A stretch of DNA of 64,000 nt. Origin: Sumerlaeia bacterium (GTDB lineage: Bacteria; Sumerlaeota; Sumerlaeia; SLMS01; JAHLLQ01). The stretch lies in assembly GCA_040219255.1 (NCBI GenBank), contig JAVJSW010000060.1, forward strand, positions 160,001 to 224,000, read 5' to 3'. Positions within the stretch are counted from its first letter, which is position 1, and every line of letters begins with the position of its first letter. Below, piece by piece: positions 1 through 64,000 of the stretch. The notes under the pieces were generated by a model. It made no database searches. It was given only the letters and a program-made list of their open reading frames with translations, and was not told where the DNA came from. The position numbers and the translations under genes are program-made.

Positions 1-1
1 G

Positions 2-3000
2 CAAGAGGTCCGGCCCGATCTTTGGGAGGCACTTCGTCATCCGACGCCGATGATTTCCCTTCGCGGCTTGCGCTTCGCCGGGGTGCCTTTCTCGGATCGG
101 CTGCCGCCACTGACGGTAACTCTCAACGAACTGGAGATCGCGCGCCGCTCCAGCGCCTCGGAGCCGCTGACGGCGCACTTCACCGGCGTCGCCATCGCCG
201 GCAGCGCCGAGCCGATCCGGGGCACGCTCCGCCTCTTGCCGTTGGACAGGCAGGCGGCGCTGCGGCTCGACATCGCCGGCATTCGGGTGCCGCTTTTCAT
301 CCCGGGCTTCGGGGAAATCGAAGCCGCCAGCCGCGAGATCGAGGTCCTCCTCTCCATCGACGAGACAACGTCGGGACCGCTCTTCGTGCAGGCCGATCTG
401 CAACTCTCGCAGTTCTCCCTGACCGAATCGCGCCTCGGCGGCGAGCGCTGGGACGAGGACAAATTGAGCCTGCGCGTCACCGGTCTGATCGATCCGGCTC
501 GGGGGGTCTTCGAAGTTCAGCGGGTGGCGTTGCTGGGCGAAGGCATCGCCCTCGACGCCCGGGGAGAGATCACCCTGGCGGAGGGTTTGCCGGGGTCGGC
601 GCAGCTGCAGATCCGCCGCCTGCCGCCGGGCGTCCTGCGCATCGGGCGCGAGCAGGCGGCCCTGGCGGGTCTCGCCATCGAACCGGTGCCAGGGACCACG
701 CCGACGCTGGCCCTGGCGATGGAAGCCAGCGGCCCCTTTGGCGATCCACTGAACCTGACGATGAAAGGCGCGGTGGAGGCCGCCGGTTGGCAGATTTCCC
801 AGCCCACATGGCTCCTGCCGCTCGTACTGCGCGATGCGCGGGGAACCATTCAGAGCAGCCCCGAGGCGGTGTCCGTGGACTTCTCCACGCTGGACGTGCG
901 GCTGGGCCGGCTGGAGGCCGCGGCGAAACTCTCCATTCCCCTGGCCCTGGCGGAAGACGCCCGCACTACGGCCTCACTCGAGATTTCCGCCCGGGGCGAA
1001 CCGCAGGAGTTGATCGAGACGTTGCGTTCGCTTCAGATCATGCCGGTGGCACTCGAGAGTCTGACGATGCCGCTGACGTTGTTCGCGCGGGGCGAACTCC
1101 CGCTCCAGCGGCGCCGCGGCGCCTTTCTGCCTTGGCTGCCCAACGTCAGCCATTTCTTCTCCACCGGCGATTTCAGTCTTTCCTGGGGCCGGGGGAATGT
1201 GGCTTTGCGCGACCTGCCCACGTCCCTCGCCATGGAACCGGGCAGTGTGGTGCTCGATGGCGGGGAACTGCGGCTCCAGGGGATCGGTGTGGGCTATGGC
1301 GACCTCGCCCTGCGCGGCGGTTTTCGCATCGCGCCTCGCGATTGGTCGACGCTTCCGCTGTTCGGCCTCGCGGATTTCGAAGGGCAACTGTACGCCGATG
1401 GACCTGTACCGGAAATCGTCCAATTGGCGTCGCGCTTCGCCGATTTGCCGCCCCTGCTGGGCGGGGCGGAAGGCCTCCTTCGCGCTACGGTCTCGGCCCA
1501 GGGCCGCTACTGGCTCCCGGCGAGGCGGCTGGATTTGAACGACTACTCGGTCGACGCGAGCCTCGCCGATGGCCGCGTGGTGCTGCCTCTGCCCGATGCG
1601 GCCCTTGCGATCGACGATTTCGGATTCCAACTCGCGGCCGGGCCCGGCGGCGCCAGCATCCGATCCATCGAGGCGAAAATCCAAGGAGGCTCGGAACTGA
1701 CCGCCGAGGTGACCGCCGGACGCGACGCCATCGCCGTCGATTTCGCTGTCGATGGACCGGTGGCTTTGGCCGAGACGCTCTTTCCCTACGATCTGCGGGA
1801 CTTCGAAATCACGGGGACGGCAAAGGCGGAGGGCCGCGCCACATTGACCGCCACGAAGGCGCTGCCGCGGGGCCGGGACGTTCTGCGGCAATGGGCGGCG
1901 GCTTTCGCCCAGCCCCGGGACTACGGCCTTGGCATCGCGGCCGACGCGCCGCTGCGGATCGAGGCCAGCGGCCTCCTCAAGGCCGGGCCGGGGGTTTCCT
2001 TTACCCATCGGGACTTGCCCAATCCGGTCCGCGATATCCGCGGAGAAGTCGCCTTCGATCACAATGGCCTCTACTTTCGCGGAACGCGCGCCGACATCGG
2101 CAGCTCGAAGAACCTCTCGGTCAATGGCTCCCTGGCTTTCGGTCATGTGAAGGGGTACTCCGAACTGATCCTCGATGCGGAGGCGGATTATCTCGACATC
2201 AACGAGTGGATGTTTGGGTGGGGCGAGCAATCGTACGCCGAACGCCCTCGCCCCTCGCGGATGCGGCGGCCCTGGTTGCCCGGCCACGACCCGCGGCGGA
2301 TGTTCCGGCTGGACCTGAGCGCGCAGGTCGGCGAGACGCTGTTTCTGAAGGTGCCGGCCCAAAACGCGGTGGCGAACCTGCGCTACGAATTCTGGTTCGG
2401 CCGGCCTAACACGCTCGAACTGAGCCGCGTGCAAGCCGAACTCTACGGCGGCCGGATCGAAGGCGAGGGGAACATCGGGTTTCCCGTGGATTGGCGCGAG
2501 ATGGCGGACTTCGACCTCATCGCGTCCGTTTGGGATGCTCAGGCTCAAGGGTTTCTGCGAGACATTTCCGAGAGCGGCGACATCGACTTTCGCGGGCTCT
2601 TCAATACTGAGAATGCGATTCTGCGGGGCAAGATCGGCGATTTCGCCACCTGGACCGGCCAGGGCGATTTCACGATCCGCCGCAGCAACATGATCGGATC
2701 GGTGACGCTGCGCCAACTGATGGGGGCGCTGAATCTGTGGCGGGGCGAAATCGAGCCGACCACGATCAGCGGTTCCGTTCTGGTCAGCGAATTGGTGGCG
2801 CGGTTTCCGGAAGTGCGCGCCGAAACCGAGCAGGTGCAACTGATTGGCGATGGCGCCGTGGATTTCAACGGCCGGCTGGACTTCATCGTGCGGGCCTATC
2901 TGCTGGCGAACCGGCTGGAGGGCGTGCCGTTGCTGGGCCGCGTCAGCGATCTCGCCAGCCGTCTCGGCGACCGCCTGGTGAAGTATCAGGTGACGGGGAC

Positions 3001-3148
3001 GCTGGGCGACTTCGAAGTCCGCACCGTGCCTCTGGGCATGGAAGACCGCGACCCGGTGGCGCCGGAGACGCTGTCGGCGGAAGAAGCCCGCGAAAGCGGC
3101 CGGGGCGTTCTCGGCCGAGGCTTGCGTTTCGCGGTGAAACGGGAGTAA
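2..3148 (+). CDS. Large AsmA/TamB-like (repeating beta-groove) envelope protein, 5'-truncated by the window edge
   Basis: The frame is open from base 2 (QEVRPDLWEALRHPTP then MISL...). It has >1000 aa of alternating amphipathic beta strands. The C-terminus is AsmA_2-like (ELYGGRIEGEG...LIGDGAVDFNGRLDF...VKYQVTGTLGD). Confidence 0.7.
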   Translation, partial: QEVRPDLWEALRHPTPMISLRGLRFAGVPFSDRLPPLTVTLNELEIARRSSASEPLTAHFTGVAIAGSAEPIRGTLRLLPLDRQAALRLDIAGIRVPLFIPGFGEIEAASREIEVLLSIDETTSGPLFVQADLQLSQFSLTESRLGGERWDEDKLSLRVTGLIDPARGVFEVQRVALLGEGIALDARGEITLAEGLPGSAQLQIRRLPPGVLRIGREQAALAGLAIEPVPGTTPTLALAMEASGPFGDPLNLTMKGAVEAAGWQISQPTWLLPLVLRDARGTIQSSPEAVSVDFSTLDVRLGRLEAAAKLSIPLALAEDARTTASLEISARGEPQELIETLRSLQIMPVALESLTMPLTLFARGELPLQRRRGAFLPWLPNVSHFFSTGDFSLSWGRGNVALRDLPTSLAMEPGSVVLDGGELRLQGIGVGYGDLALRGGFRIAPRDWSTLPLFGLADFEGQLYADGPVPEIVQLASRFADLPPLLGGAEGLLRATVSAQGRYWLPARRLDLNDYSVDASLADGRVVLPLPDAALAIDDFGFQLAAGPGGASIRSIEAKIQGGSELTAEVTAGRDAIAVDFAVDGPVALAETLFPYDLRDFEITGTAKAEGRATLTATKALPRGRDVLRQWAAAFAQPRDYGLGIAADAPLRIEASGLLKAGPGVSFTHRDLPNPVRDIRGEVAFDHNGLYFRGTRADIGSSKNLSVNGSLAFGHVKGYSELILDAEADYLDINEWMFGWGEQSYAERPRPSRMRRPWLPGHDPRRMFRLDLSAQVGETLFLKVPAQNAVANLRYEFWFGRPNTLELSRVQAELYGGRIEGEGNIGFPVDWREMADFDLIASVWDAQAQGFLRDISESGDIDFRGLFNTENAILRGKIGDFATWTGQGDFTIRRSNMIGSVTLRQLMGALNLWRGEIEPTTISGSVLVSELVARFPEVRAETEQVQLIGDGAVDFNGRLDFIVRAYLLANRLEGVPLLGRVSDLASRLGDRLVKYQVTGTLGDFEVRTVPLGMEDRDPVAPETLSAEEARESGRGVLGRGLRFAVKRE

Positions 3149-3279
3149 CCGCGACTCCTCGCCGGTCAGGAACGCTGCGCCTGATCCTTCGGCAGACGAT
3201 TATTTGGCCACAGATGGCGCAGAGCCACGCAGATGGAGATGAGCACGTGATGCAGACAGAATCAGGGAAACCACTGACT

Positions 3280-3753
3280 CTACACCGCGAACTGCGTCAG
3301 GTGATGGTCGAAGTGCCGGCCGTGGAAGACGCACCACTGCGTGATCGGCAGGACTCCGAACATGGGGTGGGGCGCCGACTTCTTGGGGTTGGCGTCGGCG
3401 AATTCGGCCCAGGCTTCCATGGTGGCGGTCAGCTTGGCGATTTCTTCGGAAAAATCGTCCTCGGCCGGCGCGGTCAGCTTGCTGGTGACTTTGATCTTGC
3501 CGCGGGGCCAGGTGAGGCGGTGGAGCAGCAGCCAGCGGATCGGGGGCAGGCTCATGACGGGATGGGGCTTTGCGGTGGGGCCGCCGCCCGGCTCCATGGT
3601 GTAGACGAGTGCGCGGCGCAAATGGGCCACCATCGTCGTGGCGTCGAGTTCGCCCCATTGGCCCCGGTGCTCGGGCGTCAGCCGATGGAGGCGGGCCGTG
3701 TAATGATCGAGGTAGGCCCGGCGAAGCGGAGGAGGAGTGGAAAACAGGACCAT
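3280..3753 (-). CDS. DinB-like / DUF1569 family protein
   Basis: Motifs 'QWGELDATTMVAHL' and 'HPMFGVLPITQW...HFDHHLTQF' give the His pattern typical of the DinB superfamily. Confidence 0.75.
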   Translation of the reverse strand: MVLFSTPPPLRRAYLDHYTARLHRLTPEHRGQWGELDATTMVAHLRRALVYTMEPGGGPTAKPHPVMSLPPIRWLLLHRLTWPRGKIKVTSKLTAPAEDDFSEEIAKLTATMEAWAEFADANPKKSAPHPMFGVLPITQWCVFHGRHFDHHLTQFAV

Positions 3754-3791
3754 AGAAAAACCTGGGAAGGGAAGACGGTTGGACCTGAGGC

Positions 3792-4205
3792 TTAGGAGGA
3801 GGCCGCTCCGCCGCCGCTGCTGGCCATGGCGCGATCGACGACATCGAGGAGATCGGGGATCTTGAAGGGCTTGGTGAGGTATTCGAAGGCGCCTTCGCGG
3901 ATGACTTCCAGGTAGATCTCCATGTCTGTGAAGGCGGTGATCATGACGACCTTCAGGCCCGGGCGGAGCTGGCGCGCCTCGCGCAACACCTCGATGCCGT
4001 CTTTGCCTGGCATGCGGATGTCGGTGATCAGCAGATCGCAGGAGACGCCGTTGCGCAGATAATCGACCGCGTCCTGGCCGTGTTGGGCGGTGGTGACGGA
4101 GAAGCCTTCGCGCGTCAGGACTTTGGACAGCAGGGCGCGCATCTCCGGGTCGTCTTCGGCCACGAGCAAGTGCAGCGTTTCGTGTTGAGTGTCCGGACTG
4201 CTCAT
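3792..4205 (-). CDS. Single-domain response regulator (CheY-like receiver)
   Basis: LVAEDD, LLITDIRMPGKDG (phospho-Asp), MITA, YLTKPF. Confidence 0.9.
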   Translation of the reverse strand: MSSPDTQHETLHLLVAEDDPEMRALLSKVLTREGFSVTTAQHGQDAVDYLRNGVSCDLLITDIRMPGKDGIEVLREARQLRPGLKVVMITAFTDMEIYLEVIREGAFEYLTKPFKIPDLLDVVDRAMASSGGGAASS

Positions 4206-4260
4206 GAGGGAGTTGCCAGGGGGACCTTGCGTGGAATGCGAAGCGGCCGGCTCCGGATGG

Positions 4261-4473
4261 TTAGAGGCCGATCCCGGTTTCTTCGTGGGATTGGATGATA
4301 TGGCTGTTGATGAGGATCACCAGCGCTTCCGCTTCTTCCTCCGTGCAGCGGTAGGTGCGTCCGTCGATGAAGTGGATGGTCGTGTGGCTGGCATTTTCGT
4401 CTTCGTAGACTTCGATGCGGTTCACGCAATCCAGGTTGATAATCTGCGACTTCGAAAGTTTGATGAACTGCAT
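4261..4473 (-). CDS. Small hypothetical protein, FlbD/SwrD-like pattern
   Basis: 70-aa ORF, co-oriented with the receiver gene. 'FIKL...INLDCVNRIE...TTIHFIDGRTY' resembles the FlbD-type small beta domain. Confidence 0.5.
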   Translation of the reverse strand: MQFIKLSKSQIINLDCVNRIEVYEDENASHTTIHFIDGRTYRCTEEEAEALVILINSHIIQSHEETGIGL

Positions 4474-4679
4474 GGTAAACCAGCCGTGTCCCTTGCCGTG
4501 GTGTCCGGGGAAAATCTCTAACGCCGTTAGATGGGGTCAGGAGGCGGGTTTGTAAAGAGGTTTCCAAACCGGACAGCGCCGGACCGCCTTCTCGCCCAGG
4601 CATTGACGCCGGACCGCTCTTTGCTGCATCTCTCCCCAGCTCGATCGGGCACAAGTCAAATTGCCGGAATTGTTTCCCC

Positions 4680-5300
4680 ATGTCACTCTTCGAAAAATTC
4701 AAGAAAGCCGACGCCCAGGCTCGTTCCGACGCCGACCGCACGCCGCCGGGCCAGCACCTGACCAAGGGCTTCCCGGTGCTGACCTACGGCCCCGTGCCTT
4801 CCATCCCGCAGCAGGAATGGACCTGCCGGCTGTTCGGTCTTGTCGAACGGGAAACCATGGTGACGTGGGACGAGCTGATGGCCATGCCGCAAACCACCGT
4901 CACCCGCGACATCCACTGCGTCACGACCTGGTCGAAACTCGACACCACCTGGACCGGCGTGCTGGTGCGCGATTTCCTCCAGGCCGTCGAGGACAAGGCC
5001 GGCGGCGTCGCCCCCCAGGCCACCCACGTCATGCAGCATTGCTACGGCGGCTACACGACGAACACGCCGCTGGCCGACCTGCTGGAAGAGGACGTGTTGC
5101 TGGCGCACACTTACGATGGCGAGCCCCTGGCGCAAGAGCACGGCGGGCCGGTGCGGCTAGTGCTGCCGAAGCTTTACTTCTGGAAGAGCGCCAAGTGGAT
5201 CAACGGCCTGGAGTTCCTGCCGGAGGACCGGCCCGGTTTCTGGGAACGTTACGGTTACCACAACTACGGCGATCCGTGGAGGGAAGAGCGTTTTGGTTGA
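4680..5300 (+). CDS. Sulfite-oxidase-like molybdopterin oxidoreductase (YuiH-like)
   Basis: PPGQ, DIHCVTTWSKLD (Mo-ligand Cys), HGGPVRL, YFWKSAKW, GFWE..GYH..GDPW.EERF. Confidence 0.9.
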   Translation: MSLFEKFKKADAQARSDADRTPPGQHLTKGFPVLTYGPVPSIPQQEWTCRLFGLVERETMVTWDELMAMPQTTVTRDIHCVTTWSKLDTTWTGVLVRDFLQAVEDKAGGVAPQATHVMQHCYGGYTTNTPLADLLEEDVLLAHTYDGEPLAQEHGGPVRLVLPKLYFWKSAKWINGLEFLPEDRPGFWERYGYHNYGDPWREERFG

Positions 5301-5994
5301 TCTGCCCCGCTTGCGCCTGTCCGAGGGCGCGATCTACCCCATCACCCACCGGGGTTTCACCGGTTTCCCGCACGAGGAGCAGGTGCGGCGGTTGCTCCGC
5401 GCTGGGGCGAAGCTGATCCAGGTGCGCGAGAAGGAGCCGAAGCCCGATTTCCCCTGGGACCTGCGGCGTTGTGCCGAGCTGTGCCGCGAAGCGGGGGCTT
5501 CGCTGATCGTGAACGACGACCCAGAGGCGGCGCTCGCCGCCGGGGCCGCGGGGGTGCATCTTGGCCAGGAGGACGCCTCCCCGGGCGAAGTCCGCCGCCG
5601 CGTGGGCGACCTGCTGCTGATCGGTCTCTCGACGCACAACACGGAGCAATTGAGGCGGGCCCTGTCGGAGCCCGTTGACTACATCGCTGTCGGGCCGGTC
5701 TTCGGCACCACGACCAAGGAAAACCCCGACCCGGCGACGGGCATGCACCTCGTGCGCGAGGCCGCGGACTTGGTTCCCCGCACGGGCAAGCGGCTGGTCG
5801 TCATCGGCGGCATCACGCCGCGAAACCTGCCCGATCTGCTTCAAGCCGCTCCCATGGCGATTCCGGCGGTCATCGGTGGCATTATGAAGGCGCCGGACAT
5901 CGGCCTGGCCTATCAGACGATGCAGCGCGTCATGGAGGACGCTCTGCACGGCCAGCGCCCGCGCCGGTCAGCTCCGCAAACGTTTCTCACCTAA
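5293..5994 (+). CDS. thiE: Thiamine-phosphate synthase
   Basis: IQVREK, IVNDD, GVHLGQED, IGLSTH, DYIAVGPVFGTTTK, VVIGGI. The TTG start overlaps the upstream stop. Confidence 0.85.
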   Translation: MVDLPRLRLSEGAIYPITHRGFTGFPHEEQVRRLLRAGAKLIQVREKEPKPDFPWDLRRCAELCREAGASLIVNDDPEAALAAGAAGVHLGQEDASPGEVRRRVGDLLLIGLSTHNTEQLRRALSEPVDYIAVGPVFGTTTKENPDPATGMHLVREAADLVPRTGKRLVVIGGITPRNLPDLLQAAPMAIPAVIGGIMKAPDIGLAYQTMQRVMEDALHGQRPRRSAPQTFLT

Positions 5995-7148
5995 TCGGAT
6001 TTGAAGTGCCGGCCCTTCTTGCCTTCGCGGCGGGACTTGCGGTGCGGGCGGCCGCGTTTGCGCCCTTCCCGGTCCATGATGGCGGCGCGGCGCCGGTCGG
6101 CCTCCGCCCGCTCGTCTTGCAGCCGCAGGTAGCTGTCGAAGCGCGAGGGTTCCAGCTCGCCGGACTCGATGGCCTCGCGGATCGCGCAGCCCGGTTCCTC
6201 CTCGTGCGTGCAGTCGCTGAAGCGGCAGCGGGCCGCCAGCTCCTCCACCTCGCGAAAGGCTTCGTCGAGGGCGTCGTCCTCGCTGGCGGCGAGCTGCACT
6301 TCGCGCACCCCGGGCGAGTCGATGACGATGCCGCCGCCGCAGAAGCTTCCCGGCTCCAGCAGGATCATCTCGCGTTGCGTGGTGGTGTGGCGGCCGCGGC
6401 CGGTGGATTCGTTGAGCCCACCCGTCGCCTGCAACTCGTCCTGCGCCAAGGCATTGACCAGTGTGGACTTCCCTGTGCCGGAGGAGCCGGCGAAGACGAC
6501 GGTCCGGCCCGGCGCGATGTACTTCCGCAGGACGCCGAGGCCCAGGCTGTGCTCGGCGCTGATCGCATGGATGGGGGCGTCGCCGGCGACTTCCGCGACT
6601 TCCGCCACGGAAGTTTCGAGGAGTTCCGGTTCGTCGGCGAAGAGGTCCGCCTTGTTCAGCAGGATGACGGGTTGGGCGCCGCTTTCCCGCGTGATGACCA
6701 GAAAGCGTTCGATCCGGCGCACGTTGAAATCGTCGTCCAGGCCCATGACCACGAACACCACGTCGACGTTGGCGGCCAAAACCTGATGCTCCGAGACAGT
6801 GCCTTTGCGTTTGCGCATCAGGCAGGTGCGCCGGGCAAGCACCGCCTGGATACGCCATTCGTTGTCGTGCTCGTGTTTGGACAGCGCCACCCAATCGCCG
6901 ACGACCGGCAGTTCGGCTTCCGATTCGGCCTGGTGCATCAGGATTTTCTTGATGCGGGCGACCGCCTCGCCTTCCTCCGTCAGGACGGCGTATTGGCCTT
7001 TATGGCGGACGGCGACGCGGGCGGGCGTGGCTCCTTGTTTGGCCCAGGGCGCGAACTCGCTCTCCCATCGCGCGTCCCATCCGAGATTTTCGAAAAAGAG
7101 GTTTCTGTGAGTCAGCAAAACGTCCTCGGTCAGATAGGCAGCGCGCAA
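5991..7148 (-). CDS. rsgA: Ribosome small subunit-dependent GTPase A
   Basis: PVVGDWV OB fold, circularly permuted G motifs (NKAD, GSSGTGKST, GRHTTT, DSPG) and the zinc finger CRFSDCTHEEEPGC. The start position is uncertain. Confidence 0.93.
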   Translation of the reverse strand: MRAAYLTEDVLLTHRNLFFENLGWDARWESEFAPWAKQGATPARVAVRHKGQYAVLTEEGEAVARIKKILMHQAESEAELPVVGDWVALSKHEHDNEWRIQAVLARRTCLMRKRKGTVSEHQVLAANVDVVFVVMGLDDDFNVRRIERFLVITRESGAQPVILLNKADLFADEPELLETSVAEVAEVAGDAPIHAISAEHSLGLGVLRKYIAPGRTVVFAGSSGTGKSTLVNALAQDELQATGGLNESTGRGRHTTTQREMILLEPGSFCGGGIVIDSPGVREVQLAASEDDALDEAFREVEELAARCRFSDCTHEEEPGCAIREAIESGELEPSRFDSYLRLQDERAEADRRRAAIMDREGRKRGRPHRKSRREGKKGRHFKSD

Positions 7149-7277
7149 ATTCTACCCCCCCTGGGCTGCGAAAGGCAAGCCGCATCGGCGCCGTTGGAAT
7201 GGTTCTGGTGAAGGCGCAGGGGGGCGAGCCGGCCTCCGCGGAGGAGCGGCGCCCAATTCCCGGAGGTTCCCCAGTCC

Positions 7278-8204
7278 ATGATTCCAATCGACGGCCACCA
7301 CGGCATCGGCAGCACCCTGCAAGGAAACGTCACCGGCAGGCTCGCGGGCAAAACCGCCCTCGTCACCGGCGGCGGAACCGGCATCGGCGAAGCCATCGCT
7401 CACAAATTCGCCTACGAAGGCGCCGCCGTTCTAGTGGCCGGTCTGCCCGGCGATCCGGTGGAGGACGTGGCGGAGTGCATCCGCCGCGCTGGTGGTATGG
7501 CGGAGTCCTTTGAAGGCGACCTGGCGGACCCGGCGCGGGCGGAAGCCTGTGTCGACAGGGCCGTGCAGGCCTTCGGCAAGCTGGACATTCTGGTGAATAA
7601 TGCCGGCGTTTACCAGACGACTGGCGCGACCGAGGATTTCCCGGTCGAGGACTTCGACCGGATGTTCCGCGACAATGTACGGTCGGCGTTCCTGATGACC
7701 AAATACGCCCTGCCGTATCTGCAAAGCGCCCAGGGCAACGTGATCGCCACGGGTTCGGAAGCGGGCGAGCTGGGCATGCCCAAGAGTTCGCCCTATGGCG
7801 GCACCAAGGGCTTCGTGCACGCCTTTATCCGGGGCGTGGCGGCGGAGCAGGCCCCCCACGGCGTGCGGGCCAACTGCGTGTGCTGTGGACCGATGGACAC
7901 GCAGTGGCATCAGGTCGAGGAGTCGGCCACGACAAAGGAAATGGAGAAGGGGACTCTGCAGGCGGTCGTTATGGGGCGGCGCGGCAATCCAGAAGAGGCG
8001 GCCAACGTGTTCGCCTTTGTGGCGAGCGACGAAGCGAGCTTTATGACCGGCTCGCTCGTCTATGTGGATGGCGGGATTTCCATCAGCCGGGGCGACATGG
8101 GAAGTCAAATCCCGGAGCCGATGCGCCAGACGCCGGAGGGACGCTTTCCCCTGCGGGCCCATGAAAAGGAAGGCAACGAAGGCAAGACCATGACAAAGCT
8201 GTGA
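7278..8204 (+). CDS. Short-chain dehydrogenase/reductase (SDR)
   Basis: TGGGTGIG, NNAG, YGGTK (YxxxK), VDGG. Confidence 0.9.
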   Translation: MIPIDGHHGIGSTLQGNVTGRLAGKTALVTGGGTGIGEAIAHKFAYEGAAVLVAGLPGDPVEDVAECIRRAGGMAESFEGDLADPARAEACVDRAVQAFGKLDILVNNAGVYQTTGATEDFPVEDFDRMFRDNVRSAFLMTKYALPYLQSAQGNVIATGSEAGELGMPKSSPYGGTKGFVHAFIRGVAAEQAPHGVRANCVCCGPMDTQWHQVEESATTKEMEKGTLQAVVMGRRGNPEEAANVFAFVASDEASFMTGSLVYVDGGISISRGDMGSQIPEPMRQTPEGRFPLRAHEKEGNEGKTMTKL

Positions 8205-8321
8205 CGCTTTCGCCTTGCCGCTGGCCAGCCCCATCCGGGCAAAGTGCCGCCGCCCGGCCGCGTCTCATCCACGCGCCGAGGCGGCATCATCTTGCCCTCC
8301 CTGCACGCGAGCGACCCGATC

Positions 8322-9401
8322 ATGGCCGAGACTCCGACCTCTGACGACATGAAAACGAAAGATCAAGCCCCCCCTTCGCCGGTCACTGAGGATACAAACT
8401 TCCTCCGCACCGTCATCGGCGGGTTCCTTATGGGCGTGGCCAACATCATCCCTGGCGTGTCCGGCGGGACGATGCTGCTGGCGACCGGCATCTACGAGCG
8501 CTTTGTCGAGTCGGTGGCCGACTTGACCAAGTTCAAGGGCTTCAAGAAGGCGCTCCTTGGCGAAGGGAGCGCCGCGTCGCTGTTGAACCCGATCGCGCTC
8601 TTTTCCGCGCTGGTCCGGCTCCTCAAACTGCCTCACGTGCTCTTCATCGCCATCGTCGGCTTCAGCGCCGTGATCTCGATCCTCGTGGCGAACAAGCCCA
8701 TCAATCTCGGCCTGACCCATGTGCATCACCTGATGTACGCGCTGTTCATCGGGCTGACGCTGGGCGGGGTACCGCTGTTGTGGAAAGAAATCAAGATCAA
8801 CGCGGTGTCGATCGCCGCGATCGTCGCGGGTATTCTGATCATGGCGGGGATCGCCCTGATCAGCGGCGTCGCCCTGCCGCGCAACTTCGTCGTTTTCTTC
8901 ATCGCAGGGATTCTGGCCAGCATGGCGATGGTGCTGCCGGGCATCAGCGGTTCATACCTGCTGCTGATTTTTGGGCTCTACTATCCGATTTCCAAAGCCA
9001 TCGAGGACCTGAAGGAAGCCCTGAAAGCCACCTCCTTCGCCGATGTTTTCGCCATCGGATTTTCCATCATCTTGCCGGTCGGTCTCGGCGTGCTGGAGGG
9101 CATCGCGGCGCTGACGAATATCTTGAAGGCATTGCTGCACCGCTTCCACAACGCGACCATGGGCGTGCTGCTGGGGTTGCTGCTGGGAAGCGTCCTCGGA
9201 CTCTACCCCTTCAAGGCGCTAAAGGATGTCGAAAAAGACGAAGCAACCGGCAAAGCCGTCCCGGTCGAAGTCGCTCCCGCCAAGCCCGCCACGCCCGCCA
9301 ACATCGCGCTGGTGCTGCTGATGATCGGCGTCGGTTTTGCCGGGACTTACGCGGTCAGCCGCATTGGCAACAAAGAAGGCGAACAAAGCGCCGTCGCCTG
9401 A
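8322..9401 (+). CDS. DUF368 family membrane protein (undecaprenyl-phosphate translocase family)
   Basis: Duplicated signature 'GVANIIPGVSGGTM' and 'AMVLPGISGSYLLL', with multiple TM helices. Confidence 0.85.
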   Translation: MAETPTSDDMKTKDQAPPSPVTEDTNFLRTVIGGFLMGVANIIPGVSGGTMLLATGIYERFVESVADLTKFKGFKKALLGEGSAASLLNPIALFSALVRLLKLPHVLFIAIVGFSAVISILVANKPINLGLTHVHHLMYALFIGLTLGGVPLLWKEIKINAVSIAAIVAGILIMAGIALISGVALPRNFVVFFIAGILASMAMVLPGISGSYLLLIFGLYYPISKAIEDLKEALKATSFADVFAIGFSIILPVGLGVLEGIAALTNILKALLHRFHNATMGVLLGLLLGSVLGLYPFKALKDVEKDEATGKAVPVEVAPAKPATPANIALVLLMIGVGFAGTYAVSRIGNKEGEQSAVA

Positions 9402-9450
9402 GTTTGACTCCGGCGGGGCGCCGGGGCGAGTCTGCCCCAGACTTTCCGCC

Positions 9451-11265
9451 ATGACGACTCCTCCCCGCTCTTCTCGACTCCGCCGCCTAAGCCTCTGGCT
9501 CGTTGCTGTGGGGTTTGGGCTGTTCGCGGCTTGGGGATTGCTGGTCGCGTCGGCCGAGGGCTACGCGCGCCACGAACTGCGCCAGCGCCTCGAAGAACGC
9601 CTCGGCGTGCCGGTTTCCGTGGGCGGGGTGGATTTGCAGCCCTTGCGCGGGCGGGTACGGGTCCGCGGCCTCTGGATCGCCCAGCCGACGGGCTTTGAAG
9701 GAGGCGGGGCGCTGCTCTCTATCGATCAGGCCGAGGCGGAGGTGGTCCTGCGGAGTCTGCGCAGCGACGTGGAAATCCGCATCCCGCGCATCGAAATCGC
9801 GGGCGTGCGCGGCCGCTTCGAGCGCCTCGCCGATGGCCGCACGAACATCCGCCAGGTCGCCGCCCACGAACCCGCCGCCCTGGAGGTTCCCGAACCCGCG
9901 CCGCCAGCCGCCGAAGAACCGCCCGCGCCGGCCTCGGGGCCTCCCCCCGCCGAAGTCGAAACCGAACCTGAACCCAACGAACCCGAACGCCGCGAGCCAA
10001 AGCCCCGCGTGGTCATCGGAGAAATCCGCCTCGCCGATTGGGAAGTGACGGTGGCGGATTGGCTGTCGGAGAAGGACTCCGGCGAGGCGCGGTTTGTGGT
10101 GGGCGAGGTGGCGCTGCGGCGGCTGGAAATCCCCGGCGTCAGCGACCGCGAGGAGTTCCGCGCGGTGCCCGAAACGGAACTGGAACTGGCCGGCCTGCTC
10201 CTGGAGGACCCGGAGCAGTTCGGCCCCGGGGCGATGCTGGCGGTGCCATCGCTGCGGGCCAGCTTCGATCTCGCTCGAACTCGCGCGGGCGAACCGGCCT
10301 TCAGCCTGATCGAAGCCGACGGCGTGCGCTACACCCTGGCGTCGAACGAGCGCGGACGCCTGAACCGAAAGACGTTGGACGAAATCCTCGATAGCGTTTT
10401 CAAAACGGACAATGAGGACGACGAAGACGAGGAAAAGGAGGAGGCTCCGCCCAAGGTAACTGCCGCGCCAGCGCCCTCGCCCGAACCGGCGGAAGCCCAG
10501 CCCGCGCCGGCCGCCGAAACCGCGCCTGTACCGGCAACGGAGCCGGCCCCCAGACGCCGCCGCGCCAAGCCCCGCGATCCGTTCCGCCTTGATCGCCTGG
10601 TCCTGCGCGACGCTGTCTTTGACCGCCAATGGTGGGACGATGAAGCGGAGGCGTGGCAGCGGGCCGGAACGGGGTCGCTGGTTTTGGAGCTGACCGGCCT
10701 GCGAGCGCCTTCGCCGCCGGGGCGGCCGTTCGCGCTGACAGTGAGGGCCAGCCCCTTGAGTGACCGGGGCCACCTGACGCTGACGGCTGAGGGCGTGCCC
10801 TATCCGGACGCCCCAGCGTCGCCGACGCTGACCCTGGCGATTTCCGGCGAGGCGCTGGCGCTGCATCGCTACCTGGCGATGCCGGGAGACGACGAGGACG
10901 AGCAGGGGCCCTCGCGGGTCCAGTCGGCATGGATGGACCTGGAGGCCCAAGGCCAGGTGGCTGGCGGGCGTGGCGCGATGAGCCTTGAACTCGCCTTCTC
11001 AGATGTGACCGTTCGCCCCGACGAGCGTTCCTTTCTGGAACGGCTCAGGCCGAGCCGCGCCGACCGAACGGCTAACGACCTGGCGCAGGCCGCCGCCGAA
11101 GCCCCCGATGGCCGAGCCGAGATGCGGGGCGAATCGGCGCTGGTCCTGGAAGAATGGAACGGAGCCTTCGGCCCGTTGTTCGTGCTGGCGCATTGCGCCG
11201 TGGCCGATGCGTTCGGGCTGAGTGATCCGCTATGCGCGGCGTATTCGGGGGAAGAGGCGAAATAG
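9451..11265 (+). CDS. AsmA/DUF748-like membrane-anchored protein with Pro/Glu-rich linkers
   Basis: N-terminal TM followed by 'LGVPVSVGGVDLQPLRGRVRVRGLWIAQPTGF...LLSI' and a second similar repeat unit ('LLLEDPEQFG...MLAVPSL'). Confidence 0.65.
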   Translation: MTTPPRSSRLRRLSLWLVAVGFGLFAAWGLLVASAEGYARHELRQRLEERLGVPVSVGGVDLQPLRGRVRVRGLWIAQPTGFEGGGALLSIDQAEAEVVLRSLRSDVEIRIPRIEIAGVRGRFERLADGRTNIRQVAAHEPAALEVPEPAPPAAEEPPAPASGPPPAEVETEPEPNEPERREPKPRVVIGEIRLADWEVTVADWLSEKDSGEARFVVGEVALRRLEIPGVSDREEFRAVPETELELAGLLLEDPEQFGPGAMLAVPSLRASFDLARTRAGEPAFSLIEADGVRYTLASNERGRLNRKTLDEILDSVFKTDNEDDEDEEKEEAPPKVTAAPAPSPEPAEAQPAPAAETAPVPATEPAPRRRRAKPRDPFRLDRLVLRDAVFDRQWWDDEAEAWQRAGTGSLVLELTGLRAPSPPGRPFALTVRASPLSDRGHLTLTAEGVPYPDAPASPTLTLAISGEALALHRYLAMPGDDEDEQGPSRVQSAWMDLEAQGQVAGGRGAMSLELAFSDVTVRPDERSFLERLRPSRADRTANDLAQAAAEAPDGRAEMRGESALVLEEWNGAFGPLFVLAHCAVADAFGLSDPLCAAYSGEEAK

Positions 11266-11335
11266 CCGCCGCCGGGCATGAATACCGCTCCATCCCGGGC
11301 GTAAAGATCGCAACGCCAGAGAAAGAACCCTCCCC

Positions 11336-11815
11336 ATGCGCTACAAAGTCCGTGAGAAAATCTTCGCCATCGGCGACGCCTTCACCATCGAGGACGAGCA
11401 CGGCAACGCCGCGTTCAAGGTGAAGAGCAAAATCCTGAGTTTCCGCAACCGCATGGAAATGGAGGACGCGAGCGGCAAGGATGTGGCGACGATGCACAAG
11501 AAAATCGTGGCGTTCTTCGAGACCTGGACCGTCGAAATCGCGGGCGGTCCGGCGGTGAAGGTCAGGCGGGGCATCAAGTTGTTCGGGTCGCGCTTTTCGA
11601 TTTCCGGCGGGGGAGAGAAGCTGGACGCGCGGGGATCGTTCTACGACTACAATTTCGAGATCACCCGCGGCGGCCGCACGGCGGCGGTGGTCAGCAAGAA
11701 GTTCTTCGCGCTCTCGGACACCTACGGCGTCGAGGTGGCCGACGGCGAGGACCCGGCGCTGATGATGGCGCTGGTGATTGTCTTCGATCAAATTTTCCAC
11801 GAAGAACGAGACTGA
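11336..11815 (+). CDS. LURP-one-related / tubby C-terminal-like (scramblase-fold) protein
   Basis: 'KIFAIGDAFTIEDEHG', 'VSKKFFALSDTYGVEV' and a C-terminal hydrophobic helix. Confidence 0.85.
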   Translation: MRYKVREKIFAIGDAFTIEDEHGNAAFKVKSKILSFRNRMEMEDASGKDVATMHKKIVAFFETWTVEIAGGPAVKVRRGIKLFGSRFSISGGGEKLDARGSFYDYNFEITRGGRTAAVVSKKFFALSDTYGVEVADGEDPALMMALVIVFDQIFHEERD

Positions 11816-11913
11816 ATTTTCCGCCCTTGCGCCAAGGCAATCGCTCCCGCAAAGGTGAGTCTCCTGGCATTCCGCCGGACCGAGTCTTGTTTCTCTGAGG
11901 TCATTGCCGCATC

Positions 11914-12903
11914 ATGGAATTCTCCGGCGAGCCAGAGCGCCGCGCCTCTCCGCCCCCGAGCGACAACCCGGCCCGCAAACTGGCGGCGAACATCGGACAA
12001 GTCATCGTCGGCAAAGACGACCTGGTGCTGCTGGTCATCGCGGCGATGCTGGCGAACGGCCATGTCTTGGTCGAGGACGTGCCCGGCACCGGCAAGACGA
12101 TGCTGGCGCGCGCGCTGGCGCGCAGCCTTGATTCGTCCTTCAGCCGGGTGCAGTTCACGCCCGATCTGCTGCCCAGCGATCTGACCGGCGTTTCGATCTT
12201 CAATCAGAAGTCGGGTGAGTTCGAGTTCCGGCGGGGGCCGCTTTTCGCGGCGATTCTGCTGGCGGACGAACTCAATCGCGCCACCCCCCGAACCCAGAGC
12301 GCGCTCCTCGAAGCGATGGAGGAACGCACCGTCAGCGTCGATGGCAAGACCTACGATTTGCCCGCCCCCTTCTTCGTCATCGCCACCCAGAACCCGGTCG
12401 AGCAGCAGGGCGTTTACGAATTGCCGGAGGCGCAGCTCGACCGCTTTCTGATCCGGCTGACGCTCGGGTATCCGTCGCGGGCGGAGGAACGCAGGATCCT
12501 GGAGGCCCAGCGCAAAGCCCACCCCATTCACGCCGTCCGCCACATCGCGTCGGTCAACGACATGATCCGGATTCAGGAGCAGTTGCGTGAGGAAGTCGCC
12601 GTCGAACCCAACGTGGCCGACTACATCGTGCGGCTCGTGGCGGCCACGCGCGAACATCGCGACGTGCTGCTGGGGGCCAGCCCCCGGGCGTCTCTGGCGC
12701 TCTATCGGCTGTGCCAGGCGCGGGCGTGGATCGGGGGCCAGCGCTTCGTGACGCCGGACCTAGTCAAGGCCATGGCCCCGGCGGTGCTGTGCCACCGGCT
12801 GCTTCTCAAGGCGCAAAGCCGGCTGGGCGGAATCCAGCCGGAGGCGGTGGTGAAGGAACTGCTGGCCAGCGTCGAAGTCCCGGTGCGGCGCCTGGCGGGT
12901 TAG
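11914..12903 (+). CDS. MoxR family AAA+ ATPase
   Basis: EDVPGTGKT, RVQFTPDLLPSD, LADELNRATPRTQSALLEAM, ATQNPVE, LPEAQLDRF, GASPR. Confidence 0.93.
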   Translation: MEFSGEPERRASPPPSDNPARKLAANIGQVIVGKDDLVLLVIAAMLANGHVLVEDVPGTGKTMLARALARSLDSSFSRVQFTPDLLPSDLTGVSIFNQKSGEFEFRRGPLFAAILLADELNRATPRTQSALLEAMEERTVSVDGKTYDLPAPFFVIATQNPVEQQGVYELPEAQLDRFLIRLTLGYPSRAEERRILEAQRKAHPIHAVRHIASVNDMIRIQEQLREEVAVEPNVADYIVRLVAATREHRDVLLGASPRASLALYRLCQARAWIGGQRFVTPDLVKAMAPAVLCHRLLLKAQSRLGGIQPEAVVKELLASVEVPVRRLAG

Positions 12904-12917
12904 GCGGGCGCCGCGCC

Positions 12918-13313
12918 TCAGGAATCGGCCGCTTTGCCTTCGATGACGTCCTCGTCCGATTCGCCGCGATAGACGCGAAACCTCTTCAACACGTCGTTGA
13001 GCGTCTTCATCGCCATGCCCAGCACCACCGCGTCGTCGATGTAGCCGACGCCGATGATGAAGTCCGGGATCACATCGATAGGGGCGATGAAGTAGAGCAG
13101 CGAGGCGATGATGACCGCCTTGTCCTTCCACTCGAGGGCGAAGCCCGGGTCCCGCATCATGTCATAAAGTGTGCGGACGTCGCGCATCATGCGGCGAACG
13201 AACCGTGCCGCTTTGGCTCCCGTCTGATCGCCGCCCAACCCTTGCAGCTTCTGGTCGAGCTTGTCGTGAACTTTTTGTTCGTCTTCGGGGCGGACGTTAT
13301 CTGGCTTGATCAT
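12918..13313 (-). CDS. YkvA / DUF1232 family protein
   Basis: 'LLYFIAPIDVIPDFIIGVGYIDDAVV' signature. Confidence 0.88.
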   Translation of the reverse strand: MIKPDNVRPEDEQKVHDKLDQKLQGLGGDQTGAKAARFVRRMMRDVRTLYDMMRDPGFALEWKDKAVIIASLLYFIAPIDVIPDFIIGVGYIDDAVVLGMAMKTLNDVLKRFRVYRGESDEDVIEGKAADS

Positions 13314-13613
13314 GGGTGATTTCCTCAAGTGGGGTTGGTGAAAGGGATTCTTGCGGTCCAATATTTCGGGCTCAGGCGCGATTCTGGCGACATCAGAACA
13401 GTCATCAATCGCTTAGTAACGGGAAATTTGACAAGACATTCTCATCTGGGTTGACTCCTGTTTAGGTTCTGTCTAAGTATTCGCGCATGTGTCCAAAATT
13501 TTCGCTGTGCCCCATTGCTCTTCTTCGTGAATCCGATGACATCGTCCGGGAGGTGTCCCCCTCCCGCTTTTCCCTTACTTTTCTCGCTGTGGATTATTCT
13601 CCGGAGGCCAACT

Positions 13614-15335
13614 ATGTCTGAGCTATCTCTCAGCCCTGAGCGAAAGGTGGAAGTCATTTCCCGGGTGACTTCCGCCGTGCTGACTCGCCGAGACCTGACC
13701 GGATTGTTTCAAGCCGTCTGGGAAACGATCAACGATCTCTTCCCCGCCGCGACGGAATTGTCCTTTCAGCGCTACTTCGCCGATAAGCAGTACTTCGAGG
13801 TCGTCGCCTCGAACAAGAAGGGCAACATCGGCGTCCGCTTCGACGACACGGAGAGCACGCCCGGCGGCATCCTCTTCAAGATGAACCGCACCATGATGAT
13901 CAACGACATGGACGTCTTCGCCCAGCAGTCGGGCGTGGATCTGCGGGATTTTTATAAGTCCCAGTTCGGCTCGGGCATCGCCGTGATGCTGCAGCATGGC
14001 GACAAGGCCCTCGGCTACATGTCGGTCCGCAGCGACCAGAAGGGCGCCTTCACGCAAGAAGACAAGACCATCATGGACGCCCTCGGCGGGGTTGTTTCCC
14101 TGGCCTTCGAAAATGCGCTCGCCTTCGACGAGATCAACCGGCTGAAGGAGACGGCGGAAGCCCAGGGCGCCTACCTGCGCGAAGAGGTCGAGTCCTTCTA
14201 TCCGGTCAACGGCATGGTCGGCAAGAGCCTGTCCTTCAAAACGGTGCTCAAACAGATCGAGCAGGTCGCCAAGACCGACAGCACGGTGCTGATCGAAGGC
14301 GAAACAGGCACCGGCAAGGAAGTGGTTGCGCGCGCCATCCACGAGCGCAGCAACCGCTCGGACAAGCCGCTCATCAAGCTGAACTGCGGGGCCCTGCCTG
14401 AGAACCTGGTGGAAAGCGAACTGTTCGGGCACGAGCGCGGGTCCTTTACCGGCGCCGCCGGGCGCCGCATCGGCCGCTTCGAGCTGGCCGATGGCGGCAC
14501 GATTTTCCTCGATGAAATTGGCGAAATGCCGCTGTCGCTTCAGGTCAAACTGCTGCGTGTTCTGCAGGAGCAGGAGTTCGAGCGCGTCGGTGGCGAGAAG
14601 CCGATCCATGTGGACGTGCGGGTGATCGCCGCCACGAACCGCGATCTGCGGACTGAAGTGGCCGCCGGCCGCTTCCGTGCCGACCTCTATTATCGCCTCA
14701 ACGTGTTCCCCATCGCGGTCTCGCCTCTGCGGTCGCGACCCGAGGATGCCGTCTTGCTGGCGAAGCATTTCGTGAAGCAAACGGCGAATCGGATGGGCGG
14801 CAAAGGCTATCAACTGTCCAATGGGTCCCTGAACGCGGTGCAGAATTACCCGTGGCCGGGTAATGTGCGCGAACTCGAGCACTTGGTCGAGCGGGCAGTC
14901 ATCCTCTCGCAGAATGGGATGGTGAATTTAGAGGCGCTGCTGGCGCCCGGTTCCGGGACGAACCAGCAGGCGACCGTCGCATTCCCCGACAGCAAACCGC
15001 CCGCGCCGATCGCGACACCCAATCCGGTGCCGATGCCTTCCGCGCCCGCCGAAAATTCGGCACCATCCGCTCCCAAGGCGGATGCGGCCCCCCCGTCCGC
15101 CACTCCCGACACCTCGGAACTGCTGCGGAATCAAAAGCCGGCGGTTTCGCTGAAGGAAAGTTTCCTGGAAGCGGAGAAGACGGCGATCGAGTCGGCGTTG
15201 GCCGAATGCGATGGGGTGATCGGCGGCAAGAACGGCGCGGCGGCGCGCCTGGGGCTCAAGCGCCAGACTTTGCAGTCGAAGATGAAGAAGCTGGGAATTA
15301 CCCTGTCGCGTCCGCGGCGAGCCGTTTCCAACTAG
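13614..15335 (+). CDS. Sigma-54-dependent transcriptional activator (GAF + AAA+ + Fis HTH, FhlA-like)
   Basis: GGAGG RBS. N-terminal GAF, GETGTGKE, ESELFGHERGSFTGA, FLDEIGE, WPGNVREL, C-terminal HTH (AAARLGLKRQTL). Confidence 0.92.
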   Translation: MSELSLSPERKVEVISRVTSAVLTRRDLTGLFQAVWETINDLFPAATELSFQRYFADKQYFEVVASNKKGNIGVRFDDTESTPGGILFKMNRTMMINDMDVFAQQSGVDLRDFYKSQFGSGIAVMLQHGDKALGYMSVRSDQKGAFTQEDKTIMDALGGVVSLAFENALAFDEINRLKETAEAQGAYLREEVESFYPVNGMVGKSLSFKTVLKQIEQVAKTDSTVLIEGETGTGKEVVARAIHERSNRSDKPLIKLNCGALPENLVESELFGHERGSFTGAAGRRIGRFELADGGTIFLDEIGEMPLSLQVKLLRVLQEQEFERVGGEKPIHVDVRVIAATNRDLRTEVAAGRFRADLYYRLNVFPIAVSPLRSRPEDAVLLAKHFVKQTANRMGGKGYQLSNGSLNAVQNYPWPGNVRELEHLVERAVILSQNGMVNLEALLAPGSGTNQQATVAFPDSKPPAPIATPNPVPMPSAPAENSAPSAPKADAAPPSATPDTSELLRNQKPAVSLKESFLEAEKTAIESALAECDGVIGGKNGAAARLGLKRQTLQSKMKKLGITLSRPRRAVSN

Positions 15336-15378
15336 ACGAAAGCCGCCGGCCGGCTGTCTGACAGAAAAGGATTCTTTT

Positions 15379-15404
15379 TCGCCTCGCTTCGCGGGGCGAT
15401 TTTT
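15379..15404 (+). terminator. Probable intrinsic terminator
   Basis: Hairpin TCGCCTCGC-TTC-GCGGGGCGA followed by TTTTT, just downstream of the sigma-54 activator. Confidence 0.6.
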
Positions 15405-15512
15405 CTTGCTCGAAATCCGATCCAAATCGTCCAATTCGCTCTCGATGGTCTCAAGTTTGCTTTTTCCAGAGAATGCCATATTTTGGGTAAATACGAATTC
15501 GGGAGAGGCAAA

Positions 15513-16013
15513 ATGGCGGAGAGCCGATCGACAACACTTGAGTTAATACTGACGCGCGTTGAGACATGGCAGGGAATCGCCATCGAGCGGGAAGACCACG
15601 GGCAAGTCGTGATCCTTTGCAAAGGCGAGCCCTTGGCGCGCACCATCGGCGAGGAAGCGCTGCAGATCGCCTTCCGCGGTCCCTTGCGCGAGAAAATGAG
15701 TCAAGTCCAGCAATCGTTCGCTGGACCTGTTCGCATGGAGGAGAACAACGCCGCGGTGGTGAGCCTGACCGGGCCCCGCGCCGTGGAGGAGCCCATCCGG
15801 CTCTTGCTCAATGCCTACATGATGGCGCAGAAAACCGATGCGCGGGAATGGAGTCTGGATCGCGATCCCGCCGAGGCCCCGGCGGCCCGCGGGGCGCAGG
15901 CGCCGGAATCGGCGCACCATGCCTTTTCTTCCCTGGCGCCGAAACATGAGCATGAAACCCGCAGCCATGCCAGGCCGCAGAAGCCGCAGCCCAACAACAG
16001 CTACGCCAAATGA
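15513..16013 (+). CDS. Hypothetical protein, degenerate DUF5519/luciferase-domain-like
   Basis: GGAG RBS. 'RVETWQGI...ALQIAFRGPLREKM...IRLLLNAY' resembles the DUF5519 pattern but lacks its HxH motif. Confidence 0.5.
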   Translation: MAESRSTTLELILTRVETWQGIAIEREDHGQVVILCKGEPLARTIGEEALQIAFRGPLREKMSQVQQSFAGPVRMEENNAAVVSLTGPRAVEEPIRLLLNAYMMAQKTDAREWSLDRDPAEAPAARGAQAPESAHHAFSSLAPKHEHETRSHARPQKPQPNNSYAK

Positions 16014-16042
16014 AGGTCGCACGAGCGGGAAGAGACTGATAG

Positions 16043-16447
16043 TTAGCCCGGTGCCAATATTTCGGCACCGGCCACGCCCAGCCGCACGGCGGCGAATCCG
16101 GCCAGGAGCGTCACGGTGAGGTAGATCGCCCCGAGCCAATAGTTGCCGTCGGTCACGAAACGATGCGTTTCGAACTTCAGCGTCGAAAACGTCGTCAACG
16201 ACCCCAGATAACCGGTCGCGACGCCGTACTTCAGGGCCGTCTCCCAGGGATGGCCCGCTCCTTTTTGCGCCAGCCACCCGCCCACGAGCCCCAGGAAGAA
16301 CGCTCCGCCCACGTTGGCTACGAACGTTCCCCAGGGAAAGCGCGCCCCCGCCGGATCGTTGTAGAGTCCGGCGATCAGGAACCGCGTCACCGCGCCCAGG
16401 GCCCCGCCGCCCGCCACCAGAAGCAAATTGATCGTGTTTCCGCTCAT
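16043..16447 (-). CDS. crcB: Fluoride efflux channel Fluc/CrcB
   Basis: GGALGAVTRF, FPWGTFVANVGG, TGYLGSLTTFST. Confidence 0.9.
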   Translation of the reverse strand: MSGNTINLLLVAGGGALGAVTRFLIAGLYNDPAGARFPWGTFVANVGGAFFLGLVGGWLAQKGAGHPWETALKYGVATGYLGSLTTFSTLKFETHRFVTDGNYWLGAIYLTVTLLAGFAAVRLGVAGAEILAPG

Positions 16448-16448
16448 G

Positions 16449-17579
16449 TCAGGCGCTCTCTCGCGGATGCTGGCGAATCCGCTGCGCCATGGCCTCGGCG
16501 GTTTCTTCCCAGGTGCGGGCGGCCTCGGGCTTGAGGGACGGGCCGATGCCCGCGGCAAGGGCTTCTCCGCAAGCCGCGATGAAGGCGCCGCTGTCCCCGG
16601 CGACGCGGACCACGGCGCCGTAATCGTCCACCACGTCGGGGATGGGCACCGAGACCACGGGCCGGCCGGAGGCGAGGTATTCGGGCGTTTTGGTGGGGCT
16701 CATGAATCGGGTCAGTTCGTTCACCTTCCACGGAATCAGGCAGACGTCGAACCCGCGAAGGACCTCGGGCAGTTTGTCGTAGGGCTTGGGGCCGAGGTAG
16801 TGGAGGTTCGGCAGTTCCACCGGCGGCCGATTCATCAGGACGAGGGGGCCGATCAGGGCCACGGACCACTGGGGCCGGGCCTCGCAGACGGCGCGCAGCA
16901 ACTCCCAGTCGATGCGTTCGTCCACCGCACCGAAGTAACCGAGGACGGGTTTCTTGAGAGCCGCGACGGCGGGCTCGACGGGTCCGGGCTCGGCGCCCCG
17001 GGCGAAGTGCGGATAGTCGATACCGCTGGGAAAGCAGTGCATGTTGGGATTCGATCCTTCGCGCTGGCGGTGGAGGCTCCGGCCGCCGGTGAAGACCAGG
17101 TCCGCCCGCGCCAGAAGCTCTTTCTCCAGGCCGGGAATGTGAGACGCCGTGGAGGAAAAGGACTGAAACGGGTCCATGCAGTCGTAGACCAGGAGGTCGT
17201 GGGGCAGCAGGTCGAGGTGGGGAAGGAAGCACGGGTGCTGGACCCAGAGGACGCGGCGGCCCGGATCGGCGCCCTGAAGAAACGCCTGACCCGCGCGGCA
17301 GAGGAGGGCTTCGGAGAGGCGGCGCACCGGCTGGAAGCGCTTGGAGCCGGGGACGAAGGGCAGGTTCTTCGCGCGGCCGCGTTCACCGATGGCGAGCGTG
17401 CGTTCGCTGGCGGGCAGGCGGAGCCACTTTTTCGAACTCATCAGCGTCAGGTAGAGGACCTCGTGGCCGAGGGCCTCGAAGCGCGTCATGAGCTGCTGGG
17501 GGCGTTGAAAGAGGTTTCGCTCCCACACGAGGTGGGAGAGGCAGAGGATTCGGAGGGGCGGATCGTTGGGCAGGCTCAT
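16449..17579 (-). CDS. Glycosyltransferase (GT-B fold, GT4-like)
   Basis: FQRPQQL, LVYDCMD, GYFGAVDERID, PTKTPEYLASGRPVVS. Confidence 0.88.
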   Translation of the reverse strand: MSLPNDPPLRILCLSHLVWERNLFQRPQQLMTRFEALGHEVLYLTLMSSKKWLRLPASERTLAIGERGRAKNLPFVPGSKRFQPVRRLSEALLCRAGQAFLQGADPGRRVLWVQHPCFLPHLDLLPHDLLVYDCMDPFQSFSSTASHIPGLEKELLARADLVFTGGRSLHRQREGSNPNMHCFPSGIDYPHFARGAEPGPVEPAVAALKKPVLGYFGAVDERIDWELLRAVCEARPQWSVALIGPLVLMNRPPVELPNLHYLGPKPYDKLPEVLRGFDVCLIPWKVNELTRFMSPTKTPEYLASGRPVVSVPIPDVVDDYGAVVRVAGDSGAFIAACGEALAAGIGPSLKPEAARTWEETAEAMAQRIRQHPRESA

Positions 17580-17682
17580 GGCGGGTGGGAGCTTGTGCGC
17601 GGCGGCGGCCCGTGGCAAGGGGACGATGCGCGACACACCTGAGGCTTGCCACGGCGGGGCGTTTGCGGTCAGCACATCGCCT

Positions 17683-19032
17683 ATGAAAACGCCCGCCTTC
17701 CTCACCCCCGCCCGCCGCCTGCTCGCGCTCAAGATCGTCTTCGGATTGTTCCTGGCCTTCAGCTTCGTCCGCAGCATCGACCAGATCTGGGACTACAACG
17801 ATTTCGAGGTTTTCTACTTCGCCGGTCAGCTCGCCGCCGAGCGCAGCCCTGAACTGTTCGATCTCGACTCGCCGGTCAAGGGCCGCCCGTACCTGTACCC
17901 GCCCATCGCGGCGATCACGTTCATTCCGCTGGGGGCGTTGCCCTACAAGGTGGCGGCCGTCGCTTGGTCGGTACTGAAGGTCTTCGCCCTCGCGGCGTTG
18001 CTCCTGGGGGCGGTGGCGTCTTCGCGGCCCAGCCCGTGGTGGGCGTTCGACCTGCGGTTTTGGGGGGTCGTCATGCTGACGCTGCTCGTCACGGCACGGT
18101 TCATTGATGGCGATATCAAGGGTGGCCAGATCAACATCCTGGTGGCCGCGCTCAGCGTCTGGGGCGTGTACGGCATGATGCTGTGGCGGAGGCTGTGGTG
18201 GCTTGGGGCGTTGCTGCTGTCGTTCGGCGTGGCGCTGAAACTGACGCCGCTGTTGCTGCTGGCGGTGCCGTTTCTGCATCGGCGGTGGGGCGGGCTGGCG
18301 GTGTGCCTGGTGGCGTCGGCGGTTTTCCTGATGGTGGTGCCGAGGGTTTACTACGGCGGCGAAGCAGCCACCCACCTGTCCGAGCGCATGAGCGCCGCGA
18401 CGGACGAGAGCATTCTCTCCGCCAAGTATCGCGATCGCCAAGTTTCCCTCAGCGAAGTCCTTCTGTTCTCTCTCGCCCAGGCGCAGATGCCGGACGGCGT
18501 GTTCGAGCGGAAGGGCGATTACTACACCCGCGATGCCGATGGCGAGCGGCAGGAGTACTCGGTGCCCGATCCGATTTCGGCGGGCGCGGCGAAGGGCTTC
18601 ATTTTGGCGGTGGCGGTGTTGGCGGGGTTCCTGTTTCTGGCGGTGCGGTGGAAACTGTTCCAAGGGCGCGGAGGCGATTGGACCTGGGATTTGGCGATGC
18701 TGTGCGCGATCACGTTCTTGCTGGTGCCGTTGGTGCGCAAGGCGCACCTGGTGTTGCTGATCGTGCCGGTGGCGTGGGTGATCCGGCGGGTTTGGGACGA
18801 GGTGGCAGCGGATGCCGAGGGCTGGCGCGGGTTCATGCGGCGGCGCAAGGTGGCGGCCGGCCTGGCCCTGGCGAGCGGCGTGCTGCTGCTGCTGTCCGAT
18901 GACGTGGCGCTGCCCGTTCCCGGTTTCGCGGCGCCGCTGCGGGCGAGTTTGACGGTGGCGCTCTTCGCGCTGATCGGGGCGTGTGTGGCGCTGGGGCGAG
19001 ATGCGCTTCAAGCGGCTCCTGTGGATCGCTGA
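17683..19032 (+). CDS. Polyprenyl-phosphate-sugar-dependent membrane glycosyltransferase (GT87/DUF2029-like)
   Basis: NDFEVFY, PYLYPP, GQIN, ALKLTP, about 10 TM helices. Confidence 0.8.
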   Translation: MKTPAFLTPARRLLALKIVFGLFLAFSFVRSIDQIWDYNDFEVFYFAGQLAAERSPELFDLDSPVKGRPYLYPPIAAITFIPLGALPYKVAAVAWSVLKVFALAALLLGAVASSRPSPWWAFDLRFWGVVMLTLLVTARFIDGDIKGGQINILVAALSVWGVYGMMLWRRLWWLGALLLSFGVALKLTPLLLLAVPFLHRRWGGLAVCLVASAVFLMVVPRVYYGGEAATHLSERMSAATDESILSAKYRDRQVSLSEVLLFSLAQAQMPDGVFERKGDYYTRDADGERQEYSVPDPISAGAAKGFILAVAVLAGFLFLAVRWKLFQGRGGDWTWDLAMLCAITFLLVPLVRKAHLVLLIVPVAWVIRRVWDEVAADAEGWRGFMRRRKVAAGLALASGVLLLLSDDVALPVPGFAAPLRASLTVALFALIGACVALGRDALQAAPVDR

Positions 19033-19039
19033 CGCTCAC

Positions 19040-20827
19040 TCACGGCAAGCGCTGCCGGACGATGTCGGCCACATCGAAAACGCCGTCGTCGTTGCCATCA
19101 ACCGTGTCGAGTTGACCTTCCATCAGGCCGCCGTTGAGCAGGCCAGGCAGCGATGCCAAAACCCAAAGGCCATCGTCTCCATCCTCATCGCGCCCCAGGA
19201 CCAGCAAAGCCCCCTGGCTGCCCCATTCAGCCCGCCGGACAGAGGAGAGGTCTGGAGCGGAAGTGACCTGCGTGAACTGTCCGGGCGCGAGAGTGGACTG
19301 GATCCGCAGGGGCTGCTGGGAGTCGGCGAGCCAGTCTCCAGAGATCGCGATGAGCGTCTCTTCCCGGCTGACGAGCGCGTCGAGAGCGAACCGCGGATTG
19401 TCGTCGGCGACTTCGAAAAGCCGCACTGGAGCGGGTCCACCCGGCACTGTGGCGGCCGAATAGAGGCCGAAGGAACCTCCGGTGGCGCTGGACAGAAAGA
19501 GGACTCTGTCCAACGTGGGCAGGTACTGCACCTGGGGCCGTGAATCCAGGGGCAGTCCCGCCGTGAGGAGGGCCAACCCAGAGGAACCGTCGCTCGCCAC
19601 GGAATAGACGCCTTGGGTTTCGCCGTCCGGGCCGCTGGAGGTGAAGACCAGTTGGCCGTTGGGAAACAGCTCGGCGTCATCGATGTCGAAGAGCGAGCCG
19701 GTGAGGGCGACGGGTGCGTTCTGAAAAGCCGGGTCGAACCGAAGAAGCACCGCCCTCGATTCGAGGCCTTTGGCTGGCTGTGGCTGCACGAAAAAGAAGT
19801 GCGGGTTGTCGCGGGTCAGATCGCCGCTCGAGACCGCATCGCCGAGATATTCACCTTTACGGAAAGTGGCTGCCGTCAGGTCGAGAATGGCGGTGCTTCG
19901 GACCGAGCCCGGATCGTCGAAAATGGTGTAGGCCTCATAGCGCCCCGAACCAGCCGTTCCTTCGCTGAGGAAAGTGTCTTCCACCGCCAGGGTCTGGGCG
20001 GTGGGGGTGGGGCCAGCCGAGTAAAGGAGCAGATGGGTGCCATCGTCTTGCCGGGCTTGCACGAGGAGGCGGCCATCATCAAGTACGTCGATGTCGCCAT
20101 AGGAGTTCGCGGTACCGATTTCCGCCAGGGGAAGACCGGTTTGGAGGCTGATTATGGCGAGGACGCTCGTTTCATCGAGGCCGGGCAATGGAGCGACGGT
20201 GGCCGTGCCGTCTGGCAGGACGTTCGAACCCAGATCGAGAAGCAGGTTGGGCGACCCGAATGGCATGGTTGGCAGGGTGATCGGCGTCCCGCTGGTGTCT
20301 CTGAGGAGGACGGGAGCAGCGTCGAAATCCACCGGCCAGAAAGCGAACTGTTCGCCGGCGGTGCCTGCGGGCGTTCCCTTGGCGAACCAGGCTCCCGGAA
20401 TACCAAGGGCGAAGAACGAGTCGCTTCCGGCCCATTCCAGCGGCGGGCCGTACAGATCGCGGACCCGGTTGTCGGAGACGCGGATTTGAAAGTCGTAGTT
20501 TTCCCCGGTGCCTAAAAGGGTGAGCGCGATGCCACGCTGCTGACCCAAAAAGCTGATGAAGGAGGAAAAGTGCCCGGCGGAGGTCACGGCCTCCGCGAGC
20601 GGCTCCACTGTGGACGGAGAAGAGATCGAGAAGCGCGAGACATCCGCATCGGATGTCAGCACATAAACCTGGTTGGTTGCCTCGTCGATGCTGAAGTCCG
20701 CGAGTTCCTCGTCAGCTTCGAGGCCAAGAGGCACCGGCAGAAGAAAGCCGGTATCCTGGGCGGAAGCGAGAGGACAAAGCCAGAATGTGACCACCAGGGC
20801 CACTGGCCAGACGCATAGGGAGCGCAT
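19040..20827 (-). CDS. Secreted beta-rich (propeller-like) protein with C-terminal dockerin/EF-hand-like motif
   Basis: AAAGGAGG RBS, signal peptide (…CPLASA|QD), TolB-like blade repeats, ends DGNDDGVFDVADIVRQRLP. Confidence 0.65.
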   Translation of the reverse strand: MRSLCVWPVALVVTFWLCPLASAQDTGFLLPVPLGLEADEELADFSIDEATNQVYVLTSDADVSRFSISSPSTVEPLAEAVTSAGHFSSFISFLGQQRGIALTLLGTGENYDFQIRVSDNRVRDLYGPPLEWAGSDSFFALGIPGAWFAKGTPAGTAGEQFAFWPVDFDAAPVLLRDTSGTPITLPTMPFGSPNLLLDLGSNVLPDGTATVAPLPGLDETSVLAIISLQTGLPLAEIGTANSYGDIDVLDDGRLLVQARQDDGTHLLLYSAGPTPTAQTLAVEDTFLSEGTAGSGRYEAYTIFDDPGSVRSTAILDLTAATFRKGEYLGDAVSSGDLTRDNPHFFFVQPQPAKGLESRAVLLRFDPAFQNAPVALTGSLFDIDDAELFPNGQLVFTSSGPDGETQGVYSVASDGSSGLALLTAGLPLDSRPQVQYLPTLDRVLFLSSATGGSFGLYSAATVPGGPAPVRLFEVADDNPRFALDALVSREETLIAISGDWLADSQQPLRIQSTLAPGQFTQVTSAPDLSSVRRAEWGSQGALLVLGRDEDGDDGLWVLASLPGLLNGGLMEGQLDTVDGNDDGVFDVADIVRQRLP

Positions 20828-21046
20828 GTCGTTTCCTCCTTTGGCATCCGGCAGAACGCCTCGGCGATTTGTGGAGTGTCTATCGCTTGGCAACCGGCCG
20901 GCCGGAATCAAGGAGAAAGCCCTTTGGCGTCCGCCAGAGCGCGGTGGTATGCGGAAGGCCAATCAGCGCATTGACACCCGGCAGAGGTCCGCCACAGCCT
21001 TGCCCGCAACTTATTCACTCTCCGGCAAAGAGGCCTATTCCCGGTA

Positions 21047-22342
21047 ATGACTTCCCTTTCGACCCACAGCCACCGCCCCTTCGCCTACGGCGAGGACGGC
21101 GTGCTTCATTGCGATGGCGTGCGCCTTGACGATCTCGCCCGCGAGCACGGCACGCCTCTGTTCGTTTACGGAGCGGGGGGCCTGCGGCGCGGGTTTCGGC
21201 GCATCCGCGATGCCTTCGCCGCCGCCAATCCGATGATCGCCTACAGTGTCAAAGCGAACGACAACCTGGCGATTCTCAAGCTTCTGGACAAGGAAGGGGC
21301 GGCCTTTGACATCGTGTCCGGTGGCGAGCTGGAACGCATCCGCCGGGCCGGAATCAGTGGCGACCGGGTGATTTTCGCCGGCGTCGGCAAGACTTTCACC
21401 GAAATCCGCGACGCCATTCGCTACGGCGTGCGCGAGTTCAACGTCGAGTCCCTGGGGGAGGCGGAGCGCATCGCCACGGTGGCGCAGGAGTTGGGCACCG
21501 AGGCGGCGATCGCTCTGCGCGTGAACCCGGAAGTGGACGCGAAAACCCACGCCTACATCACCACCGGCAAGAAAGAGAACAAGTTCGGCATGGCCTGGGA
21601 GGATGTGCTGAAGCTGTGCGAGCGCATCGCGGGGATGAAGGGCCTGCGGCTCGAAGGCCTGCACGCCCACATCGGCTCGCAGATTCTCGACAGTTCGCCC
21701 CACCAGCAAGCCACCGCGGTGGTGGACACGTTCCTGACGACGCTGGCGGAGCGGGGGATGAAGCTGAAGACGCTGAACTTTGGCGGCGGGTTCGGGATTT
21801 CCTATCGGCCGGAGCAGAAGCCGCTGGAGCTGGGGCCGGTGGCGGAGGTGGTGGTTGGCTTGGCGAAACGCCATGGCTTGCAGCTCTTCATGGAACCGGG
21901 CCGCAGTATCGTGGGGCCGATCGGAGCGTTGGTGACGGAAGTGCAGTACATCAAGCCGGGGCGCGAGAAGACGTTCGTGATTGTGGACGGAGCGATGACC
22001 GAGCTGATCCGTCCGTCCCTCTACCAAGCCTATCACGAAATCGTTCCGGTGCGCCAGCCCGCGCCAGGGGCCACCCGGGCCACGGTGGACGTTGTGGGGC
22101 CGGTGTGCGAGAGCGCGGACTTCCTGGCGCAGGGCCGGGAAATGATCGTGCCGGCTTCCGGAGAATTCCTGGCCGTGCTGGACGCCGGGGCCTATTGCTC
22201 GGTGATGTCGACCAATTACAACGCCCGCTGCCGTCCAGCGGAGATCTTGATCGAGGAAGACGGCGAAGCTCATGTGGTTCGCCACCGCCAGACGTACGAC
22301 GATTTGTTGCGCCACGAGTCCGTACCCTCGCATTTGGAGTGA
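21047..22342 (+). CDS. lysA: Diaminopimelate decarboxylase
   Basis: YSVKAN (PLP Lys), DIVSGGEL, HIGSQ, GGGFG, EPGRSIV, VVGPVCESAD, GAY…YN.R.RP. Confidence 0.95.
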   Translation: MTSLSTHSHRPFAYGEDGVLHCDGVRLDDLAREHGTPLFVYGAGGLRRGFRRIRDAFAAANPMIAYSVKANDNLAILKLLDKEGAAFDIVSGGELERIRRAGISGDRVIFAGVGKTFTEIRDAIRYGVREFNVESLGEAERIATVAQELGTEAAIALRVNPEVDAKTHAYITTGKKENKFGMAWEDVLKLCERIAGMKGLRLEGLHAHIGSQILDSSPHQQATAVVDTFLTTLAERGMKLKTLNFGGGFGISYRPEQKPLELGPVAEVVVGLAKRHGLQLFMEPGRSIVGPIGALVTEVQYIKPGREKTFVIVDGAMTELIRPSLYQAYHEIVPVRQPAPGATRATVDVVGPVCESADFLAQGREMIVPASGEFLAVLDAGAYCSVMSTNYNARCRPAEILIEEDGEAHVVRHRQTYDDLLRHESVPSHLE

Positions 22343-22452
22343 TCGGCCGTGCTGGTTTCCCTCGATTTCCATCTTGAGTTTGGCAGACTGTCCCAGGATT
22401 CGGGGCAACCCCACCCATTGACGTCCATTCAAACGGGACTCTTCTCGCCACC

Positions 22453-23760
22453 GTGACCGCCGAGCCGTACAGTGTCCTGATTATCGAGGACAACAAGACC
22501 GACGCGATGATCCTCAACAAGATCATCACCAAGCACGCGCTCGCCAAAGTGCAGGTGGTTTCCGACGGGCTCGAGGGACTGACCGAGTGCTTTCGCCTCC
22601 GGCCCGACACCTTGATTCTGGACCTGGAATTGCCGGGCATCCGGGGCGAGGAAATCTGCCGTTTGATCCGCTCGTCATCGACCTTGCGCGATCTTCCCAT
22701 TCTGGTCGTGTCCGAACTGCCGGACGCCAAGCGCCGCGAGATGGAAATGCTGCGCCTCGGCGCCGATCACTACATGGAGAAACCCTTCGTCGAAGTCGAC
22801 TTCGTCGCGGCGCTGCGCAACCTTCTGCATCAATGCGAAGACAGCACCGTGATCGAGTCGAGCGACGCGCTGCCGCTCGATGACTTGCAGGATCCTCTGG
22901 CGGACACGGAAGAAAGCCTTGGGCGGCATGAACCGGCCGACTCGATCCAGACTTTTCAGGGCTATCACCTGCTCGATGTCCTCGGCGCCGGCGGCATGGG
23001 CACGGTCTATCGCGCCCAGCAGATCAAACTGATGCGGACCGTGGCGCTCAAGGTTTTGCTGGAGCACTTCACCCAGGACCACCAGGTCCGGCGCCGATTC
23101 CAGCGCGAAGCCCTGATCATGGCCCAGGTCAATCACAACAACATCGTGCAGGTCTACGACGTCGGCAACACGGAGTACACCTCGTACTTCGCCATGGAGT
23201 ATGTGGATGGGCCATCGCTGCACGCGATGATTATCGAGGAGTCGCTGAACTGGCCGATGGTCGCGCGGGTCGTCGGCGAAGTGTGCGACGCGGTGGCATA
23301 CCTTCATTCCCAGGGCATCATCCACCGCGATATCAAACCGTCGAACATCCTGATCAACGGAAACGGCGTGGCGAAGATGACCGACTTCGGCATCAGCCGC
23401 GCCAAGCTGCCCGTCGACATCAGCCAAGTGGAAGACACCACCAACGAATACGCGATCCTGGGGACGATGAATTACATGGCGCCGGAACTGCTCTATGGCG
23501 GGGCGGCGACGGAGTTGACGGATCAGTTCGCCATGGGGCGGACGTTCTGGCGGCTCCTGGTCGGGATGGATGCGTTCGATCTGGACAAGCCATTGCACGC
23601 GTACCGGCCCGATCTGCCGATCGAATTGAGCAAGGCGATCGGTCGCTGCATGGATCCGGCGCCGGACCGCCGCTATCCCTCCATCGCGGCGGCGAAAGAG
23701 GCGATCCTGGCGGAGATCGAGGTGGCCCAGCACTTGGCGCCGGTGTACCGCGAGAGCTGA
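22453..23760 (+). CDS. Response-regulator receiver fused to a Hanks-type Ser/Thr protein kinase
   Basis: N-terminal REC (IIEDN, ILDLELPG, EKPF) and kinase motifs GAGGMG, VALK, HRDIKPSN, DFG, YMAPE. No TM helix. Confidence 0.9.
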   Translation: MTAEPYSVLIIEDNKTDAMILNKIITKHALAKVQVVSDGLEGLTECFRLRPDTLILDLELPGIRGEEICRLIRSSSTLRDLPILVVSELPDAKRREMEMLRLGADHYMEKPFVEVDFVAALRNLLHQCEDSTVIESSDALPLDDLQDPLADTEESLGRHEPADSIQTFQGYHLLDVLGAGGMGTVYRAQQIKLMRTVALKVLLEHFTQDHQVRRRFQREALIMAQVNHNNIVQVYDVGNTEYTSYFAMEYVDGPSLHAMIIEESLNWPMVARVVGEVCDAVAYLHSQGIIHRDIKPSNILINGNGVAKMTDFGISRAKLPVDISQVEDTTNEYAILGTMNYMAPELLYGGAATELTDQFAMGRTFWRLLVGMDAFDLDKPLHAYRPDLPIELSKAIGRCMDPAPDRRYPSIAAAKEAILAEIEVAQHLAPVYRES

Positions 23761-23777
23761 GAATCCAAGCGAACACG

Positions 23778-23812
23778 AAAAAAGCCACCCCGGCGAAGAG
23801 AACCGGAGTGGC
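23778..23812 (-). terminator. Probable intrinsic terminator for the minus-strand transcript
   Basis: Stem GCCAC(C)CCGG…CCGG(A)GTGGC preceded on + by AAAAAA, which gives a U-tract on the minus strand. It lies between convergent genes. Confidence 0.6.
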
Positions 23813-23863
23813 GTGAATCGGAGACATCTTTGTTCCGGCGGGGAGCCGGAGAAGATGGAGGGT

Positions 23864-24055
23864 TTAGGAGTGCGGACCGCCCCGCAGAAGTTGCGTCAGG
23901 ACCAGGGCGGCGGTGCAGAGGCCCGCCACCAGCAAGGACAGGGCGAAAGCGGCTGTCATGGACTTGCTGACCACCGACTTGCGGTGATCTTGATCCGCGG
24001 CGACTTCGCGGACGCGTTCAGGGTCTACGGCCCCGGGGCCGTGAGGCATGGCCAT
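23864..24055 (-). CDS. Small single-TM hypothetical protein
   Basis: GAAGGAG RBS upstream, one C-terminal hydrophobic helix, located between the RNase gene and the terminator. Confidence 0.5.
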   Translation of the reverse strand: MAMPHGPGAVDPERVREVAADQDHRKSVVSKSMTAAFALSLLVAGLCTAALVLTQLLRGGPHS

Positions 24056-24124
24056 GGTACATGGTCTCCTTCATGTGCGGTCGTCCCTCTTCTTTTGGAA
24101 GGCGGGACGATGATTGGACGGCGG

Positions 24125-24493
24125 TTAGCCTTTCGCCTTCTTGGCGGCCTTTTTGGCGGAGGACTTCTTCGCCGCGCCGGCAGGCTTCGCCGCCGCAGCT
24201 TTCTTAGGAGCCGCCGCTTTCGGGGTCGAGGCTTTCTTTGCCGCCGCCGCCTTCTTGGGAGCAGCCGCCTTCTTAGGTGCCGCGGCTTTCTTGGGAGCGA
24301 CCGCCTTCTTGGGAGCAGCCGCTTTCTTCGGGGCGGCGGCCTTCTTGGGCGCAGCCGCCTTCTTGGGAGCGGGCTTCGGCTCGGCGGGGGTTTCCGCCGC
24401 TACGGGCTCTTTGGGAGCGACCGCTTTTTTCGCCGCCTTCTTGGTGGCCGTCTTCTTCGCGGCGGGCTTCGTGGTGGACTTCTTCTTGGCCAT
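24125..24493 (-). CDS. Putative histone-H1-like Lys/Ala/Pro-rich protein, in-frame internal ORF of the RNase gene (122 aa)
   Basis: Minus strand reads GGAGG-CACCCACC-ATG GCC AAG AAG AAG, giving MAKKKSTTKPAAKK… with PKKAAA repeats. Confidence 0.5.
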   Translation of the reverse strand: MAKKKSTTKPAAKKTATKKAAKKAVAPKEPVAAETPAEPKPAPKKAAAPKKAAAPKKAAAPKKAVAPKKAAAPKKAAAPKKAAAAKKASTPKAAAPKKAAAAKPAGAAKKSSAKKAAKKAKG

Positions 24494-26917
24494 GGTGGGT
24501 GCCTCCGATGTGGGATCATCGCTCGCCGGGTCCGAATCCGTGCGATTCGATGACGAGGTATGGGGTTGAACCGCCGAAGCGGGTTTTTGATTCCGGGACT
24601 TTCGCGTTTCCCCTCCCTTAGCCTGCGCCGGGGGGGAGATCTTCTGCTCCCCCAGGCCCCAGGCCCCCACGAGTTCCACGACGTCCGAGCGGATCAGGGT
24701 CCGCAGGTCCGGCGCTTCGTAGGACTTGTCCAGCTCCCCGGGGGGAGTCGGATTCGGTGTTCGCGGCGGGCGGTCGCCAAAGGCGCCCTTGCGAATCGAT
24801 TCCACAGCCCGGCCACGGCCGTAAATCACACGGACGCCGCTGGAAAGCGTTTCGCCGCTTTCCGGCACGGGCACGGTCTGAGCGCTCGCTTTGAAAGACG
24901 CTGGGTCTTTCCCCGCGGCGGGTGGGCTCATCACTTCGGCGCGAGGCACGGCGGCCGCCGCGATCTCAGGCGCCAAGGGCTCGACGTCGCGCTCGATGGC
25001 CGCTGGGTCGACGGGTTCGTGCGCCAGCGAACGAAGCCAAGGCGAATCGGCCTCCAACTCTGCGCCTTCGGACTCTTCGTCCTCTGTTCCGCCTTCGTCC
25101 TCGGGACGGCGACCGCGGCGCCGACGGCCACCACGCCGCCCACGGCGTGTGCGGCGCTTCTTGCCCTCTTCATCTTCTTCGTCGTCCGATTCCGGATCCA
25201 GAGTCCGCTCCAGCGACGAGTCTTCCAGTTCTTCTTCGAGGACCGCTTCCACGGCCACAAGGGTCCGCACGTCGGACGGCAGGTCCTCGTAGGCGATCGG
25301 CGGAGCCACGGCCTCGTCTTCCTCGATGCGCTCGCGCGGTGTGCGGGGCGCCTTGCGGCGCGGCTTTTCCACCGGCGTGATGGTGAAGTCCTCGCGATGG
25401 AAATCCGAGTCGGCGCGGAACAGCAGTTCCAGATCGTGAAGAGATTCGAGCGCGGCGATGCTTTCCGCCAGGTCTTCCTGCAGCGTTTCCAGCAAAGTCG
25501 GTTCGCACGTCACGACGAAGCCGCTGAAGGCGCTCTTCGAGACGCCGACCTGGCGTTCGATTTCCGAACGCATGCGGCGCCACACTTCCCGGGGACGCAG
25601 CACAAGACCGGTGCCGTTGGTGTACGGATCGGGTTCGAAGACCTGCTTGAGGAGCGATTTGCGGATGCGCTTGCGGGTCATGATGAGGAGGCCGAAATCG
25701 CCGACGCGGCCCACGCTGCTCTTGGCGCGGTCCGGCTTCATGGCCTGGCGCAGTTCGTCATACACGCGGGTTTGGTTGTCGCGCGATTGCATGTCGATGA
25801 AATCGACGACGATGATGCCGCCGATGTCGCGCAGGCGAATCTGCTCCGCGATGGTCTGACAGGCTTCCAGGTTCGTCTTGAAAGAGGTGCTTTCCTGATT
25901 CTTGTTGCCGGTGAATTTGCCGGTGTTGACGTCGATAGCGGTCAGGGCCTCGGTTTCGTCGATGACGATGGAGCCACCGGACTTGAGCGGCACGGTGCGT
26001 TGGAAAGCCGACTTGAGCTGATCTTCCAGGCGATACTTGTCGAAGATGGGCTCGTGGCCGTGATAGAGCTTCACGCGCTCCACCAGGTCCGGCAGATCCT
26101 GGTCCAGGGCCGCTTCGAGCTCCTGCTTCAGTTCCACGTCATCGACGATGATTTCGTCGACCGATTGGCTGAAGGCGTCGCGCACGAGGCGGGGGATGAT
26201 GTCGTGATCGCTGTAGACGAGGCCGGGTTTCTTGCGGGCGCGGAAGCGTTCGCAGAGAGTTTGCCATTGCTCGCGCAGATTCTCCACGTCCGAACGGACC
26301 GAGTCTTCATCGGCGTTGGCGCCCGCGGTGCGAACGATGAAGGAGTCCATGTCGCTGCGCAGTTCATCGAGGAGCTTGCGGAGTTTGTCGCGATTGCGGC
26401 CCTGGGCGATGCGCTTGGACACGCCGCCGGACTGGCCGGGGAAGGGCAGCAGGACCACGAAGCGGCCAGCGATCGCCAGGTTCGTCGAGGCGCGGGGGGC
26501 TTTGGTTCCGATGCCGTCCTTGATGACCTGCACGATGATGCTATCGCCAGCCCGGATGGGGGCTTCGGCATCGCGGGCGCGCAGATCGACTTTCGGCCGG
26601 CGCCCTTTGCGTTCGAGGCGGCCGGGAATGCTTTCGCCCGCCGCTTCGATCAGGGCTTCATCCAGGTCTTCCGAGTCCATCACCAGAGCTTCGGTGCGGA
26701 TGTCGAGGAAGTGGAGGAAGAGATTGCGTTCGATTCCGACGTCGATAAAGGCGGCCTGGAGACCCGGCTTCACGTCCTGAACGACGCCGCGATAGATGTT
26801 ACCGACGAGGGATTTTTGGGAGAAATCTTCCTGGTGGAGCTCGACGAGGCGGTTGTTTTCGAGAAACGCGACGCGGATGTCGAAATCGCCCCGGTTGATG
26901 ACAACTTGCTTACGCAT
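24125..26917 (-). CDS. rne: Rne/Rng family ribonuclease (RNase E/G) with long disordered C-terminal region
   Basis: S1 domain (GNIYRGVV…GLQAAFIDVG), ETEALTAIDVNTG, IRLRDIGGIIVVDFIDM, Arg-rich KRRTRRGRRGGRRRR and a Lys/Ala tail. Confidence 0.9.
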   Translation of the reverse strand: MRKQVVINRGDFDIRVAFLENNRLVELHQEDFSQKSLVGNIYRGVVQDVKPGLQAAFIDVGIERNLFLHFLDIRTEALVMDSEDLDEALIEAAGESIPGRLERKGRRPKVDLRARDAEAPIRAGDSIIVQVIKDGIGTKAPRASTNLAIAGRFVVLLPFPGQSGGVSKRIAQGRNRDKLRKLLDELRSDMDSFIVRTAGANADEDSVRSDVENLREQWQTLCERFRARKKPGLVYSDHDIIPRLVRDAFSQSVDEIIVDDVELKQELEAALDQDLPDLVERVKLYHGHEPIFDKYRLEDQLKSAFQRTVPLKSGGSIVIDETEALTAIDVNTGKFTGNKNQESTSFKTNLEACQTIAEQIRLRDIGGIIVVDFIDMQSRDNQTRVYDELRQAMKPDRAKSSVGRVGDFGLLIMTRKRIRKSLLKQVFEPDPYTNGTGLVLRPREVWRRMRSEIERQVGVSKSAFSGFVVTCEPTLLETLQEDLAESIAALESLHDLELLFRADSDFHREDFTITPVEKPRRKAPRTPRERIEEDEAVAPPIAYEDLPSDVRTLVAVEAVLEEELEDSSLERTLDPESDDEEDEEGKKRRTRRGRRGGRRRRGRRPEDEGGTEDEESEGAELEADSPWLRSLAHEPVDPAAIERDVEPLAPEIAAAAVPRAEVMSPPAAGKDPASFKASAQTVPVPESGETLSSGVRVIYGRGRAVESIRKGAFGDRPPRTPNPTPPGELDKSYEAPDLRTLIRSDVVELVGAWGLGEQKISPPAQAKGGETRKSRNQKPASAVQPHTSSSNRTDSDPASDDPTSEAPTMAKKKSTTKPAAKKTATKKAAKKAVAPKEPVAAETPAEPKPAPKKAAAPKKAAAPKKAAAPKKAVAPKKAAAPKKAAAPKKAAAAKKASTPKAAAPKKAAAAKPAGAAKKSSAKKAAKKAKG
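24242..24367 (-). repeat. Seven tandem 18-bp units encoding PKKA(A/V)A
   Basis: Read directly from the sequence. Synonymous codons vary between units. Confidence 0.9.
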
Positions 26918-27442
26918 AGAGGGGGGTGTCACTTCTGGTGGTGGGCCGTGGCGCGCGGGCGGAGGTCCACTCCGCATGGCGCGAAAGGCGGGAGGTCGCC
27001 GCCGGCCGAGGGAGGAACCCCTGCGAGGCTTGGCGCGATTGCCCATCCAACGGCTTGGAATGTGGCGGAACGGATTCAGCGGCGCCCGCAAGACCAGCGC
27101 GAATCTTCGCTGCTCGGTCTGGCTGCCGGATGAGGCCCGCTCCTGGAAAACGAAAACTCTCGGCGGAAACTCTCCGCCGGTCTTCCTGTGTCGCATCGTC
27201 GCTTTCGAAGCGCGTGCCGCAAGTCAAATGGTCTTCCGCAAGAAAAACTTTCATACCAATTGGCTCGCCTAACGATTCCCAAACGTCAAGAGACAATCGG
27301 TCTGAAATGAATTTTTTCCACAACTTCTCTCGCGAACAAAATCAACTCTCCCTCCGCACCTTCCCGCCATTGACGCCCAAAGCCCCCCTCTGCACCCTGC
27401 TGCCACCCCATTCCTCCCCACTCCCCAAGGACACTTTCCGCG

Positions 27443-27901
27443 ATGATCCACGGCGTCAAAACCCGCAAACTCACCCCCCACTGCGACGAACGCGGCCGCT
27501 TGATGGAAATGCTGCGCCGGGACGATCCGGAAATGGACGTCACCTTCGGCCAGGTCTACGTCACCACCGCCTATCCCGGCGTCGTCAAAGCCTGGCATTA
27601 CCACAAAATGCAGACCGATCACTTCGTCTGCCTCAAGGGCATGGCCAAGGTGGTCCTCTACGACGACCGTGCCGACTCGCCCACCAAAGGCGAGGTCAAC
27701 GAGTTCTTCCTCGGCGAGCACAACCCTCTCATCGTCGAAATCCCCAAATTCGTCTACCACGGCTTCAAGTGCATCGGTGAAGGCGAAGCGATGATCGTCA
27801 ACATCACGACGAACACCTACAACTACAAGAACCCGGACGAGTACCGCATCGATCCCCACAGCGGCCAGATCCCCTACGACTGGTCGCGCAAAGACAGCTG
27901 A
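27443..27901 (+). CDS. dTDP-4-dehydrorhamnose 3,5-epimerase (RmlC-like cupin) family protein
   Basis: DERGRLME, PGVVKAWHYH, D.R.DSPT, IPKFVYHGF. Confidence 0.85.
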   Translation: MIHGVKTRKLTPHCDERGRLMEMLRRDDPEMDVTFGQVYVTTAYPGVVKAWHYHKMQTDHFVCLKGMAKVVLYDDRADSPTKGEVNEFFLGEHNPLIVEIPKFVYHGFKCIGEGEAMIVNITTNTYNYKNPDEYRIDPHSGQIPYDWSRKDS

Positions 27902-27976
27902 GACCGAAAGGGAGCCAGCCCTCGCAGGCCGGCCCCCCTCCAGGCGTGGCGTGGCCGAACGATCGCCGGTTCGGCC

Positions 27977-28414
27977 TCAGGCGCCCTCCCAAAGCTCCCG
28001 CACCTCTTTCGGCAGCATGGACTTCACGTCTTCTTGCAGGCCTTCGGAAAGATGGTCGTTGAGGAGGCGGAAAACGGCGCTCGAGGCGATTTCCGGATCG
28101 ATCTGGATGGCGTTGCGGTGGAGTTCCTCTCGCACCATCTCGAGGAAGCCTTCCTTGTCCCGCGTCGTCTTCGGCGTGTCCGTCGGCCTCCAGCCTTCGT
28201 AGTAGACGCCCCGCAGCAGGATCGGCAACTGGGCGCCGAGGTGCGCCGCTTCGTTGATCGTGATGCGATCGCGGACGCTGTGCAGCACGGCGCGGATGGC
28301 CTTGAAGGCCTCCTCTTCGTCCCGGAATCCGGTCCGGTTCGTCAGGTCTTTCAGCCAGATCTGCGTCTTGTGGATGGTTTCGTCCAGGGTCGTAACGGGA
28401 AGTGTGGTGGTCAT
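27977..28414 (-). CDS. DUF2267 domain protein
   Basis: GGAGGAG RBS. 'RAVLHSVRDRI…AAHLGAQLPILLRGVYYEGW…LPKEVRELW'. Confidence 0.85.
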   Translation of the reverse strand: MTTTLPVTTLDETIHKTQIWLKDLTNRTGFRDEEEAFKAIRAVLHSVRDRITINEAAHLGAQLPILLRGVYYEGWRPTDTPKTTRDKEGFLEMVREELHRNAIQIDPEIASSAVFRLLNDHLSEGLQEDVKSMLPKEVRELWEGA

Positions 28415-28512
28415 GATCGGTGTTCTCCTCCATGTGGGAATTGGGCACGGGAGAGGGGGCGCAACCGCTGTTCCGGACGAGATCTCGGCCCATGTTGAAG
28501 GAGAAGACCGGC

Positions 28513-28534
28513 GAGCTTTTCTGATGAAAAGCTC
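28513..28534. promoter_or_regulatory. Perfect 9-4-9 palindrome in a divergent intergenic region (candidate operator)
   Basis: GAGCTTTTC-TGAT-GAAAAGCTC. Confidence 0.45.
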
Positions 28535-28652
28535 ACGTGCCCCGCGGGTCGTGCCAGAGTAATTGGAGCGGAGCGCGGAAAATGGGGAACGGAATTGGCA
28601 GTCTGGCCCTCGTTTCCGGCGATTCGGAGCAAGTCTGAAGAAAGGTTCCACC

Positions 28653-28778
28653 ATGCAAGAACTCGCGATATTCGCCATGGGCGTCTGGATTCTGGGATTC
28701 CTGATGGGGGTCTGGGCGGCGGACCGGCCACGCCCGGGCGCGAAGCGATGGTTGTCCTCTTTCCGGCAGCCTGACTAA
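28653..28778 (+). CDS. Putative 41-aa single-TM small protein
   Basis: AAAGG RBS, hydrophobic LAIFAMGVWILGFLMGVWAA followed by a basic tail, then a terminator-like AAAAGGGA…TCCCTTTT. Confidence 0.4.
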   Translation: MQELAIFAMGVWILGFLMGVWAADRPRPGAKRWLSSFRQPD

Positions 28779-28909
28779 AAGGGAACACCTTTCCCGGAGG
28801 ACGGCTGTCCCTTTTCATCCGGCCCGAACCGCAAAACGCTCGACACCCCGGCCCTCACTCGCTCCCAATGCGGGGACTTGTCAGAGTTCGACGGGGGTGC
28901 CCCAAGACC

Positions 28910-30616
28910 ATGCCGAAATTGCTCGTGGAGCAAGGCCCCCTGCTGGGCTTGGAGTTCAAACTCGACGGTCCCGGCCGCTACCTCGTCGGGCGCCATCCCG
29001 ACGCTGACATCGAGCTGCCGGACCATCACGCGTCGCGCTATCATGCCGAAGTGCGCTTCTCCCACGGCGGCGATTGCTGGACCGTTCACGACCTGAATTC
29101 GAGCAACGGCACATTCGTCAACGGCGAGCGGCTGACGGTGATGCGGACCCTGGTCAGCGGCGACCGCATCACGATCGGCGACACGATCCTGGCGTTCGAT
29201 CCGCACCGGGCCTCCGACGTGGAAATCGTGGCGGGCCGCGATTCCGGCGAAGTCGCCGTCGCCAAGGCCACCGTCGGTGACGAAGGAACGTTGCTGGGCT
29301 TCGATTTCGGCGCCGGCCATCTGTCCGCCCTGGAAACCCTCGATCCGCTGACCCAACTGAAAATCGTCTATCACTACGCCGACCTGATGCGCCAGGCCAC
29401 GACCCTCGGCCAAGTGCTCGACACGGTGCAGGACGCGGCGTTTCGGGTGCTCTGTCCAGACCGGGTGGCGGTGCTGCTCAAGACCGGCTGCGACGGGGCC
29501 CTCGAACCCGCCGCCTCCCGCAACGCGGTGCCGCGCAATGTCACTGGCCGCAGCCGCGCCTTGACCATCAACAACGCCATCATCGCGCTTTGTGTCGAGA
29601 AGCGCAAACCGGTCGTGGTGCGCGACGCCATTTCCGACGAGCGATTTTCCTCGTGCAACAGCATCCAGGCGGCGGACGTGGGCTCGGCGCTGAGCATGCC
29701 CCTCATTTCCGGCAACGAGGTAGTGGGCGTCGTCTATGTGGACACGATTCGCGGCGCGCGGCCGTTTTCCGAGCCGGTTATCGAACTGGCCGCGGCGATC
29801 GGAAACCAGGCGGCCCTGGCTATCGCCAACGCGCTTCATCATCAGAGCGAAATCGAGCGCCGCGAAGAGCGCATGCAGCTCGAGGTGGCGCGCCGCATCC
29901 ACGGCCGCCTGCTCGCCAACTCCACCTTCGAGAATCGCGAGGTCGAAGCTTTCGGCTACAATCGCCCCAGCAGCCACGTCGGCGGCGACTTTCACGGCAT
30001 TTTCAAGACGGAGAAGGGCCCCCTTCTGGCCATCGCCGACTCGACCGGCCATGGCGTCGGCGCCGCCCTCCTGATGAGTACCGTGCGCGCCTATCTGCTG
30101 GCGACGCTCGAGGCAAGCGACCTGAGCCTGAGCGAACTGCTGACGCGGCTTAACAAACTGCTCCTGCCCGACATGGACCGGGGCCTGTTCATTTCGTTCC
30201 TGGTGGCGCGCCTGCACCACGATCGCGAAGGCCAACTGGTCCTTCACTATAGCTGCGCCGGCCATGAACCACCGCTGCTCTACCGCCCCTCCACGGACGA
30301 ATTCATCACGCTGTCGGTCGGCGGCCTGGTCCTCGGCATGGCGGGGGATTTCCCCTACAAGGACGCCCCCCCTGTGGTCATGGAGCCGCGAGACACCCTC
30401 TGCTTCTTCACCGATGGCGTGGTCGAGCAGATGAATCCCGACGGCCGCGAATTTGGGCTCGAAGGCTTGCGGAGCGCGCTCAAGGCCGCCTCCCGCGAAC
30501 CCACCGTCAAAGCCGCCAGTGCCGCCATCCTGGCGCGGGTCGACGAGTGGCGCGGCACACAGACGCAGGGCGACGATTTGTCCCTCCTGCTTCTGCGCGT
30601 GCGCGATCGCGATTGA
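28910..30616 (+). CDS. FHA + GAF + PP2C/SpoIIE Ser/Thr phosphatase
   Basis: FHA (VGR…ASRYHA…DLNSSNGTFVNG), GAF, PP2C motifs VGGDF, IADSTGHG, CAGHEPP, FTDGVVE, DDLS. Confidence 0.9.
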   Translation: MPKLLVEQGPLLGLEFKLDGPGRYLVGRHPDADIELPDHHASRYHAEVRFSHGGDCWTVHDLNSSNGTFVNGERLTVMRTLVSGDRITIGDTILAFDPHRASDVEIVAGRDSGEVAVAKATVGDEGTLLGFDFGAGHLSALETLDPLTQLKIVYHYADLMRQATTLGQVLDTVQDAAFRVLCPDRVAVLLKTGCDGALEPAASRNAVPRNVTGRSRALTINNAIIALCVEKRKPVVVRDAISDERFSSCNSIQAADVGSALSMPLISGNEVVGVVYVDTIRGARPFSEPVIELAAAIGNQAALAIANALHHQSEIERREERMQLEVARRIHGRLLANSTFENREVEAFGYNRPSSHVGGDFHGIFKTEKGPLLAIADSTGHGVGAALLMSTVRAYLLATLEASDLSLSELLTRLNKLLLPDMDRGLFISFLVARLHHDREGQLVLHYSCAGHEPPLLYRPSTDEFITLSVGGLVLGMAGDFPYKDAPPVVMEPRDTLCFFTDGVVEQMNPDGREFGLEGLRSALKAASREPTVKAASAAILARVDEWRGTQTQGDDLSLLLLRVRDRD

Positions 30617-30755
30617 TCGCGCCCGGGGAACAAATCCTCCCGGGCGATCGTCTCAGATTCCGCCGCATCGATCCATTCGACCTGTTTCTTGCGTCACAAT
30701 ACCAATGGGGCCTCAAGAGCCCGATGCCTTACCGATTTCACAGGACAATGCACCC

Positions 30756-31676
30756 ATGCCACGCTTCATCGCCCATTTCCTTCCCACCCTTGCAATTTTC
30801 TGCGCGGTGCTGACGACCGGCTGCGCGACATTTCGTACCGGCGAACGCGCCGTCGCCAACACGCTCATCCCGCCCGCGCAGGAGGCCCAGCTCGGCCAGG
30901 AGTACGCCAAGCAGATCGAGCAGGAAGTCCAGATTGTGGACGACCCTCTGGCCAACGAATGGGTGCGCGAGATGGGCAATAGAATCCTGGAGCACTCGCC
31001 CTCCGTGGACCAGGAATTCACCTTCCAGGTGACCGCCGACAAAGCGGTCAACGCGTTCGCCATTCCGGGGGGCTTCTGTTACGTCAACCTGGGGCTGATC
31101 CTGTACGCGGAGAACGAGGCCCAGGTCGCCGCGGTGATGGCCCATGAGATCAGCCACGTTACCATGGATCACGGCATCCGCAGCCTGACGCGTCAGGTCG
31201 GTCTGTCGAAAGCGGCCGAGGTTCTGGGCGAACAAGGCACCGCGGGCCAGATCGCGGCGCTGGCCCTGCAGGGCGGCGGCGTCGTGGCCGTCCGCCAGTT
31301 CAGCCAGCGCGACGAACTGGAAGCCGACGCCGTCGGCGTGGAAGCGATGTACGAAGCGGGCTATCATCCGCGGGAGGCGGTTGAGTTCTTCAAGCGCCTC
31401 CACGAACTGGGCAGTGGCGAGCCCTCGACCATCGAGCAGCTCATTTCGACCCACCCCACGACGCCTGATCGCATCCAGGCCCTGGAAAATCAGATCGCCA
31501 ATTACAACCTGTCGCGGTCGGACCTGACCGTCAACAGCCCTCAATTCCAGAAGGTCCAGGAGCGGCTCCGGAGCGAGTATGGCGGCTTACAGAGTGCCTG
31601 GGCACCCGGCGAGGGGAGCGAATTTCTGGCCTCCTTGAACGACTGTCCATTCTGCGCGGCCCACGCTGGGTTCTAA
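30756..31676 (+). CDS. M48 family zinc metalloprotease, probable lipoprotein
   Basis: Lipobox-like LTTGC, NAFAIPGG, AHEISH, ELEAD, STHP…RI. Confidence 0.88.
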   Translation: MPRFIAHFLPTLAIFCAVLTTGCATFRTGERAVANTLIPPAQEAQLGQEYAKQIEQEVQIVDDPLANEWVREMGNRILEHSPSVDQEFTFQVTADKAVNAFAIPGGFCYVNLGLILYAENEAQVAAVMAHEISHVTMDHGIRSLTRQVGLSKAAEVLGEQGTAGQIAALALQGGGVVAVRQFSQRDELEADAVGVEAMYEAGYHPREAVEFFKRLHELGSGEPSTIEQLISTHPTTPDRIQALENQIANYNLSRSDLTVNSPQFQKVQERLRSEYGGLQSAWAPGEGSEFLASLNDCPFCAAHAGF

Positions 31677-31730
31677 CGAGAGCCCGCGGCGGCGGCCGGG
31701 CGGCAGAGAATCCTTGCGCCTTGGCCGGGT

Positions 31731-31746
31731 TGGCACTTGAAGTGCT
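31731..31746 (+). promoter_or_regulatory. Candidate sigma-54 (-24/-12) promoter
   Basis: TGGCACTTGAAGTGCT has GG-N10-GC spacing and lies about 115 bp upstream of the ABC ATPase. Confidence 0.6.
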
Positions 31747-31862
31747 TCCCTCTAAGCCCCCGGGCCGGTTCCGGGAGGTGGCGGGGCATTGCCTGCCCGC
31801 CATCGCGAACCGGCGGATGCGGGCTGAGAAAAAGCCAACCCCAACGAAGACGGACCTAACCC

Positions 31863-32900
31863 ATGAGTGCGGTCATCGAAATCGAAGGCCTGACAAAAGT
31901 TTACGTTCAGGATTTTCTCGGTCTAGAGCACGGGCGCGTAAAAATGCGGTTTCGCAACCGCAAGCGTGTCGCTTTGGACCACCTCGATCTGAAGATTGAG
32001 GAAGGCCAGATTTTCGGTCTCCTCGGCCCCAACGGCGCCGGTAAGACGACCACCATCAAGATCCTGATGGGGCTTCATTACGCCACCTCGGGCAACGCCC
32101 GCATCATGGGCAAGGCCCTGGGCGATCTGGATGTGAAGAAGCAGATCGGTTTCCTGCCGGAAAACGCCAACTTCTACGATTACCTGACGGGCGAGGAGTT
32201 CCTCGATTTCTACGGTCAGCTCTACGGCATGGACCGCGCGTCGCGGCGCCGGCGCATTCCCGAACTGCTGGAGCTGGTGGGCCTCGGCCATGCGGGCGCT
32301 ATTCCGTTGCGGGGCTACTCCAAGGGCATGCAGCAGCGCGCCGGTTTGGCGCAGGCGCTCCTCAACGATCCCAAGCTCGTCATCCTCGACGAGCCCCAGT
32401 CGGGGCTCGATCCCTTCGGCCGCAAGGAAGTCCGCGACCTCATCCTCAAGCTCAAGGAGGAGGGCAAGACGGTGATGTTCAGCAGCCACATCCTGGGCGA
32501 CGCGGAGATGATCTGCGACCGGGTGGCGATTCTCCACCAAGGCAAACTGATCGCCGAAGGCCATCTGGGCGAGCTGCTCTCGACGCGCATCAGCGACTAC
32601 GAAGTGGCGATCAGCGATCCGTCGGAGGCGCTCCTGAAGGAACTGCGCGATTCCACGACACGCCTGGTCGAGCGGCGCACCGATTTCCTCGCCGTCTTCG
32701 ACTCGGAGGACAAAGCGAAAGCGGTGATCGGCCGCGTGGTGGCGGGCGAGGGCAAACTGCTGGGTTACACACCGCGCCGCGAAACGTTGGAAGATTACTT
32801 TATTCGCGAAATCGAACTGAAACGCTCGGCCGAGCGAGGCAACGCCCCCGTCCTTCCGGCGGCCAAGAACGAGACGCAAGAGGAGGCGAAGGAGGCATGA
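31863..32900 (+). CDS. ABC transporter ATP-binding protein (PilH-like exporter type)
   Basis: GPNGAGKTT, YSKGMQQR, ILDEP, SSH. Confidence 0.9.
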   Translation: MSAVIEIEGLTKVYVQDFLGLEHGRVKMRFRNRKRVALDHLDLKIEEGQIFGLLGPNGAGKTTTIKILMGLHYATSGNARIMGKALGDLDVKKQIGFLPENANFYDYLTGEEFLDFYGQLYGMDRASRRRRIPELLELVGLGHAGAIPLRGYSKGMQQRAGLAQALLNDPKLVILDEPQSGLDPFGRKEVRDLILKLKEEGKTVMFSSHILGDAEMICDRVAILHQGKLIAEGHLGELLSTRISDYEVAISDPSEALLKELRDSTTRLVERRTDFLAVFDSEDKAKAVIGRVVAGEGKLLGYTPRRETLEDYFIREIELKRSAERGNAPVLPAAKNETQEEAKEA

Positions 32901-33841
32901 AAGTCCTCGCGATTGCCGTAAACACATTCAAGGAAGCGGTGCGGAATCGGATTCTGTACGTGCTGCTATTCTTCGCCGTGCTGGTGCTGCTGGGGGCCTG
33001 GGTGGCCTCCACGCTGTCGATCTTCGGCAAAGAGAAAATCATCCGCGATCTGGGCGTGGCGGCCATCAATGTCATCGCCGTGCTGATCGCCGTCTTCGTC
33101 GGTGTGGGCCAGATCTACAACGATCTGGACAAGAAGACCATCTACACCATCGTGTCGAAACCGATCAGCCGCTGGCAGTTCCTCTTGGGTAAGTACCTCG
33201 GCCTGATGCTCACCATCGCGGTGAACGTCCTCATCATGACGTTTTTCTTCCTGGCGGTTCTTTACTTCCGCCATTTCATCTCCGACGAGGTGATTTCCCA
33301 GGCGATGGGTGTCGCCATGGGGGAAGCCGCGGGCGGGGGCTCCATCCTCCTGTATTACATCGTCTCGTTCCTCAAGTCCGTCTTCATGGCCATCGGCACG
33401 ATTCTCAGCCTGGGGCTCTACAACACCGATGCGACGGTGGGGATCATGGGCGCTTCCCTGCTGACGATTCTCGAACTCTGCGTCATCACCGCTTTCGCGA
33501 TCCTGTTCTCGTCGTTCTCCAGCCCGACGCTGTCGGCGTTCCTGACCCTGACGGCGTTCATCATCGGGCGGGCGAACCGCGACATCTACTACTTCGGTGA
33601 ACTGCTCGTCAGTCGCGCCCGGGGTTTCGAGAATCTGGAAGCGGGCCAGGTGATGGCTTTCTATCTGTCGCGGGCGGCGGCGTTCCTGACCCCCAACCTC
33701 GACCGCTTCAACAAGCGGGATCTGGTGGCGGAAATGCAGGCCATCCCCTTCGATCCACTGGCCGTTCTCTACGGCCTTGGATACGCGGCGGTGGTGCTGA
33801 TGGTGGCGATGGTGATCTTCAACCGGCGGAACTTCAAATAA
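32897..33841 (+). CDS. ABC-2 type permease (PilI-like)
   Basis: IAVNTFKEAVRNRILY, KKTIYTIVSKPISRWQFLLGKYLG, ends FNRRNFK. ATGA overlap with the ATPase gene. Confidence 0.85.
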   Translation: MKVLAIAVNTFKEAVRNRILYVLLFFAVLVLLGAWVASTLSIFGKEKIIRDLGVAAINVIAVLIAVFVGVGQIYNDLDKKTIYTIVSKPISRWQFLLGKYLGLMLTIAVNVLIMTFFFLAVLYFRHFISDEVISQAMGVAMGEAAGGGSILLYYIVSFLKSVFMAIGTILSLGLYNTDATVGIMGASLLTILELCVITAFAILFSSFSSPTLSAFLTLTAFIIGRANRDIYYFGELLVSRARGFENLEAGQVMAFYLSRAAAFLTPNLDRFNKRDLVAEMQAIPFDPLAVLYGLGYAAVVLMVAMVIFNRRNFK

Positions 33842-33882
33842 CGAGGGCAAGTCAGCCCGGCGACCGATGGAAGGACCTGGGA

Positions 33883-35367
33883 ATGCGTTTCCTGAACGTG
33901 AAAGAAATCATCCTGCTGGCCGCGGCGTCCGCCATTCTGGCCCTCTGCGCCCTCTACCAGGATAAAGTCGTCTATCACGACAAGTGGTGGCGCGGCAGCG
34001 GCGCCTACGTGCAGAAGGTCCGCCTGCCCAAACCCGAAGTCGTCAAGGTGGCGGCGCTCGGCTACGACAACCTTTATGCCGATTATCTGACGCTGAAGGC
34101 GATCCAGCAGTTCGGCGCCGGCTGGCGAACGACCGATGGCTCCACCGAACCGATTTACGAGTTCTTCGACCTTATCACCGAACTCGACCCCCATTTCACC
34201 GGAGCCTATGAATTCGGCAATATGATCCTCTCCGACGACCGGGGCGATCACGAGGCCGGCATGCGGCTCGTCGAGAAGGGTATCAAGAACAACCCCGATC
34301 ACTGGAAACTGGCTTACCTGGGCATCTACACGTCGATCTGGGGGGCGGAAGATCCGGAGCGCGCCCTCGAGTTTCTCGAGTACGCCAAGCGGGCGGAAGA
34401 CACCCCCGGCTATGTGCTCCGCATGGGCGAATTCGCCAAGCGCCTCATGGGCAATTATCCCGCGGCCTTCGAGTTCCTGATGGAACAAATGATCGACTAT
34501 CTGGAAAAGGGCCAGACCTTCGAAGCGGAAGTGGCTCTTCTGCGCTTTCAGGGAAGCCTCGACTCCTGGTACAAACAGGAGCTTCGCAAAGCGGCGGAGC
34601 GTTACCACGACGCCTTCGACGCCCATCCGGCGCAAATCGAGGAACTTTTCGACCCGGAAATCATGCCGCCCTACCAGGCGCCGACGATGGAAAACATCCG
34701 CGAGATTTTCGAGCTGGCGAGAAAATCCCCCGCCGACGCCCGCGACAGGATGGGCGCCCTCGTGCAAGCCGCCTACGAGCCGATCGTCGGCCTGCCGCCC
34801 GATCCCTTCGGCACCTGGTACTACATCGACACCGAAATGCGCGACGAATTCATCTCGAACTACGCGCTCGACATTTCTTCCACGGCCCCGCTCCAACAGC
34901 GATTTCCCTACTTCGCCGCCGCCCGCGAAGAACTGGAGGATGTGAATCAGCGCTCCATGGACGCTCAGCGTTTCATTCTGGATTTCAAGCAGAAGAACGA
35001 CGACTTCCCCTCCGCGGAAGACATGGCCGCCTACACGACCGCCGATCCGATGGGCGGACATTATGTGTACAATCCCGAGTTGAGCGACGAGGGATTCCCC
35101 ACCTTTTTCTCGACCACCACCATGCGCGTGAACGAAGGCCGGGAACCCCGCATGGGTTTGCGCGGTCTAGAGATGCCAGAGCGTCCAGTCTCGATCGAAG
35201 GGATGCCGGACTACCTGCAACCCGAGCCCAGCATCTGGGATTATCCAGTGGATATCGAGTGGGCGCGCGGACGCGGTTTGCTCGAGGGTGTGCGGATTCC
35301 TCGCCAGCCCGCCTACATCACCGGTGGTGGAGGCGCCACCGCCGAAGCGCCATTGCCCTCGAGCTGA
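33883..35367 (+). CDS. Membrane-anchored TPR-like accessory protein (PilG-like)
   Basis: N-terminal TM. 'LGYDNLYADYLTLKAIQ…DLITELDPHF…AYEFG…EKGIKNNPDHWKL' followed by helical repeats. Confidence 0.6.
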   Translation: MRFLNVKEIILLAAASAILALCALYQDKVVYHDKWWRGSGAYVQKVRLPKPEVVKVAALGYDNLYADYLTLKAIQQFGAGWRTTDGSTEPIYEFFDLITELDPHFTGAYEFGNMILSDDRGDHEAGMRLVEKGIKNNPDHWKLAYLGIYTSIWGAEDPERALEFLEYAKRAEDTPGYVLRMGEFAKRLMGNYPAAFEFLMEQMIDYLEKGQTFEAEVALLRFQGSLDSWYKQELRKAAERYHDAFDAHPAQIEELFDPEIMPPYQAPTMENIREIFELARKSPADARDRMGALVQAAYEPIVGLPPDPFGTWYYIDTEMRDEFISNYALDISSTAPLQQRFPYFAAAREELEDVNQRSMDAQRFILDFKQKNDDFPSAEDMAAYTTADPMGGHYVYNPELSDEGFPTFFSTTTMRVNEGREPRMGLRGLEMPERPVSIEGMPDYLQPEPSIWDYPVDIEWARGRGLLEGVRIPRQPAYITGGGGATAEAPLPSS

Positions 35368-35464
35368 TCCCGCTCGGTCCAAGGGCGCCAAACCTCCGGC
35401 CCCCGGCCTTGGTCATGATACGTGGCTGGTGGCCGGGGGGCCGAACCTTTACGGAGCGACCCGA

Positions 35465-36073
35465 GTGGCCCTGAAAGACATCCCGGAGTCCCTGATCGAG
35501 CGCTGTCAAAACGGCGAGGCGAAAGCCTTCGACGAACTGTTCAACGCGATCCGGGACGACCTCTTTCGCTGGATCTACTCCATGGTCCGCGACGAGGAGG
35601 ATGCTCAGGAGATCATGCAGGATTGCTGCGTGCGGATCTTCCGTCACATCGGCCGCCTGAAGGATCCGGCCCGGTTCTCTTCCTGGGCGTCGCGCATGGT
35701 CGTCAATCAGACCAACACGTGGCGTGTCAAGGCGCGGCGCACGCGCCTCGAACACCTGGAAGAAGGCTGGGAAGTTCCCAACGAGCGCCTGCCGTTGCAG
35801 GGGCTCGCGGACACGAATCCCCGGGCGGCGGCTTCGCGACGGGAAATCCTGCGCGATGTCAACGAGGCGATCAAATCCCTCCCACCCCGCCAGCGCACCG
35901 CCGTCATGCTCTTCGACGTGCAGAACTGGACCATCCGCCAGATCGCGGAGGACCTCGGCTGCACCGAAGGCGCGGTCAAATTCAATATCTTCCAGGGCCG
36001 GCGCAAACTCCGCCAACTCCTGGAAGGCTACCTGGACGAATCGGGACAACCGATTCTGAAGGAAGCGGAGTAA
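35465..36073 (+). CDS. ECF-type RNA polymerase sigma factor
   Basis: Region 2 (AFDELF…DAQEIMQD…FSSW) and region 4 (LPPRQRTAV…IAEDLGCTEGAVKF). GTG start inferred. Confidence 0.88.
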   Translation: MALKDIPESLIERCQNGEAKAFDELFNAIRDDLFRWIYSMVRDEEDAQEIMQDCCVRIFRHIGRLKDPARFSSWASRMVVNQTNTWRVKARRTRLEHLEEGWEVPNERLPLQGLADTNPRAAASRREILRDVNEAIKSLPPRQRTAVMLFDVQNWTIRQIAEDLGCTEGAVKFNIFQGRRKLRQLLEGYLDESGQPILKEAE

Positions 36074-36091
36074 GGGAGGCTGGGCTCAGCC

Positions 36092-37219
36092 ATGAAAGAA
36101 TCGGATTTCGACAGGGATTGGGAAGCGGACGACGTGACCATACCGGCCCACTGGGACCCCACGGAGGACGCCGACGAGCGTTGGCAATCGATCGTTTCCA
36201 TGATGCGTGAAGCGGACGAGGCGCCCATGCCGTTGCCGGCTCAATTCGACGCCATCAAGCTGGCCGCCCTGAAGGGCGCCGGCGTTACCGGAGCGCCCGA
36301 CCGAACGGCGGACGAATCGTTCTTCGGATGGTTGCGCCATACGGTCTTTGGCGGGGGAGCGGGCGCCCAGGCGTTTCGCATGGCCTGCGGAGCCGCCGTG
36401 GCCTTCCTTGTCGGTTGGCAATTCAGCCCCCGCTCCGCTCCCTCGCCGACCCCTGGCACCGGCGCCGCCCCCGCTGCCGAGGTCCGCGGCGCCGCGCCCG
36501 CCGGTGACGACCTCGCCGCCGCGAACTCCGGCAGCCAAACCGCCCCTCGCCCCGCCAACGAACCCGCGCCCCTGAACATTCCCACGGAGTCGATGCTGGT
36601 TCGCTCAGGGCTGACCGAGGACGGCAGACTGCGCAGCGTGCAGCAGGTCAACGACAACTGGGGTTTCGATCACAACGCCCTGGGTTCGAACGCGGGCTGG
36701 ATCGTTGAGCCCCAACCGGCTTTCACCACAGTGGGCAACACGCCCGGTGCCGGGTCCGCCGCCATGGCGCGCCAGGAAGCGGTCGAAGCCCTGCAGCAAC
36801 TGCGATTCCTCAGCCTCGTTCGCCGCGATCAGGACGGCCTGAATCAAGTGCGGCGCCTGGAATGGGCGCTCAAGCCGATGCTGATGCAGGATGAAGCCGC
36901 AGGCGCCATTCCCCGGGCGGAAAACGCCGCCCTCGAATCCTATCGCCGCGGTGAAGAACTCGCCGCCGCGAACCGCCACGCCGAAGCGCTCGAAAGCTTC
37001 GGCCAGGCGCGTCGGCTCGTCCCGGGCAGCTTCCTGGCCTTTCTCTCCCAATACCAGATCGCCCGAATCCAGTACGAGGTTCTGAAGGACTACCCCGCGG
37101 CCCGCGAATCCTATCGCATCGCCCTCGAGGAATACCCGGCCCACTTCCTGACCGACGAACACAAGGCCACGATCCTCGACCGCATGGAAGAACTGACCCG
37201 CGCCGGACGGCCGGAGTAG
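36092..37219 (+). CDS. Putative anti-sigma factor with TM and C-terminal TPR
   Basis: Directly follows the ECF gene, GGAGG RBS, one TM (GAAVAFLVGW), C-terminal TPR pair (A…Y..ALEEYP). Confidence 0.55.
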   Translation: MKESDFDRDWEADDVTIPAHWDPTEDADERWQSIVSMMREADEAPMPLPAQFDAIKLAALKGAGVTGAPDRTADESFFGWLRHTVFGGGAGAQAFRMACGAAVAFLVGWQFSPRSAPSPTPGTGAAPAAEVRGAAPAGDDLAAANSGSQTAPRPANEPAPLNIPTESMLVRSGLTEDGRLRSVQQVNDNWGFDHNALGSNAGWIVEPQPAFTTVGNTPGAGSAAMARQEAVEALQQLRFLSLVRRDQDGLNQVRRLEWALKPMLMQDEAAGAIPRAENAALESYRRGEELAAANRHAEALESFGQARRLVPGSFLAFLSQYQIARIQYEVLKDYPAARESYRIALEEYPAHFLTDEHKATILDRMEELTRAGRPE

Positions 37220-37448
37220 CCAGCAAAGCGAGGAGGAGTTTGGAACCGCGCGCGACGGCCGAGTCCCCGAACACCCAGCCGTCGGCGCCGGATCCTTTTT
37301 TCTTGATTCGGTAGGACCGCGCCGGGCAGTCTTTCGCCTGATCTCCGCCCCGGGCGGACCGACTCCGATCCAGGATTGCACCGCTCTCGTGTCCAGGCCG
37401 CCCCGGAAACCGACCTCTACCGCTCGCTTCATCCGATTCCGGGTGCGC

Positions 37449-38864
37449 ATGCTCTTCCTCGTGCTGCCCCTCATTTGGCTCATGATGGCCTTGGCCATCG
37501 GGGCCCCACTCGACGGGCGCGTCGAAGCGGAAATCCGCGGCAGCGGCGCCGCATCGCGGGCGCTCTGGGGCGTCTACGCCAAGGACCTCGCCTCCGGTCA
37601 GGTGCTCGCCGACGTCAACGGTCAGAAGCTATTCATCCCCGCAAGCAACCGCAAACTCGTCTCGACCGCCATGGCGGCGCGCTACTTGAAGGACGAGGCT
37701 CTGGTCACCGTCATCCATGTTCCCACGATTCAAAGCGGCGGCGTCGTACCGGGCGATCTGGTCGTCGAAGCGGTTGGCGATCCGACCTGGAACGCCAGTT
37801 TTCTTCGCGCCCCTGGCCGCAGCCAGTTGACCTCGCTGGCCCGCCAGGTGGCGCAAAGTGGTGTTCGCCGTGTCACTGGCAATCTCGTCATCGACGCCTC
37901 CCGCTTTACCGACCCGGCCCCGGAACCGGAAACGTGGACGCTGTCGGATTTCCAAGCCAATTACGGCGCCATCGCCTCGGTGTTCGGCATCGATCGCAAC
38001 CTGGGCCGAGTCACCCTGACCCCCACCACGCCGGGCAATCCCATCGACGTCGGCTTCGTTGGGGCTTCCGCTCCCTTCAAGATTTACAATCTGGCGCAAA
38101 CCGGCGAGGTCGATTCGGCTCCCACGATTCAGCTATTCCGAGGCCTCGACGGTGAGGAACTGGAAGTGACCGGCCGCCTGCCCAAAGGTTCGCGCGACGG
38201 TTCGCGCGCCTTGCCCCTGGGCCGCCCGGTGGAATTCGCCGCCAAGGAACTCTACGCCGCACTCGCCGAAGAAGGCGTCACCGTCGATGGCTCCATCGTC
38301 ATCGCCGAGTCCGACCGCGCCGAAGGCCAGGTCATCGCCGAAGTACGGGGTGCGGCGCTGGGCGAAATCCTGGAGGAAACCAACCTCGAAAGCGACAATT
38401 ACCTGGCGGAAAGTCTCTATCTGCTGGCCGGGCGCGAACTCTTCGCGAAGGGCTCCTACGAGGCGTCCCACGCGGCGGAAAAGACGTTCTGGCGCAGCTT
38501 TCCCGTGGAGAGCGACGAATGGGTCGGCGAAGACGGCAGCGGCCTTTCGCGCCGCAACCTCATCACGCCCCACGCCCTGGTGGAACTTCTCGGTGGCATG
38601 AACGAGAACACTCTTTTCGTCAACAGCCTGCCCGTTTCGGGCCACAATGGCACGCTGCGCTATCGCCTCTCGAAGGACGGGATGGCGGGCAAGGTGATGG
38701 CCAAGACGGGCACGCTGACCGGCGTGACGGCCTTGTCCGGCTATATCACTCCCGGTGACGGACGAGTCGTCGCTTTCAGCGTCCTCGTCAACAATCACGC
38801 CAGCAGCTCGACCCCGATCCGCCGGGTGGTGGATGAAATCGTGATGGTGCTGGCCGGGAAGTAA
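37449..38864 (+). CDS. dacB: D-alanyl-D-alanine carboxypeptidase/endopeptidase (PBP4, peptidase S13)
   Basis: PASNRK (SxxK), SDN, DGSGLSR, AKTGTL, N-terminal signal. Confidence 0.92.
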   Translation: MLFLVLPLIWLMMALAIGAPLDGRVEAEIRGSGAASRALWGVYAKDLASGQVLADVNGQKLFIPASNRKLVSTAMAARYLKDEALVTVIHVPTIQSGGVVPGDLVVEAVGDPTWNASFLRAPGRSQLTSLARQVAQSGVRRVTGNLVIDASRFTDPAPEPETWTLSDFQANYGAIASVFGIDRNLGRVTLTPTTPGNPIDVGFVGASAPFKIYNLAQTGEVDSAPTIQLFRGLDGEELEVTGRLPKGSRDGSRALPLGRPVEFAAKELYAALAEEGVTVDGSIVIAESDRAEGQVIAEVRGAALGEILEETNLESDNYLAESLYLLAGRELFAKGSYEASHAAEKTFWRSFPVESDEWVGEDGSGLSRRNLITPHALVELLGGMNENTLFVNSLPVSGHNGTLRYRLSKDGMAGKVMAKTGTLTGVTALSGYITPGDGRVVAFSVLVNNHASSSTPIRRVVDEIVMVLAGK

Positions 38865-38878
38865 CCGGCCGCCCGACC

Positions 38879-40444
38879 CTAGAAATAATCCTCCCAGCCA
38901 TTTGCCCCCGCCAATTGCGCGGGCGCGTTGAGCGCTCCCGGGCTCGGCGCGAAGGCGGGACTCGCCGCCCCCGGCTGAAACTCCTCGAAAGCACCGAGGC
39001 CGTCCGGAACCCGTCCGATCGAGCCCCCGTCACTGCTGGCGCCCGCGTTGGCCTTGCGCGTCTCCGCGTCGCCATAGGACAGCGTGTCGCTGACCGTCGC
39101 TCCATCGCCCACGGTGATCGTCGCGCCCTCGTCGCTCAGGGCCAGACCCGGTACCTCGAATGCCACACCCTCGCTCAGGAATGACAGGTTCCCGCCCTCG
39201 GGAAAGAACACCACCACGCCCCGGGGCGTCAGCACGGTTCCCGCCCCGAGGACAAAGGTCTCGGTATCGCCGCCGCGTTCCACGCTCAGTTCCCAGCCCT
39301 TCAGGTCGATTTCGCGGTTCGTCAGGTTGTGCAACTCGACAAAGTCCTCCGCCGACGGATTCGGCACGCCGTCCTGGTTGAAATCTGTCGTATCGGCAAG
39401 CGCCCCACCCATCGGCGAGGGATCGTAGCCCACTTCGTTGACGACCACTTGTCCGGGCACCGCAGGGTCTACCACGATGACGAAGGAGGCTGTGATCGGC
39501 AGCGACTCGAGCGCCTTCGTCGCCGCCGTTTGGATGTCCAGCGACCCGGTGAACTGCCGGTCGGCGCTTGTGTCGCCGTTCGAGAAGCCAATGGTGAACG
39601 TGATGCTCTGGCCCGGGTTCAAGGTCTGCGGCAGGCTCAGCGCCGGATCGGTCGCGTCGAAGAACTCCGGGTCCGTGCCGGGGCCGAAGCCGACGCCGGT
39701 GATTTCCAGCGGGGCGTTGCCCGCGTTGCGGATTTCCACGTCCTGGGTGGCGGGCGATCCGTCCGTCGACTGGTTGAAATTGCCGAAGTCGACCGCGGTC
39801 ACGCCCGTCGAGAGAAGGGGCGTGCTGGTCGGCAGATCGTTGCCCGTGCCGGGCGTCGGGCCGCTGGGGACGAGGCGGCCGGTGCCTTCCGGCACGCGCG
39901 CGGCTGAGAGAATCTGGCGTGTGTCTTCGCCGCCCTCCAGCACAATCGGCGGGTCATCCACCCCAAAGGCGAGCCAGTCGGTGTTGGCCTCGCCGGTGCC
40001 AGGGCCATCGGTGGCATACACCACCACGTCGAGCAGCCCGAAGGGCGTCGCGGCGGTGCCGTTGGGGAAAGCCTGCTCGGTGCCCCAATAGAGCGCCACC
40101 GCGTCCTCGCCGTTCTGCATAGTGCGTGGCGGCCAAGTCACCACGGAGCCGGGGGCGGCCACGCTGGTCCCGATCACATAGCGCCCGCCCGCGTCGGTCA
40201 CGGCGCCGCTCAGCCCCATGGACCGATACGACAACCCGGTGCCGCCGTCGAAGAACACCACCACCAGCCCGTCGAGCGGGATGAAGGGCTCGTCGGTCCA
40301 AATCTCCACGAACTCCTCCACGTCGTCGCTGGGCGAGTCCGCGGTGTCCGAGTCCACTTCGTTGATGCGGAAGGTCAGCGCCGCCGCCGGCAGCGCCAGA
40401 GCGCAGGCTCCGGCTGTCAGAATTGTGATCAAATCGGTCCGCAT
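38879..40444 (-). CDS. Secreted protein with two lamin-tail domains flanking an Ig-like (ASH/choice-of-anchor D) domain
   Basis: Signal peptide. INEV…EFVEI…PTPG, then DFG…IRNAGNAPLEI…LNPGQS, then VNEV…FVELHN…IDLKGW…SPG..N. Confidence 0.75.
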   Translation of the reverse strand: MRTDLITILTAGACALALPAAALTFRINEVDSDTADSPSDDVEEFVEIWTDEPFIPLDGLVVVFFDGGTGLSYRSMGLSGAVTDAGGRYVIGTSVAAPGSVVTWPPRTMQNGEDAVALYWGTEQAFPNGTAATPFGLLDVVVYATDGPGTGEANTDWLAFGVDDPPIVLEGGEDTRQILSAARVPEGTGRLVPSGPTPGTGNDLPTSTPLLSTGVTAVDFGNFNQSTDGSPATQDVEIRNAGNAPLEITGVGFGPGTDPEFFDATDPALSLPQTLNPGQSITFTIGFSNGDTSADRQFTGSLDIQTAATKALESLPITASFVIVVDPAVPGQVVVNEVGYDPSPMGGALADTTDFNQDGVPNPSAEDFVELHNLTNREIDLKGWELSVERGGDTETFVLGAGTVLTPRGVVVFFPEGGNLSFLSEGVAFEVPGLALSDEGATITVGDGATVSDTLSYGDAETRKANAGASSDGGSIGRVPDGLGAFEEFQPGAASPAFAPSPGALNAPAQLAGANGWEDYF

Positions 40445-40717
40445 TGTGGCACCAACTTTCTTTGCTTCTGGAATTTGGTCCTATGGTCCGCCCTTGCCCT
40501 GCCGAGTCAAGGGCCGCTGGGACCTGGGGGAAAACTACTGGTCATCGCATCGATAATGGATCAAAATTGAACGCGAAGGTTAGGCCGGGATCGTCGAATC
40601 GTCACAGGAATCGACCGCGCGATTTTTTTTTGCAGGGTTGGCAAGCCCCCGTCGTCTGGTCACAGTGAAGGCCGGTGACACTCCGGCCTCTCAGAAATTC
40701 CCGAGACGAGCCCCGCC

Positions 40718-42262
40718 ATGACCACCGTCGCCGAGCCCGCCATGACTTCTTCGTCCGCCGCCGCCAACCCCGCCCCCGATCCCCGCGTGGCCCGCGCCCA
40801 AGCAGGCGATACGGCCGCCTTCGAGTCCCTCCTCAGCGAGCATTTCGGCTTGGTGTACACCATCGCCTACGCCCGCCTGCGCCATCGCGAAGCGGCCGAG
40901 GACCTGGCCCAGGAGGTCTTTCTCCGCGCCTGGCTCAACATCCGCACCTTGCGCGACGGCGCCGGGTTCGGGCCGTGGGTCGGGCGCATGACCCGGAATC
41001 TGGCGATCGACTGGCAACGGCGGGGCGAGCGGCATTCGAAACTCCTGACGTTGGTTCCAATGGACGACCTCCACTCCCGCACCGTGCCCGATACCGCCCA
41101 ATCGACCCCTCGCGAGACTGCATCCCGCGATCAGGAAGAAGCGCTCCTGCGCCAGGCCCTCGACCGCCTGCCCGCCCGCGACCGCGAACTGATCCTGATG
41201 CACTACTCGCGCGAACTGTCGAAAACCGAAATCGGCCGGCACTTCGGCGTCCACGCCACCACCATCGGGCGCCATCTCGAACGCGCCGTGGAACGCCTCC
41301 AGCGCCTCGCCGGAGGACACGCCGTCCGCCCGGAGAACCTGCGCCAGACCATCGGCCCCATGGCCCCGCCGCGTCCCGCCGCCTCGGCCCACGCCTTCGC
41401 CGTCGTGGCCGCCGCGTCGTCCCTCTCGCCCCAGGGTCAGGCCATGCTCGCCGCTGCCGCCAAAGCCACCGGCGCCGCCTCCTCGGCCAACGAATCGGCC
41501 GGTCTGGCGGGGCTTGTCTTCGGATTTCTGAAAACTCTCCCGGCCGCTTGCGCCACAGGAATTCAAACTATGGGAACCACCAAATTCATCACCGGAACCG
41601 TCGTTGCCGCCGCCCTGGGAGGCGGCGCCATCTACCTCGCCTCCGACGATCAGCCCAAGGCCCAGGCCAGCACCGCGGACGTTCAGATGACCACCGCCAC
41701 CGCCACTGAACTCAAGGCCCTGATCGCCGACCCCACCGCCGCCGATGTCTATCGCACTCTGCCCACCAACGGCCTCGTCACCATCGACATTCCCTTTGGC
41801 CAGACCGTCGTCCTCGACACCAACGCCCAGGAGTACCAGCTCGGCCAATGGCGCACCGCCATGACGGCGGAGGACGATTACACCCTCGCCGCCGTCACCC
41901 ACCACGACTTCACCGGAGCCCAGCCCTGGACCATCCATCCCGACCGCCCAGGCGACAACCCGCCGAGTCCTCCCGGCACCTCTTTCGGCCTGAACATGAA
42001 CCCGGACAGCGGGTCCTTCGTCGTCAGCTCCGCCGTCCTCGAAAAACAGCCCAGCGGCCTCCGCGTCCACATCCACACCGCCATGCGCCAGAACGCCGGT
42101 TATCGGTGGCAAGACATCCAGAATCAGTACAACAGCGGACAGCTCGACAAAATCGAGGCCCGCAAAGCGATCCTGCGCCTGCTCATGGGAGAAAACATGC
42201 TCCCCGAGCAGGAACTCAGCGCCCAGGCTTGGCGCGATCATGTGGCGGCCATGGACTGGTAA
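40718..42262 (+). CDS. ECF sigma factor fused to a TM and C-terminal extracytoplasmic domain
   Basis: AEDLAQEVFLRAW, RNLAIDW, LDRLP..DRELI, then an Ala-rich linker, the TM VVAAALGGGAIYLA and about 200 aa of unknown domain. Confidence 0.85.
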   Translation: MTTVAEPAMTSSSAAANPAPDPRVARAQAGDTAAFESLLSEHFGLVYTIAYARLRHREAAEDLAQEVFLRAWLNIRTLRDGAGFGPWVGRMTRNLAIDWQRRGERHSKLLTLVPMDDLHSRTVPDTAQSTPRETASRDQEEALLRQALDRLPARDRELILMHYSRELSKTEIGRHFGVHATTIGRHLERAVERLQRLAGGHAVRPENLRQTIGPMAPPRPAASAHAFAVVAAASSLSPQGQAMLAAAAKATGAASSANESAGLAGLVFGFLKTLPAACATGIQTMGTTKFITGTVVAAALGGGAIYLASDDQPKAQASTADVQMTTATATELKALIADPTAADVYRTLPTNGLVTIDIPFGQTVVLDTNAQEYQLGQWRTAMTAEDDYTLAAVTHHDFTGAQPWTIHPDRPGDNPPSPPGTSFGLNMNPDSGSFVVSSAVLEKQPSGLRVHIHTAMRQNAGYRWQDIQNQYNSGQLDKIEARKAILRLLMGENMLPEQELSAQAWRDHVAAMDW

Positions 42263-42325
42263 GGTACCACGGCCGTCCCGGCCGTGACCCGCCACGCCTT
42301 CCCGCGAATGAAGAGGCCGTTGCCT

Positions 42326-43450
42326 TTACATCGCCGGAGGCAGCGGCGGCGGAACGCTCGCGAAGAGCACCTTGAGTTCCTCCACGTCGCCAGCCTTCGT
42401 CCAGTTCGCCATGCCTTCCTTCCACACCAGCGTTTCGCGGGTGATGGCGCCGCCCTGGGTCTTGGCCTTCAGCTCCTCCATGTTGAAGGGCCCGGCTTGG
42501 GCTCCGTCGATGGCGGCGAAGTACGCCACCTTCACCGCACCCGGCAGCGGCGGCGGCACGGCGCCTCCGCCCTGCTGGGGCTGCTGCTGATCGGGAGAAA
42601 AGGCTTTGGAGAACTGCTGACCCATGCCAAAGCCAGCGGCCATCTGGGCGCCCATGGCTCCCATGCCGCCGGGATTCTTCATCGCTTCGGGCATGGATTC
42701 GGCGGCCTGGAACTTCATGTAGTTGTCCAGGTTGCCCAGGATTCCCATGCTGGCGCGCTTGTCCAGCACCTCCTCCAGGTTCGGCGGCAGCGACACGTTT
42801 TCGACGAAGAACATCGGTACCGAGAGGCCCATCTCGGCCATGTCGGGCGTGATGCGCTCGATGATGTACTTGGAAAGCTCATCCTGGTTCGCCGCCATGT
42901 CGAGCACCGGCAGGCCGCTCGACGCCAGCGCGTCGGTCACGCGGGTCACGATCAGGCTGCGCAGTTGGCCGCTGATTTCGTACACCTCGAAACTCGGGTC
43001 CGTGCCGATCAGCTCGCGCAGGAACTTGCCCGCCTCGCTGACCCTCGTGGCGTAGGTGCCGAAGGCGCGGATGCGCACCGGGCCGAATTCCTTGTCGCGG
43101 ATCATGATGGGGTTTTTGGTGCCCCACTTCTGATCGGTGAAGCGGCGCGTCGAAACGAAGTACACTTCCGCCTTGAAAGGCGATTCGAAGCCGTACTTCC
43201 AGCCCTTGAGCGTCGAGAGGATCGGCAGGTTCTTCGTTTCCAGCGTGTAGGTGCCGGGTTCGAAGAGGTCCGCGAGTTGGCCCTCGTTCACAAAGACGGC
43301 GACTTGGCCTTCGCGGACGATGAGCTTGGCGCCGTTCTTGATTTCGTTGTCGTGGCGGGGGAAACGCCAAGCCAGGCGTTCGTCGTTGCTCGCCTGATTC
43401 CACTCGATGATATCAATTAACTGACCACGCAGCTTGTCGAAAATGCTCAT
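42326..43450 (-). CDS. SPFH (band 7, YdjI-like) domain protein with C-terminal GYF_2 domain
   Basis: AAGGAG RBS. LIVREGQVAVF, SPFKAEVYF, KWGT, and GPF…LVWKEGMANW…PPPLPP. Confidence 0.88.
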   Translation of the reverse strand: MSIFDKLRGQLIDIIEWNQASNDERLAWRFPRHDNEIKNGAKLIVREGQVAVFVNEGQLADLFEPGTYTLETKNLPILSTLKGWKYGFESPFKAEVYFVSTRRFTDQKWGTKNPIMIRDKEFGPVRIRAFGTYATRVSEAGKFLRELIGTDPSFEVYEISGQLRSLIVTRVTDALASSGLPVLDMAANQDELSKYIIERITPDMAEMGLSVPMFFVENVSLPPNLEEVLDKRASMGILGNLDNYMKFQAAESMPEAMKNPGGMGAMGAQMAAGFGMGQQFSKAFSPDQQQPQQGGGAVPPPLPGAVKVAYFAAIDGAQAGPFNMEELKAKTQGGAITRETLVWKEGMANWTKAGDVEELKVLFASVPPPLPPAM

Positions 43451-43714
43451 GAGCAACTCCTTGGGGTCCGGCGCCTTTGTCTGGGGCGGCGCCCGCGCCT
43501 TCGCGCGCGGCCCGCCCGGACGCGGGACTATCGTCTTCTCGCCAGCCCTACGGCCTGGAGGCGCCCCTATTCAAGAAAATCGTATGCCAGGACGCAAGGA
43601 AATGCCCCCGCCCTCCTCGATCGATGGAGGCCCAGGGGCGCATCACCCTGGATTTTCTGACGGTGGGCAACGGCGGTGGCCGCCCCTCTCCCACCTTCGC
43701 CGGACCCTCTGCTA

Positions 43715-46700
43715 TCAATAGACCAGCCAGACATGACCTTTGGGTGGCGCTTCGACAGTGATCGCCATGGTGCCTTCGCTGGCGGCGTTTTTGTCGTCGA
43801 CGATCAGAACCCGCACGGCGGTCTCGCCGAGGCTGCTGAACTGATGGGCAACGGTCGGAGCGGAGGTGAGGCGATCCAGCGTGCCATCGGCATCGAAATC
43901 CCAGCCGTAGATCTTCACTTCCCCGTCCGGATCAAGAGAACCAGAGGCCGTCAGGAGAGTGGGGCGATTGATGATGACGGGTAACGAATGAGCCATCTGG
44001 ATCGTGGGGGAGATGTTCTCAGGATCGGGCTCGGGAGCGGTGACCGTCAGTTCGAGGAGTTCGGCACCCAGGATCACACCATTTGCGTTCCGCGTCGTCA
44101 CCGTGATCGTTCGGGTTGCCTCTCCCTCCGCGACATAGGCCGGTTGGATAAGGTCAGGGGTTAGGGCCGTGGTGCCATCGCCGAAATGCCATTCGAAGGC
44201 GAACGGCGCACCGGGGCCTTCGGCGCCCGCATAGAACTGGATGAAACCGGGGCTGGTGACGCTCTGTGCGCTGGCGAAGGCGCTCACGGCGATGCGGTCA
44301 TGGGGCGCGCCGGCGGCAATCCAGTTCGCGATGGTGGCCCGATCGGCTTCGGAGAGCTGCGCCGTCAAAGGCATTGGCCCTCCGGCGGTGGGAATCGCGC
44401 AGGTGAGCTTTTCGAGAAGGAAACTTTCCGCGACGGACGACTGCGGGCCGCCGTCCTGGGGAACGAGGCGCCGGGTTGGGACCTCCCGGCTGTAGCGGCC
44501 GACAAGCCCCGAGTAGGCAAAGCCGTCGTCGAGCATCAGCCGCTCATAGGGTTCGGCGTTGCCGTGGCAACCGATGCAGTTGGCAGTGAGGATGTTCTGC
44601 ACCGAGGCGAAGCCGAGATCCACGCCCGGGGCCACCTCCGGCAGGGTCGAGCAGCCGCTGGCGTTGTCCTGGGGGATGAACTCCAGTGGGGCGGTATTCG
44701 GGCCGTCCTGGGCACGCGATACGATGGCCGGGCGGACGGCTTGGCTGGGGAAGGGCTCGGCGACGGCGCGGAAGGCGGCGCCCGGAGCGAGGGGAGGCAG
44801 GGGGATGGTGAATTCTCCCGCGGCGCCGGTGCGGACGGCGCTCGGGTAGCTCACCCCCGCGAGCCGGTGTGCGCCGGATACCGGCATCGGCAGCCAGTTA
44901 TCCCGCTCCATTTCGACCTCCAGGGCGACTTCCAGATTCGCGACCGGTGTGCCTGCCATCCGCACTGATCCCACAATGGCGTTCTGGGCCAGAAGTTGCC
45001 TGGCCTGGAACGAGGCCACATCGATGGGCACATAGACATCATGCGCAACGGCACCCGGAGCTGAGGCCCGCAAGATGAAGTGCGATCCATAGACTCGCAG
45101 GTCCATCAACTCAGCCCCATAGGAACCATTCTCCAGCGTGGCGAGCGATTCAAGGGGGACGGCGCCCGAGAGGAGGGCGCTTTTCCCGTCGGCATCAAGC
45201 AGCGTGACCGTGGCGGAGGTGGGCTCGGCTGGGTTGACATTCGCGTTGAAAACCCGCCCGGAGACTGAAATGGCGGGTACCCTGGCATAGGCTCCAATTT
45301 CAAGGGTCAGGTCCGCGCTGATGCCCATGTCGTTGGTCGCGGTGACCTTGACGGGATAGCGCCCGGGGTCTGTGAAGGTATGGGTCACGGCGCCCCCGTC
45401 GCTTGTGGTGCCGTCGCCAAAATCCCAGAGCAGGGTGGGGTTTCCGTCGCCACTGGCGGTGGCGCTGAACTGAACGGTCAGGGGCGCTTCGCCATCGGTG
45501 GCGCTGGCGGAGGCGGACAGGGAAGGAGGTTCGTTGGGGTCGCGATAGGAGATGCGGTCGATTTGGCCGAAGACATAGGCGGTCATGGCAATCAGCAGAG
45601 AGCCATCGGGCAGCACCGTCATATCGCCACCGCCGGGCTGATCGTTGGGATACTGATAGATGCTCTGGAGACCGATCGCCTCGCCGGTGGCATCGTCGAT
45701 TTCCAGCCGGAGGTATTCCCCGGCGGTGCCTTCGCCGGCGGGCAGAAAGCCCCAATCGCTGAGGATGATGTCTCCGGTCCAGTCCTCGGGAAACATGCCG
45801 CCGCGATACGCCAGGAGCGAGACAATGGCGTTGCCGTGCAGGGGCTCGGGGCCGTGGGGATAGGCGAGGAAAGGATCCCGGTGGTTTGGCGGCGGGGTGC
45901 CGATGGGGTCCTGGGCGGCGGGGCCTTCGATTTCCGGCCACCCATAGTTGGCGCCCGGTTCGATCACGTTGACTTCTTCCCAGACACCGCCGCCGGTGTC
46001 GGTGGAATACATGACATCGGAAACCGCGTCGTAATAGAGGCGGAAGGGGTTCCGCAGACCCAGCGCCCAGATGTAGTTCTCGGGCCGCAGCGTGCTGTCG
46101 ATGGCGAAGGGATTGCCCGGGGCTGGCGTGCCGTCGGGGTTCATGCGCAGGATCTTGCCGCGGAAGCTGGTGAGATCCTGGGAATTGCCGCCGAGGCCGT
46201 CCTCGCCGAGGGACAGGAAGAGTTTGCCATCGCCGCCGAATTCCAGCCCACCGGCGAAATGGATCACGCTGGCGAGGTTCGCGTCTGGGATGTCGAAGAT
46301 GATCGTGCCACTGCCTGGAACGATGGCGTTCTTGTCGCTTGGGTCGGCGGTGAATCGCTCGATGCGGATGCGGCGGTCCTGGGGAAAACCCGTCTCGGGG
46401 TCGTAGGGGGGAATGTCACGGGTGTAGGAGACGAAGAAATGGCCGGTCTGGGCGAAGTCTGGCGAGGCGACACAGCCAAGCATTCCCATCTCGCCCTGCA
46501 CCAAACCCCGGTAATCGAGAAAAAGCTGGGGAAGAATGCCGGTGCCATCGGCGTTCACGTCAGCCTCTGGGTCCCACAGATAGGCCCGATTGTCCATCAT
46601 GCCGATGAAGACCCGGCCATCGGGCAGGGCCTCCAGGGTGTTCGGGTGGCCCTGAAAAGACGTGGGATCCACGGGGTCGGGATTCCGCAAATCGGCGTGA

Positions 46701-46798
46701 ACGAAGATGCTGTTCACGGAAAACCCTGGCGGCAGGGCGAGCACGGCGGGAGCCGCAGTCAAAGCGGCCAGCAGGGACATCAGGGGGAGCAATCGCAC
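43715..46798 (-). CDS. Secreted PQQ-dependent sugar dehydrogenase (GSDH-like) with PKD domains and a c-type cytochrome domain
   Basis: Signal peptide. GKILRMNPDG, ALGLRNPFR, EEVN…NYGWP, PKD (WDFGDG), CIGCH heme motif with downstream MP. GTG start inferred. Confidence 0.8.
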   Translation of the reverse strand: MRLLPLMSLLAALTAAPAVLALPPGFSVNSIFVHADLRNPDPVDPTSFQGHPNTLEALPDGRVFIGMMDNRAYLWDPEADVNADGTGILPQLFLDYRGLVQGEMGMLGCVASPDFAQTGHFFVSYTRDIPPYDPETGFPQDRRIRIERFTADPSDKNAIVPGSGTIIFDIPDANLASVIHFAGGLEFGGDGKLFLSLGEDGLGGNSQDLTSFRGKILRMNPDGTPAPGNPFAIDSTLRPENYIWALGLRNPFRLYYDAVSDVMYSTDTGGGVWEEVNVIEPGANYGWPEIEGPAAQDPIGTPPPNHRDPFLAYPHGPEPLHGNAIVSLLAYRGGMFPEDWTGDIILSDWGFLPAGEGTAGEYLRLEIDDATGEAIGLQSIYQYPNDQPGGGDMTVLPDGSLLIAMTAYVFGQIDRISYRDPNEPPSLSASASATDGEAPLTVQFSATASGDGNPTLLWDFGDGTTSDGGAVTHTFTDPGRYPVKVTATNDMGISADLTLEIGAYARVPAISVSGRVFNANVNPAEPTSATVTLLDADGKSALLSGAVPLESLATLENGSYGAELMDLRVYGSHFILRASAPGAVAHDVYVPIDVASFQARQLLAQNAIVGSVRMAGTPVANLEVALEVEMERDNWLPMPVSGAHRLAGVSYPSAVRTGAAGEFTIPLPPLAPGAAFRAVAEPFPSQAVRPAIVSRAQDGPNTAPLEFIPQDNASGCSTLPEVAPGVDLGFASVQNILTANCIGCHGNAEPYERLMLDDGFAYSGLVGRYSREVPTRRLVPQDGGPQSSVAESFLLEKLTCAIPTAGGPMPLTAQLSEADRATIANWIAAGAPHDRIAVSAFASAQSVTSPGFIQFYAGAEGPGAPFAFEWHFGDGTTALTPDLIQPAYVAEGEATRTITVTTRNANGVILGAELLELTVTAPEPDPENISPTIQMAHSLPVIINRPTLLTASGSLDPDGEVKIYGWDFDADGTLDRLTSAPTVAHQFSSLGETAVRVLIVDDKNAASEGTMAITVEAPPKGHVWLVY

Positions 46799-46975
46799 GG
46801 CAATTTCTTCCAGTTCTGACTCTTGTGCCGAAACGCTTGCCATTCCAATGGGTCGAATCAAGCCGATTTTCCGGTGGCCGTCCGACCGCGCGCGCCCCCC
46901 CACTCCGCCCTTGCCATCCCCGCTCCAAATCCTCCAGTGTCATCATCCTGAATCTGCACGGAGTTTGCCTACCCT

Positions 46976-48802
46976 TTGGACCATCGTTTCCAGGTCGATC
47001 TCGGCGGCGTCATCGACCTGCTCTCCAATCATCTCTACAGCGGGCCGGAAGTCTTCGTCCGTGAACTGCTCCAAAACGGGCTCGACGCGATTCGGGCGCG
47101 GCGGGGGCAGGCGCCGGGGTTCGAAGGCCACATCCGCGTCGAGTGCCTCAGTGGCACCGAGGGCACGTCGCTCGTTTTCGAGGACGATGGCATCGGTCTG
47201 ACGGAGCAGGAAATCCATGGGTTCCTGGCGACCATCGGTCAATCGTCCAAGCGCGCCGATTTGCTGACGCAGCGCAGCGATTTCCTGGGCCAGTTCGGCA
47301 TCGGGCTGCTGTCGTGTTTTCTCGTGTGCGACGAAATCACTGTCCTGACGCGCTCGGCCAAGGACCCGGCCGCTCCCACCCTGCAATGGCGCGGCCGCAG
47401 CGACGGCACCTACGACGTCGAGAAGAAGAGTTTCGAGATGGAGCCTGGGACGCAGGTGTTCCTGCGGGCGCGGCCTGATTCCCTTGAGCTGTTCGAGCCG
47501 CGCGCCGTGCGCGAATTGCTGCTGCATTTCGGCGGCCTTCTGCCGGTGCCGATCACGCTCGAGTGGCATGGGGCGCGGGAGCACCTGAACGCCACGAAGG
47601 CCCCCTGGAAGCGCCTCTTTCGCAGCCGCGAGGAGCAGCGCCGCGCCTTCCTGGAATTTGGCCAGGAACTCTTCGGCCAGCCCTTCCTGGACGCCATTCC
47701 GCTGGAAACGCAGGCCGGCGAAATCGAAGGCGTGGCCTTCGTCCTGCCCCATCCCGCCAAGCCTAGCGTCCGCGCCGGAGCCCGGGTTTATCTCAAGGAC
47801 ATGCTTCTCGGCGAAGCCATCGACAACGTCCTGCCAGACTGGGCGTTTTTCGTCCGCGCCGTGGTGAACAGCCACACCCTGCGCCCCACTGCCTCGCGCG
47901 AGTCGCTGGTCGAGGACCGCGAGTTGGAGCTGACCCGTGAGGAGTTGGGCGATTCGCTCAAGACCTACATCGCCGAACTGCGCGAGAACGACCCGGCGAT
48001 GCTCGAACGCCTGCTGGCGATTCACAGCTTGTCGATCAAGGCGCTGGCGATCCACGACGACGAGTTCTGCCGCATTTTCGCCGACCTGCTGACCTTCGAG
48101 ACTTCCCTGGGCGAGATGCGTCTGGGCGAGTACCGCCGGCAGATTCCCGGCCCCATTCGCTACGTGCCCACCCGCGATCAATTCCGCCAGATCGCCCGCG
48201 TGGCCAGCGCCCAGTCCCAAGCCATCATCAACGGCGGCTATGTGTACGATGCGGAACTGCTGGAGAAGCTTGTCCACGTCCTCGAAGGCGTCCGCGTCGA
48301 ACGCGTCGAGCCCTCCGAGCTGACGCAGGACTTCGAGGATCTGAGCGAAGCGGAAGAGCGCGAGGTGCGGGCGTTCCTGATCGCGGCGGACGCGGCGTTG
48401 CGGCCCTTCGAGGCGCGCGCCGATGTGCGCAATTTCGACCCGGTGGATTTACCGGCGCTGCTGACCATCGATGAAGCGGCCCGCTTCCGGCGTTCGCTCG
48501 AGCAGTCGCAGAGCAAGGCCGACCCGATGTGGAATTCGATCCTGGGCAGCATCGGCACGGGGCGCGGCACCGACGCCCGCTCGCAACTGACGCTGAACCA
48601 TCGCAATCCGCTGGTGCGGAAACTGGCGCGGCTAGCCGACGGGCCGGCGCTGCGCATCGCCGTCGAGATGCTCTATGTGCAGGCGCTTCTGCTGGGCCAT
48701 CATCCCCTCTCGGCCCGCGAGATGGTGGCGCTCAACCATGGCCTCATCGACCTCCTCGACATGGCCGTGACGCCCGAAGACGAAGGCGTGCCGGAGCCAT
48801 GA
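46976..48802 (+). CDS. Atypical HSP90-family (GHKL) ATPase
   Basis: FQVDL..VIDLLSNHLYS, RELLQNGLDA, DDGIG, GQFGIG, GT.V.L, HtpG-like middle domain (TASRE) and LNHRNPLV. Confidence 0.88.
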   Translation: MDHRFQVDLGGVIDLLSNHLYSGPEVFVRELLQNGLDAIRARRGQAPGFEGHIRVECLSGTEGTSLVFEDDGIGLTEQEIHGFLATIGQSSKRADLLTQRSDFLGQFGIGLLSCFLVCDEITVLTRSAKDPAAPTLQWRGRSDGTYDVEKKSFEMEPGTQVFLRARPDSLELFEPRAVRELLLHFGGLLPVPITLEWHGAREHLNATKAPWKRLFRSREEQRRAFLEFGQELFGQPFLDAIPLETQAGEIEGVAFVLPHPAKPSVRAGARVYLKDMLLGEAIDNVLPDWAFFVRAVVNSHTLRPTASRESLVEDRELELTREELGDSLKTYIAELRENDPAMLERLLAIHSLSIKALAIHDDEFCRIFADLLTFETSLGEMRLGEYRRQIPGPIRYVPTRDQFRQIARVASAQSQAIINGGYVYDAELLEKLVHVLEGVRVERVEPSELTQDFEDLSEAEEREVRAFLIAADAALRPFEARADVRNFDPVDLPALLTIDEAARFRRSLEQSQSKADPMWNSILGSIGTGRGTDARSQLTLNHRNPLVRKLARLADGPALRIAVEMLYVQALLLGHHPLSAREMVALNHGLIDLLDMAVTPEDEGVPEP

Positions 48803-49941
48803 GCGACCATCGCGACCGCATTCAGGATTTGCTCGATCAGGCGGCGGACCTGGAACCGGGCCCCGCCAAGGTGGCGCTGCTCGAGGAAGCGGTCGCCCTC
48901 GCCGACGCCAGCCACGACGACGAAATGGGCTTCCGGTCGCGCGACGCGCTGGTGGACGCGACGAGCTGGGGCGGGCTCTTTCCGGAGAAAATGCTGACCG
49001 CCTTTTCCTGGATGCTGGCGCTCTTCGATGAGAAGCCGGACGCCAGGTACATTCAGCCCTGGAACCTGCTCTGGATTTACAAATGGATCGGCGGCCGAAT
49101 CACCGACTTCCCCGAAGTCTCGCGCGAGCAGGTCGAGGGGCTCTTCGCCGACATGGACCGCCGCTACCGCGAGCACGGGTTCAACCTGCGGCCCGTGTGG
49201 AAACTGCGATGCCAGGCGGCCCTGGACATGGAATCGGTCGAGGACGCCCGGCGCCTCCGCCAGCAGTGGGTCTCCGCGCCCCAGGACTACATGAACGATT
49301 GCCGCGCCTGTGAACTCAACAGCCACGTCAGCTATTTCCTCGACACCGGGGAATGGGACGAAGCGCTTCGTGTGGCGGAGCCCCTCCTCAACCGCAAGGA
49401 AAGCTGCCGGTCCGTGCCCCATTCGACCTATGGGAATGTGCTCATTCCGCTGTTGAGGCAGGGCGACGCCCAGCGAGCCATGGACTGCCACCGCCGCGGC
49501 TATCCGATGATCCAGCGCAACAGCAGCTTCGTCGCCACGGCGTCGAAGCACATGACCTTCTGCGCCCTGACCGACAACCGGGCGCGAGCGTTGCGCCTGT
49601 TCGAACGCCATCTGCCCCTGGCTCTCACTTCCACAAACCAGGACGTGAAGTTTACATTCTACCGCAACGCGGCCTACACTTTCGACCGCCTGGCGCGCGT
49701 GCGGAAGAAAAGCGCGGTGAAGTTGCGCGTCGCCGAGGACGCCCTCCCCGTGCCCCGCAACGATCAGGGCGAGGCCGAGCTGGAAGCGGTGCGCGATTTT
49801 TTCCTCGCCGAAGCCCGCCGGATCGCCAAGCGTTTCGACGCCCGCAACGGCAATACGGGCTACAGCGCCAAGCTGGATCACCTGCGCGAATGGGACGAAT
49901 ACGCGGTTGAGATTCCTTACGCCACCAAAGCGGACGATTGA
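48799..49941 (+). CDS. All-helical TPR-like protein coupled to the HSP90-family gene
   Basis: ATGA overlap with the HSP90 stop. LLWIYKW, DCRACE, FDARNGN motifs. Confidence 0.7.
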   Translation: MSDHRDRIQDLLDQAADLEPGPAKVALLEEAVALADASHDDEMGFRSRDALVDATSWGGLFPEKMLTAFSWMLALFDEKPDARYIQPWNLLWIYKWIGGRITDFPEVSREQVEGLFADMDRRYREHGFNLRPVWKLRCQAALDMESVEDARRLRQQWVSAPQDYMNDCRACELNSHVSYFLDTGEWDEALRVAEPLLNRKESCRSVPHSTYGNVLIPLLRQGDAQRAMDCHRRGYPMIQRNSSFVATASKHMTFCALTDNRARALRLFERHLPLALTSTNQDVKFTFYRNAAYTFDRLARVRKKSAVKLRVAEDALPVPRNDQGEAELEAVRDFFLAEARRIAKRFDARNGNTGYSAKLDHLREWDEYAVEIPYATKADD

Positions 49942-52882
49942 ACGGGCGGGGCTAGCGTTCGCTCTGGCCCTAGCCCTCGCGTACTCCTCCTTCGCGACGT
50001 CCGATCGCTGGTTCGATTATGAAACGCTCTGGACCGATGTGCCGGCGGAGCGCCTGGCGGAAATCGGCGACTCCGGCGCGGACGCATGGATGCCCGCTTC
50101 CCTGGGCCGCGTCACCCGCCAGCGCTGGCCATGGTTCGAGTTTCATTTCTCCAAGACCGGCTGGTACGACGCGCCGCTGCCCGATGGCTCGACGATGCGC
50201 TTCGTGAGCATGCGCCGCACCGACGTCATGGCTCCGGAACTGCGTCAGGCCATGCTGGACGGGGGCTTCGACATCGCCACCTATTCGGGTGTCAGCGAGG
50301 ACGGCCGGCACACCATCGCCCTCGACCTGGGCGGGCCGCTGGGATTTCACGCAGCCATCCGCGGGCCAGAAACGGGGACCGTCTTCATTGACCCGGTGAC
50401 CCGCGACAAGACCGCCTTCACGTTCGTCAGCTACGCCAAAGCCAACGCCCCCAACGCCGGTCGGCTCCTGCCCTGCCTCGTCCAGGACGAACTCCCGCTC
50501 AAGCCCAGCGCCGAGAAGGGTTTTCCTTCCACCGGCAGCATTCTGCGCACGTATCGCCTCGCCGTCTCCGCCACCGGCGAGTACACCGCCTACCACGGCG
50601 GCGCTTCCCAGGCGATGGCATCCATCGTGACCGCCGTGAACCGTGTGAACCAGATTTTCGAGCGCGATCTGTCCGTTCGGTTCATTCTGGTTTCGGACAA
50701 TATGGACCTGATTTTCACCGATGCGGCGACGGACCCCTTCACGAATGGCGATCCGGACGCGATGCTGCTGGAGAACCAAACGGCGGTCGATGCCGCGATC
50801 GGACCGAACGGGTACGACGTGGGCCATGTCTTTGGCACGAACAGCGGCGGCGTCGCCTGGCTCGGCAGCGTCTGCGAACCCTCCTTCAAAGCCCGGGGCG
50901 TATCGGCGGCCTTCGAGCCCAACGGCGACCCTTTCTGGGTGGATTACGTGGCGCACGAAATCGGCCATCAGTTCGGCGCCAACCACACCTTCAACTCGCC
51001 GCTCGGATCCTGCATGGCGAACCGCAATGGGTCGGCGGCCTACGAACCCGGAAGCGGTTCCACGATCATGAGCTACTCTGGCCTCTGCAGCTCCGATAAC
51101 CTCCAATTTAACAGCGACTCGTACTTCCACACGCATAGCCTTCAGGAAATGCTGGCGTTCCTGACCAATCCGCAGGGCGCCGGCGAGTGCTTCGGCACGG
51201 TCCTTTCCGGCAACGGCAGCGCCCCCGTGGTGGATGCCGGACCGGACGTGACCATTCCGGCGAACACGCCTTTCTGGCTGACGGCGCCGCCAGCCATCGA
51301 CGGCGAGGACACGGCCTTGACCTATTGCTGGGAGCAATACGACCGCAGCGTGGCCGCGACGCTGAACGACGTGCGCACGGATCGCGGGCCTCTCTTCCGG
51401 TCCTTTCCGCCGGAGATCTCGCCGGATCGCTTCATTCCCCGCATGGACGACTTGCTGGAGGGTATGACCTCGCCCGGCGAGCGCTTGCCAGTCACGACGC
51501 GTACGCTGACGTTTCACCTGACGGTGCGCGACAATCACCCGGGGGGCGGCCGCGTGGGCGTGGACGAGCGCATCCTCTCCGTCGTCGAAAGCCCCGGCTT
51601 CCGCCTCCTCGCCCCCAACGGCGGCGAGGCCCTCGCCGGGGCCGCCGAGGTGCTCTGGGACCCGGCGGGAACGGACCGTTCGCCCGTTACGGCGGCTACC
51701 GTGGACCTGCTGCTTTCCACCAACGGCGGCGTCAGCTACGAGACGCTGGTGTCCTCCGGCCTGCCGAATACAGGCCGGGCGGTGGTGCGTCTGCCGGATG
51801 TGGAGGCCGCGCAAGCGCGCCTGATGATCCGCGGCGGCGGAAACATCTTCTTCGATATCAGCGACGGCGCCTTCTCCGTGGCGCCCGCCACGAATGGCGC
51901 CGCGTTTTTCCGGACGCGTAAGGACGCTCTCGACGATTCGGCCTACAACGGCAACGGCCACGCCGAACCGGGCGAGGTCGTGGCGCTCAGGCTTGGCATC
52001 GAAAACCAGGGCAATTTGGCGGCGGTGGCGGTCACGGGGCGGCTGGAGACGCTGACGGCGGGAACCGAAATCCTATCGGCCGAAGCCACTTTCCCGCCGC
52101 TGGAAATCGGCGCGGCGGGCACGAACGACGAGCCCTTCCTGCTGCGCATCGCCTCGGATTTCGTCTGCGGCGATACGGTCGAGATGCAACTCGTGGTCGA
52201 GTCCGACGCAGGAACCAGCACCCTGCCACTGTCTCTCTCAACCGGCGTTTCCACAAACACCGCGCTTCTGGAGGAAGGCTTCGAACCGCCTTCCGCCGTC
52301 GATGGCTTCACCACCATGGTGATGGCGGGGGAGGACCGTTGGGCCGTGCGAACGGCCTCCGCGAGCCCCGCCGCACCCCACAGCGGCACGGCGCTACTGC
52401 GCTACGAACCGCGCCTTGCGGAAATCGCCGACGTGCGCCTTGTCACGCCGGCGGTGACGGGCGCCGAACGCATCCGTTTCTATCACACCTACGACATCGA
52501 GGCGGGCTGGGACGGCGCGGTGCTCGAATTGTCCGTCGATGGCGGATCCACCTGGTTCGACGCCGAGCCCTACTTTGTGTCCGGAGGATACAATTTCCGT
52601 CTGAACGCCCCGCCGAGTCCCACACTCCCCGGCGGCAGTTCGAACCCGCTGGCGGGCCGGCGCGCCTGGACCGCCGGAGACATTGGGCCGATGGAAGAGG
52701 TTCTTCTCGATGTGTCCGAATGGGCAAGCGAGTCGCTTCAGGTCGGATTCCGGTGGGGCTCCGACGACTCCGGCGTCTCGCTCGGCGGCTGGTTTATCGA
52801 CGACCTGCGCATCGAGCGAACGGCTTCGCGCTGCGAGGCGCCCCTGCGCCCGGCCGGGGTGACGGGGGTTCAGCTTCACTGA
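49907..52882 (+). CDS. Secreted reprolysin-like (M12B) zinc metallopeptidase with C-terminal beta-sandwich domains
   Basis: LRTYRLAV..TGEY, HEIGHQFGANH (HExxHxxGxxH), Met-turn STIMSY, C-terminal EAGWDG…GWFIDD jelly-roll. Confidence 0.88.
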   Translation: MRFLTPPKRTIERAGLAFALALALAYSSFATSDRWFDYETLWTDVPAERLAEIGDSGADAWMPASLGRVTRQRWPWFEFHFSKTGWYDAPLPDGSTMRFVSMRRTDVMAPELRQAMLDGGFDIATYSGVSEDGRHTIALDLGGPLGFHAAIRGPETGTVFIDPVTRDKTAFTFVSYAKANAPNAGRLLPCLVQDELPLKPSAEKGFPSTGSILRTYRLAVSATGEYTAYHGGASQAMASIVTAVNRVNQIFERDLSVRFILVSDNMDLIFTDAATDPFTNGDPDAMLLENQTAVDAAIGPNGYDVGHVFGTNSGGVAWLGSVCEPSFKARGVSAAFEPNGDPFWVDYVAHEIGHQFGANHTFNSPLGSCMANRNGSAAYEPGSGSTIMSYSGLCSSDNLQFNSDSYFHTHSLQEMLAFLTNPQGAGECFGTVLSGNGSAPVVDAGPDVTIPANTPFWLTAPPAIDGEDTALTYCWEQYDRSVAATLNDVRTDRGPLFRSFPPEISPDRFIPRMDDLLEGMTSPGERLPVTTRTLTFHLTVRDNHPGGGRVGVDERILSVVESPGFRLLAPNGGEALAGAAEVLWDPAGTDRSPVTAATVDLLLSTNGGVSYETLVSSGLPNTGRAVVRLPDVEAAQARLMIRGGGNIFFDISDGAFSVAPATNGAAFFRTRKDALDDSAYNGNGHAEPGEVVALRLGIENQGNLAAVAVTGRLETLTAGTEILSAEATFPPLEIGAAGTNDEPFLLRIASDFVCGDTVEMQLVVESDAGTSTLPLSLSTGVSTNTALLEEGFEPPSAVDGFTTMVMAGEDRWAVRTASASPAAPHSGTALLRYEPRLAEIADVRLVTPAVTGAERIRFYHTYDIEAGWDGAVLELSVDGGSTWFDAEPYFVSGGYNFRLNAPPSPTLPGGSSNPLAGRRAWTAGDIGPMEEVLLDVSEWASESLQVGFRWGSDDSGVSLGGWFIDDLRIERTASRCEAPLRPAGVTGVQLH

Positions 52883-53020
52883 TCGGCTTCACGAGCGGAC
52901 CGTTAATCCACGAGCACTTTTTTCTGAAAGTTCTACTCGCATCGCGGGCACCCTATCCATAGACTGCCGTCCGTCTTAGCGCTTGACCGTCTTATTGCTT
53001 CACCGAAACCGTCCCTGATT

Positions 53021-53461
53021 ATGCCTGCTCGAATTCTCATCGCCGACGATGACCCCGATATCCGACTGCTGCTGCGGGCGGAACTCGAACCGCTCTATCG
53101 CGTCATCGAGGCCCGCGACGGCCGCGAAGCCTGGAAGCTGATCCAGGAAAAGCGCCCCGTCCTCATCGTCACTGACCTCGGCATGCCGGGCATCGACGGT
53201 CTCGAGCTGACCAAACTGGTCAAGACCAGCGAAGACGAAGAACTGGCCGGCACCCCGGTCGTGATCCTGACCGGCGCCACGGTCAGCGACGCCCTGCCCT
53301 CGGGCTTCTGGCTCAAGGGGACAAACGCCGACATGTTTTTCGAGAAACCCTTCGACCCGGCCACGTTGCGGGCGGGGCTGGACCGGCTCATCAAGCGCCG
53401 CATGAATTGGAAAGAACTGCCCCCGGGCCAGGGGTTCTACGAGGGCGAGCAGCCAGTTTAG
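53021..53461 (+). CDS. Single-domain response regulator
   Basis: ILIADDD, VTDLGMPGIDG, ILTG, EKPF. Confidence 0.88.
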   Translation: MPARILIADDDPDIRLLLRAELEPLYRVIEARDGREAWKLIQEKRPVLIVTDLGMPGIDGLELTKLVKTSEDEELAGTPVVILTGATVSDALPSGFWLKGTNADMFFEKPFDPATLRAGLDRLIKRRMNWKELPPGQGFYEGEQPV

Positions 53462-53572
53462 AGTTTTTCCGCGGGTCCCGCCTTGAATATATCGAGTCCT
53501 GGGGCGTAGGTTGAGATACAGCATCGCGCCATCTTCGGTCTGGCGCCATCTTCCGGCCAGGAGAGCATCCCC

Positions 53573-53941
53573 ATGTATTACGCCGCCGCGGCCGCCGCCG
53601 CCCATACCCGCGTCCAGGCGATGGTGGGTTCCACCGTCGACACCCAGGCGCGCTCCAGCGCCCAGGAGATGGAGCTCAAGCTCGAGCGACAGAACCTCGT
53701 CATCCAGACGTTGCTGATGCTGTTGCTCGAAAAGGGTGTCATTCACGATCAGGAATTCCGCGAGTGGCTGGCTTACGTGGATGGGCTGGACGGCAAGGTG
53801 GACGGCCGCGTGCGCGAGGACAAATCGCCCGTGGCCTGTCCGAAGTGCGGCCGCAACAGCCCGCGCCAGTCGCCCTCCTGTCAGTACTGCGGCGAAGCGC
53901 TGCCGGCGGATTATCTGGCGCGGCGCCCCCAGAATCCGTAG
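53573..53941 (+). CDS. Hypothetical protein with coiled coil and C-terminal zinc ribbon
   Basis: AGGAG RBS, DGLDGKVDGR, CPKC…CQYC. Confidence 0.7.
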   Translation: MYYAAAAAAAHTRVQAMVGSTVDTQARSSAQEMELKLERQNLVIQTLLMLLLEKGVIHDQEFREWLAYVDGLDGKVDGRVREDKSPVACPKCGRNSPRQSPSCQYCGEALPADYLARRPQNP

Positions 53942-54151
53942 CCTTCCCAGCCGCGGCCAGGCGCGGGGCGGGAATTCATTTCCGGCTTGCCAACTCGCGG
54001 TTTCTTCGGTTGCAATCCCCCGGGTCCACGCGCCCCGGATTTCCGGGAACGCGCCGGGCTCCTTCGATCCTCACGGCGTCAGGCCGCGCAGGCGCCTTTT
54101 ACCGGGGGCCTGGCACGCTCTGTCACGCAACTCCACGGCTGGTGCCGCCCA

Positions 54152-54481
54152 ATGCCCGTCACCCTTCCGGAAGCCGAGACCCAAGAACAGACCTCGACCG
54201 AGAAGAAGAACGCTCCTCTCTACAATGTCATCATCTTTGACGACGACGAGCACTCCTACGCCTACGTCGTCGAAATGATGATGAACCTCTTCGCCATGAC
54301 GCCCGAGGAGGGCTTCGACGTGGCCTACACCGTCGATCACATCGGCGAAGCCACCGTGATGACGGTTCCCCACGAGGAAGCCCTCGAAGCGTACCATAAG
54401 ATCATCGGCTATGGTCCGGACCACCGGATGCAGAATTCGAAGGGCTCGATGTCCTGCACGATCAAACCGGCGGACGAGTGA
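54152..54481 (+). CDS. clpS: ATP-dependent Clp protease adaptor ClpS-like
   Basis: PLYNVIIFDDDEHSYAYVVEM…F…AYTVD..GEA.V…EEA. Confidence 0.75.
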   Translation: MPVTLPEAETQEQTSTEKKNAPLYNVIIFDDDEHSYAYVVEMMMNLFAMTPEEGFDVAYTVDHIGEATVMTVPHEEALEAYHKIIGYGPDHRMQNSKGSMSCTIKPADE

Positions 54482-55227
54482 GCGCCCCCCGTCCCGTCTC
54501 CCCTCCCCAGCAAGCCTACATCCCCCGGGACGAACCCCGCCGGTCCGTCTCGGGAAAGAAAACCCTGATCGCGGTCGCCATCGCTGCCTGCCTTTTCGTA
54601 CCCCTGCTCGTGGCTGGGCCGACGTTCCAGCGCGACATCGACCTGACCACCCTGCGCCAACGCACGCAAAGCGGCTTCACCATCATGAACGCTCCGGTCG
54701 GCGAACCGGCGCGCGAGGTGGAGGACGCCTGGCCCGAGCCCTCTGGCGATTTCCATATTCCCCCGCCCTTTGACTCCCCCCACGCGTCCACTCCGATGGC
54801 TTATTGGCAGGCGCTCGGCCGCGTGGATGATCCGCCGGAGAGCGAGCGCTGGGTCACGCGGCGCTACACCTCGCCGGTACTGTTCGTCATTCCCCTGACA
54901 AACCCGAACGCGCTCCATCCCTTCGACCGCGCCCGCCTCGACACGCGGCTGATCGCGGCGGCGGTGCTGGACCCCGGCGACCCGGCGGACCGGGCGCTCT
55001 ACGAGGAGGTCGAGGCCGCCCTGGCCGACGTCACCCCCGCGCCCAAACCGGACACTGGCGCCCCGGAAAAACGCCGCGCCCGCAAACCCACCCTCGGCGA
55101 TCTCCGCGCCCAAGCCTTCGTCGAAGACTTCCTGACAATCCTGTCGCAAGACGCCCCCGAGGCCGAGCGGCTCTCCGCCGTGCGAGAGGCTTTGCGGTTG
55201 CTCCCGGACAATCCCGCCGTTCGATAG
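54478..55227 (+). CDS. Hypothetical membrane-anchored protein
   Basis: GTGA overlap with clpS, TM segment LIAVAIAACLFVPLLVA. Confidence 0.55.
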   Translation: MSAPRPVSPPQQAYIPRDEPRRSVSGKKTLIAVAIAACLFVPLLVAGPTFQRDIDLTTLRQRTQSGFTIMNAPVGEPAREVEDAWPEPSGDFHIPPPFDSPHASTPMAYWQALGRVDDPPESERWVTRRYTSPVLFVIPLTNPNALHPFDRARLDTRLIAAAVLDPGDPADRALYEEVEAALADVTPAPKPDTGAPEKRRARKPTLGDLRAQAFVEDFLTILSQDAPEAERLSAVREALRLLPDNPAVR

Positions 55228-55249
55228 GGATTGCCTGGAGGACGCAAGG

Positions 55250-55774
55250 ATGCTTCAGTCGATACACGAAATCGTCCAGACTTACGGGGACTGGGCGAGC
55301 CTTGGCGGTCTGTGGATCGGATTGATCGCCCTCTGGGCGACCTACCGGCAGGCCTATCAGGCGAGAAAGGCTTCGGAGGCAGCGAGCATGGCGGTGGCGG
55401 AGGCCCTGACGGGCGCCAGACTGCACTACAAATCGGAAAAGGTCAGGAGCTGCGTCGTCCATTACACGCTGGTCAAGGAAAGCCTGCGCAATGGTTCTCA
55501 CGTTCTCGCCCTGGAACGACTCGAACGGCTTCGGGAGCATCTGGGAGTATTGGTTGCCAGCCACTATCTGGATGGCAGGCAGATCAAGAGGGCGGAGGGG
55601 CTCTTGAGGGATATCACGCTCTCTATCAGTGCACTAAGCACACTAAGTCAACGAGGTGGGGAGAGGCGCTCGCCTTATGAATTCGACAACGACTTGCGAA
55701 ACATCGAGCCACTCGGCGCATTAATTACCGAAATCCAAGTAGAACTGGAGGGCACCGTCTATGAAAACAAATGA
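55250..55774 (+). CDS. Hypothetical protein with N-terminal TM and helical bundle
   Basis: GGAGG/AAGG upstream, WASLGGLWIGLIALWATY TM followed by ARKASEAA. GC is reduced. Confidence 0.7.
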   Translation: MLQSIHEIVQTYGDWASLGGLWIGLIALWATYRQAYQARKASEAASMAVAEALTGARLHYKSEKVRSCVVHYTLVKESLRNGSHVLALERLERLREHLGVLVASHYLDGRQIKRAEGLLRDITLSISALSTLSQRGGERRSPYEFDNDLRNIEPLGALITEIQVELEGTVYENK

Positions 55775-56186
55775 TGTGGACAAAGAATTTGAATCTCTCA
55801 TTTCAGACGTGATCGAGTTGACGAACGCGCAGCAGATAAACTGGGAGTATGCTCCCAACTCGTCTGCCTATCAGGCAGAGCTTGGGGACTCTTACCTCTA
55901 CGTGAAAATGAAGTCAGATGTCACAGTATGGGAAGAAAACCAATTCGGCGAAAACGAGCCTGATCTGATCGATATAATCGACGTGAACTTGGTTTCTCGT
56001 TTAGGTGATGAAATTCACAACTATCAGCATTGGTGGAGGAGTGTCAAAGACGACTCCATTTACAAAAAGCTCTACGACTGTGCGTCAGAAGCCGTGGCCG
56101 CCAAGAAAGTCGGAGCTTTTCGCAAAATCCGGGAATCTCTCACGAGCAGAAAAGGTGCCCTCAAGCATGCCCAAAACCCGCGCTGA
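55761..56186 (+). CDS. Hypothetical protein (low GC), apparent paralog of the next ORF
   Basis: GGAGG RBS, overlaps both neighbours, AT-rich codons. Confidence 0.7.
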   Translation: MKTNDVDKEFESLISDVIELTNAQQINWEYAPNSSAYQAELGDSYLYVKMKSDVTVWEENQFGENEPDLIDIIDVNLVSRLGDEIHNYQHWWRSVKDDSIYKKLYDCASEAVAAKKVGAFRKIRESLTSRKGALKHAQNPR

Positions 56187-56571
56187 AAAATTCTTTGTCG
56201 TCCTCAGTGTGCTCCACGAGCGCAGCGAGGAAATCGAGGTCCCCTGGGAAGCCTCCAACTCCTGCCGTACCGCCTTTCGCGTCGGCATGGGCCAGGGCAT
56301 GATCCGCCTCGAGCGCATCCCCGCCAACGGCCCCGAACGCTCGGCTAAATACGTCGCCTATCTGCAAGACGTGGAAGGCCGCGTGGCGCTCGAACTCGAG
56401 CAGGACGACGACGAGCTGCCCGGCTCCTCCGAGGTCCTGCGCGAACTCTACGAAGTCGCCCGCTACAGCGCCCTGCGCGGCGACGAACTGCTCCAAAGCG
56501 TCTCCAACGCCCTCAAGAAAAACGAATACCAACCCGTCACCCCGGGAACGGAGACGGCGATCGAGGAGTGA
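56167..56571 (+). CDS. Hypothetical protein, apparent paralog of the preceding ORF
   Basis: AAAGG upstream, host-like GC, shared WE…A(Y/F)…G…LY..A pattern. Confidence 0.7.
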   Translation: MPKTRAEKFFVVLSVLHERSEEIEVPWEASNSCRTAFRVGMGQGMIRLERIPANGPERSAKYVAYLQDVEGRVALELEQDDDELPGSSEVLRELYEVARYSALRGDELLQSVSNALKKNEYQPVTPGTETAIEE

Positions 56572-56596
56572 TTTTTCTCGATTTAGAAATCACCAC

Positions 56597-56750
56597 CGAG
56601 CCACAGAGGGCACAAAGAAGATTGGAAATATGGAGGTTGGTGGCTGAAAAGCCCTCCCATTGAGTTGACCCGACATCGTATTGTCGAGATTCTTCACGTG
56701 TGCTTGAGGACCTCTGTGAAACCTCCGTCATCTGTGACCCTCTGTGGTTT
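56597..56750. repeat. Intergenic inverted-repeat element built of CACAGAG-type units
   Basis: CCACAGAGGG (56601-56610) and CCCTCTGTGG (56738-56747), with extra CTCTGTG/TCTGTG units in the right arm. Confidence 0.65.
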
Positions 56751-56849
56751 TTATCGCCCCCACCACCCCCCGCCATCACGCCTTGATTTCCCTTCCGTTC
56801 CTCGCGCACGATGCCTTCGCATTTTTTCGGAGGAGTCACCCGAACCGTC

Positions 56850-58157
56850 ATGTCTCAATTGGAAACCGCTGCCACCACACCCGCCGCTCAAGGCGCGGAG
56901 CTGTCGATCCCGCAACTGATCGCCGACATGGGGCGCCGGGCCCGGGCGGCGGCGGCGCTGCTGACGGCGGCGGCTCCGGCGGCGAAGAACGAGGCCCTGG
57001 AGCGCGCGGCTACGCTCTTTGAGGCCCGCCGCGAGGACATTCGGCGCGAAAACGCCAAGGACCTCGCCAGCGGCCGCCAGCGCGGGCTGTCCGATGCCAT
57101 GCTCGATCGCCTCGAACTGACCGACGCCCGCATCCAGGCCATGGCCACGGCCCTGCGCGAAGTCGCCGCCCTGCCCGATCCGGTGGGCGAATTGAGCCAC
57201 GTCCGCGTCCGCCCCAACGGCCTGCGCCTCGGCAAGATGCGCGCGCCCATCGGTGTCGTCGGGATCATCTACGAATCACGCCCGAACGTGACGGCCGACG
57301 CCGGCGCGCTTTGCCTCAAGAGCGGCAACGCGGTGATTCTGCGCGGCGGCAGCGAAGCCCTCCACAGCAACAAAGTCCTTGCCGCGCTGATGGCCGAAGC
57401 CACCGGCGCCGCCGGCCTGCCGCAGGACGCCATCCAGCTTGTCCCCACCACGGACCGCGCGGCGGTGGGCGAGTTGCTGCGCGCCGACAAGTTCGTGGAC
57501 ATCATCATCCCCCGCGGCGGCAAGAGCCTGATCCAGCGCATCATGGACGAATCGCGCATTCCGGTCATCAAGCACCTCGATGGCAATTGCTCGGTTTACG
57601 TCGATGAGTTCGCGGACCTCGCCATGGCCGAGACGATCCTGGTCAACAGCAAGACCCATCGCTACGGCGTGTGCAACGCGGCGGAAACGCTGCTGGTGCA
57701 CGAGGCGGTGGCGGGCGATTTCCTGCCCCGGGCCGTGGCGGCGCTGGCGGCCAAGGGCGTGGAAATCCGAGGCTGCGCCCGCACCCGCGCCATCGTGCCC
57801 CAGGGCGTTGTGGAAGCCACCGAGGAGGATTGGGGCGAGGAATATCTGGCGCCCATCATCGCCGCGCGGATCGTCGACTCTTTCGATGACGCGGTGGCGT
57901 TCATCAATCACTACGGCAGCCATCACACCGATGTCATCGTCAGCAAGGACTACGGCCGCATCACGGCCTTCACCCGCCGGATCGACAGCGCCTGCGTCCA
58001 CGTGAACTGCTCGTCGCGGTTCAGCGACGGCGGCGAGTACGGTCTCGGCGCGGAAATCGGCATTTCCACCGATAAGCTCCACGCTCGCGGCCCCATGGGG
58101 CTCGAGGAGTTGACGACATCGAAGTGGGTGGCGCTGGGCGAGGGGCAGATTCGCTAA
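56850..58157 (+). CDS. proA: Gamma-glutamyl phosphate reductase
   Basis: IIYESRPNVT, LKSGNAVILRGGSEA, IIPRGG, VCNAAE, EIGISTDKLHARGPMGL. Confidence 0.96.
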   Translation: MSQLETAATTPAAQGAELSIPQLIADMGRRARAAAALLTAAAPAAKNEALERAATLFEARREDIRRENAKDLASGRQRGLSDAMLDRLELTDARIQAMATALREVAALPDPVGELSHVRVRPNGLRLGKMRAPIGVVGIIYESRPNVTADAGALCLKSGNAVILRGGSEALHSNKVLAALMAEATGAAGLPQDAIQLVPTTDRAAVGELLRADKFVDIIIPRGGKSLIQRIMDESRIPVIKHLDGNCSVYVDEFADLAMAETILVNSKTHRYGVCNAAETLLVHEAVAGDFLPRAVAALAAKGVEIRGCARTRAIVPQGVVEATEEDWGEEYLAPIIAARIVDSFDDAVAFINHYGSHHTDVIVSKDYGRITAFTRRIDSACVHVNCSSRFSDGGEYGLGAEIGISTDKLHARGPMGLEELTTSKWVALGEGQIR

Positions 58158-58178
58158 GCCCAGCTTTCCCAGCCCCGC

Positions 58179-60728
58179 TCACTCTTCTTCATCTTGCAGT
58201 GGAGGCATCCAGCCGGTCTCCAGCGCCCGCTGAAAAAGCCGGTCGTTGTCGTATCCCAGGGCGCTGATCCGGTCCAGGACCGGCATCGCCTCCTCCGCTC
58301 GTCCCAGTTCAATCAAGGCTTCGGCGTAGTATTCGAGCATAAGACTGTCGTAAACGTCTTCGAGTTCCACGAGTTCGAGGGTTTCGCCGACGGACTCGGC
58401 GACGTTGCGCCACGCTTCCCGCTCCGCTTTGGTGTCGCCCTTCGCGGCGGAGCGCCGGGCATGCAAGGCCATCAGCTCGGCCATGTCGGAAGAAATCCGC
58501 AGCCGGCTGAGCAGTTCCGGCGAGAGCGAAGGGGACGCTTCCCGGTCCTCGTCGTCGCCGGAAACGACCGCCATGTCGTCTGCGGGGGCGGAATCGGTAT
58601 CTTGGCTCATGTCCCGCGCTATGGCGATATTCTCGCGAATGGCTTTCACTTCAGGGGATTCTTCGCCATAGGCCGATTCGGTCACCAATAGGGCCATGCG
58701 CAGGTGCGACAAAGCCCGGCGCGGATCCTCCGCCTTCAGGCAAATCTCGCCGATGCGGGCGGAGAGCGCGGCCAGCTCACGCGAGTCGTCCTTCAGCGCC
58801 CGCCGCGTTTTCAGCGAACGCTCCAGAAGCACCGCCGCGTCGTCGTACTGCCGCATGCGGACGAGAGTTTCGGCGGCGTCTTGCAGCTCCCGCGCAATGG
58901 AGCGAGCGCGTTCCGGCGGATTCAGCGGAATGTCCTGGCGCGCGAAGAGCAGCGAGGTCTCCTCCGCCACCTGATCCATCAACTCGCGGTCCGATGGCTC
59001 ATCCGGGTCCAGGCGCCCGCCCAGGTTCCTGATGGCGTAGAGGAGGAGCGACTGCGAGGAGGCGGCCCGGGCACGGGTCACTTCCCGCTCCGCCTCGGTC
59101 TGCTCCAGCAGTTCCTGGATTCGTTCCTTGGCGCTCTCCTCGTCCCGGCGCGCTTCGTCGTACGCGTTGCGTTCCGCCGCGAGGCGGAAGTTGAAGATCA
59201 CCGTCGTGATTGCGATGGCCACCAGGCCGATCAGAGCGATGGCGGTGGTCAGACGCCGCGTGCGCATCTGGACTTTCAGCTTCACCTCCGCTTTCTCCAG
59301 TTCCTCCTGAACGGCGTCGCGGGTCTTGGAGTCTTCCATGCGCTCGAATTGCGCGCGGGCCAGCACCAGGTCGTCGTTCGCCAGCGCCAGCCGCACATAA
59401 TCCGCCAGCGTCTGCGCCCGCAGCGGCCTGATGTCTGGATTGTCGGCGTGGAGCGCGTGGGCCTGCGCCAAGCGCGACAGGCATTCCGCGTAGGCCTGAT
59501 AGTCGCCCACGCCGAGCGCCAGCCGGTTACGCACCTTGCGCACGATTTCACCGGCCTCGCGCTGCTGGGTCGCTCCGGAAGTCCAATCCCTCAACTGAGT
59601 CAGGAAATCCTTCGCCGACGCCGTTCGCTCCTCCTGCTTCTCGGCCAAGGCTTGCAGGGCGATTTTCATCAGCCCCTCGGGCATTTCCCGCTCGCCCGCC
59701 GAATCCTTGATGTCGCGGAACTGGCCGACTTGCGCCATGCGGAAACACAACTCGGCCCCGAAGCCGGACCGTGGAAATCGCCCCGTCAGGAGTTGGTACA
59801 GGGTCCCCCCCAGCAGATAGACGTCCGTGGCGGGGGAAATCTTCTCCGAGTGATCCAGAGTTTGCTCCGGTGCCATCAGAACTGGCGTGCCGGCCGGCGC
59901 CACGGCGGTCTCGCGCGTGGGCAGAACATCGAAGGAGGTCGCCGCGCCCGAGTCGCGAAAACGCTTCTCGTCGTAAATCAGCGCGATCCCCCAGTCCATC
60001 AGCAGAACCTCGCCGAATTCCCCCAGCATCACCTGGCTCGGTTTCAGATCCCGGTGCACGATGCCCCGGCTGTGCGCGAAAGCCACAGCCTGCGTCACGC
60101 TCATCAGGATGGGCAGGTGTTTCGAGATGAACTGATTGACCGAAATCTCTTGGTTGTCGTGGTCTTCCTTGATTTCCTCCGACCACGGTCGGCCCCGCAC
60201 CAGCTTCATCGCCAGCAGCGGCCGTCCTTCCTCGTCCAGCCCCAGGTCGTGTACCGGCACGATGTTGGGGTGATCGAGGACCGCGGTGGCGAAGGCTTCC
60301 TGGCGGAAAGACACGTCGAGCGAGTCCGCCTCGCCGGTCATCAGCCGCGCCTGATAAAGGTCGTCGCGCAGACGCTTGACGGCCACCATGCGCCCGAGGC
60401 TGACCTGCGTCGCCTCCCAGACTTCGCCCATGCCGCCCTGGCCCACGACGTGGTGGAGGACGAAGGAGTTAGGCGACGATCCAGGCTCCGCCGGGCGCCG
60501 CGGATCGTCGCCCAGGGCCTTGAAGCTGGTCGTCCATTTCGCCAGCCGGTCGGCGTTCGCCAGCAACGACTCGCGAGCGAAAGTCCGCCGGCTCACCTGG
60601 GTCTCCGCCTCATCGCCGAGCTGGCGAATGCGGGTCGGATTGTAGGTGATCGTGGCGTCGTCCCCGGTCATCCCGGGCAGGACCGGCTGGTCCCCGCCGG
60701 GATTGGTGGGCGTATCGTATTCCTCCAT
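58179..60728 (-). CDS. Membrane Ser/Thr protein kinase with C-terminal coiled-coil/TPR region
   Basis: GQGGMGEV, VAVK, HPNIVPV, HRDLKPSQ, DWG, MAPE, DVY.LG, then the TM IALIGLVAIAITTVIF and TPR-like helices. Confidence 0.88.
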   Translation of the reverse strand: MEEYDTPTNPGGDQPVLPGMTGDDATITYNPTRIRQLGDEAETQVSRRTFARESLLANADRLAKWTTSFKALGDDPRRPAEPGSSPNSFVLHHVVGQGGMGEVWEATQVSLGRMVAVKRLRDDLYQARLMTGEADSLDVSFRQEAFATAVLDHPNIVPVHDLGLDEEGRPLLAMKLVRGRPWSEEIKEDHDNQEISVNQFISKHLPILMSVTQAVAFAHSRGIVHRDLKPSQVMLGEFGEVLLMDWGIALIYDEKRFRDSGAATSFDVLPTRETAVAPAGTPVLMAPEQTLDHSEKISPATDVYLLGGTLYQLLTGRFPRSGFGAELCFRMAQVGQFRDIKDSAGEREMPEGLMKIALQALAEKQEERTASAKDFLTQLRDWTSGATQQREAGEIVRKVRNRLALGVGDYQAYAECLSRLAQAHALHADNPDIRPLRAQTLADYVRLALANDDLVLARAQFERMEDSKTRDAVQEELEKAEVKLKVQMRTRRLTTAIALIGLVAIAITTVIFNFRLAAERNAYDEARRDEESAKERIQELLEQTEAEREVTRARAASSQSLLLYAIRNLGGRLDPDEPSDRELMDQVAEETSLLFARQDIPLNPPERARSIARELQDAAETLVRMRQYDDAAVLLERSLKTRRALKDDSRELAALSARIGEICLKAEDPRRALSHLRMALLVTESAYGEESPEVKAIRENIAIARDMSQDTDSAPADDMAVVSGDDEDREASPSLSPELLSRLRISSDMAELMALHARRSAAKGDTKAEREAWRNVAESVGETLELVELEDVYDSLMLEYYAEALIELGRAEEAMPVLDRISALGYDNDRLFQRALETGWMPPLQDEEE

Positions 60729-61025
60729 GGTGTCGTGCACGTTCTCCCAAGGACGAAAAATGAGGCTTAGGAGGCCATCAGGCGGTTCGGTTCTCAACGA
60801 GAAAAGCGCAAAATCCCCGCCTCTGGAATGCCATGGTCAGAATTCGGCGGGGGAGGGCGCTGGGTGAATTTTTGTCAATTTAGAGCGCTAACGCAATTTT
60901 GACAGTAATTTTCACTTGCATGGACCATCGCCGTATGCACGGTGAAACGTTCCTCTCGAGGAAGCCCGACTTAGCCCCAACTCCTAACAAATAACACTCC
61001 ACTTGTTAGTCCCACGAGGTTGCTC

Positions 61026-63827
61026 ATGTTTGAGAGTCTACGTCACCGTACCCTGATGCCTGCCATCTTCTCGGCCGTCTTCGCCGCCCTGCTGGGCGGC
61101 CTGGCCTGGTCCGGGCCCTATGATCCCCCGGCGGGATATTATAACAGCGCCGACGGCCTTACCGGCACCGCGCTCGAATCCGCCCTCAACGACATCGTCG
61201 ATGGCCACACCCGCTACTCCTACAGCCAGGTCTGGACCATCCTCCAGGAACTCGACGAAGACCCCGCCAACACCAGCAACATTCGCTGCATCTATTCCAA
61301 TCGCTCCATGCCCAAAAGCGACCGCGACGGCTCCTCCAGCGCCACCTACGTCTGGAACCGCGAGCACTCCTGGCCCAAGAGCCTCGGCTTCCCCAGCGAA
61401 GGCCAGTACGGCTACACCGACGTCCACCACCTCTTCGCCAGCGAACGCAACATCAACAGCGCCCGCGGCAACAAGCACTTCGATTTCTCCAATCCCGCCA
61501 CCTTGACCTATGATGTCATCGGCTTTACCCAGAACAACACCGCCGACACCGACTCTTTCGAACCCCACGACGATGTGAAGGGCGATGTGGCCCGGGCGAT
61601 GTTCTACATGGCCGTCCGCTACGATGGCACCGACGGCAGCATGCCCGACCTTTACCTCTCCAACCAATACACCGGCACCGACATTCCCCGCATGGGCATG
61701 CTCGACACGCTCATCCAGTGGCACACCCTCGATCCCGTCGATGATCGCGAACGCCGCCGCAACCACCTGATCTACATCAACTGGCAGGGCAACCGGAACC
61801 CCTTCGTGGACCGGCCCGAGCTGGTTTGCGAAATCTGGGGCGGCGATTGCTCCATCTATAACGGCGGCGGCAATCCCGGCGGAGATCTGCTCGCTTCTTC
61901 CGACTTCGAAGGCGGCCTCGGTGACTTCGTGAACGTCTCCGGCGACAGCCACGACTGGACCCGCGACAGCGGCGGCACCCCCAGTTCCGGCACCGGCCCC
62001 AGCTCCGGCGCCAACGGCTCGACTTGGTACGCCTTCGTCGAAACCTCCAGCGGCGGCGCCTACTCCAGCGGCAACACCGCCTTCCTCCAGGCCTCAGGCA
62101 TCGGTGGCAGTAACCGCGTCATCAGCTTCAACTACCACATGCTCGGCAGCAACTCCGGCACGCTCAGCCTCCAGGTCTCCACCGGCGGCAGCTTCAGCAC
62201 CGTCTGGAGCCAGAGTGGCCAGCAGTCCGCCAGCCAGACCGACTGGAAGTCCGCCACCGTGGACCTCGGCGCTTACTCGGGCACCATGAGCCTGCGTTTC
62301 GCCTACACCGCAGCCGGTGGTTGGTCCGCCGACCCGGCGCTCGACGACATCTTCGTCACAGGCACCACGAGCGGCGGCACCCCCACGCCGACCCCGACCC
62401 CGACCCCAACCCCGACACCCACTCCGACGCCCACACCCACCCCGACACCGATTCCCGGCGGCGGCACGCTGACCAGCGGCCAAACGGTGAGTGGCACCGT
62501 CGTCCAGAACGCCTGGACCCACTATACCATCTCCGTCCCCAGCGGCTCCTCCGCCCTCGACATCGTCATGACCGGCGACAATGACGCCGATCTCTACGTC
62601 AAGTTCGGCAGCCAGCCCACCGCTTCCTCCTGGGACTACCGTCCCTACGTCGGCGGCTCGAACGAAACGGTGAACGTCAGCAGCCCCGCCGCTGGCACCT
62701 GGCACATCTCGGTGAACGGCTACGCCGCCAGCAGCAATTACAGCCTGACCGCCACCATCACGGCGGGCGGCACGCCGACACCGACGCCGACCCCCACTCC
62801 GACGCCCACGCCGACTCCTACCCCGACGCCGACGCCGACTCCTGGCGGCACCAACGTCTGGATCAACGAAATTCACTACGACAACGACGGCACCGACACG
62901 AACGAGGGCGTGGAAATCGCCGGCACCGCGGGCACGAGCCTGAGCGGCTGGAAAATCGAAGCCTACAACGGCAACGGCGGCGGCCTCTACATCACCACCA
63001 ATCTGAGCGGCACCATCCCGAATCAGAGCAACGGCTACGGCACCGCCTTCTTCGCCATCTCCGGCCTCCAGAACGGCGCCCCCGATGGTGTCGCAATCAT
63101 CGACGGCACAGGCGCCGTCGTCCAGTTCCTCAGCTATGAAGGCACCATGACGGCCACCTCCGGCAGCGCCAGCGGCCAGACCTCGCAGGCCATCACCACC
63201 AGCGAAACCTCCACCTCGACCGTCGGCCACAGCCTCCAGCTCACCGGCACCGGCACCAGCTACGCCGACTTCACCTGGGCCAATTCGGCCGCCAGCACCT
63301 ACAATGCCCTGAACAATGGCCAGAGCTTCGGCGGATCGACCGGTGGAGGCACCACGACCCTCGCCAGCGCCGATTTCGAGAGCAGCCTTGGCTGGACGAG
63401 CAGCGGCAGCGAAGGCTGGACCCGCGACGCCAGCGGCACCCCCAGCAGCGGCACCGGCCCCAGCGCCGCTTCCCAGGGCAGCTACTACGCCTACATGGAA
63501 ACCTCAAGCGGCGCCGCCTACAGCGCCGGTAACGACGCCATCCTGACCAGCCCGGCCATCGGCGGCACCAACCGTTCCGTCAGCTTCGACTACCACATGT
63601 ATGGCGGCAACACGGGCTCGCTGCATCTGGAAGTCAGCACCGGCGGGTCCTGGAGCACTGTCTGGAGCCGCACCGGCCAGCAGACCAGCAGCCAATCCAC
63701 CTGGAGCAGCGCCACCGTTGACCTCAGCGGCTACTCCGGCACCATCCAGGTCCGCCTCCGCGCCGTCGCCGCCGGAGGCTGGCAGGGCGACACCGCCATC
63801 GACAATGTTGTGGTGACGGGCAGCTAA
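61026..63827 (+). CDS. Secreted modular endonuclease I-family nuclease (nuclease-MAM-PT-PPC-PT-LTD-MAM)
   Basis: GAGG RBS, signal peptide, WNREHSWPKS, DVHHL, NSARGN, KGDVARAMFYMAVRY, QGNRNPFVD, two MAM-like domains, PPC (DADLYVKFG), LTD (INEIHYDN). Confidence 0.88.
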   Translation: MFESLRHRTLMPAIFSAVFAALLGGLAWSGPYDPPAGYYNSADGLTGTALESALNDIVDGHTRYSYSQVWTILQELDEDPANTSNIRCIYSNRSMPKSDRDGSSSATYVWNREHSWPKSLGFPSEGQYGYTDVHHLFASERNINSARGNKHFDFSNPATLTYDVIGFTQNNTADTDSFEPHDDVKGDVARAMFYMAVRYDGTDGSMPDLYLSNQYTGTDIPRMGMLDTLIQWHTLDPVDDRERRRNHLIYINWQGNRNPFVDRPELVCEIWGGDCSIYNGGGNPGGDLLASSDFEGGLGDFVNVSGDSHDWTRDSGGTPSSGTGPSSGANGSTWYAFVETSSGGAYSSGNTAFLQASGIGGSNRVISFNYHMLGSNSGTLSLQVSTGGSFSTVWSQSGQQSASQTDWKSATVDLGAYSGTMSLRFAYTAAGGWSADPALDDIFVTGTTSGGTPTPTPTPTPTPTPTPTPTPTPTPIPGGGTLTSGQTVSGTVVQNAWTHYTISVPSGSSALDIVMTGDNDADLYVKFGSQPTASSWDYRPYVGGSNETVNVSSPAAGTWHISVNGYAASSNYSLTATITAGGTPTPTPTPTPTPTPTPTPTPTPTPGGTNVWINEIHYDNDGTDTNEGVEIAGTAGTSLSGWKIEAYNGNGGGLYITTNLSGTIPNQSNGYGTAFFAISGLQNGAPDGVAIIDGTGAVVQFLSYEGTMTATSGSASGQTSQAITTSETSTSTVGHSLQLTGTGTSYADFTWANSAASTYNALNNGQSFGGSTGGGTTTLASADFESSLGWTSSGSEGWTRDASGTPSSGTGPSAASQGSYYAYMETSSGAAYSAGNDAILTSPAIGGTNRSVSFDYHMYGGNTGSLHLEVSTGGSWSTVWSRTGQQTSSQSTWSSATVDLSGYSGTIQVRLRAVAAGGWQGDTAIDNVVVTGS
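62379..62450 (+). repeat. (Thr-Pro)12 linker
   Basis: 24 alternating ACN/CCN codons. Confidence 0.9.
62772..62843 (+). repeat. (Thr-Pro)12 linker
   Basis: 24 alternating ACN/CCN codons. Confidence 0.9.
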
Positions 63828-63861
63828 ACCAAACCGAATCAAGGCAGAACCACCGAACTAG

Positions 63862-63900
63862 AGGTCCCGCCTGAGAGCTTCTCAGGGTGGGACTTTTTTT
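63862..63900 (+). terminator. Intrinsic terminator
   Basis: GTCCCGCCTGAGA-GCT-TCTCAGGGTGGGAC hairpin followed by T7, downstream of the nuclease gene. Confidence 0.8.
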
Positions 63901-64000
63901 GAGGTTTCGCTTTGCTTTCCCCTTGCGTTCCCCGGGCTTCTTCGCTAATGTTTCGGGTATTGAGACATTGCTACTCTTTCTTCTGGGGGCCGCGCCATGC

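Follow-up and report, generated by a model that had tools for sequence, protein, structure and literature searches.

The window analysed here is a stretch of 64,000 nucleotides taken from a Sumerlaeia bacterium (contig JAVJSW010000060.1 of GCA_040219255.1, a metagenome assembly that is 92% complete). Its minus strand carries an rne gene coding for a ribonuclease of the Rne/Rng family, which ends in a long low-complexity region and a Lys/Ala/Pro-rich tail (Table 1). Measured from stop to stop, the open reading frame spans 1032 codons, and the alignments of related proteins begin at residues 1-4 of the product that starts with MRKQ. The terminator-like hairpin found downstream may mark the end of the rne transcript; the search was a consensus scan, which returned 4 sites where 2.6 were expected. 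No sigma-70-like promoter was found in 23700-25000, and no Rfam family matched in 23500-27500 at E<=1.

Table 1. Features of the rne locus (window coordinates).
Feature	Position	Strand	Remarks
Rne/Rng-family ribonuclease ORF	24125..26917	minus	930 aa from MRKQ at 26917; stop codon included
Catalytic core, residues 14-442	25592..26878	minus	Zn-link cysteines missing (EPDPYTNGTG)
Acidic block, Arg-rich block (KKRRTRRGRRGGRRRRGRR) and second acidic block, residues 556-615	25073..25252	minus
Low-complexity non-catalytic C-terminal region, residues ~560-808, preceding the tail	24494..25240	minus	from the translation
VELVGAWG, one copy of a short motif	24656..24679	minus
Spacer, codons 766-808	24494..24622	minus	weak coding periodicity
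GGAGG, 8 nt ahead of the internal ATG	24502..24506	minus	codons tcG GAG Gca
In-frame internal ATG (Met809), candidate internal start	24491..24493	minus
Lys/Ala/Pro tail (P0002), 122 codons	24128..24493	minus	H1-like by composition only
18-nt tandem array encoding PKKAAA units	24192..24370	minus	TRF; 70-81% matches between copies
Terminator-like hairpin followed by a T run	23784..23812	minus	~310 nt past the stop

The product (P0001) matches Pfam RNase_E_G (PF10150) at E=2.9e-97 with 325.8 bits (cut-off 25.5) and TIGR00757 with 438.3 bits (cut-off 325.95). The DNase I-like subdomain has two metal-binding Asp (D303 and D346 in E. coli numbering), and both of their motifs are present: VIDxTEAL as IVIDETEALTAIDVNTG and V(I/V)DFIDM as IIVVDFIDMQ. 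The Zn-link CPxCxGxG is absent, its place being taken by the sequence given in Table 1. This motif is typical of the Rne/Rng family, not universal: 20 of the 22 relatives examined carry it while two read CPYC.GKA, and within the 120 best database matches it occurs in 34 of 42 K-tailed proteins and 65 of 78 others. The equivalog cut-offs were not reached for RNase E (NF008074, 264.5 vs 908; NF052588, 243.6 vs 1400; NF052586, 234.7 vs 900) nor for RNase G (NF008689, 362.6 vs 594). RNase G, at ~490 aa, is moreover short and has no scaffold region, whereas ~400 of the 930 residues encoded here are non-catalytic. A scan of genome contigs with the whole protein returned distant RNase G-like loci only, at 31-40% identity.

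No Pfam family matched in the low-complexity C-terminal region. The VELVGAWG-type motif found there (hydrophobic-x-hydrophobic-hydrophobic-x-x-[WFYH]-G, hereafter WG motif) is shared by all 10 genomes examined from the window's own family, each with 1-3 copies in this part of the protein, and the order of elements, with WG motif, basic patch, acidic/polar spacer and K/A tail, is that of the relatives. SD-like motifs stand before a GTG near the start of the RNase tail in three relatives (G003, G005 and G009).

The tail comprises 39 K, 48 A, 16 P and no R, for a net charge of +36, a mass of 11.9 kDa and a pI of 10.9. The original prediction described an abrupt change of composition at Met809, a tail of 122 codons in the rne frame without intervening stop, and seven PKKAAA units, and each of these points holds. 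The residues ahead of Met809 (...NRTDSDPASDDPTSEAPT) are acidic and polar and those that follow are Lys/Ala/Pro; the frame is open throughout the gene, from the ATG (24493-24491) to the TAA (24127-24125) as elsewhere; PKKAAA occurs seven times and PKKA[AV]A eight. The tail is polycationic and, as had been proposed, resembles free-standing bacterial H1-like proteins, represented by 'MAKK...' genes of 64-224 aa in seven relatives. Its likeness to linker histone H1 is one of composition and extends only to the Lys/Ala/Pro-rich C-terminal domain of H1, the H1/H5 winged-helix globular domain (Pfam linker_histone) not being detected in the tail at E<=0.01. The tail matched neither the Pfam HC1/HC2 models nor any other family of Pfam (E<=0.01) or NCBIfam. 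The nearest Atlas clusters group bacterial 'histone family'/HC2 proteins of 93-121 aa (0.91-0.92, with low recognition), and PF07382 occurs in 27-70% of their members, a weak lead. A database search with the C-terminal 411 residues was swamped by low-complexity words, which filled the 8000 candidates, and gave no match at E<=0.001; an exhaustive HMMER search using just the tail yielded 10 weak and uninformative matches of mixed lengths.

A search of sequencing runs placed the stretch in one DNA run and listed no RNA run. Three Logan contigs from run X1, probably the sample behind the window's assembly, cover 23920-24900 with no indels and a single substitution (24300 A>G, Val to Ala within one repeat). 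The original prediction had allowed for an assembly error hiding a stop, so that rne and an H1-like gene would be two ordinary genes separated by an overlooked stop or frameshift. The low depth of this metagenome (2.4-4.1 in the Logan contigs) and the repetitive nature of the tail, which no single contig covers whole and whose pieces overlap by just 29 and 12 nt, leave some room for such an error. Nevertheless, the independent assembly of the one run that contains this DNA has neither indel nor stop, and a single contig spans the junction (24433-24900) and is free of differences. These contigs, together with the continuous frames of the relatives described below, largely refute the existence of two separate genes, which we consider extremely improbable.

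In 23 of the 24 family- and order-level genomes the RNase E/G frame stays open over 875-1218 codons, with no internal stop; the exception, G012, has 578 codons. A Lys-rich tail terminates a single uninterrupted RNase E/G frame in all 19 relatives' loci that were read (L002-L020), and among the best 120 database matches there are 41 long homologues (826-1087 aa) whose final 100 residues contain 15 or more Lys. Several of these homologues, including the closest named one, are sourced as Candidatus Sumerlaeia or Sumerlaeota. In this order of Candidatus Sumerlaeota, the tail is an ancient component of RNase E/G that is present throughout the lineage. Hence the fusion is old, and the suggestion that it arose recently by loss of a stop codon is not supported; a further argument comes from the 150 nt before the internal ATG, which showed no similarity (z -1.2 to 1.25) when compared with the 5' regions of free-standing H1-like genes.

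The RNase tail is one instance of a clade habit of tailing proteins, mostly nucleic-acid enzymes. PPDK bears a Lys-rich tail in all 11 relatives having a readable C-terminus, and similar tails are found in relatives on TopA, UvrA, HhH-GPD glycosylase, DUF4912 proteins and a GT2 glycosyltransferase. On the PPDK of relative G019, the tail offers a second case of such a start signal, with AAGGAGG, 8 nt and an ATG ('MAEKTTTKKST'). The window's genome codes for short K-rich tails on TopA and UvrA, and for a DksA-type protein with a K-rich N-terminus and a DksA/TraR zinc finger (G000:C59:23782-24675).

Free-standing H1-like genes have a conserved location in the family. In the four family relatives having the neighbouring TPR gene (G001, G002, G006 and G007), the H1-like gene lies 110-217 nt after it, within a TPR-H1-methyltransferase locus. 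In the window's genome the TPR gene is directly followed by the methyltransferase gene, and scans of this 92%-complete genome found no small K/A-rich ORF. Composition filters limited a whole-genome protein search with the tail to 3 places in 41 genomes, and degenerate DNA patterns were therefore used; these were narrow and missed the known free-standing gene of G006, so that an absence of match, as in G019, is weak evidence. Synteny placed no neighbours of the free-standing gene near the window's rne locus, and none of the relatives examined has an H1-like gene adjoining rne.

As originally predicted, the tail is headed by a GGAGG (24506-24502) at 8-nt spacing (spacer CACCCACC) from the ATG, and the 3' end of the 16S rRNA, encoded on contig C56, reads ...GGATCACCTCCTTTCT and carries CCUCC. 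Throughout the genome, GGAGG occurs 4-10 nt before 16 of 378 unambiguous ATG starts (4.2%) vs 124 of 20,837 in-frame internal ATGs (0.60%), and a 4-mer SD core before 33% of those starts vs 7% of internal ATGs. The motif alone is not rare, since at this spacing it is in phase with a GAG codon (here tcG GAG Gca, S-E-A). What singles out the Met809 site is its predicted openness: with an MFE of -9.5 kcal/mol over -30..+30, it ranks first in openness among the 124 internal ATG+GGAGG sites, against means of -10.7 (sd 5.3) for true starts and -18.1 (sd 5.0) for random internal ATGs, and 47% of true starts but 4% of internal ATGs are as open. This openness stems in part from A-rich Lys codons and is thus not independent of the composition of the tail. 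The signal is unique to the window's genome, an ATG with SD being found at the tail start in none of the 19 relatives; a Met occurs within the last 140 residues in three of the 41 homologues, never in a MAKK context.

Such a start would allow dual output of the locus, namely the full-length RNase and a free 122-aa H1-like polycation initiated at 24493 that would replace the lost free-standing gene. This reading, which we regard as possible if on balance doubtful, is favoured by the SD and its spacing, by the openness of the site, by the N-terminus MAKKKSTTKPAAKK, which resembles MAKKKAATKAAAKK of the G006 free-standing gene, and by the loss of that gene from a locus where all four family relatives with the TPR gene have kept it. 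A precedent exists in the 3'-proximal in-frame internal starts of E. coli (bioRxiv 10.1101/520783). The start itself could have arisen by point changes within the inherited tail. However, the original prediction had made conservation of the ribosome-binding site its own criterion, and by this measure its absence from the 19 relatives counts against dual output, although most of them may not need an internal start. Openness tied to Lys codons and the total of 124 internal ATGs headed by GGAGG weaken the case further, and the genome retains other K-rich proteins, namely the DksA-type protein and the TopA and UvrA tails. In addition, a free-standing gene may be missing from an assembly that is 92% complete, repeat-rich genes being poorly assembled.

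Alternatively, the former free-standing gene could have been captured together with its RBS, joined in frame to a truncated rne and thereby substituted for an older tail. Its disappearance from the usual locus fits such an event, as does a tail that opens with an SD, an ATG and MAKKK. Upstream, codons 766-795 lack codon periodicity and have a GC3 of 0.53, within the lowest 1% of coding windows (genome-wide, 30-codon windows average 0.83, and 0.8% fall to 0.57 or lower), but GC3 is also reduced, to 0.60-0.63, elsewhere in this C-terminal region. The short distance from the last WG motif to the tail, 52 aa vs ~110 in G002 and G007, also favours capture. Relative to shuffles, the PKKAAA-type tail aligns better with the PPDK tail of G019 (z 9.5) and the free-standing gene of G006 (z 6.4) than with any RNase tail (z <=3.9), yet such scores are inflated for any pair sharing a repeat unit. 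Against capture, the free-standing genes of G001, G002 and G007 resemble one another in their 5' regions (z 10-44) and, as noted above, the 150 nt ahead of the internal ATG do not resemble those regions; the conserved SD of the family's free-standing genes is GAGGTGA, not GGAGGCA. Because no relative examined has an H1-like gene beside rne, capture also needs at least two events, and we judge it quite improbable.

We favour, with moderate confidence, an explanation in which the tail serves only as the polyanion-binding disordered end of the RNase and the full-length protein is the sole important product. The locus would then be a single gene for an RNase E-like endoribonuclease whose long disordered C-terminus ends in a polycationic tail. 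This tail would bind polyanions non-specifically, RNA being the likeliest partner and DNA or polyphosphate possible ones. Such binding would increase processivity or the local affinity for substrate, and would assist the RNase in gathering into RNA-rich assemblies. The ATG and GGAGG at its head would be a species-specific by-product of a Met substitution beside a Glu codon. Several observations sit uneasily with this explanation. The Met809 site looks far more start-like than an ordinary internal ATG; the tail opens with MAKKK like the G006 free-standing gene, which the window's genome lacks at the conserved locus; and the G019 PPDK tail has a comparable candidate start at its head. That PPDK and a glycosyltransferase bear similar tails points to a generic role in polyanion binding or localisation more than to RNA substrate binding as such. 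Overall, the internal start signal is real, and the separate small protein is a prediction.

In proteobacterial RNase E, a catalytic N-terminal half is followed by a scaffold, a disordered C-terminal region with Arg-rich RNA-binding segments. Like the E. coli and Caulobacter enzymes, the window's RNase belongs to this catalytic family and has an extended C-terminal half of low complexity, in which acidic blocks alternate with basic ones and an Arg-rich segment and short motif repeats occur. It differs from them by its missing Zn-link cysteines, by its equivalog score (264 vs 908) and by a terminal basic module made of Lys/Ala/Pro repeats rather than rich in Arg, and no partner- or membrane-binding segment was identified in it. 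The tail would fill the role of the Arg-rich segments, and that of the Lys repeats in actinobacterial TopA and Ku. RNase E is described as forming condensates known as BR-bodies (PMC10412687), Lys repeats of actinobacterial topoisomerase I are reported to stabilise the TopA-DNA complex and raise processivity (PMC5714199), and PAKKA repeats are reported to modulate DNA binding by Mycobacterium smegmatis Ku (PMC3553676). A short lysine-rich stretch is described for RhlE1, and for RhlE2 a Gly/Glu-rich extension to which RNA and RNase E bind (PMC8266600). As in TopA and Ku, low-complexity Lys/Ala(/Pro) repeats are borne here by a nucleic-acid enzyme, and Sumerlaeota TopA carries such tails too; the host enzyme (a ribonuclease), the phylum and the substrate, which would be RNA, are different.

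Free-standing H1-like proteins (AlgP, Hc1/Hc2 and unnamed K/A-rich small proteins) are alike in composition and size, whereas the tail follows an enzyme in the same reading frame; a link between AlgP and polyphosphate granules is described in PMC9239181. Streptomyces DdbA, an H1-like domain fused to a DksA-like domain (PMC3643593), likewise places an H1-like low-complexity module on a regulator of RNA metabolism and recalls the DksA-type protein of the window's genome, but partner domain and orientation differ and that protein is encoded outside the rne locus. The internal starts of E. coli arcB, rpnE/ypaA and infB would share with Met809 a 3'-proximal in-frame ATG and SD at a domain boundary; they were demonstrated by ribosome profiling and reporters, whereas the start proposed here is predicted, and the internal product of rpnE is 98% identical to that of the independent ypaA gene (10.1101/520783). 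Our literature search, with subscription journals and supplements outside its scope, found no paper on a Lys/Ala H1-like tail of RNase E/G.

A further and rather unlikely reading would make the rne 3' end the only H1-like gene of the genome, yielding the free 11.9 kDa polycation from the rne mRNA beside the tailed RNase, after loss of the free-standing gene. More broadly, the Lys/Ala tails that RNase E/G, PPDK, TopA, UvrA and others share in this order of Sumerlaeota would serve these proteins as a shared address, bringing them together on one polyanion (RNA, nucleoid or polyphosphate), a degradosome-like assembly being held by like-charged tails and not by specific docking sites.

To our knowledge, work on RNase E scaffolds has been confined almost entirely to Proteobacteria, Actinobacteria and Cyanobacteria. 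This uncultured phylum offers a different solution, a conserved Lys/Ala/Pro tail that replaces or adds to Arg-rich segments, and the same kind of tail is found on several other proteins of the clade. Two testable questions follow: whether these tails set the RNA affinity or condensate formation of the RNase, and whether they co-localise unrelated enzymes, such as the glycolytic PPDK, with the RNA decay machinery. If unused, the internal start is a caution that a perfect SD and ATG at a domain boundary can come from a Glu codon and a single Met. If used, it would be a natural case of the job of a free-standing gene passing to a start inside another gene, and would be informative on how nested genes arise.

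P0001, the RNase E/G of the window, belongs to the Rne/Rng family and has its metal-binding motifs intact; its scores against the RNase E and RNase G equivalog models all lie below the cut-offs. The non-catalytic remainder comprises about 400 residues of low complexity, and the last ~120 residues of this long C-terminal half (P0002) form a polycation that is conserved in kind. The junction of spacer and tail reads ...DDPTSEAPTMAK. Below, G000 designates the genome of the window, other G numbers those of its relatives, L numbers loci and C numbers contigs.

Features of the RNase E/G gene and of its product, P0001 (positions in the window unless residues are given)
Feature	Position	Strand	Remarks
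Rne/Rng-family ORF	ATG 26917 to TAA 24125	minus	930 aa; 1032 codons stop-to-stop
Catalytic domain Rne/Rng	residues 14-442 of P0001	minus	PF10150 E=2.9e-97; TIGR00757 438 bits vs cut-off 326
Acidic block, Arg-rich block, second acidic block	residues 556-615 of P0001	minus	
Pro/Ala-rich stretch with short motif VELVGAWG	24656-24679 (motif)	minus	between charge blocks and spacer
Polar and acidic spacer	directly before the Met809 tail	minus	
GGAGG	24506-24502	minus	8 nt upstream of ATG 24493
Tail	122 residues from Met809	minus	39 Lys, 48 Ala, 16 Pro, 0 Arg; net charge +36; seven PKKAAA units

Other traits of the gene and its surroundings deserve mention. The Zn-link motif (CPxCxGxG) has a role in dimer and tetramer formation by RNase E/G. 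Both of its cysteines are replaced in P0001 (EPDPYTNGTG, about 25520-25550, minus strand), and this may alter dimer or tetramer formation; among 22 relatives examined, 20 have CPxCxGxG and two CPYC.GKA, with cysteine loss confined to the RNase E/G of the window. The non-catalytic region contains one to three copies of a motif hydrophobic-x-hydrophobic-hydrophobic-x-x-[WFYH]-G, such as IQIVSSWG, in each of the 10 genomes examined from the window's family (loci L002-L010 besides the window). This motif is absent from 10/10 sister-family proteins, which have an L..LD.IE..L-type segment in common instead; these are candidate docking sites for partners. The start of rne lies about 350 nt from the divergent upstream gene (26918-27270, minus strand). 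Its ATG has no SD, and Rfam returned no match in that region, which could possibly be a long leader by analogy with the long leader of enterobacterial rne. The convergent neighbour (22453-23760, plus strand) appears, by eye from its translation, to be a fusion of a response-regulator receiver domain with a Ser/Thr protein kinase domain.

The tailed form of the enzyme is shared across the clade. The nearest database homologues, whose sources name Candidatus Sumerlaeia or Sumerlaeota, are 51-57% identical over the catalytic half. At family and order level, the RNase E/G frame stays open over 875-1218 codons, uninterrupted by any stop, in 23 of 24 genomes, the exception (G012) coding for a short 578-codon form devoid of tail, and a Lys-rich tail ends each of the 19 loci read from these 24 genomes. 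These tails are of the AKKA, PKKA or KPAA type in the window's family, and contain more Thr and Arg in sister families. Likewise, the best 120 database matches include 41 long forms (826-1087 aa) with at least 15 Lys in their last 100 residues. At class level, most relatives have a short form of 516-646 codons that is RNase G-like. Since tailed, uninterrupted frames occur across relatives, we reject the recent fusion by stop-codon loss, which the original prediction had envisaged as one of two alternatives, as an account of how the tailed RNase E/G of this clade arose.

A stop hidden between rne and the tail is also unlikely, and neither the run's contigs nor the relatives revealed one upstream of 24493. 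Among public runs, one contains this stretch, and its independently built contigs span 23920-24900 in three pieces without any indel and with a single substitution: at 24300 the contig has G in place of the window's A, so that Val becomes Ala and one repeat unit PKKAAA instead of PKKAVA. This difference reflects either strain variation or an error at depth 2.4. The junction itself is bridged by one contig (24433-24900) with no difference. Because depth is low (2.4-4.1), overlaps inside the repeats are short and the window was probably assembled from this very run, the number of repeats is only as reliable as short reads permit; even so, a hidden stop is unlikely, the more so given the relatives. 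The original prediction had described the tail, the ATG, the GGAGG and the open frame accurately.

Comparable tails were found on unrelated proteins of the relatives by degenerate pattern searches and locus reading, Pfam being used for naming. Pyruvate phosphate dikinase (PPDK; L118-L135) has a C-terminal tail with 13-40 Lys past the conserved end motif in 11/11 relatives with a readable C-terminus, a count that leaves out a twelfth, interrupted locus and 12 further loci where the end motif was not found. Lys/Ala tails also end topoisomerase I at four loci, UvrA and a GT2 glycosyltransferase, and Lys/Ala stretches stand at the N-terminus of an HhH-GPD glycosylase and of DUF4912 proteins. Eight free-standing small Lys/Ala ORFs of 64-224 aa, opening with MAKK, MAKT, MATK, MADD or MAED, occur in seven genomes (G001, G002, G006, G007, G009, G013 and G015). 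The genome of the window has fewer such tails: its own PPDK (G000:C37:197898-200672, L131) has none, with 5 Lys in 56 residues, and its TopA and UvrA retain short K-rich ends. In a strict scan of G000, the RNase tail was the only strongly K/A-rich stretch besides a DksA-type protein encoded outside the window (G000:C59:23782-24675; L179:783-1676, minus strand). The latter, a 298-codon frame whose N-terminal region is K-rich and whose C-terminal part carries a DksA/TraR zinc finger (PF01258, E=1.4e-10), resembles Streptomyces DdbA as portrayed in PMC3643593.

The tail could have originated from a free-standing H1-like gene joined in frame to rne. In shuffle-relative alignments, it is indeed closer to the PPDK tail of G019 (z 9.5) and to the free-standing gene of G006 (z 6.4) than to RNase tails, none of which exceeds z 3.9; however, any shared repeat unit raises such z-scores. 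The 30 codons from codon 766 have a GC3 of 0.53 and no codon periodicity, with 0.8% of coding windows at or below 0.57, but GC3 is also 0.60-0.63 in other blocks of the C-terminal region. Moreover, the 150 nt preceding ATG 24493 do not resemble the 5' regions of free-standing genes (z -1.2 to 1.25), which are alike across genera (z 10-44 among G001, G002 and G007) and share a GAGGTGA not found before 24493, and an H1-like gene adjoins rne in none of the relatives examined. We therefore consider such a joining improbable; inheritance of the tail with rne, followed by reshaping through repeat turnover, is the simpler explanation. In the family's free-standing H1-like genes (L147, L153, L112, L150 and L151), GAGGTGA is an extended SD 7-9 nt before the ATG, with full complementarity to the 16S 3' end.

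An inherited tail may still harbor its own start. The original prediction viewed the tail as possibly a nested H1-like gene initiated at ATG 24493, and several features of this site are start-like. The anti-SD of G000 is canonical and an SD precedes about a third of clear starts: among 378 unambiguous ones, 33.3% have a 4-mer core, vs 7.0% of internal ATGs, and 4.2% have the full GGAGG, which lies 4-10 nt before 0.60% (124/20,837) of in-frame internal ATGs. The 60 nt around 24493 fold weakly (MFE -9.5 kcal/mol), as do true starts (mean -10.7, sd 5.3), whereas the mean for random internal ATGs is -18.1 (sd 5.0) and only 4% of them are as open; 24493 is the most open of the 124 internal ATGs with GGAGG, in part because of A-rich Lys codons. 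The first residues are MAKKKSTTKPAAKK in the tail and MAKKKAATKAAAKK in the product of the G006 free-standing gene. Furthermore, G000 has no free-standing gene of its own at the usual locus. In 4/4 family relatives with the TPR/zinc-ribbon gene, an H1-like gene follows it at 110-217 nt, and a methyltransferase gene comes next in G002 and G007; in G000 (C42:757-3656, L160, outside the window), the TPR and methyltransferase genes abut, with no room for an H1-like gene between them. A comparable site occurs in the PPDK tail of G019 (about 125 aa of PKKAAA/PKAAA units), which is headed by AAGGAGG, 8 nt and an ATG reading MAEKTTTKKST, also weakly folded (-10.7 kcal/mol).

Conservation speaks against such a start. 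An ATG with an SD heads the RNase tail in 0/19 relatives, and of the 41 long homologues no more than three carry any Met in their last 140 residues, none in a MAKK context. The GGAGG is encoded by tcG GAG Gca within the acidic spacer, and a spacing of 8 is one of the phases in which it arises from a GAG codon. In G005, G009 and G003, SD-like motifs encoded by Glu or Gly codons likewise lie upstream of in-frame GTGs close to where the tail starts. In G005 (L010), about 105-108 codons from the C-terminus and at the head of its Lys-rich tail, Glu/Asp codons yield GAGGAGGA; GTG GTG follows at 8-11 nt and an ATG three codons later, possibly a second candidate internal start in an rne gene. A precedent is E. 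coli rpnE/ypaA, in which an in-frame 3'-proximal internal start is reported to free a domain that a separate gene also encodes (10.1101/520783). Overall, the site and the missing free-standing gene lend the putative nested gene more support than expected, but it is unconserved; with the low prior for any internal ATG weighed in, initiation at 24493 is conceivable, and we would tentatively lean against it.

Disordered basic C-termini of RNase E are well known, and so are tails of Lys/Ala repeats on nucleic-acid enzymes of bacteria. We found no description of such a tail on RNase E/G, nor of its distribution over proteins of Sumerlaeota, in the full-text literature outside subscription journals and supplements. 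The likeness to linker histones and Hc1/Hc2 is one of composition only, with no match to either model in a Pfam search. The RNase tail would bind polyanions without sequence preference, RNA being the obvious partner for an RNase; once bound, it would raise local substrate concentration and favor assemblies that are multivalent and condensate-like. In proteobacterial RNase E, this role is described for Arg-rich segments and charge blocks (PMC10412687). Similarly, Lys repeats reportedly make actinobacterial TopA more processive and raise its affinity for DNA (PMC5714199) and modulate DNA binding by Ku (PMC3553676), and AlgP, a free H1-like protein, has been tied to polyphosphate granules (PMC9239181). 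The occurrence of the same tails on PPDK and a glycosyltransferase suggests that they may serve a more general address function, directing proteins to the nucleoid, the ribosome-rich cytoplasm or polyphosphate.
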